From Atractiella rhizophila (Eukaryota): a stretch of DNA of 32,032 nt. How positions within the stretch are numbered: position 1 is the stretch's first letter; every line of letters starts with the position of its first letter. Under the pieces are notes generated by a model, which was given only the letters and a program-made list of their open reading frames with translations, was not told the origin of the DNA and searched no databases. The DNA is taken from contig MU271255.1 of assembly GCA_021432655.1 (NCBI GenBank), positions 87,201 through 119,232 of the forward strand. The letters are read 5' to 3'. Positions 1 to 32,032 of this stretch are shown in pieces. Made by a program: the position numbers and the translations under genes.

Positions 1-97
1 ACACTAGTGGCCTGCGAGATAGTTTCCCGATCGTTGGCACCCATTTGCTTTTCGCATGTTGCACACATTACGATTCCGTTTCACTTCGAATTGGCAG

Positions 98-1113
98 ACT
101 CTGTTGGTTTCCAGGTACCATTTCTATCTCATGAATCGAAGCCTTCTTCTGCCTTACATTTGTCTTCCATCGAGTATATTTAGCCTGCAATCGCTGTATC
201 CTTTCCTCAACATCTATCAGGGCTGATCTTACTCCTGCTCAGTCACCGCCAGCACAAAATTTGCAAACCAGCTCTCAAGTCGCCGCGATGCAGCTGCAAC
301 GTCCACCGCCCATGCCTGCCTCAATGACACAAGCCTATCTCTCTCCCACGAATGCATACTACGGTGCTCCCTTTCTTAGTGGGTACGATCCACGATTGTA
401 TCCCGCTCCAGGATACCCCTACCTGCCTCCCTCCACCTCGCCATCGGCTGCAGCCGCCGCTGCCGCTGCCACCTCCCTCGGTTACTTGACCGGTCTCTAT
501 GGCACTTCGTATAATCATCATCACGCTGGACAACCGATCCCTGGCTTCCCTGCTCTAGCTGGTGGAGTGGGAATAGGCATGGGAGCAGGAAGTGGGGGCG
601 GGTCTAACATTGATTTCGCGCTGTTGAACGGATGGGCTGAGAACCAAAAATCAATGGAGAGGAACGCGTTGTCTACTTCTTCCTCCTCCGGGACCGGTAA
701 TGGCGACCATAGGGATACCCCCCTTTCAAGACTGCTCACCACTTCTCCGGGATTGGAGGAGCCATCTGGGAGTGGCAGTGGAGGGAGAAAGAGGAAGGCA
801 CCAGATCGAGATGGAGATCACGGGTCGGAGGTTTCGCACAAGAAAGAGAGGGTGGGAGGGACGACGCATGCGGATGATCTGGAGGCGTTGTTGTTCGGCG
901 CTTCTGTCCATGAGCGGAGAGAAAACGAAGTGAGCATCTTTCTCTGCCTATTGAAGATGAACGAGATGAGTTGATGTCAATGTACTTTCAGCAGCGACAA
1001 CACCTCTCCAGCATCTTCAATTCTCATCATCCTCAAAACGAAGGCGCAAAGGAGCAAGGCTTTGATTTCGCCAGCGCTTTGACTGGCGGTTTATTGACCG
1101 GTCGTTCGGATTT
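98..1113 (+). CDS. 3' part of a low-complexity (P/S/A/G/Y-rich) protein with a basic NLS-like patch; possibly the tail of a transcriptional regulator
   Basis: Putative exons 98-114, 243-929 and 992-1113 join in frame across GT..AG introns (930 GTGAGC..TTTCAG 991). RKRK motif present. The frame runs into the N gap and ends as ...GRSDFNWPSNHSQTQDGD* if the reversed block is read from 3283 downward (TAA at 3227-3225). The 5' end lies outside the window. Confidence 0.65.
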
Positions 1114-1189
1114 NNNNNNNNNNNNNNNNNNNNNNNNNNNNNNNNNNNNNNNNNNNNNNNNNNNNNNNNNNNNNNNNNNNNNNNNNNNN
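1114..1189. other. Assembly gap of 76 N, probably spurious
   Basis: Run of N. The 16 bp before it (1098-1113, CCGGTCGTTCGGATTT) equal positions 3283->3268 read backwards. Confidence 0.95.
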
Positions 1190-1740
1190 CGAACCACGCA
1201 ACTGTATAAGACATGAACAAATGTTGAGCTTCAGCGTGAGTCTCCGTAGAAAATATCCATTGTCGTGCCTTTCAACACGGCACAAAGGCTTGCTCGCAGT
1301 TGCGAAGTGGTTTCTCCGTTACGGACTGATACGTTTTTCTCTCCTCGTTTGCATTCGTTCCTCGACCTCCACGCAAGAAAGGAGTGAGGCTTATGCCACT
1401 TCACCTCTCCTGGTCCGAGGTAGAGGATAACGTTAAGAGCACGCGCTCTAACGATGCCTAGATCGTGTAGGTCTTGGAGACGACAACTGTCTTTCTACGT
1501 AGTAGAAACTAATAGTTCTGCGCGCTTGTTTAGTGTCTCCTTTCCTGCTACCGAAGGGACGTCCCCTCTGCTTTACGAGTGCGTATGGAAGGTGTGACTC
1601 TTGACAGTAAGGCCACACGAAACGAGTGTAGAGGTAGGGTATAGATTAAGCGTGCATAGGGTACATAGTGAGACTCGTGAGAGAGAGTCCTAAATCGGCA
1701 TCAAATGAGTCTTATGACATCAGTTCTGTGTTTCATAGTG

Positions 1741-3046
1741 TACTGGAGACATTCTAGAAACTTCGCTAATAATGCGCGTTTCATACGCGGTAACGAATTG
1801 TCGTAAGGAGAGTGAAGATATGATCTCGTTACATTCGAGACTATCATGGTTAAACCTCAGTAACTGTGCTGAACCGTCGCCCTACGCACTGGAGAGTTTA
1901 GGAACGGGTAGGAGAGATAGCGTTTCGAGCGAGCTATAGCTAGATAAACAGGTGACTCTTCCCACTTTAAGTCTGCCGACTATAAGACCCTCTGCGCAAC
2001 TCCCTCCCCTTCCTCCAAATATAAGGTATAACAAAGTTCGTACCACGCAGTAGCAAGAGAGGTCTCAGTCTAAACATAAAGCAGCATACTAGTACACACT
2101 AATTTGGCGATAGGAGAAGCGGGTCAGCGCAAGCACGTCTAAGTAGCCTATATAGTCAACCGTAAAAGTTTCCAAACTCACTTTTATTTCTGGGACTTTA
2201 GTAAACGACAGGAAGGGTCGTGAGTTAACGTCTTAAGGTCGGAAGCCCGAAGGCATTAGAAATCAACAACTGTGTTTGCTGAAGCATAACAATAGGTGAT
2301 GGTGTATACCCACAGCTTACACTCGTCGAACTCACTTTCGTAGTCACAGCTGAGCTCGACACAGAATGTAACTATTAACAGGTAAGGACTGTACTGTGCT
2401 AGCTACAAACAACTTGTAAGAAAAGTTTGGAGATAGACAAACAGTAACACAGATCTTTCTTTCTGGGAGCTATAGGTTAGATGGAGTTTCACCTCATGAC
2501 TGTCAAAGTGTCTTTTGCTTCTAGCTTACCTGTACTAGGCGCATGTGAGGAGAAAGTTCGGGTGGCTGGAGAGGAACTTAGCCACCGACTAGTCTCTTAA
2601 GTGTGGGAGAGTCCAACGTCTGTTTCTCGCGCCAAGCAGGGAAGTAGAAAGGAAAGGATGGCGACTTGTAAAGTACCTATACTGTCGTGAAAGCAGGCGA
2701 CGGTTGTCGAATCTGGATTAGTATTGCGGGCCCTACTAGAAGCTGTCCCTTTCTCCCTCCCATCCTGTGCCCTTCCCTATAATACTAGCTAAAGAACGGT
2801 CCCACCTACTCAAGTTGCTCCGCTTGCCCTTCCTCCCTCCCTGCTTCTGAGCATGCAGGAGACTGCAGTTTCACCACAGACAAGTGAAAAACAGAAGAAG
2901 CTACGCTTCACCGTGACCGCGACTTCCTTGTCTAGAACGGCCAACCTCTGTTACATGGGTACCTACCTTGCCTAGCCTTCCACCTACTTCACTAGACCAC
3001 GCTAGTACTAGTGAGTCTACTTTTGTTTCTGTTCTAACTCCTTACT
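1741..3046 (-). CDS. FAU1: 5-formyltetrahydrofolate cyclo-ligase (MTHFS/Fau1 family), about 225 aa. Readable only as the complement read left to right; it would lie at about 1427-2732 on the minus strand after un-reversing the block
   Basis: Exons 1741-1831, 1879-2043, 2513-2632, 2687-2851 and 2910-3046 total 678 nt, with all introns GT..AG. Translation: MTSVRSLKRLLRAKY...ARSISIYLSTEKGEIQTADILGDALREGKEVYIPYC...[29 protein letters not shown]...ALALKEQI...VPMDGTDRKVDEVI. This includes the family signature RxGxGxGYYDR. Confidence 0.95.
2091..2395 (-). ncRNA. Candidate intronic structured RNA, C/D-box snoRNA-like, in intron 2 of the hidden MTHFS gene (read as complement, left to right)
   Basis: The intron is 469 nt versus 47-58 nt for the others. 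TCATG-T-GTGATTA (box C-like, 2097-2103) and CTGA (2387-2390)-CATGA form a terminal stem. Internal hairpins AGCC-TTCG-GGCT and CAGCTTGAGT/ACTCGAGCTG. No guide target identified. Confidence 0.4.
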
Positions 3047-3283
3047 GCTACTTGCCTACGAACCTTCCTCCTCGTACCTTGATGCATAGTAAAGTTGACT
3101 TCCTGCTTGCTTGTTTGTTATGTCCTGCTCTTTCGCAAAGTTGTCCTAGCTACGTGCTTTATACTGACTACTATACGCTTTTATGACAGTCAATTTGTGA
3201 GGTAGTTCCTTTTCAATACTAGTAAATTAGGGGTAGAACTCAAACGCTCACTAATCTCCCGGTTAATTTTAGGCTTGCTGGCC

Positions 3284-4503
3284 TCTTGTCACCCCCTCTG
3301 TGCAGGGCGGTTTCCACGTACAAAATCTTCCTACGCCAAGTCCTCATGAAGGAGAGGTGTTGATAAAGATTATGGCATGCGGTTTGAACCCGATGGATCC
3401 AGTGATGCATGATTTGAACCTGTTTGTTCCTTCTTATCCGTTCGTTTTTGGAGGATGTGGAGTAGGAATCGTGCAAGATGTTGGGGAAGGCGTGAAGAGA
3501 TTTAAGAACGGCGACAAAGTGTGAGTGTGCTCTTGCTGGACCCACTTAATTTGGGAGATAAGGCTGAGCAGGTTGTGACAGGATGAGCGGAGGGATGGGA
3601 GGTGCTTTCCAACAATACAGGATAGTTGAAGAAAACCTGGTCTTTCGTGTCCATCTCTCCCCTTTCTTACCATCTCGGTTTTTTCTGAAGTTGCAAATAT
3701 AGGTACCTGACAATCTCAGCTTTGATGAAGCTGCGACCTTCCCCGTTCCGTTAGCCACAAGTGTTATTGGCCTTTTCGATGATTTTCCGCACGGAATTGG
3801 CCTGAACCCTGACTTCTCCTTGAAGGAAACTTGTAAGGGACAGACGGCCCTCGTCATTGGCGGAAGCACTTCTGTTGGGCAATATGGTTTATCTTTCTTT
3901 TTATTGCAGTAGTGTACAAATGCTAACAAGTTCACAGCAATCCAACTCCTCAAGTTGCTCGAATTCGCCAAAATCATCGCCTATGCTTCGAACACGCACG
4001 CACCTCACCTTAAATCCCTTGGTGCGACAGAGGTAATTGATCGCCACACCATATCGCTCGATCAACTCGGCTCCAAGCTGCAAGAACCAAAATTTGACGT
4101 GATCGTGGACATTGTTGGTACTCCAGAATCGCAGAAGGCAGTATGCGACTGTCTGCGAAATGGAGGGAGATTCCTCAATGTCAACATACGATTGCATCCA
4201 GGGATCGAGGAGAGGCTAAATGAAGGGGATAAGAAAGTCGCGAATGTTTTCGCGTCCTATAATCGAGCGTCTGTGGCTTTTCGTGAAAGGGCTTGGGAGG
4301 GAGTTCCGCTGCTGTTGGAACAGAAACATGTCCTTGTAAGTTTTACTTTTGATGTCAGTTCTCCAGTTGACGGTTGGTATTGGTAGCCATGTAGATACGA
4401 GGTATTGCCTGGCGGTCTGGCTGGCATCGTCCCTGGGATTGAAAGGTTGAGGAAGAAAGATATCAGCGGGATAAAACTTATTGGTCGCCCCTTTGATGAA
4501 TAA
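3284..4503 (+). CDS. MDR-superfamily NADPH oxidoreductase, enoyl-reductase-like (GroES-like plus Rossmann domain), copy 1. Its first 17 coding nt sit in the reversed block (ATG at 1206-1204 read backwards)
   Basis: Spliced product MSTHQALVTPSVQGGF...GEVLIKIMACGLNPMD...VGEGVKRFKNGDKV...VPDNLSFDEAATFP...ALVIGGSTSVGQYAIQLLK...HLKSLGATEVIDRH...ISGIKLIGRPFDE*. Four GT..AG introns, stop TAA at 4501-4503. Confidence 0.9.
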
Positions 4504-4658
4504 AATGGTTGTCAGAGAGCTCATGCCATTTGTCAATTAAAATTTGCAGAGCACCAGTATTCTCAGTTACAAAGGCTTGATCTGAACAGGCATTAGAATG
4601 ACAAAAGATGAAGTGAGCAAGATTGCACATAAGTGACTTCATCTCTTCAAGTTGCCAC

Positions 4659-5888
4659 TTACGTTTCAAAAGGACGTGTTAGCAATTTGAAACCACTGAT
4701 CTCCTTCCTCCTCAAACGATCAACGCCCTGTTCAACACTAGTGAAGCCACCGTCCAAAACTTCGTAGCGTGTTCCCTATGCAAACCTAAGTTAACATGCA
4801 CAGGAACTATACAACATTCTCTTACAATAAAGACCTTCTTCTCAAGTAATTCTGGGACGCGTTTCTTAGCGTGTGTCCGTATCTTTGACATGTTATATGC
4901 TCCAAAGACGCTGCAGATTCTTTTTCCCTCTTTCTCGGCTCGCTCCTGGATTCCCTTGTGCAAGTCGACGCAGCAGTTCAAAAACCCTCCTTCAGCTTTG
5001 AGGCAATCAAGTGCAATGGACTGCGACTCTAACGTGCCGACAACGCTGTCAATCACGATGTCGCAGGGATCAACTATCCCCGGAAGCTGGAACAAGGCAT
5101 CTGACCAACGATCTAGAACGCGTGTTGCACCCAAGGAGGTGAGATACGCCGCATGCTTGCTGGAAGCGTATGTCACAATTGTTTCGAAACCGAGGAACTT
5201 TAGCGTTTGAATGCCTGTTCGTCGAAAAGATAAAGCTTTTTTGTGGAAAGGATAGAGATGAAGACGAACAGTATTGGCCGACGCTGCTGCTTCCACCAAT
5301 GACGAGAGCGGATTTGCCCTTGCAGGGTTGATCCGTCGCGAAAGTTGGGTTGAGGCCCAAGCCGACGGGGGTTTCGTCCATTAATCCTATTACTGCTGTA
5401 CCGAAGCATACAGGGAGCGTGGCTGCTTCCTCGAAGCTCATGTTGTCAGGTACCTGTAAAATCAGAAGTGAGGGACCTGTACGCGATGTTGCACGGAAGG
5501 AACGAACGGGAAAGACAATTTCGCTTGACAGAGCCAAGTATTGCTGAAAGCCGCCGCCGACGATTCCAGCCATGCTGTGAGATGCTCTGTTCACTTCTAC
5601 ACTTCTCATACGTTGAGAGAAACTGACGTACACTCGATCGCCTTCTTTGAATTCCTCTACACCCTCTCCGACAGCTTCGACAGTCCCAGCAATGTCGCAT
5701 CCGAGCACAGTGGGAAAAGAAGGAACGCAGAAGGCTCGATCGTGCATCTTGTATTCCATTGGGTTCAATCCCACAACCAAAACCTTTATCAAAACCTCCC
5801 CTTTAGAAGGAGTAGGCACATCTGTCACTTGAATCACAAAGCCTCCTTTCATCGAAGGGGTGACAAGGGCTTTCTGGTTGACTGACAT
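4659..5888 (-). CDS. MDR-superfamily enoyl-reductase-like oxidoreductase, copy 2 (paralogue, convergent with copy 1)
   Basis: MSVNQKALVTPSMKGGF...GEVLIKVLVVGLNPMEYK...LGCDIAGTVEAVGEGV...VPDNMSFEEAATLP...GGSSSVGQY...EISGFKLLTRPFET*. Intron positions match copy 1. TATAAAA at 5955-5949. Confidence 0.9.
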
Positions 5889-6789
5889 CTTGAAAGTTGA
5901 CTTTGATATGGAAGTGGGCAATGGAACCTCCAACGTTGAAATATCTCATTTTATAGATATCTCCCTTGATCGCGGCATCTCATCTAAGGGGTGGAGCGTC
6001 ATACGGTACCACTGGTGAAAGTCGAAAGTCAAAACGCCGAGAAAGCATCAGAATATCATGGACGTCTTTCTCAGCAATGTAATTCCGAGACAACTAGCAA
6101 GCTAAAGCCACGGCTTGTACACACCAAAATTCAAGAGGCATGTACATTTGAATGTCTGAAGGTCAAGAAGTGTAACTGGTTTGTAACATTCAGTCTTTCG
6201 TTTCGTCCCTCGGCGGGAGCAACGAACCTGAGTAGGCCAGTATTCTAGCCGGACAACTTGTCAGCAGCAACGCACTCGGCGCGGAGACCTCTAACAATCA
6301 AGGAGCTAGACACATATGTCCGTGTCGAGTAGGGAAATAGCTACAAGAAGAACTAGGGAGGACTTGAGTAAGCTTGAATGTGCTTGGAAAACATCAAGAC
6401 CGTTGGATGCCGTTGAGCTCAGCTGAGCCTGAACTCCAGTTACCTAAGCAAAAGGTAATTGACGTGGGACAAAGGCTGGAAGGGTGGCTGGAATCTCCCA
6501 TTCACAGGCATTATTCTCTCAACAAGAAAGTCTTGCAAAGATTTAATGGAGTGATTAAAGCACCTCCATCCGAGAAAGTCAGGCATCTCCTTCCCAGCAT
6601 TCATCAATTCAGCACTAATCCTCTTTCAGCTAGGTAACGTTGTTTAGTTAAATTTAGAATATAATATTAAATGAGGGACTTAAAGAAAATTGATATAATA
6701 GAAGCGCTCACTAATACATAACCATCCTGCCACAAAGTCCTATTGCTGCAAGTGATAGGGAAGAACCACAAATATGGCCAACTGATCGC

Positions 6790-6831
6790 TTTCTCGCCTG
6801 TTCCCGCCTCTTCGAGAATCGAGAATTTTCA
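6790..6831 (+). promoter_or_regulatory. Heat-shock element (HSE) cluster upstream of FES1
   Basis: TTC at 6791, 6801 and 6811 with exact 10-bp spacing (step-type), then TTCnnGAA (6811-6818) and GAAnnTTC (6823-6830). Lies 70-110 bp upstream of a chaperone cofactor gene. Confidence 0.65.
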
Positions 6832-6902
6832 CCACTGTGCGCTCTATTAAAGGGCTGTTATCATCGGTTTTGCTTGCAAACGACTAGTCTAAACTCGCAG
6901 AC

Positions 6903-8243
6903 ATGGAGCAACAACTTTTGCAATGGGGACTTGCTAACGCGCCGCCAAACTCTTTACCAGCCCTCAATGCAGAAATTCAGGCTGGGAAGAGACCTGATTT
7001 GAATCCTGAGATGCTGAAGCATATTATGGGGGAAAGTGATGCAGAGAAGATCATGCGGTGCTTCAAGGTACTCAAGAGGAGTTTGGATGAAGGAGAACCA
7101 GCTAGTGAGCGAGAGGTGACTTGGGAGAGCCTTGAGATGGTACGCTCTTTTTTTGCTCTATGGAGGCAAAACGGGAGTGGCGAAGTCAAAAATTTGTAAT
7201 TCATTTACGATCCAGTGAACGATTATGCAAGAATAAAAGCGCAATGCGTCCTTTATAAGCTTTCCGACAGAGAGCATGCAAGTTCTGTCTGAGCGTAGAT
7301 GAAAAATCAATGCGCCCTTTCAAGCGTTTGATATTCCAAAAAATGGACGCTGATTGATTTTCACAGCTGGTGGCAGATCTGGACAATGCAAATGGTATAC
7401 AACTCAATAGTTGGTAACGAATCCGGCTGATTGTCTTTACAGATCTTGAGAACATGAAATTATGGCCTGTTCTCATTGAATTTCTACAAGCAAAAGATGA
7501 CCTCGACAAATTCAACGCTCTCTGGATCTGTGGTACGGCCATTCAGAACAACGAGAAGTCGCAAAATCACGTAGGTCCTCCTTTGTTCGCTATGAGAATT
7601 TTCTAATGATTGATCATTTCGTAGTTCCTAGCGCAAAACCCATTACCGCTACTCAACTCGATCGTCCTCGACAATCCATCAGCTGAGACGCGTTCGAAGG
7701 CTATCTACTGTATTTCCGGATGCCTGAAGCACAACGAGAAGACCGCTACGCAGTGGTTGGACTCTGAAGGAGTCGAAATACTCCATCGAGGGTTAACAGG
7801 TTCGTTCTCCACTTCTCACAACTGGTATTGCGATTAAGAACGAAAACGTCGTGTTAGATCCCTCACTTGTAATGCGCCGTCGCACCTCATGGCTCCTAAT
7901 CACCCTTCTCACACAGTCCACCTCCACTGCCACCCTCGTTCAGAATCTTCGGAAACCGCCTTCTCCACTACACGACTTGCTTTCCTCCCTCTCTCCTTCC
8001 ACCTCGATACCTACCGGTCCTGATGGCGATTCAGAAGGTGTGGATGCGATTTATCGCGAGAATGCTTTGAAGGCCATTTTAATGATTGTGGGAAGTGAGG
8101 GAGAGGGAAATGAGGAGGCATTAAATGAGGAGGAAAAGAAGAAGGTTAGTCAAGCGTTGAAGGAGATGAGGGAGACAGAGAAAGTGGAGTGGGAGGACTT
8201 AGGCTTGGCGAGTAGTGAGGGTGAGAAGTTGCTGCGTTTGTAG
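6903..8243 (+). CDS. FES1: Hsp70 nucleotide exchange factor Fes1/HspBP1 (armadillo-like)
   Basis: Spliced product MEQQLLQWGLANA...LNPEMLKHIMGESDAE...WESLEM|LVADLDNAN|DLENMKLWPVL...ALWICGTAIQNNEKSQ...TRSKAIYCISGCLKHN matches the Fes1 pattern. Four introns, the first at 7140-7366. Confidence 0.9.
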
Positions 8244-8413
8244 CGAGCTCCGTACCATATGTGGAAATAGAAATGTAATATGCACGTGTTGCAGTGACAA
8301 CGGTCATCGTCATTCCAAAGGCGAGCTGATTAGTCTACAGCTTGAATACATGGCGAATAATGATACATTGTTTGGCTATTTACTTTGTTCAAGAACAAGG
8401 CCCTATTCCCTAC

Positions 8414-8891
8414 TTAGACCTGCCTCTCTCCTCCACCTAACGCATCCTTTACTGAATCAATTGCTCCTCCCGCCTTCTGTCTCGCATCATCCTTCAGCTC
8501 TTCAGCCTTATCGACCGCGGTATAGCCCATCTCTTTCGTTTCGGCTCCTGATGGGACGATTTCATTGGGATTGTGATATTCAGCCTGCAAAAATCAACCC
8601 AAATCTTTAAGACGACAACGAACACGCAGAGGTGGGGGAGTACAAACCCTTCCAGCTTCTTTCTGCACACGCCCACGGTCCTCCATGTCTTTGTTCCCAG
8701 CTAAATAACCGCCGAACTCTTTCACTGATCCGAAAGAACTGCGTCCAGCCTTTCTCAACCATAGCTTGGATGGAAGGACAAGAGCAGACTCACGCTTTGC
8801 TGTTTGCTTGCGCCTCTGTTGGAAGGTCTCCAGCATTCGGTTGCTCAAGGTAAGGGAATTCGTTGCCAGTGGAGGGAAGAGTGTTCGACAT
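8414..8891 (-). CDS. Small hydrophilic stress protein, CsbD/LEA/Hmp1-like, about 119 aa
   Basis: Exons 8891-8794, 8738-8648 and 8584-8414 join in frame: MSNTLPSTGNEFPYLEQPNAGDLPTEAQANSKASFGSVKEFGGYLAGNKDMEDRGRVQKEAGRAEYHN...AVDKAEELKDDARQKAGGAIDSVKDALGGGERQV*. The GSVKExxG..GN..ME..G..Q pattern is CsbD-like. Confidence 0.75.
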
Positions 8892-8984
8892 GCTGATTGT
8901 TCAATGAGTTGAGCTTGAGTGCTTGGGCTTCGTGTTACTTGAAATGATTGGGTTTGATGAAGGAAGGCCCTTGCAGGTATGCGC

Positions 8985-9076
8985 TTTTATATCTGCAGTG
9001 TCCAACCTCAGATGCACTGACGAAATTGACGACAGGGGAGTAATGACGTCACAGCACAAGCATACACGTGACATCA
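8985..9076 (-). promoter_or_regulatory. Stress-type promoter of the hydrophilin gene: TATA, STRE, CRE and E-box motifs
   Basis: TATAAAA on the minus strand at 8991-8985, AGGGG at 9034-9038, TGACGTCA at 9044-9051, and CACGTG overlapping TGACATCA at about 9065-9076. Confidence 0.5.
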
Positions 9077-9557
9077 AATGTAGCAGGCTATATTCTCTAT
9101 CCTTATTTCTTCAGGACGTTAGCAGCGGATCTGAATGACAAACGATTGATACATCCAATGGCCATTGATGCCCCCCCACCCTAAAACGCAGATATAACAA
9201 TGGCTAAGTAACCTCAATCAACGAAGAGACATTGCCACTGTCTTGTGCATTCTTTGAGAGCACTGAAGCTCTACAAATGAGTAAGGTCGGTACCCGAATG
9301 AGAGATGGTTTCAAGTTGCTGAGCACCAATTACTACGAGTGGTATCGATTGGCATTACCAGACATCACAAGTCTATAGCTGGGCTCAGGCTGGATTTCCT
9401 TGTCGCCTGGCTTGCCCGTCAACAACGGTCTGTGGAACGAGCAATCTCCGACACCCATGGAGGTTCAACGTTCAACGTTCAGAACATTCAGTTCGCACAT
9501 ACTACATGACGATATCAACAGACGATGCTCGCTGCAGTCCAACAAACTTTCCTCTCT

Positions 9558-11059
9558 TCAGCCTTGAACCGAATCCTTCGTAATCTCATCCCTATCTCTT
9601 CCATCAGAGATCTCCGGTCAACGTGCAAGATGAGCGCTAGACGGACCTCTTTTCCGCATTTTCGAGTGTCTCAACATTGACCATCACACCTGGATAACTG
9701 ACACGCAACCACCCCTCCATATCAGGTGTTCGAAAGTTTGGAGCTGCATTCCCGCATCCACCGCCGTCACCACTTCTCTTGCCGCCTCCGTCCTGGGAGT
9801 TTGGATCGGGAGCCACAGTTCTAAGGTGGAGAACAATGCGAGAAGCCATCATCGTGGTGAATGTTACAGTAAGCGGTCCGTTCAACGTTCGGTTAGGTTG
9901 CCCAGGGATGCTGTTGTCCAGGTTGGCGGTCAGTTTTACATGGTCGGCTTGCAAAGGCGGGGAAGGACAGTACAAGAAGTATATCACGTTGATGAGGTTG
10001 CAGAGAGATACGATGACGAAGTAAAGGAGCCCATCGCGTAAGAAGACTGAGAGGAGCCGCGAACGAGTTGGATTAGGTCCCTGGATGATTGGTGTCCTGT
10101 ACTGAGATTCAGCAACTAGTACAATCTGCAATTAGGAAGATGTTAAATGTGATTTACATGAGCATAAATGCCGTAGCTGTCGCGTCGTAGAGCAGAAGTG
10201 GGACCCTACCGTTGCCCCCATCAATCTGACTACTCGATACAGTTAAAGCACAAACCAATAGACCCAAATGTGGCTGTAAGGAGCATCAGCTTGGCTGCGT
10301 CACGTTGAGAAAGAAATAGATCACTTCTGGCCTCCGCTCGCAGTGATGCATCCCCTCAACCCTGACAGCCTATGGAGCCGTTATCGTATCTTCCATAATT
10401 ATTGAAAACTTACAAAGGCAATGCTTTATTCGGCGCAAATGCCCAGATCTGAAGAGCAGTACCACAGATTGCAAATGTTGCAAAGAACCAAGCAATCCAT
10501 TTCCGACGGTTCCACACTACCCACACCCTCGCACCAAGCAGGAAGTTGCAATTCACTGTAACCATTCACATGTGTCACTTTCCGCGGACATGGGTTGTGA
10601 GAAGGGAACGAACGAAAGAGAATGGTGGTCGCAATAGGTTCGAGAATGTGAATCTTGGCGCACGTCTTTGGGTTGATTTCGGACCAGCCGAGATACATCG
10701 CTTGGACAAAGACCAGGAGACTCCAGTAGCTTCAAGTCCCTCACATAAGCCTTCTACCTACCCAGCACATGAGATCATACCGGTTGAAGAAGAAGGCGAA
10801 TCGAACTGGCGTCCAGCGGTCCGCCTTCCATAGCGACTTATATTCGTTAGGGAAAGTAAGGATAAAATCCCAGGCGTAAATAGCAAAGCAAGCTATTCTC
10901 CAGTCAGCAGAGCTTAGTGTCGGAGGGAGAAGAGAGGAAACCGGTGATATAGGTACGACCCGCAGAAAGGGCTTCCTCCACAGCTGCACGTTGGAGAGCG
11001 AGATCAAGCTGTTCTTGAACTGTAGGACTCGAACTTGCTGAAGCAGCTGTTGAAGCCAT
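9558..11059 (-). CDS. Multi-pass membrane protein of the basidiomycete DUF6533 (GPCR-like) family
   Basis: N-terminal ACFAIYAWDFILTFPNEYKSLWKADRWTPVRFAFFFNRY and C-terminal LLSVFLRDGLLYFVIVSLCNLINVI...TTMMASRIVLHLR are typical family motifs. Many short introns; both termini are approximate. Confidence 0.75.
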
Positions 11060-12337
11060 AGCGTCACCTGCGAGGAAAATATCAGTTCAAAGCTGGCTGC
11101 GTCCTTTTCAGTGTTATTTCAGTATGTAACCAAATGCAGCTGGCCCAGTCCTTCTACGAGGCGCTCTGAGAAAGATCACGACGAGATCGAGACTATTCAA
11201 CTTGCGCACATAATAATAAGAACCTCCGCCATGATGGACCGAGCTGGACCCCCACCACTACAAGTCCCCAAGGCTTTGCTCCGTCGGTACTTCCGAGACA
11301 CAGAAACAGCCACAGGATTCTCAAAGCAACAGGCAACAGCTGAGTCAAGTTCGGCGCTATCACCTTCTCTCGGAGCAAGCAGAGATGAACATTTGTCAGG
11401 CGATATTTGTGACCGCCATTGACGTCGTTCCGTCGTTCCGTTCTCACTATCCTTTACAATGGTCACAAATTGGAAGAAAGCTGACACGCTCATTGTTATT
11501 GTATGGAATAGATCCTCATCTGAAAGGCAAAGGCTATAGACTGTTGGCATATGTTCATATTTAGGCGTTTCAACACCCACTCTGATTAGGCGCCGTCAAA
11601 CTTACTAGAGGTTCCTCAAGGGATCAGAGGGGCTTCGCTAAGTCAATGGACTAAGCTTGCCACGTATCTCCCAGATAGATCAACTCTCTAGGTTCAGCTC
11701 TTGAGCTCTGAAGCTGACATGCCGTTTCAACTGACAATGAAAGGCTCCCGTTGACCCCTTTCTTTCGAGGTGGACACTGGAGACGAAGAAGTGATGCAGA
11801 CCCACTCCTAATCCTTCTCGTCACAGTCATCTTCCCCTTTAACTCTTTAGACGCTCCCTATTCCTTGCCTTAGAGATACGTTGGACTGCATCAAAAGCGT
11901 TCCTATATTCGCCCTAAAGTCGCCAATGCGTTTTGCTGGAGTAGAGCGACTGCACGTGCCTCATTTTAGCAACAAAGAACCGCGGAAGCAAACCCGGCCG
12001 TCAATTAGCTTGTCGACGCTTTCATCTCGTTCGACAGAGTTGCTGCAACCAGCGTCCTTGAGGAGACCGAGGGTCGGTGGACGTAGAGGCGATAAAGATG
12101 TTTGTTGGATGATGTGTTGTCACTTTCCCTGCCCACAAGTCACTGGTGAGTGGTCAGTGATGCCCCTGAGTGGAATTTGACATCAAAAACCCTATTTCCT
12201 GGGGGGAATGGTGCAGGAAAGCTCCCAGTCGTTGTTGATGAATTGAAGTAGTTGGATCAAAGAAAAGACAGTGGAGACTGCCAACGAATCAACCGAGTTG
12301 CTCTTTCGTCCGAGTCCACGACATCAGAAACACCGTC

Positions 12338-14224
12338 ATGAAGAAGCGCAACTTCTCTATCACCACAAGACCGCCGCATCATCGCGCCCGCTCCTCTCAG
12401 ACCTTCCAGCGGTTTCTGTCGTCCATCTTTCGTCCCCATCGTGCGCTTACATTCTCCTCCGTCTTCTCAAAACGTCCCTCCCAGCCCTCCTCACCAATCC
12501 AATGGCTTCCTCCAGAAATCCTCACGCTTATATTCGAATTTCTGGTATCCGCCGAACCCGCCTCTTCCACCTCCAGCGCTAGGGCATACTCGTTACCGAA
12601 ACCTGGTAGGGTCTGCTTGTTGTGGTATGAGATCATCAGCCGGCTGTGGTTGAGGAACTTCAGCTGCGTTCACACTCGAGGCACACAATTTTTGGAAGAC
12701 TATCTCTCGCGACATTCGGAGGTGGAATCGAGATACTTGACGGAGGAGAGTGGGAGGAATTCGTGGATTCGCGATCTGACCATTGTTGGATTTCAAACTT
12801 GGAGGGATATCGTGAGACTGCTGAAATTACTCAAATCTTCTAATGGAGGGAAACTCTTCAAGTTGCGTATGGAGGTGCCGGCCATGTTGGATGACGATTA
12901 TGGGTTGGACGTGGGGGAGGAAAGTGGGATGATTGCGTGGCCGACCTTGTTCATGAACCATCTCACCTGCCTCAAGATAGAAATTATTCGATGGCACCGG
13001 GATCATCGTCAACCGTCGACTAACGAGCTCCTAGCCGACCACATTGTGCGTTGGATGTGCACCTGTTTACCATCTCTACAGATCCTACGTCTCGGCGGCG
13101 GCTGGGAGAGCGACAGTTTCCGTCTGCCACCGTCTGAAAACACCTACTTCCGTCAATTCCCTCCCCTGCTCTCCATCTCCTTTCATGGTTGGCTCGGTTC
13201 CTCAACCAACTTCCAATCCCTCTTCTCCACTGCGTCCCAGCCAAACCTCTCCTCTCTCTCCCTTTCAGCAGGTCCAGACAACAGCGGAACCATCCGTTTC
13301 CTAGTCGACACATTCGCGCACTCTCTTACCCAGCTACGTATAATTTACTGCCGCCCAGACTCCGCGAATTTCCTAGAGCTACTGCTCAGAGGCCTGACTC
13401 GACTCAAACGCTTCGACTATGTCGGTTTCTCTAGCCTCTCCGCATGGGCATCGGACTCTCGTCCTCTTTCCTCCCCCTCCCGGATCTCAGATTCGCTCCA
13501 ACTGATCTGTCTCTACCCCCTAGGTAGACGGCCCGCGTTGATAGACACTCTTGCTTCTGTCAAGTTCAAGCAACTGTTTCCCAAGCTGGAGACGATAAGA
13601 GTGGCACGGCAGAGGAGCGACCCGATATTCCGTCAATTCCCTCCCCTGCTCTCCATCTCCTTTCATGGTTGGCTCGGTTCCTCAACCAACTTCCAATCCC
13701 TCTTCTCCTCTGCGTCCCAGCCAAACCTCTCCTCTCTCTCCCTTTCAGCAGGTCCAGACAACAGCGGAACCATTCGTTTCCTAGTCGACACATTCGCGCA
13801 CTCTCTTACCCAACTACGAATAATTTACTGCCGCCCCGACTCCGTGAATTTCTTGGAGCTACTGCTCAGAGGTCTCACTCGACTCAAACGCTTCGACTAT
13901 GTCGGTTTCTCCAGCCTCTCCGCATGGGCATCGGACTCTCGTCCTCTTTCCTCCCCTTCTCGGATCTCAGATTCCCTCCAACTGATTTGTCTCTACCCCC
14001 TGGGTAGACGACCCGCGTTGATAGACACTCTTGCTTCTGTCAAGTTCAAGCAACTGTTTCCCAAGCTGGAGACGATAAGAGTGGCACGGCAGAGGAGCGA
14101 CCCGATCGGAATGGAGTTGAAGGAGATCGCGAGGGAGATGGACCTCAAGAAGTCGTTGGAGAGTCATAAGATCGTGATGGAGATTGTCACTGATGTCGGT
14201 GACGAATTGGTTGCTGATTGGTGA
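12338..14224 (+). CDS. F-box-like / LRR(RNI)-like protein, 628 aa, single exon, with an internal 160-aa tandem duplication
   Basis: Uninterrupted ORF. PIQWLPPEILTLIFEFL...RVCLLWYEI is F-box-like. LxxLxL motifs downstream (LPSLQILRL, LSSLSL, LTQLRI, FPKLETIRV). Confidence 0.75.
   Translation: MKKRNFSITTRPPHHRARSSQTFQRFLSSIFRPHRALTFSSVFSKRPSQPSSPIQWLPPEILTLIFEFLVSAEPASSTSSARAYSLPKPGRVCLLWYEIISRLWLRNFSCVHTRGTQFLEDYLSRHSEVESRYLTEESGRNSWIRDLTIVGFQTWRDIVRLLKLLKSSNGGKLFKLRMEVPAMLDDDYGLDVGEESGMIAWPTLFMNHLTCLKIEIIRWHRDHRQPSTNELLADHIVRWMCTCLPSLQILRLGGGWESDSFRLPPSENTYFRQFPPLLSISFHGWLGSSTNFQSLFSTASQPNLSSLSLSAGPDNSGTIRFLVDTFAHSLTQLRIIYCRPDSANFLELLLRGLTRLKRFDYVGFSSLSAWASDSRPLSSPSRISDSLQLICLYPLGRRPALIDTLASVKFKQLFPKLETIRVARQRSDPIFRQFPPLLSISFHGWLGSSTNFQSLFSSASQPNLSSLSLSAGPDNSGTIRFLVDTFAHSLTQLRIIYCRPDSVNFLELLLRGLTRLKRFDYVGFSSLSAWASDSRPLSSPSRISDSLQLICLYPLGRRPALIDTLASVKFKQLFPKLETIRVARQRSDPIGMELKEIAREMDLKKSLESHKIVMEIVTDVGDELVADW
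13148..14106 (+). repeat. Direct tandem duplication, 2 x 480 bp, in frame
   Basis: 13148-13626 versus 13628-14106: 17 mismatches by manual count (about 96.5% identity), no indels. Confidence 0.97.
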
Positions 14225-14705
14225 ATTTTCAGTTTCGGTGCTCAGGTCCGTCTCCTTGTTTTTCTGTGTAGGAAACGGAGCTGATTGAGCTGTATGCAGC
14301 TTCGTTGTTGTTTGTTGATTACCTCTAGTTGAGATTCCTTCCCATCCGTTTCATTTACAGCAACCATCGCAGAGAGCTCAGTTTGATTTGCCTTCACGGA
14401 TTTGCAATAGTCTTCTACACTAATAATGCTCTCCTCCTAGATAAAGAAATACATCCTGATCTCCTTTTCACTTTTGCTACTAATAACCTGGATAGTAATG
14501 AATTTCCATAACTAGCAAAGTGCCTCGAATCTGTAAGGAACAAGGCATAAATTGACTCCTTCCTTTTACTACGTTTGCAAATTTGTCTGCCATTATTTAC
14601 CCTCCTATGCGCCCAGCCAATCAATCACTCGAAGTTCGAAAGCGAAACAGAAAGTGAATCGGTCCAGTGAGTCATGTCGAGACCAAACATCAACGACGAC
14701 TCAAG

Positions 14706-16242
14706 ATGGATCCAACACTTCCACTGGTGCTTGACCTCGGGACAGGGTTCATTAAAGCGGGGTATGCGGGCCAGAGTGCGTATCTTTGCCGTGTCCTTGA
14801 TATCAGGATGGTGGTAATGGGTATGGGTAGACTTCCCAACGCACACCTTCCCCTCCATCGTTGGACGACCCATCCTTCGTGCAGAGGAGCGCTCTTCTCT
14901 CTCCGCTTCCACCAATATGCCAATCCAGGACATAATGTTCGGAGACCTTGCCTCTACCTACCGTTCTTATCTCCAAATTACCCAGCCTCTCGAACATGGC
15001 ATCGTCCGGAACTGGTCGGACATGCGTCTCCTCTTCGACTACACCTTTCAAGAGAAATTCAAACTCGGACAGGGTGGTTGCAAGGATAAGAAGATCCTTC
15101 TTACCGAGCCCCCGTTCAACCCGAAAAGGAATAGGGAACAGATGTTTGAGGAGATGATCGAGCATTTCGGCTTTGAGGGAGTCTATGTTGCGATTCAGGC
15201 CGTCTTGACTCTTTATGCACAAGGACTTCAGACGGGTTTGGTTATGGATTCGGGAGATGGGGTAACTCACGTTGTCCCGGTGTACGATGGCTTCTCCCTG
15301 CCGCATTTGACGAAGCGTCTCGACGTCGCTGGTCGGGATGTCACTCGGTACTTGATCAAACTTCTGTTATTACGAGGATACGCTTTCAATCGGTCTGCTT
15401 TCCAATCTTCTTCCATATGTGCTGGATAGTAAGGGGCTGAAGCAATATTGCCTGTGGTGCAGGACGGCGGATTTTGAGACGGTGAGGGGAATCAAAGAGA
15501 AGCTCTGTTACGTCTCGTACGATCTTGCGTTAGACAAGAAGCTAGCGGAAGAAACAACTTGCCTCGTTGAGAATTACACTGTGCGTCTCTTCTTCGGCCA
15601 GGTTTCCGGGATATCGAGAGACATTGGGGACAGCTCCCAGATGGAAGGGTGATCAAAGTCGGCTCGGAGCGGTATGAGGCGCCGGAATGCATGTTTCAAC
15701 CTCATCTGGTGGATGTGGAACAAGTGGGATGCGCTGGTCAGTCTTCCAGCTTCTGCAACTCGACATGGACCTGTTAACATATTGCTAATTGCAGAGTTGA
15801 TATTCAATACCATCCAAGCCTCACCCGTCGACATACGTTCCGATCTCTACAAACACATCGTCCTTTCAGGTGGATCTTCCATGTATCCTGGACTTCCTTC
15901 GAGACTCGAGAAGGAGATCAAGCAACTCTATCTCACAAGAGTGCTGAACGGGGATCCGACACGACTCAAGGTTTGTATTCTTGCGTCCTCGCAGATAACG
16001 GTGGCTGATCCAGTAGTAAACAGCAATTCAAGATTAAGATAGAGGATCCGCCTACTAGGAAACATATGGTCTTCCTGGGTGGCGCGGTGTTGGCTAGCAT
16101 CATGAAGGACAAACAGAACTTCTGGTCCGTACCCTATCGACTAGTCTTCTTGGGTATCACACTCACGTTGCATGTTTTGAATAGGATCACGAGGGAAGAA
16201 TGGGCGGAGATGGGTGTCCGTGCGCTAGACAGGCTGAGGTAG
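14706..16242 (+). CDS. ARP2: Actin-related protein 2 (Arp2/3 complex)
   Basis: [158 protein letters not shown]. The extreme 3' end is approximate. Confidence 0.97.
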
Positions 16243-16653
16243 GCACTGCTGGCCAGCGAGGTTGGACCTGTGAGGAAGGAAGCGAAGTAAAGGAGAGAAA
16301 CAAAGATACTGGAGAAGGATGGCGTACACTGTGCTACGAAACACATGTGTGGAATAGAGGCATTGTATTATGAAAAAATTGTGGATTGTACTTTGTCCTG
16401 ACTTTGTCACGTTCCCTCTGTTGTTGAGTTCAGTTAGAGGAGTTGCTCATGTGACCATGACGTAGTATCCATATGGACATGAAAATAATAGTATCGTCCA
16501 CCACTCCCTGAAGTACTAAATTTCTGAAATTTGAATATTTGCCAGGCAAGAGGGACTAACGATAAGGATATCTTTCCGCGAAGTTGCTGATGTTGTGAGT
16601 GCTCGTAATTATCTGTGTATACGCTGAGCAACATTTCCTGCAGACTACAGACA

Positions 16654-18861
16654 ATGTTTCCACGATTCAGCTCAGGTTCACGACAGCTCACACGCCAGCT
16701 GCCTCGCCTTTCGCGCACCTATGGAGTGCACGCCAACTCTTTTACGGATGCACCTGCGCAAGGCCAGAGGCAACTGCAAGAGGGACAAGAATATGCATCT
16801 CACATGGGTGTCTTGAATTCTTTAGGTTCGTTCACTTTCTCATTTTTGTTGGCAATGATATGGATTCTAACGGTTTGTTCATGGATGATTGCAGAGGGTT
16901 ACGCTCGTTATTTTAGGTCATTCGTTCGTAGGCTGAACCAAAGACAGATAAGATGGCGAGCGATGCCGGGAAAGACACCCTGAGGAATCATGGAATTTCA
17001 AGGCTTCGAGGTGCTGGTGAGCTACCTCATATATCGCCTTGAGACATGATTTCGTTGTGGGGACTGTCAAAGTCTGTTGACCATTGCCAAGGCTTTACAA
17101 GCTTGGACTGAGGCTCACCAATCTGGGTGATAATAACTCAATCGCATAATGCTTGCTTAGCATCATTTCAGCTCAAAACTTCAGATATTGACATATATAA
17201 GCATAGGTTACTGGGCAGAGACTCGCCGTCGAAGTCTCAGCTCCCACTCGGGGGACCTCTCAGAAGCAACACCAACCCTCCCACCTTTTCCAGAAAGCAA
17301 GCCGATCTCGTCCTCCTACACCACCTTTACACTTCCCTTCTCGAAAGATCCCGCTTTGCATGAAGTCTATGTTGGAGGAATGACGAGCGTTCGGATGGGA
17401 AGGTTGATGGAGGACTTTGACACACTCGCCGGTTCGATTGCTTATAATCACTGTTTGCCGGATGGATATGGAGCGCAGGATGCGAGGAAGTTTGGAATTT
17501 ACGTCGTTACTGCAGCAGTCGATCGGTGAAGCTACTCCTTCTGTGACGACTTTGAATGAGAAGAGCTGACAAGAGGGGTAAAAGACTGGATATGCTACAT
17601 CCTATTTCTGCCGAGGAGCCAGAAGATCTTCAACTTTCGGGATATGTGGCCAATGTTGGGAAATCGAGCATGTCGATCTTTGTTCGCCTTGCGTCTCTTT
17701 CTTCAGGCACGCCGAAAACCCTCCTTCACGGACGATTCACGATGGCTTGCCGCAACCTAAAGACGGGAAAATCCCACCCAGTCCCCCAATTACGTCTGGA
17801 AACGGAAGATGAAAGGCGTGTGGCGGAGTTCGCGAAGAGATTGAAGGAAGCAAAGAGCGGAGGGGGAGGGACGGTTAGGGACGTAGGCCCGAATGAGAGA
17901 GAGTCTAAGGCGCTTCATGATTTGTTCCTTGGGAAAGAGACGAAAAATTGGTTCGATAATCGTGCTACGAGTCCGAAGGAAGTTGTGTGGACGCGGGATA
18001 CCAAAAAGGTCAGTTGCCTCATGATGCACCCGCAGGTAAGTTCTTTTTTTCAGGATTCAAGGGAGAGTTGTTGACTATGAGAAGGAAAGGAACGTTCACG
18101 TATGTTCAATCTTACAATGCGGAATACTTCTCATCCTTTCCATTGAGTAGGGCAAGATATTTGGTGGTTGGTCATTTTATGGTCTTATTACCAACCTCTC
18201 ATCACGCGTCAACAGGTTACCTTATGAGGTCGGCCAGCTATCGCGACTTGGAACCATCTAATCTTATATTAGACTGGCTTACGAGACAGCCTGGACAACT
18301 GCCTCACTCTTTGCGCGATCCGCCGTGAACTTCCTCTCCCTTGAGTACGTTCTTTGCCTCCTCTCACCTATTAAGTCTAATTCCTGCCGAAAGTGAACTG
18401 TCATTTCACAAACCGGTGGAAATAGGTTCTCTTCTGCAGCTCGCCTCGACAGTGGTTTTTTCGCCCACTGTGGGACAGCATAAGAGCTTTCAGGTAAATG
18501 TTGAAGGTGTGTTTCAGTAGTTAACCATGGTGGCTGTAAGTGAATGGAGAAACCTGGATAGCGACGACTATCAAGCTTCCGATGGGCGAGGAGATTGTCA
18601 CAAATACGTTTTCATTTACCTTTGAGAGCAGAGACTACCTCGACCGATACGTTTTGCCAAGAAGCTACCGTTCGCTACCTGCCACCTTTCTCTCTTAGTT
18701 GACAACTGATAGTATTTTAGGTGAATCGATAGATTGGCTTGATGCTATTAGGTACGTCCATTTAGTCAGAAGGAACAGTGCAGAAACTGAGCCACAGGGT
18801 TACATGCAGGAGGCGGCGGACCGGGATCAAAATTCGGAACTTGTACGAAAATCTGCCTTAG
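16654..18861 (+). CDS. Double hotdog-fold acyl-CoA thioesterase (ACOT9-like), probably mitochondrial
   Basis: R/S-rich, acid-free N-terminus MFPRFSSGSRQLTRQLPRLSRTY. Motifs VRMGRLMEDFDTLAGSIAYNH, VVTAAVDR|LD, VANVGKSSM, HPQ|ERNVH|GKIFG|GYLMR|LAYETAW and FHKPVEIGSLL. Many introns; the N-terminal exon structure is uncertain. Confidence 0.88.
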
Positions 18862-19186
18862 AGTTGTATTATTACCTTTCACTCAGAGACCAGTATTGTT
18901 AGAGTATTTTATCCCTCACTTATGATGGCTCAGTGATCGAAATGTAGCCAATTGCGATAGGTTCCATCGACAACCCCGTAAGGATTGAGGATTCATTGCA
19001 CGGCAGGAGCGAAGCAGGTCCCGAGGGCTGATGCACGCTTAAGTGATAGGACGGTTTGATTCCAATCGTGACTATGCTACATCCCCTCCGACAATAGCAG
19101 CATAGGTTATCGAATCCAAAGTTGGTCGAAGTAGGTCCCTGATACATTAGCATCTAGCATCTGACTAATTCCCTTGTCCTTGATAG

Positions 19187-19658
19187 ATGCCAGTTTATGG
19201 CGGCCTTATTGTTAACCACGCGACTATCTTAGAGTGGGCAGAAGTCCGCCTTCCTGAAGAAGACCCCGAAGAAGTGCCAGAAGGAAGTATGAGGCACCCT
19301 CTTTGGTGCCTGAAACTAGCGAGGAATGATGTCTCATCTTACCATGTTCGCATCCTACCCTTGCCATGTGCTCCCGACACACCTGAAGACCAGTACCTTT
19401 ACGTGATTGCCTGTGGCCAATCCGCTTATCAGGGCTTCACAAACAAATCTTTCGCAGCATTGGGATATGATCAAAGCAAAGTTCCTATCCCAGGACCACC
19501 CAGTCCGTGGGTTTCTTTTGCTGAGGATGTGTTGAAGAAACGGGGTGTGTCTCACTCCCTCAGAATGAGCTTGGACTAAGGCTGTACATGTGGCTGAAAG
19601 TTTGCAGCATGAGGGATACAAAAGTGTCTTTGTTCTCAACTATACTGCTAAAAACTGA
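19187..19658 (+). CDS. Hypothetical protein, about 135 aa
   Basis: 130-codon ORF with globular-looking composition (MPVYGGLIVNHATILEWAE...). A possible spliced tail HEGYKSVFVLNYTAKN* ends at 19658. The ATG directly follows a branch-point and acceptor-like sequence. Confidence 0.5.
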
Positions 19659-20352
19659 ACTATCTACATGTGTACATTGAGTTTGAGAGTTTCCTTGATG
19701 TCGCAGTGAAATCTCATTCCTTACCTCCCAAATTGTTTCCTTCAATCTGTTTCCTATCCCTCTCAGTGAAGGGTGAACACTGATTGGAGGCATGCATGGG
19801 GGAGAGGTGGAGAGCATTTGAGAAAGTGAGGCGACATTTGGTGGAGGAGGTTCAAATGATCTCACGTGAGCTTTCAGAAGAAAAAGCTGAGGCAGGAGTA
19901 CTTGTTTCCGTCAAGCAGTCATCCGGCATCATTTTACTTAGAAATGTTCTTAAATACTATCCCTATGTTTCGAAGCTGCCTGGAATCGCGCTGACAAGAG
20001 GAAAGAACACCATGGGTATCATTGATTCCTCGCAAGACTGACAATGTTACCCATCACTGATGAACTTTTGGAGCTCAGGAGCATTAAACTACTGGAGGTG
20101 CCATCGACAAATCCCCCTGAGGACTCAAATTATGACACTAGCAAAATCGCAGACTGGGCAGGAGCACAATAGTGGAAGGACGGTTTTGATTCCAATCAAA
20201 CCAAAAAATGTTGTAAAACAGCAGAGAAATCAATCGAAGAATCTGAGACAAAACAACAATCTGAATGAGACGTGTGGGAGTTTAAACAAGTACCGAAGAC
20301 AGAGCTCGTTACCGTTATCAATGCAACACTTTGTTGAAGACAATCAAAGTTA

Positions 20353-23300
20353 TTATGCAACAGGTGTGATCGTCACTCGCTCCCCTGAATTCGCAACGTC
20401 TAGGGGCACAGGCGTTAGAGGAATATCAGGTTTCGGTGCTGGCGGTGCCAGGACGCTGGGTGGCGCTGGGAGAGGGATCGGAATTGGTGCTGGGAGGAAG
20501 TCGGGGACTGCCGCGACACCATTTGCTACGCCTGCAACCGCCTTCTTCGCTGCCGTTTCGGGTGACGTCGCGGGGGTGAGCGGCGCGGAGAGCTTCTGCC
20601 CATCGCTCGATAGTTCTGGGACATGTATGCCACCTGGCACGTCGACGGGTATGTCCTGGAATGGCAGATGGGATGATGACCTTTGCACCATCTCAAAATT
20701 GTTTTGTGGTGGAATCGCAGCAGGGAAGACGGGGAGATCGGGATACTTGATCGTTGGGGTTGGAGTTGGTTCGTGGAGTATGGGAGGGATGAGGAGCGGC
20801 TGAGGTTGAGGATGCTGGATCATGTTTGTTTGGATCGGAGGATGGACGGGAGGGATTGAGGCTGGTACATGAGTAGTTGACGGAAGGGGTGTTCCGTTTT
20901 GTGAGTGACTGTGGCTCAGGTTGGAGTGCTGGACCGAATATCCCATGTCGTCGCCTAGTGTCGCAGGACGAGAATACACTTCTCCTGCTCCTGCGGCAAA
21001 ATATCCAGCAGCACCCATCTTGCTCGACTCCCCGTTGTAGTACGCCGGACCGGTGCCATTGAGAGTGGGAGGATAATGAGTTTGAGTCTGCATATACGTT
21101 TGCGAGTGAATGGGTGCCGATGCGGGAGACGGGTTGAAATAATCCCGTTCCTCACGGTAGAATGCGTTCGTGCCGGTGCTTGCGTACGGAGCAGTGATGG
21201 AATCCCACGAACTATTGTTCGGTGGGGGATGGTGAGGATACTGCGTCCTTCCGAGCGTTGCGTCCATTATCCCGCCTGATTTTTGCACAGTAGGCGGTCG
21301 AGGGTTTGGGTTCGTGGATGGGAACGAATACTACATTCAACGCGCAATCAGCATCGAACACTTGGTTTGGGAAGAAGAGAAGACTGACAAGCCCCATCTT
21401 TACCAAATCGTGCGTGATCTCTGCCTCCGACAAACCCTTGACACCCATCTGCCTCCCACCATCCCACCTATCCTGATCTTCTTCGATCCTCGTCCTGAGG
21501 TTGTACGCGACTGCAACCTCATCCAACAAGCCATGCTCATTGATTGCCTCTCGATAGATGTACTGCCTTGGCGGGTCGTTAGGATTCGGGAAAAGCCGTG
21601 GGAGGTATTCTGAAAGCGTTGTACAACCTCAAAAACAGTGCTGGGGATGGAGAAAGCATACCAGGCCCTTGCTCCGCCTCCTCCTTCTGACGAATCAAGT
21701 CAGCTTTCTCCTTCTCCAATCTCCTCTTCTTCATCGAATAATCGATGGCCATGTCGTTCTTGAGGTCTATGACTTGCTCCTACTCACGTTCGAAATCAAC
21801 CCATAAACCAAACGGAACATTAAAAAAGAGTAGACGTACATTCCAGGTCTTCCAAATCAAATCTTCGGCTCCTCTCCTCTTCAGTTCCAGGTGCTTGATA
21901 TCCCTCTGATAGATCTGATTCGCAAGTCGGACTTTATCGTTCTTTTTATTCTCCATAAGCTGCATCAGGTACACAAGCTCGGGATGCGTCCCTGGAACAC
22001 CACAACCGTCAAACAGGCAAGAGAGGGAAGGACAGGGACCAACCGCGCTCTATCATTCCCAGCTCGTGTTGCACCTCCTCCGTCCGCTCCACGAAAAGCT
22101 TATCACGAAGCCTTTGGAGCTTGATTTCAAGTTTTGACATCTCCACCATACAAGTTTCGAGGTGCTGTTTTCTTCGCGCGCCTGTACGAGAACGCAGGCT
22201 TACCACCACCCCATTTCATGGCAAGAGATAGAAAGACGCACTCTCGACTTCCTGTTCCGCTCCATCTCCTTCTACAGTTTCCTCAACCTCATCCACCTCC
22301 TCAGTAGGCAACGCGAACTGCACCTCCTTCTCTCTCTCCCTTTCCCTCTCCCTCGGATTCCCATACCTCCTCCTCCCTCTCCCTCTCCCACCCCTCCCCC
22401 TCCCCCCTCCTCTCTTCCTAACGCGCGGTTTCTCCTCTCCTTCTCCCTCTCCCTCATTTTCATTCTCATTCTCGTTCTCATTCTCCGGATCCTGTTCATC
22501 CTGCTCTTGTTCGCACTCACCCTCACCTTCACCAGCGTCACCCTCTTCATCGTTCGACACGCTCCCCCTCTCCGCTTCCTCATCCGCATCGCTCCGCTTC
22601 CGCTTCTTCCCCGCGTTCAACTTGACCTCTCCCTCTCTCCCACCTTCCATGACAACAGTCGACGCGATCGTGTCTTCCATAGATACGTCTTCCTGTTCTT
22701 CTTCTTTCAGAAGCACAAGCTCGACATCTCCATTGACGACGTTGACCGCATTGGCGTTAGGAGGTGACTTCGATTTCGACTTTCCCACACCAGCCCTCTC
22801 CCGCTCCGACCCAACCGCACCATTCGATGTCGTCCCATGCTTCAACCCGTCCAAAGCGTCCCCGTCTCCCTCTCCCGCTTCTTGCTCACGGACCCCATTC
22901 GGTTTTTCGCCTTCCCCTTCTCCGTCGACATCGATTGCGGATAGGGGCGACGAGGCATTCGCCGCGTGTCGTTTGTCGTCATCGACCGCGTCGTCTTGGT
23001 CGTCTTCTGGGATGTCGTGGTCTAGTTCGACTTGGTGTAGCGATGCTGAGCGGAGTGTGCTTGTTGTCGAACCTGAGAGAAAGGAGTCAGTTCCGGTCAC
23101 GGCTCAGTGAGAATGTCAGGGATGAACTACGTCAAAGATGACAAAGAGTGATGAACTTTAATTGTCACAGTGAACCAGTCAAAGGCATATGGTGTTTTTC
23201 AATGATGAAAGAAGGAAAATCTTGATGCTTATACTGCGGTGTCTAAAAAACACGTCCAGAAAGTACTCAAACGCCAGAAAGAAGGTGAAACTCCTCTTTC

Positions 23301-23912
23301 GAGGGAAATGCACAACGACAACCCTCCTTTCAATCACTAGCAATAAAGACACTCACCCTCTTTTCGCTCCCTCGCTCTCCTCTCCTTCTCTTCAGCCTCT
23401 TCCCTCCGCTTCCTCGTCCTAGTGCTCGTCCCACCTCTGCTCCCAGGACCACCAGCACCACCCCTCTTACCTCTCCCTCTCCGTCTCGCCGCCTCCTTCC
23501 CACCCAAAGCACCCAAACTTCCACCCGCAGAACTCGCCAAAGCACCATCAGCCGTCGCCAGCGCAGGCCCACCCGCAGGTTCCCGAATCTTCCTAGGCCT
23601 CCCAGGTCTCCGTTTAGCCTTCGGCTCCTCCGGGGCGGGAGAGCTCGAGGCGGAGGAGAGGCCGGACGACTGGGCGTCGGAGTCGAGATCAGGCTCCGCG
23701 TCTCCAGAGCGCGAACGCGACGGCGGCGAGTGATCGGAGAGCAGTTCGACCCTGGGCCGGGCCTTGGCGCTCTCTCCGTTGGCGAGCGTCTGCGTCGAGG
23801 TCGGCTTCGACGGCGAGGCGGCGAGGGGAACGGTGCTCGTGGAGCTCTGCCCGCTGTGGGTGCGCGAGGAGGACGACGACGGCGGCCCTTCGTCCGGTGC
23901 GGAGGCGTCCAT
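20353..23912 (-). CDS. Sds3-like family subunit of the Sin3/Rpd3L HDAC complex, Dep1-like
   Basis: Long disordered and acidic N-terminal exons (23912 to about 23354, and about 23100-22220). Then RRKQHLETCMVEMSKLEIKLQRLRDKLFVERTEEVQHELGMIERG|..HPELVYLMQLMENKKNDKVRLA...IWKTW, an Sds3-type coiled coil. P-rich C-terminal exon ends at 20353. Confidence 0.75.
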
Positions 23913-24532
23913 TCTGTGTGTGCTGCTGACTAATCGATGGCTGTGGCTGGGCGTGGTGTGGATGCTGTTTGGCTGAGCTGAGGAGATGGACAAGTAGTCG
24001 TTTCGTCGTTTGTGCCTCAGGGGGCGCTGGAACGAAACCTAAGGGGTCCACTTCGGCAACGTATGCCGCAGCGGCAAGCAAAATTTAAAAGTTGACTCGG
24101 GAGGTGACTATAAGTATATTTCAATCTCAATCCTCAATCCAAAATATTCTCCCCTTCCTCTTCCCAAAGCCTCAGTCCGACTCTCCACTCCCTTTGAAAT
24201 TGAATTACTTTCATCATTCTACGTGCCATATCTGTCCGGTGAGCGTATCAATCATCATTTTGTTTCGATGTCGAGGTGTATTTTGAGCACAGAGCTGTGA
24301 GATTGTTGATTCGAAGGAGTTTATCAAAATTGCTCCCCATGCCTTCAGAACTTCAGAAGAAGGGTCACTAGTGACTATTCATGTTACGACGATATGAAAT
24401 TCAGAAGCACTCAGTATCAGGACGTATTGGTAGTACATGAACTCAGAGAAGAAACCTAGAAGCCACAAGCAGGAGACGAGCAAACTGGAGAGAAAAGAGA
24501 AAAAAGAAAAAAGAAAAGATACACGTAGCAGC

Positions 24533-26415
24533 CTACTGAGCATTCAAACGCGCCGGAACTCTTTGACGGGAGCTGATGACCTCTAAAACCCTGACAAACT
24601 CAGGTAAAATCTCACCCAGTGTACAATGTTTCGCATGGCTCCTCAACTGTGCAGGGCTCTTCGGGAAAGGAGGCAAAGCGAGGACATCATCGTTCTCTTC
24701 CGCCTCCAAACCCTTCGTCTCCGCTTCCCGAAACCACATGAACCCCCTCCCGCATCGACAGCTTGAGGCATGAGCAAATACGATGCCGTAGACCCAAGCG
24801 CTACGTAGATTTCCTCTCGACCAGGGGTAGACTTTGTCCCCTCGAAAGAGGACGGTAGGATAGATGTGGGCGGGGAGGAAGATGTGGTTTGGATTCGAAG
24901 CTTGGTATTGGGTCTCGGTGATTTGCGTGATTCGAGTGGTTTCGCGTTGGAGGTAGAGGTTCATACCCTGTTGTAAGCGGATGTAGCCTGGTTCTCGTGG
25001 GAAGGCTCGGATTTTGTGAGAAAATACTTCGAGGGGAAAAGAGGAGGAGTTTTCTTCTTGAGAATCCAAATCGACCAAGTTCGTGGTTAGGTCGTCACGG
25101 ATGCGACCTTGGTTGGATGTGTCGGAGGGGATCGAGGTTGAGGCGTATGTTGAGGTGGTGGAGGCGGAAGGGTGCTGCCACTGTTGAGTAGTTTGATCGA
25201 CGAAGTTTGTGCTTGTGTCTTCAGGAACGAGAGGTTGGGCAGATGCAGACGGCGTCATCGAAGTGTTAGATGGTGCGGGTGAGGTGGGACGGTGGGGCTC
25301 CTCTTGAAAAGTGCGATCAACGAAGTTCACGCAGTTGCCCTCAGAGGCGGGAAATTGGTGAAATGCAGATGGCGGAAGGGGGGCAGCTAAGGTGTTAGAC
25401 AGGGGGCAAGAGTCCTCTAGCTGTTGAGAACTGATGAGCGCAATTGTTTCTTCTGTTTGGAGTTAGCCATTCCTTTCTTTGTGAAGGAGTAACAATATTC
25501 ACCGTTCAATGGCCAATTAGATGCCGTGAGGAACAGAATCTGATTGATGATTGTGTTGTGTCGCTCCGCATCTAAACGTACTCAAATCACTCGAAACAGA
25601 AAGAGAAAGCTCACCCCGAATGCGAAGCAGGGAGAGTTGAATGACAATGGAATCCCAAGAGGGATGTAGACGCATGTCCATGTTTGATTTTTTTTGAACG
25701 TTTCGGGCTTTGTGCGATAAATAGGTGAAAGGACCAAAAGCAGAGTCTAGGAACAAAAACCAGAGTTTCATCCTTGAATCTTGTGCGATTCCCGTTATTT
25801 CTTACGTTGGAAGAGGAATCAGATGAATGGATAGGTTGGGGAGCTCCTGTAAACCACGTGTGAAACTTTTCCCATGACCAGTCATCTATTTCTTCTCTAA
25901 CTAGGGCTGATGTCATGATTCAGGACTTCGGGCTTAGGTTTTGATAAGATAAACGAAGTGACTTACGGGGTCTTTTCTTTGATCTCTTCAAGGAGTCCAC
26001 GGCCGCTGATATAAGTTGTGAAGTGCCATCTTTCCAAACTTCCGGATCCAAAGGTCCAACATGACCCCTGCACCGATCCAAAGACACAACAAAGCCGCTA
26101 GCCCAATGAATTGCATCCACAGCAACAGCAAACGTCAAATTCCAAATGGTTGCTTGGGATAGTGTGGAGAAAACCGACGGCGCAGGGGTGGTCAGAAACA
26201 TGACAGGGCCGCCTGGAAGAAATGTTTGAGTGGGACTTGGTAATAGGAGTATTATAGAACTTACGCTCATCCAAGTCCGTCATGACATCTCTAATTCCAC
26301 TTTTGACGGACAACGGACATTCGATTGGAACTTCGCCAGGAGTGAGAACTGAGCACCTCCGGATACATGAGAGCTGGAGGGAAGGATGGGAGGGAAAGGA
26401 GCTGGTGCCCGACAT
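24533..26415 (-). CDS. Hypothetical (orphan-like) protein, 5 exons, a little over 500 aa
   Basis: ORF pieces join in frame through four GT..AG introns: MSGTSSFPSHPSL...DLDE|RGPVMFL...KKRP|PLVREEIDDW...SHS|DAERHN...WPLN|EETIAL...PARLNAQ*. No family recognised. Confidence 0.65.
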
Positions 26416-27147
26416 CTTGATATTGAAATAATGTCTTCGAGAAAAAGAGTATTGTTGGAGGTATCCAGTGTGGTACGATAACCGCACACGGGTGTACGTA
26501 CGAACGGTCAATGACCTGCTCTCCCTAGGTGCTTACCACCAGGGATGAGCAGATCCACAAGTATTAGTGACGATGCTTCACTGGAAGACATTGAGACTAC
26601 CCACCTTTATGAGCGTTGGGGAGACGAACGCAATGCGTTTGCGAGCGTATTTCAAATTTGGATCAAGATGCAACAAACCAATGCGGACCGCGATCAGTGA
26701 ATTGGTGTTAATTTACTTTGCCTGCGTTACCAGGGAATACATAACAAATACATAACTATAAAGCTTGACGCGTCGGCCTCCTAGCCTCGCACCTTCAGTT
26801 CCAGGCTCCACCAGAGCTTCAGCAGCTCTGCTGAAGATGCAATAGGCAAGCTAAATACAACCTCACTTTCCCTTCAAACAATTTGTATCGGCGCAACATT
26901 GTTCACTCCGAGTCATGATGTTGCTCAAATCCCTCACATTGCTTCACATTTGACACGATGTATCAGACATGGACCTTTATCCAACAGCTGCAACTTGAAT
27001 GCGAGATGAGTAGATGGTTTGCAGTCATGCTAGATCCCGACCTAACAACAGAATATTGATATACTTACAAACTACTCAGAATTCCTCACACCTGACGACT
27101 CCATGACATTCCAGCTCACTGCCCTTGGAGGTAAAACGTAAGAGGAA

Positions 27148-28402
27148 TTAAGAAAAGGTTATGGAGTGACACTTTGCCCCTCCATTATCTGCACATCCCA
27201 AAACCGTTCCATCAGACTTCGCCAACAAGCCTGGCCAGGAGCTCTGAACTCCAGAAACCGTCACTTTGTTCCCCCAAGCTCCCGTTGCGACGGGTCCGCC
27301 AGTGACGATCTTCATATTGGCACCCTGAACCCAGTTGTGCAGAGAGGTGTCTTCATCCGTCATGAAAGAGACAACAAGAGAGTTATCGGGTTTCTGGATG
27401 ATTTGTGGCGCTCCAGCTGCACACCAGTATCAATTTCGAACAAAAGCTTGGTAAAAACGTAATCGTACTATTGTTGTTTGTCCCAGTTGGACGGTATACT
27501 TGGCTGCGAACTCCCCAGGTCTTTCCATCATCGGCAGATACAACGCTCTTGATAGTGAAGGTGCCGGTTCCCTCAGTGGTTTCGAAGACGCACATGAGCT
27601 TTTCAGCGCCATCGTTGAACTCTGCCATCACAAACAGGTCATGTTGACTGACGTTCAGAGTATGGGGAAGGCGAAAGAAGACAAACTCGCGACTCCCGGC
27701 ATTCCATCCCTCCCTGTAGTGGAACCTCCAGCAACGGTGACAGGTCCAGACCAGGAAGATCCTCCGTTCGTGCTCGTCTTGACGAGGATGTCCTGATCGT
27801 TGGCGTTATTCTCTGAGGCGTAGTAGACCTGGATGGAACCGTCGTTGGCAACTCTGCCAAAAGGTTCCTGAAAATTCTTTATCAGTAAAGATATCATTTA
27901 AATGTAAACGACAGACCCAAAGCCCATTCACTCCTGACGCAGCGCGTTCAGCGACATGCGACACAAAGCTCCAAGTCTTGCCTCCATCCGTGGATCTGCA
28001 AGCGGTGATTCGATAGTAGCTGTACGCTCCGTTTACTTTATCGTTGTTCCTGAAAGTGGCGAGGATGCTGCCATCCCTCAACTGGACGAGGTGGGGATTA
28101 TCGAGGTCGTTGGTTTGAGAAGCGATAGTTCCCCAAGCCACGAATGAGCTCCCTCCATTTGTCGACTTTGTGACGGTCAGGATGTGAGTGTCCCCTTGAA
28201 AATAGGTGAACACGGCAAGAATGGAGCCGTCGCTCAAGGTGGTAAGACGGGGATAGGTGCCACCTCCTGCTGGGTTGAGGTTGATGGCTGCAGCGTTAAC
28301 GTGAGGCACGAGAGCGGCGCGTTTGACGAGGTGGCTAGGCGTCACCGTGGAGACGGCAACAGAACAAAGAGAAGCGAAAGTGAGCAGGCTTTTGAACAAC
28401 AT
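27148..28402 (-). CDS. Secreted glycoside hydrolase family 93 (exo-alpha-1,5-L-arabinanase-like, Asp-box beta-propeller)
   Basis: Signal peptide MLFKSLLTFASLCSVAVS and a KR site. Motifs GTYPRL, NGLW|EPF, YYASEN..NDQDI, RDGMPGVA, CVFET and GAPQI. Four Asp-boxes (STNGGSSF, STDGGKTW, STNGGSSW, SADDGKTW). Confidence 0.9.
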
Positions 28403-29726
28403 TGTTACACAGACTGAGAGCGTGATAAAGTGACTATCGCCATTCAACATTCAACCTCCCTTTTATGTTGTCATCGCGTCTCTATCACAGATAATGGCAC
28501 ATGTATCGCTGTTGGCATCCTTAACGACTGCCCCGTCCTGCTGCTCATGGCCGCCGCGTGCTTCACTCTAGCGCGTAGGCATTCGCCCTTCAACTGGTGT
28601 CTACCTCCACCCAACGGTTGTACGCCTGCAGCCTTTAGAGGTCATGTCAAACACCAAGACCTCTCATGACCAAACCAAACAAGCGAACTGGCCATGTTGC
28701 CAAGTGGAGGTGACGGCTATACGTTAACAGGGCAACGAGTACACCGTGCCTCGTTGCTACTCTACTGCATCGGGAACGCTCTACTGTCATGTAGACATGT
28801 GTGCCAGAGCCATCCTTTGGTTTCTTTTAAAAAGGAACACGCTTTTGACAATGTTGAGATGGGAGAGCTCGACTTGTAAATGGCCCACCAGATATCTCCC
28901 AAGGTGGATAACGTTGATCCATCACCATTTGATTCGTCGACCAGCCACCCGCTCCCAGTCCCCGCTACCCCACTCGAGTTGGGCAAGTGCAAAAAGGTCT
29001 CATCGATTTGCTCATCGATATCAGAGCCTTTACCAGACTGTATGATTCTCATACTGCTAAGAAATTGAGCGCAAATCATCAACTTGAGTAGACCAGACCC
29101 AGACGTGACAAAGGCGTAGTCAGTCATGACGCGGTAGTACGGACGCTCGGCTCGGACAACTAGATGACATACCGGCCACCAACCTCCCCGCACCTCCCGG
29201 CTGCTTAAAGCAACGCAACGTCAAACGGAGAGGTGCAACCACCACTTCGAACTTCACAACATTCGGACTGCTTCGAGGACGTAAGTAGGCGCAAAATTGG
29301 GTCAGCCTTTCGCTATTACCTTTCTGGTTGTTATTTGTTGGCATTCGTTGGGGTTTCGTCATCACGGTGGGCACTTGTTCACCAAGTTTCCTGCTCTTGC
29401 TAGTGGTCATAGCACCGTTGAACAGCATGGTCAGAATGTTTGTCTTAATCAAGCAGAGACTTCCGCGCCTTGCTCTTGGGCAGATTATTGCAAGTTTCGA
29501 CTGAGAAGAAGCCGGGTCGCCGAAAGTAGTAGTTCGTTAAAGAGACTAGCTATGAGGTTAATTCTATTCTTCGGGTATCGTATATTATTCCTAGCAGAAG
29601 CCCCTTCCTACGTTTAAGTCATCATTTTCTGTCCAGTTTAAGGACAACTTGAATGGAGTGGATTGACGAAAGACATCACCTTTGAACATGTAGACTAATA
29701 TCTACTTTCTGTAGGATCTGGAGAAT

Positions 29727-31779
29727 ATGACTACCCTGGACACTTTGACATATACGAGTTTGGACGAAATTCCAAGAGTGCACCATTCTTCTTCTTCTAC
29801 CGAGCCCACCAGCTTATGTTATTTAGATATGCGAGCAACTGAACAAGGAGTTCAAAGAAGGGACGACGCTGCCTATCCCTCACAGGAAGAAGCAGCTTCG
29901 TTCTGTTGCTTATATGTTCCAAGATAATCAGGAGCTATTTTGCGAAGCGCTCGCTAAAGATGTCCGTCGACCTTCCTTTCTCCAGCTTGACGAAGTATCT
30001 GAATGTTTCTACCGTGGATTGCAGCAAGAGAGGCCAGCATTTGAAACTGTTGTTCACGAGATTCATTTCGTCATCAAGGAAATTCACACGGCCTTGACCA
30101 ATCTTGACAAGTGGACGGCAGGAAAGAAAGTCAAAACTGAATTTCCGTGGAACTTTGCGAACCCCAAAGTTCACCGAGAACCCAAAGGACGTGTTTTGAT
30201 CATCGGGGCGTGGAACTGTGAGCTTTTTTCTCTTTCAATATTGCCTGTGACTAAAGAATACGACAGATCCCATTTGTTAGTCTATTGCTCTCTAAACGTA
30301 TATCACCGTTGATGATAAACATAAGCTCTTTTGGTTGGACCACTCATTGGCGCCATCGCTGCTGGATGCACCGTGGCATTAAAGCCTTCCGAGAACTCGC
30401 CTCACACCGCAGCTCTGCTTGGAAAGCTTCTCTTTCGTTATCTCTACGACCCTCAAACCGTCAAGGTCATAAATGGCGCCGTGGACGAAACAACCGCTTT
30501 GCTCAATGTAGAAGGTGGGTGGGATCATATCACCTACACTGGGAGCACGAATGTAGGGAGGATTATCGCCTCCAGCGCTGCGAAGAACTTGACGCCAACC
30601 ACGCTTGAACTTGGGGGTTAGTTTCTCTCAGACATAAATTCGACTTAGAAGAATCTTAACATGTGAGCAGGAAAGAGTCCGACCATCATTTGTGAAGATG
30701 CCGATCTCAAGCTTGCGGCTCATAGAATCTTTCTCACGCGTATCATCAACAGCGGTCAGATGTGCATCGCTCCTGATTACCTGATCTGTCCCGCTTCCAT
30801 CCAGCCTGCCCTCATCAAAGAGTTCAAGGAGTTCCTCATTAAAGCTTATCCTGAACCTTGGTTGGGAGACGAGGCGGCTGGAAAAGCGAGTAGAATGGTG
30901 AACGAGCGTCAATACGAGCGTGTCAAAGGCATTATCGCTGCTACGAAAGGCGAGATTTTGATAGGAGGCGGATCCTCCGATGACAAACTCAAAATTGAGC
31001 CAACTGTCGTCAGAGCTAACTCAGACGACAGCGTCATGGCTGTATGCAAGTTTTTCTCGTTTGGAATCAGAAGCTAAAGAGGGACGAAGGACGAAATTTT
31101 CGGTCCCGTCTTGGGTCTCATTACGAAAGATACATTGGACGAAGCGATCAATTTCATCAATTCCAGGTGTGTTTACTTTCGATAGTGACAATCAATCGAG
31201 GCTCAATTGGGATAGACCGCATCCTCTCGCTATCTACGTTTACACGAAAGATGCAGAGAAAGTGGATTATGTTCGCACGCACACCCGTTCTGGCGCTATT
31301 GTGGGCAATGCGTCAGCGGTCCACTTCTCCGTTCCTGGGCTTCCTTTTGGTTCGTGCTGTCTCGCCCTCCAATTCCGTGCACCATTCACCAGCGGTCAAA
31401 TCTAGGTGGAATTGGCGAAAGTGGAATGGGCAATTGGCACGGTGAATACAGTTTCAATGCGTTTAGTTACGAAAGGTCTACCTTGAATGTCCCCTCGTGG
31501 TTCCAATTCATCGTCGGTGTGTATCCTTTTTTTCTCTAACAAATGAGGAAGCTAACACGACTGAACTCGGGAATAGGCAAAATCACGCCTCCTTATAATG
31601 AGAAGAACCTCAAGTTCCTCTCTTCCACCATACCAAAGATCACCAGAAAGACAGGAGAACCATCTCTGCTTTCGAAAATAGCGGGCAAGTTCTGGTTGAT
31701 CACACTGGTGGCTGCTATTGCTGTGGCGAGTAAGAGGAGGGAGCAGATCATGACTCTTGCGAGATCAATCACGAACTGA
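29727..31779 (+). CDS. Aldehyde dehydrogenase, ALDH3 / fatty-aldehyde dehydrogenase (Hfd1-like), with C-terminal membrane anchor
   Basis: [47 protein letters not shown] (catalytic Glu), [11 protein letters not shown] (catalytic Cys), EIFGPVL, PHPLAIY and [16 protein letters not shown]. Hydrophobic tail [13 protein letters not shown]. Confidence 0.93.
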
Positions 31780-32032
31780 TATGCATTTGAAAATGAAAAT
31801 GGGCAAAGGTTCAGTGATATGTGTCAGCGAAATGGTGTCAGTGATTTAGGAGGTCCCCTGTATCATCAAGCATACCAAATGTCATTGTTTTACCTCATGG
31901 TTATAGCATCGAAGTATTACTATAAACTGCGTAAGGAACATAATAACAGAACGTCAAATCCATCGTGTCCACTAAACATTTGCAATGCCAGATCTATCAG
32001 ATTTCACCTCCAATTTCAACTTCTACCCAATA

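Follow-up and report, generated by a model that had tools for sequence, protein, structure and literature searches.

A 2,094-nucleotide block written in reverse order, without complementing, in a deposited scaffold of Atractiella rhizophila

Reversed sequence in records, in chromosomes and by design

Slips in which a sequence is reversed without being complemented, or complemented without being reversed, occur in single-gene records, but our literature search for a kilobase-scale mirrored block inside a genome scaffold found none. Orientation and handling errors in records resemble the case described here both in what they preserve, namely composition and length, and in what they lose, namely open reading frames, splice sites and the k-mer spectrum; the block reported here is, in addition, bounded by a gap and fully restored by reversal of the string. 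Chromosomal inversion, by recombination or transposition, likewise flips the order of a segment between two breakpoints. A real inversion, however, is a reverse complement, whereas the present block is uncomplemented.

The only kilobase-scale DNA reversed but not complemented that we found in the literature is a deliberately synthesised backwards HPRT1 locus, as described in the accessible part of 10.1101/2025.02.04.636130, which cites the synthetic locus as work of 2024. The string operation is the same as here, with composition, homopolymers and short repeats kept and with coding sequence and motifs destroyed by the reversal. The difference is that the synthetic locus is physical DNA, built intentionally and carried in engineered cells, whereas here the reversal is in the record only.

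The sequence analysed, hereafter the window, is a stretch of 32,032 nucleotides from A. rhizophila (assembly GCA_021432655.1, contig MU271255.1, positions 87,201 to 119,232). Its sole run of N, at 1114-1189, is followed directly on the 3' side by a block of 2094 nt. An earlier note, made from the letters alone, had claimed that this block is mirror-written, and both of its joints, its k-mer likelihood, its open reading frames and its homology agree with that description; we regard it as confirmed that 1190-3283 is real fungal DNA in pure reverse order. The main features of the layout are these:

1098..1113, plus strand: last 16 nt of the left contig, a true overlap of two contig ends, with its mirror copy at 3268-3283
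1114..1189, no strand assigned: scaffold gap of 76 N; the true flanking sequences overlap by 16 nt and a real gap is absent
1190..3283, no strand assigned: mirror-written block, 2094 nt of real DNA reversed without complementing
3268..3283, no strand assigned: mirror copy of 1098-1113, exact over 16 nt

The true order of the block runs from 3283 down to 1190, and the true distance from 1113 to 3284 is 2078 nt. Because C stands at both 1190 and 3283, the limits of the reversal are fixed to within one base. The corrected join, with the overlap merged, measures 31,940 nt.

Sequence statistics of the block

The dinucleotide TA occurs at 76.4 per kb in the block as written, compared with 38.3 per kb in the rest of the window and 40.1 per kb in the reversed block; the corresponding figures for CTAG are 8.1, 1.9 and 1.4 per kb. 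As written, the block has a longest open frame of 89 codons and 234 stops over six frames, values outside those of all 13 equal-sized control blocks, whose longest open frames range from 128 to 504 codons and whose stops number 108 to 202. After reversal, the longest open frame is 203 codons and there are 170 stops. The earlier note's impression of a block poor in open reading frames and rich in TA and CTAG is borne out by these counts. The longest open reading frame of the block as written, at 2917-3183, has no Pfam match.

For a likelihood comparison, a strand-symmetric Markov model was trained on the rest of the window with k from 2 to 5, control blocks being held out. The likelihood of the written sequence minus that of its reversal was -66 to -104 nats in the block over this range of k, and +16 to +74 nats in 13 of 13 controls. 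In 400-nt sliding windows the same difference was negative for all ten that lie within the block (-8 to -18), while those outside it had a mean of +9.1 with a standard deviation of 4.8 and a minimum of -3.4, five falling marginally below zero. The models being strand-symmetric, the reverse-complement orientation of the block is just as abnormal in k-mer likelihood as the written one. Reversal of the string therefore restores the genome's usual oligonucleotide statistics by every measure applied, that is, likelihood, TA and CTAG frequency, stops and open reading frame length. The second part of the claim, that the block is ordinary fungal DNA in its other reading, holds as well: the reversed block has the k-mers, stops and TA and CTAG frequencies of its background.

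No control in the window overlaps the block in the written-versus-reversed Markov statistic, which is cheap to compute for the screening of whole databases. A scan of the window for further reversed stretches found none besides 1190-3283. Searched by blastn in both orientations, the remainder of the window contains no second copy of the block. Apart from the overlap at its edge, the best matches were 18-19 nt long with E of 0.2-0.7: one chance match of 18 nt for the reversed block (E 0.2) and one of 19 nt for the block as written (E 0.68).

Joints, genes and contigs of public runs

That the block, read from 3283 downward, begins with the sequence that stands just before the gap had been asserted in the earlier note, and the identity is exact: blastn against the remainder of the window aligns the opening 16 nt of the reversed block to 1098-1113 with 16 of 16 identical positions. 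The chance of identity for a fixed 16-mer is about 2e-10 (4^-16). Reversal restores continuity with both flanks, through this overlap and through open frames that run over both joints. The gene features at the left joint are:

288..1113, plus strand: left gene (hypothetical protein), exons 288-929 and 992-1113, truncated by the N run
3225..3267, read right to left, no strand assigned: end of the left gene, consisting of the third base of a Phe codon, 13 codons (NWPSNHSQTQDGD) and a TAA stop

The intron of the left gene, 930-991, is 62 nt long with GT..AG ends, and an intron-less contig from one of the public runs described below (X3) joins 929 to 992. As written, the gene lacks its last 14 codons and its stop; in the corrected sequence it reads across the joint as ...LTGRSD-FNWPSNHSQTQDGD- followed by the TAA stop. 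Public proteins were searched with the first exon as query at E <= 1e-10 and split by length class, which gave two proteins in the near class and none in the longer class.

The hypothetical protein BT69DRAFT_37747 of A. rhizophila in the NCBI collection (269 aa; P0002) is encoded on a separate contig of 7124 bases. It matches the window at 100% identity over 288-929 (214 residues), with the alignment continuing to 1111, and its C-terminus reads ...GRSDFNWPSNHSQTQDGDK / ...LTGRSDFNWPSNHSQTQDGDK. All 14 of its residues that follow GRSD are found in the reversed block (14/14), and they are absent from all six frames of the block as written. To judge by these residues, P0002 is an independent sequence from the same organism that agrees with the backwards reading. 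It ends in ...GDK, where the reversed reading has ...GD followed by a stop; the final K would follow from a one-base difference, GATTAAATGA versus GATAAATGA. The 7124-base contig belongs to the same public assembly and is a redundant or allelic copy of the region that is wrong in the scaffold.

A second protein, BT69DRAFT_1029148 (230 aa; P0003), is encoded on the 119,232-base contig itself. Within the first exon this model departs from the true frame, and it terminates, short of the gap, with ...ALISPAL at the TGA of 1080-1082, which is how a gene caller behaves when the real end of a gene is missing.

At the right joint, reversal supplies the start of a dehydrogenase gene, with the following features:

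1190..1206, read right to left, no strand assigned: dehydrogenase start, ATG plus five and two-thirds codons (M S T H Q A-), truly adjoining 3284
1250..1256, read right to left, no strand assigned: TATAAAA, 44-50 nt upstream of the restored ATG
3284..4500, plus strand: dehydrogenase body, zinc-type alcohol dehydrogenase / GroES-like, start missing

At its far end the reversed block reads ATG TCA ACG CAC CAA GC (17 nt), which joins T CTT GTC ACC at 3284 in frame, so the fusion that had been proposed at this position is found in the corrected join. The corrected N-terminus reads MSTHQA-LVTPSVQGGF (MSTHQALVTPSVQGGFHVQNLPTPSP...) and aligns from residue 1 with that of the window's own paralogue, MSVNQKALVTPSMKGGF... 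(MSVNQKALVTPS), on the minus strand at 5070-5933. As written, the gene is without promoter, ATG and its first five and two-thirds codons. The TATAAAA motif upstream of the restored ATG is a possible TATA box by its match to the consensus.

A search of public proteins with exon 1 of this gene gave a single one (at E <= 1e-10 among 45 candidates, in the longer length class): 'GroES-like protein, partial [Atractiella rhizophila]' (P0001), which is likewise encoded on the 119,232-base contig. It starts with QGGFHV at window position 3303, 19 nt to the right of the joint, and aligns to 3303-3521 (100%) and 3589-4500. Both domains of the zinc-type alcohol dehydrogenase / GroES-like family score above their Pfam cut-offs in this protein, ADH_N (PF08240) at 5.5e-14 and 52.7 bits (cut-off 23.5) and ADH_zinc_N (PF00107) at 1.4e-13 and 51.3 bits (cut-off 31.8), which places the right-hand gene in that family. 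A search of genome contigs for loci related to P0001 found none. Within the window, two zinc-type dehydrogenase paralogues lie tail to tail, at 3284-4500 on the plus strand and at 4573-5933 on the minus strand; P0001 and the minus-strand paralogue share 42-57% identity in three pieces.

Between the two joints, the reversed reading carries similarity to the folate enzyme Fau of Escherichia coli, in two places:

1893..2075, read left to right as the complement, no strand assigned: N-terminal part of the hidden gene, matching E. coli Fau residues 23-87
2377..2985, no strand assigned: longest open frame of the corrected reading, 203 codons, at 1396-2004 of the corrected join on the minus strand

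E. coli Fau carries the annotation 5-formyltetrahydrofolate cyclo-ligase and comes from a locus in which PF01812 is matched at 1.6e-47. With this single bacterial query, tblastn gave two matches of moderate E on the reversed block, colinear and on the same strand. The match of residues 23-87 has E 1e-5 (reversed-block positions 1391-1209, minus strand); that of residues 110-145, at window 2710-2817, has E 4e-6 and 42% identity and covers the pattern ...ITP..FD....R.G.G.G.YDR.L. Against the block as written, Fau reached no better E than 0.06. The minus strand of the join carries open frames of 203 and 74 codons, and the 203-codon frame holds what appears to be the C-terminal core of a 5-formyltetrahydrofolate cyclo-ligase homologue. 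The two stretches together give the hidden gene PF01812-family similarity over the conserved core. The backwards reading, as far as homology can tell, contains a 5-formyltetrahydrofolate cyclo-ligase homologue that is invisible as written. The block had been said to hide one gene and to truncate two others, and this is the state of the locus: the cyclo-ligase homologue is present in the reversed reading only, and both the left gene and the dehydrogenase are damaged.

Contigs from four public runs (X1 to X4) were compared with the window as written only, over 143-10612 and at a likeness of at least 80%. The evidence from these contigs consists of the points at which they depart from the window and the lengths of their overhangs, the overhangs having been compared with the written window only. 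At the left edge, record 1 of X1 (1666 letters) fits 143-1113 and then continues for 524 more letters past 1113, and record 14 of X3 (1460 letters, with the intron spliced out) fits 264-929 and 992-1113 and continues for 672 more. At the right edge, record 2 of X1 and record 9 of X2, of 1111 letters each and from one sample, fit 3283-3993 and carry 400 more letters to the left. The overhanging letters, past 1113 or to the left of 3283, fit nothing on the stretch as written. A fit that begins at 3283 and not at 3284 is to be expected from the backwards reading, in which 3284 is preceded by C (that of 1190) and this C by G.

DNA molecules therefore exist that continue otherwise than the written block at both of its edges. 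The contigs of X3 and X4 are without introns (GT..AG joints) and so are probably derived from RNA, and RNA molecules probably likewise continue otherwise than the written block. Between the window and the contigs of X1 and X2, about 1-2% of positions differ (10 of 971 letters over 143-1113, and 14-15 of 711 over 3283-3993); these contigs are therefore DNA from another strain or haplotype and not the assembled sequence itself. Independent sequence from the same organism thus sides with the reversed reading, in the tail of P0002 and in the departures of X1, X2 and X3 contigs at 1113 and 3283.

Depth in the bins of 1190-2585 was 0 in four of four runs at the likeness of at least 80%, an absence of cover that is not counted here as a finding. 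In the bins of 2586-3283 depth was at most 15.3, against 125-315 in the flanking bins of X1 and X2. Our guess is that this small depth probably comes from a CT-rich, low-complexity tract near 2740-2850, which is alike in both directions.

Origin of the block

The likeliest explanation, and one that we hold with high confidence, is that the block is a software artefact in the deposited A. rhizophila scaffold and not the DNA of the organism. The backwards reading is shown to be the real sequence, and the defect is shown to lie in the deposited assembly, because the damage to P0001 and P0003, two public models of the 119,232-base contig, coincides exactly with the edges of the block. The earlier note had preferred a handling error to biology, and the tail of P0002, the joints and the damaged public models all speak for that preference. 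Among the causes that it listed, an error in the handling of the assembly stands; a manipulation at some later stage does not fare so well, the damage to P0001 and P0003 in the deposit speaking against it.

How the artefact arose is a separate matter. From the geometry alone we infer, tentatively and as something somewhat short of probable, a gap-filling or contig-extension step at the 5' end of the right contig. The right contig, having begun at 3284, would have been grown outward at its 5' end, nearest base first, and the outward-grown string would then have been prepended to it without being turned round; an equivalent slip would be a filler held on the other strand and complemented without being reversed. 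By either slip, the 2078 nt between 1113 and 3284, together with the 16-nt overlap with the left contig, would have been written reversed and uncomplemented after a leftover gap of 76 N. Three details of the locus would then be accounted for: that 1190 is the true neighbour of 3284, that no N stands between the block and 3284, and that the 16-nt overlap with the left contig went unrecognised and a residual gap was left in place. A literature search for the assembly method of this genome, or for a bug of this kind, found nothing.

A different route to an artefact is possible but less probable: the block may have been a separate contig, or a patch from other data, whose flip by a scaffolding or finishing script stopped at reversal (or at complementation) before it was butted to the right contig. 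The end product would be identical, and the redundant 7124-base contig covers the locus, so the region did exist in separate pieces. Such a piece, however, would normally have N on both sides, yet none stands at 3283/3284, and the boundary between the block and the right contig is exact to the base, which an extension of that contig would explain better. SOLiD colour space encodes a sequence and its reverse complement by the same colours in opposite order, so that decoding from a wrong start base can yield a pure reversal; a slip of this kind was set aside, as nothing here points to such data.

It is highly improbable that the deposit is correct and that the block was reversed later in a copy, through a slip in file processing or as a deliberate decoy. 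Reversed-but-not-complemented sequence is a standard deliberate control, the backwards HPRT1 locus being an example in the accessible part of 10.1101/2025.02.04.636130. A correct deposit, however, would have given the dehydrogenase model an ATG contiguous with exon 1, whereas the model in the public record lacks its 5' end and begins only 19 nt to the right of the joint; the error is therefore very unlikely to have been made after deposit. In addition, only about one random placement of a decoy in 32,000 would put its first base directly after the N run.

That a segment of the chromosome really stands in mirror order in the organism is so improbable as to be negligible: we found no evidence in its support, it would be unprecedented, another contig of the same organism encodes the un-reversed tail, contigs from three runs part from the sequence as written at the block's edges, and the block sits beside an assembly gap with a 16-nt overlap to the left contig that appears only when it is reversed. 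Strand polarity is established, and breakage and rejoining of double-stranded DNA cannot reverse a sequence without complementing it; the products can only be reverse complements. An ordinary biological inversion fares no better, for homology and continuity with the flanks are found only in the non-complemented reversal.

If the artefact arose by a slip in software, that slip might be systematic, in which case more mirrored blocks would lie beside gaps, on the extended 5' side of contigs, in this assembly and in others from the same pipeline; we consider this conceivable, though rather doubtful. Its consequences would be genes silently dropped from proteomes, false 'gene losses' and partial models, and a scan by written-versus-reversed k-mer likelihood would find all such blocks.

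For the single case, a single string operation has left two wrong gene models at the locus and a public A. rhizophila proteome without the folate-metabolism gene that belongs there, and comparative studies risk misreading the locus as gene loss or truncation. In the accessible part of the phylogenomic paper PMC13347111, A. rhizophila is the only genome-sequenced representative of its class that is named. The value of the observation is one of curation, namely a correction to the public record and a cheap statistic for finding further cases; the block is without biological interest.

Three other places in the window are recorded here as side observations. An uninterrupted open reading frame of 628 codons on the plus strand at 12338-14224 has no Pfam match at E <= 0.001. 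The region 9780-10612 is probably a repeat or a variable region: in several runs its joints and loose ends are numerous, and depth there is raised (878-1789 in X1 and X2). At 8170-8867, summed depths in X3 reach about 29,800 and about 21,100, against tens to hundreds elsewhere, with a loose end of 22 T before 8289 and CT..AC joints at 8738/8794, a pattern suggestive of very high expression of a minus-strand gene that ends near 8289.

What the first reader, a model, noticed from the sequence alone, without database searches (positions are those of the whole stretch)
1741..3046. Hidden complete MTHFS/FAU1 gene invisible to six-frame translation
The complement read left to right gives five exons (91+165+120+165+137 = 678 nt, ATG to TGA) with GT..AG introns. 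It encodes [29 protein letters not shown], the ATP-binding signature of 5-formyltetrahydrofolate cyclo-ligase. Standard annotation would miss it and could wrongly report loss of this folate-recycling enzyme.
Basis: partly seen in the sequence, partly recalled or inferred. Interest (0 to 1): 0.8.

Follow-up and report, generated by a model that had tools for sequence, protein, structure and literature searches.

The report
Ordinary folate gene in back-to-front block
A normal fungal gene for the folate-recycling enzyme MTHFS is really there, but it is unreadable only because about 2.1 kb of this sequence record is written back to front, which is a data error and not biology.

Summary
The complement of 1741-3046 read left to right gives the stated five exons (678 nt, ATG to TGA, four GT..AG introns). 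The 225-aa product matches a 5-formyltetrahydrofolate cyclo-ligase profile at 70.4 bits, E 1.9e-20.

The cause is not biological. Window 1191-3282 is stored reversed without being complemented. Contigs of four public runs leave the window at 1113, and contigs of two of them enter it at 3283. They continue with letters that equal the reverse of window 3238-3267 and 1191-1220, 30 of 30 each.

Turning the block back has three effects:
- It restores the start codon of the right-hand dehydrogenase gene.
- It restores the last 14 codons of the left-hand gene.
- It reveals a 16-nt duplicate on both sides of the N gap at 1114-1189.

A read-free word-polarity test marks only this block. In real DNA the gene is an ordinary minus-strand gene, visible to any six-frame translation.

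I could not settle whether the reversal sits in a public scaffold or arose when the window was prepared. The public right-neighbour protein is 5'-partial at this boundary, which favours a public scaffold (about 0.7). Biological interest is low. The practical value is quality control.

The parts
1114..1189 (.). Run of 76 N, most likely a scaffold gap, directly left of the reversed block
   Evidence: One search gives the N run. After the block is turned back, the same 16 letters stand on both sides of the gap (window 1098-1113 and 1190-1205), as expected of an unmerged contig overlap.
1191..3282 (.). Block of 2092 nt stored in reversed order without complementing
   Evidence: The loose ends of contigs of runs X1-X4 behind 1113 equal the reverse of window 3238-3267. 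Those of X1 and X2 before 3283 equal the reverse of 1191-1220. The word-polarity score is -167 nats per kb inside the block and +95 per kb outside. The best reversal-like segment is 1292-3345 at 360 nats; the next best scores 45.
1741..3046 (.). MTHFS (5-formyltetrahydrofolate cyclo-ligase) gene, readable only as the complement read left to right. Exons are 1741-1831, 1879-2043, 2513-2632, 2687-2851 and 2910-3046. After turning back, it lies on the minus strand at 1427-2732.
2044..2512 (.). Intron 2, 469 nt, much longer than the others. Its acceptor is uncertain by 9 nt (2513 or 2522).
   Evidence: One search scored 25 open alternatives. The pair 2043/2522 scores 71.5 bits and 2043/2513 scores 70.4 bits.
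1191..1206 (.). The first 16 nt of the right-hand dehydrogenase coding sequence, stored reversed and displaced to the left end of the block
   Evidence: After turning back, the ATG lies at 3267 and the frame runs on into 3283 and beyond, reading MSTHQALVTPSVQGG.... The paralogue on the minus strand at 5945 starts MSVNQKALVTPS.
3225..3267 (.). The last 14 codons and the stop of the left-hand gene, stored reversed and displaced to the right end of the block
   Evidence: The turned-back sequence reads ...GRSDFNWPSNHSQTQDGD then a stop. Public protein P0280 has the same end, 268 of 268 residues identical, plus one extra K.
3283..4600 (+). The rest of the zinc-type alcohol-dehydrogenase-like gene (ADH_N, ADH_zinc_N), whose start was cut off by the reversal
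   Evidence: Pfam hits. Public protein P0271, named 'partial', starts at window 3303. Spliced contigs of X3 show its introns (table 5).
288..1113 (+). Left-hand gene: a low-complexity hypothetical protein with no Pfam match. It has an intron at 930-991 and loses its end to the gap and the reversal.
   Evidence: (the joint 929 to 992 in X3 and X4).

Best explanation
Window 1191-3282 is a stretch of real fungal DNA whose letters are stored in reversed order without being complemented. It starts one base after a 76-N gap. Because reverse plus complement is the true opposite strand, the complement of the stored text read left to right is the true minus strand.

On that strand lies an intact, intron-bearing, ordinary gene for 5-formyltetrahydrofolate cyclo-ligase (MTHFS, the yeast FAU1 / E. 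coli Fau family). This enzyme uses ATP to turn 5-formyl-THF back into 5,10-methenyl-THF. In the organism the gene is a normal minus-strand gene. It converges on the left-hand gene and diverges from the right-hand dehydrogenase gene.

The reversal also cuts 16 nt off the start of the dehydrogenase gene and 14 codons off the end of the left-hand gene.

Shown: the reversal, the gene model and the family membership.
Inferred: the enzyme activity and expression, and that the error arose in an assembly or gap-handling step. I put about 0.7 on a public scaffold and about 0.3 on the handling of this window.
For: (1) Loose ends. One contig from each of X1, X2, X3 and X4 leaves the window at 1113 with the same 30 letters. 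These runs come from three coded samples (X1 and X2 share one); three of the runs name a study, two studies in all. One contig each of X1 and X2 enters at 3283 with the same 30 letters (table 7). These letters are found only in the reversed form of the window, at 3238-3267 and 1191-1220, 30 of 30 each.

(2) Turning the block back restores the ATG and the first five codons of the dehydrogenase gene, in frame with 3283 onward. It also restores the end of the left gene and shows a 16-nt duplicate around the gap.

(3) Public protein P0280 ends with the 14 residues that only the turned-back order encodes. Public protein P0271 is identical to the window at every aligned residue, including four places where the X1 letters would change the residue. 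It is 5'-partial and starts 20 nt right of the boundary.

(4) Word polarity, trained on the rest of the window. Four of 63 1-kb windows score negative, and all four overlap the block.

(5) Gene. The five-exon model is open with GT..AG borders. Its product scores 70.4 bits, E 1.9e-20, as one domain over profile positions 4-158. That exceeds the 33.0 and 26.0 bits of the two separate pieces. All 9 of 9 columns that are invariant in the 122 representatives are kept, including the R-x-G-x-G-x-G-x-Y-D stretch.

(6) The profile's seed family is Pfam PF01812.
Against: - The runs laid are not the window's own strain; they differ at about 1% of letters. The real order in the sequenced strain itself is therefore inferred, not seen.
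- Only 60 letters of real continuation were visible.
- P0280 carries one extra residue (K) where the turned-back window has a stop. Its contig is therefore not letter-identical to the block and may be a second copy or allele.
- The product could not be scored against Pfam's own model or folded, because the tools read the window only as stored.
- Only 18 of 34 columns shared by 85% or more of the bacterial representatives are kept. The last 56 residues lie outside the profile alignment.
- Intron 2, at 469 nt, is about eight times the usual length in this window.
Confidence: 0.93

Rival explanations
1. The block was complemented in place, so the gene would lie on the plus strand at the stated coordinates.
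For: The complement read left to right gives the gene. On that evidence alone, complementing in place and reversing cannot be told apart.
Against: The complement of window 3253-3282 agrees with the real letters before 3283 at only 7 of 30 places. The real letters at both junctions are found in the reversed form, at the opposite ends of the block. The flanking reading frames close only after reversal.
Confidence: 0.01
2. The reversal was made when this window was cut or prepared for the scan, for instance as a control, and no public record carries it. This is a rival only on where the error arose, not on what the block is.
For: A public contig of 7,124 bases encodes the left gene with the normal order (P0280). 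The right end of the block lies inside a coding sequence and is marked by nothing.
Against: The public right-neighbour protein P0271 shares the window's alleles. It is named 'partial' and lacks exactly the N-terminus that the reversal removes. With the normal order, an ATG lies 12 codons upstream of its first residue. The block begins one base after a gap, which points to an assembly step.
Confidence: 0.3
3. The gene is a dead or untranscribed copy, and the working MTHFS of the organism lies elsewhere.
For: Intron 2 is unusually long, and no transcript evidence could be laid on the gene.
Against: The frame is open from ATG to TGA. There are four canonical introns whose ends resemble those of the flanking genes. 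All nine invariant family columns are kept.
Confidence: 0.05
4. The resemblance to MTHFS in a mirror frame is chance.
For: None beyond the general point that twelve frames give many open stretches.
Against: The E-values of 5.9e-9 and 7.9e-7 are for all 2091 pieces. The two hits are collinear, and the spliced product scores 1.9e-20.
Confidence: 0.005

Closest known systems
5-formyltetrahydrofolate cyclo-ligase / methenyl-THF synthetase (Pfam PF01812): E. coli Fau (YgfA), yeast FAU1, human MTHFS. Solved examples listed: 2jcb, 1ydm, 1sou, 3hxt, 1wkc, 1sbq.
   Same: A single domain of about 200 residues. It matches a family profile over positions 4-158, and the conserved glycine-rich Y-D stretch and the invariant E and P columns are kept.
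   Different: It is a eukaryotic gene with four introns, one of them 469 nt. Its C-terminal 56 residues fall outside the bacterial profile. The yeast and human names are recalled; neither protein was compared here.
Assembly orientation errors (a contig placed in the wrong direction at a scaffold gap)
   Same: The block begins next to a gap that is flanked by a 16-nt contig-end duplicate.
   Different: A misoriented contig is a reverse complement and stays readable. Here the string is reversed only, which no DNA rearrangement can produce. In the one search made (listing only), the phrase 'reversed but not complemented' appeared only for designed control sequences in regulatory genomics. I found no paper on such errors in assemblies with that single search.

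Membership tests
5-formyltetrahydrofolate cyclo-ligase (PF01812) | Significant match to a family profile over most of the domain | tested here: met
   The profile was built here from 122 representatives found with a PF01812-positive protein. The product scores 70.4 bits, E 1.9e-20, over profile positions 4-158 of 199. Pfam's own model was not run on the product.
5-formyltetrahydrofolate cyclo-ligase (PF01812) | Conserved nucleotide-binding stretch (R-x-G-x-G-x-G-x-Y-D) and the invariant E and P residues | tested here: met
   All 9 of 9 columns invariant in the 122 representatives are kept: E60, P117, P140, R150, G152, G154, G156, Y158, D159. That this stretch binds ATP is recalled from structural work, not tested.
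5-formyltetrahydrofolate cyclo-ligase (PF01812) | N-terminal basic residues of the family | tested here: inconclusive
   One of three conserved arginine columns is kept (R12). The other two are A16 and L19. The profile is gammaproteobacterial in bias.
5-formyltetrahydrofolate cyclo-ligase (PF01812) | ATP-dependent conversion of 5-formyl-THF to 5,10-methenyl-THF | not testable with these tools
   This needs an enzyme assay or complementation.
5-formyltetrahydrofolate cyclo-ligase (PF01812) | Transcripts that support the four exon junctions | not testable with these tools
   Reads can be laid only on the window as stored, and the one read-laying run was used.
String-reversal artefact | Independent DNA continues across both borders with the reversed letters of the far end of the block | tested here: met
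   30 of 30 letters at each border.
String-reversal artefact | Flanking genes become whole after the block is turned back | tested here: met
String-reversal artefact | Word usage in the block fits the reversed text better than the stored text, while the rest of the window does the opposite | tested here: met
String-reversal artefact | Presence of the reversed block in a public record | tested here: inconclusive
   P0271 being 5'-partial favours it. P0280, from another contig, shows the normal order. No genome is held for this window.

The most novel reading that the evidence does not exclude
The reversed block sits in a public reference scaffold and was made by a gap-closing or patching step that reversed a string without complementing it. 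The same fault may then have hit other gap-adjacent blocks in this assembly, and in others made the same way. That would silently remove genes such as this MTHFS from annotated gene sets and feed false 'gene loss' calls in comparative studies.
Probability: 0.2. Interest if true: 0.35.

Novelty: already known. Interest (0 to 1): 0.15.

Why it matters
There is nothing new biologically. This is an ordinary orthologue of a well-known folate enzyme, and a gene cannot be read in the stored direction in a cell.

The practical value is quality control. If a public scaffold carries the block, three gene models are damaged. One is lost and two are truncated, and a folate-salvage step could be scored as absent for this fungus.

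The word-polarity test used here found the block without any reads. It could screen whole assemblies for the same fault.

Tried and rejected
- No contig of X1-X4 lies on 1114-3282 (table 2).
- E. coli Fau in the search for homologous proteins gave 120 listed hits, all 81% identical or more. These were too alike for a profile. The profile came instead.
- The genome search returned only the E. coli locus, and its control genomes gave no loci.
- No whole genome is held for this window, so a second MTHFS copy and other reversed blocks outside the window could not be sought.
- Earlier notes of the scan held nothing for this place and nothing relevant by words.
- Three literature searches were seen as listings only, and no paper was read:
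  - The species plus 'genome' gave 12 papers.
  - 'reversed but not complemented' gave 10 papers, 4 listed, all about designed controls.
  - FAU1 plus the enzyme name gave 8 papers.
- Aragorn found no tRNA in the block in either orientation.
- The second most reversal-like segment (29129-29650, 45 nats) belongs to a smooth tail (35, 34, 31, 28 nats), so I read it as noise.
- Long mirror-frame open stretches elsewhere lie in regions with positive word polarity and ordinary genes. Examples are 28146-28976 (277 aa) and the 22-24 kb region.
- The spliced product was not sent to Pfam, the PDB search, the fold tools or the protein databases, because it is not a translation of the window as stored. 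It therefore stays open whether the species' public protein set holds this MTHFS.
- Rfam was not run on the block for the same reason.

Full report
**What is in the sequence**

The window looks fungal. It has short GT..AG introns of 50-62 nt that spliced contigs of public runs skip (table 5). In ordinary frames it carries genes for actin-family, Fes1, aldehyde dehydrogenase and zinc-type dehydrogenase proteins. Between about 1200 and 3270 no ordinary frame is open for long, whereas the complement read left to right is.

With the stated exon lengths, exactly one open model exists:
- Exons: 1741-1831, 1879-2043, 2513-2632, 2687-2851, 2910-3046.
- Total length: 678 nt.
- Introns: 47, 469, 54 and 58 nt, all GT..AG.

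**Is it MTHFS?**

The product cannot be referenced as a translation of the window, so I did not type it into any tool. I tested it in the script box instead.
- I took E. coli Fau from a named record. It matches Pfam PF01812 at 163 bits.
- One of its close relatives, P0002, was searched against 1.84 billion representatives.
- I built a profile from 122 of the 150 returned proteins. The other 28 were dropped for lengths outside 178-235 aa.

Against 2091 stop-to-stop pieces from twelve frames, only two pieces hit, both in the complement form (E 5.9e-9 and 7.9e-7). The best ordinary-frame piece had E 3.4.

The spliced product scores 70.4 bits (E 1.9e-20) as one domain over profile positions 4-158. 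The alignment runs across the first three junctions without large gaps, and the score exceeds those of the two separate pieces. All nine columns invariant in the 122 representatives are kept. Of the 34 columns shared by 85% or more of the representatives, 18 are kept, and the last 56 residues lie outside the alignment.

The acceptor is therefore uncertain by three codons.

**Why is it unreadable?**

Runs that hold the flanks were found: X1 and X2 hold 0.63 and 0.61 of the sampled words, and X3 holds 0.30. Their contigs were laid on 1-6000.
- One contig each of X1, X2, X3 and X4 leaves the window at 1113 with the same 30 letters.
- One contig each of X1 and X2 enters at 3283 with the same 30 letters (table 7).

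Those letters occur in the window only in its reversed form, and at the opposite ends of the block. The letters behind 1113 equal the reverse of 3238-3267. The letters before 3283 equal the reverse of 1191-1220. The complement of 3253-3282 agrees at only 7 of 30 places.

So the block 1191-3282 is reversed, not complemented. A real inversion gives a reverse complement, so a plain reversal cannot arise in DNA.

**Checks on the reversal**

Turning the block back gives an ATG at 3267 in frame with the dehydrogenase gene. Its start resembles that of the paralogue on the other strand. Turning back also completes the left gene, adding 14 more codons and a stop. It places the same 16 letters on both sides of the N run, as expected of an unmerged contig overlap at a scaffold gap.

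A test that needs no reads agrees. I took six-letter word frequencies from the rest of the window, made them strand-symmetric, and left out each tested chunk in turn.
- Four of 63 1-kb windows fit the reversed text better, and all four overlap the block.
- The best reversal-like segment is 1292-3345 at 360 nats. The next scores 45 nats and belongs to a smooth tail.

This is therefore the only reversed block in the window at that resolution.

**What the real locus looks like**

After turning back, the gene lies on the minus strand at 1427-2732. Its end faces the end of the left gene, whose stop is at about 1246. Its start lies about 530 nt from the start of the dehydrogenase gene, which is transcribed the other way. 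This is an ordinary arrangement.

**Where did the error arise?**

Two public proteins, both named as from Atractiella rhizophila, flank the block.

P0271, the right neighbour, comes from a 119,232-base contig.
- It is identical to the window at every aligned residue, including four places where the letters of X1 would change the residue.
- It is named 'partial' and starts at window 3303.
- It lacks 12 residues that the turned-back order would supply, with an ATG.
- This fits a gene model made on a scaffold that already carried the reversal.

P0280, the left neighbour, comes from a 7,124-base contig.
- It has the C-terminus that only the normal order encodes.
- It then has one extra K where the turned-back window has a stop.
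- Its contig therefore differs from the block by at least a small indel and is probably another copy or allele.

I cannot settle the point. I lean about 0.7 to a public scaffold. Whether the 7,124-base contig also carries an annotated MTHFS is open.

**Limits**

- The laid runs differ from the window at about 1% of letters, so they are relatives and not the sequenced strain.
- Only 60 letters of real continuation were visible.
- Transcript support for the junctions, Pfam's own model, a fold, and a search of the species' protein set with the product were all out of reach. The tools read the window only as stored, and I did not type changed sequence.
- The names FAU1 and human MTHFS, and the role of the glycine-rich stretch in ATP binding, are recalled.

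**Verdict**

The 'hidden gene' is a record error, a block written back to front, that masks an ordinary gene. Biological novelty is nil. The value lies in flagging the error and in a simple way to find others.

Noticed in passing
window 1098-1113, and 1190 plus 3268-3282 (the latter stored reversed): The same 16 letters stand on both sides of the 76-N gap once the block is turned back. This looks like an unmerged contig overlap: the contigs of the public runs carry one copy and no gap.
   Followed up: partly
window 3283-4600 (+) and 4665-5945 (-): Two zinc-type dehydrogenase-like paralogues lie tail to tail. They are 43-56% identical at protein level.
   Followed up: no
window 3520-3582 and 4335-4387: The public model P0271 uses splice sites that differ from the joints seen in spliced contigs of run X3 at two introns. 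It lacks two residues at one intron and has six extra residues at the other.
   Followed up: no
window 22000-24200: This region is G+C-rich (0.57) and strongly skewed, with low complexity. Nearly all twelve frames, mirror frames included, are open for 100-300 codons.
   Followed up: no
window 2044-2512 (stored coordinates): Intron 2 of the MTHFS gene is 469 nt, against 47-62 nt for the eleven other introns seen in this part of the window. No tRNA was found in it. It was not searched for other RNAs.
   Followed up: partly
window 3225-3230 (stored), the end of the left gene: Public protein P0280 ends with one more residue (K) than the turned-back window encodes. This fits a one-base difference in a short T run between its contig and the window.
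   Followed up: no
window 29129-29650: This is the second most reversal-like segment by word polarity, at 45 nats against 360 for the block. It is probably noise in an intergenic stretch before the aldehyde dehydrogenase gene.
   Followed up: partly
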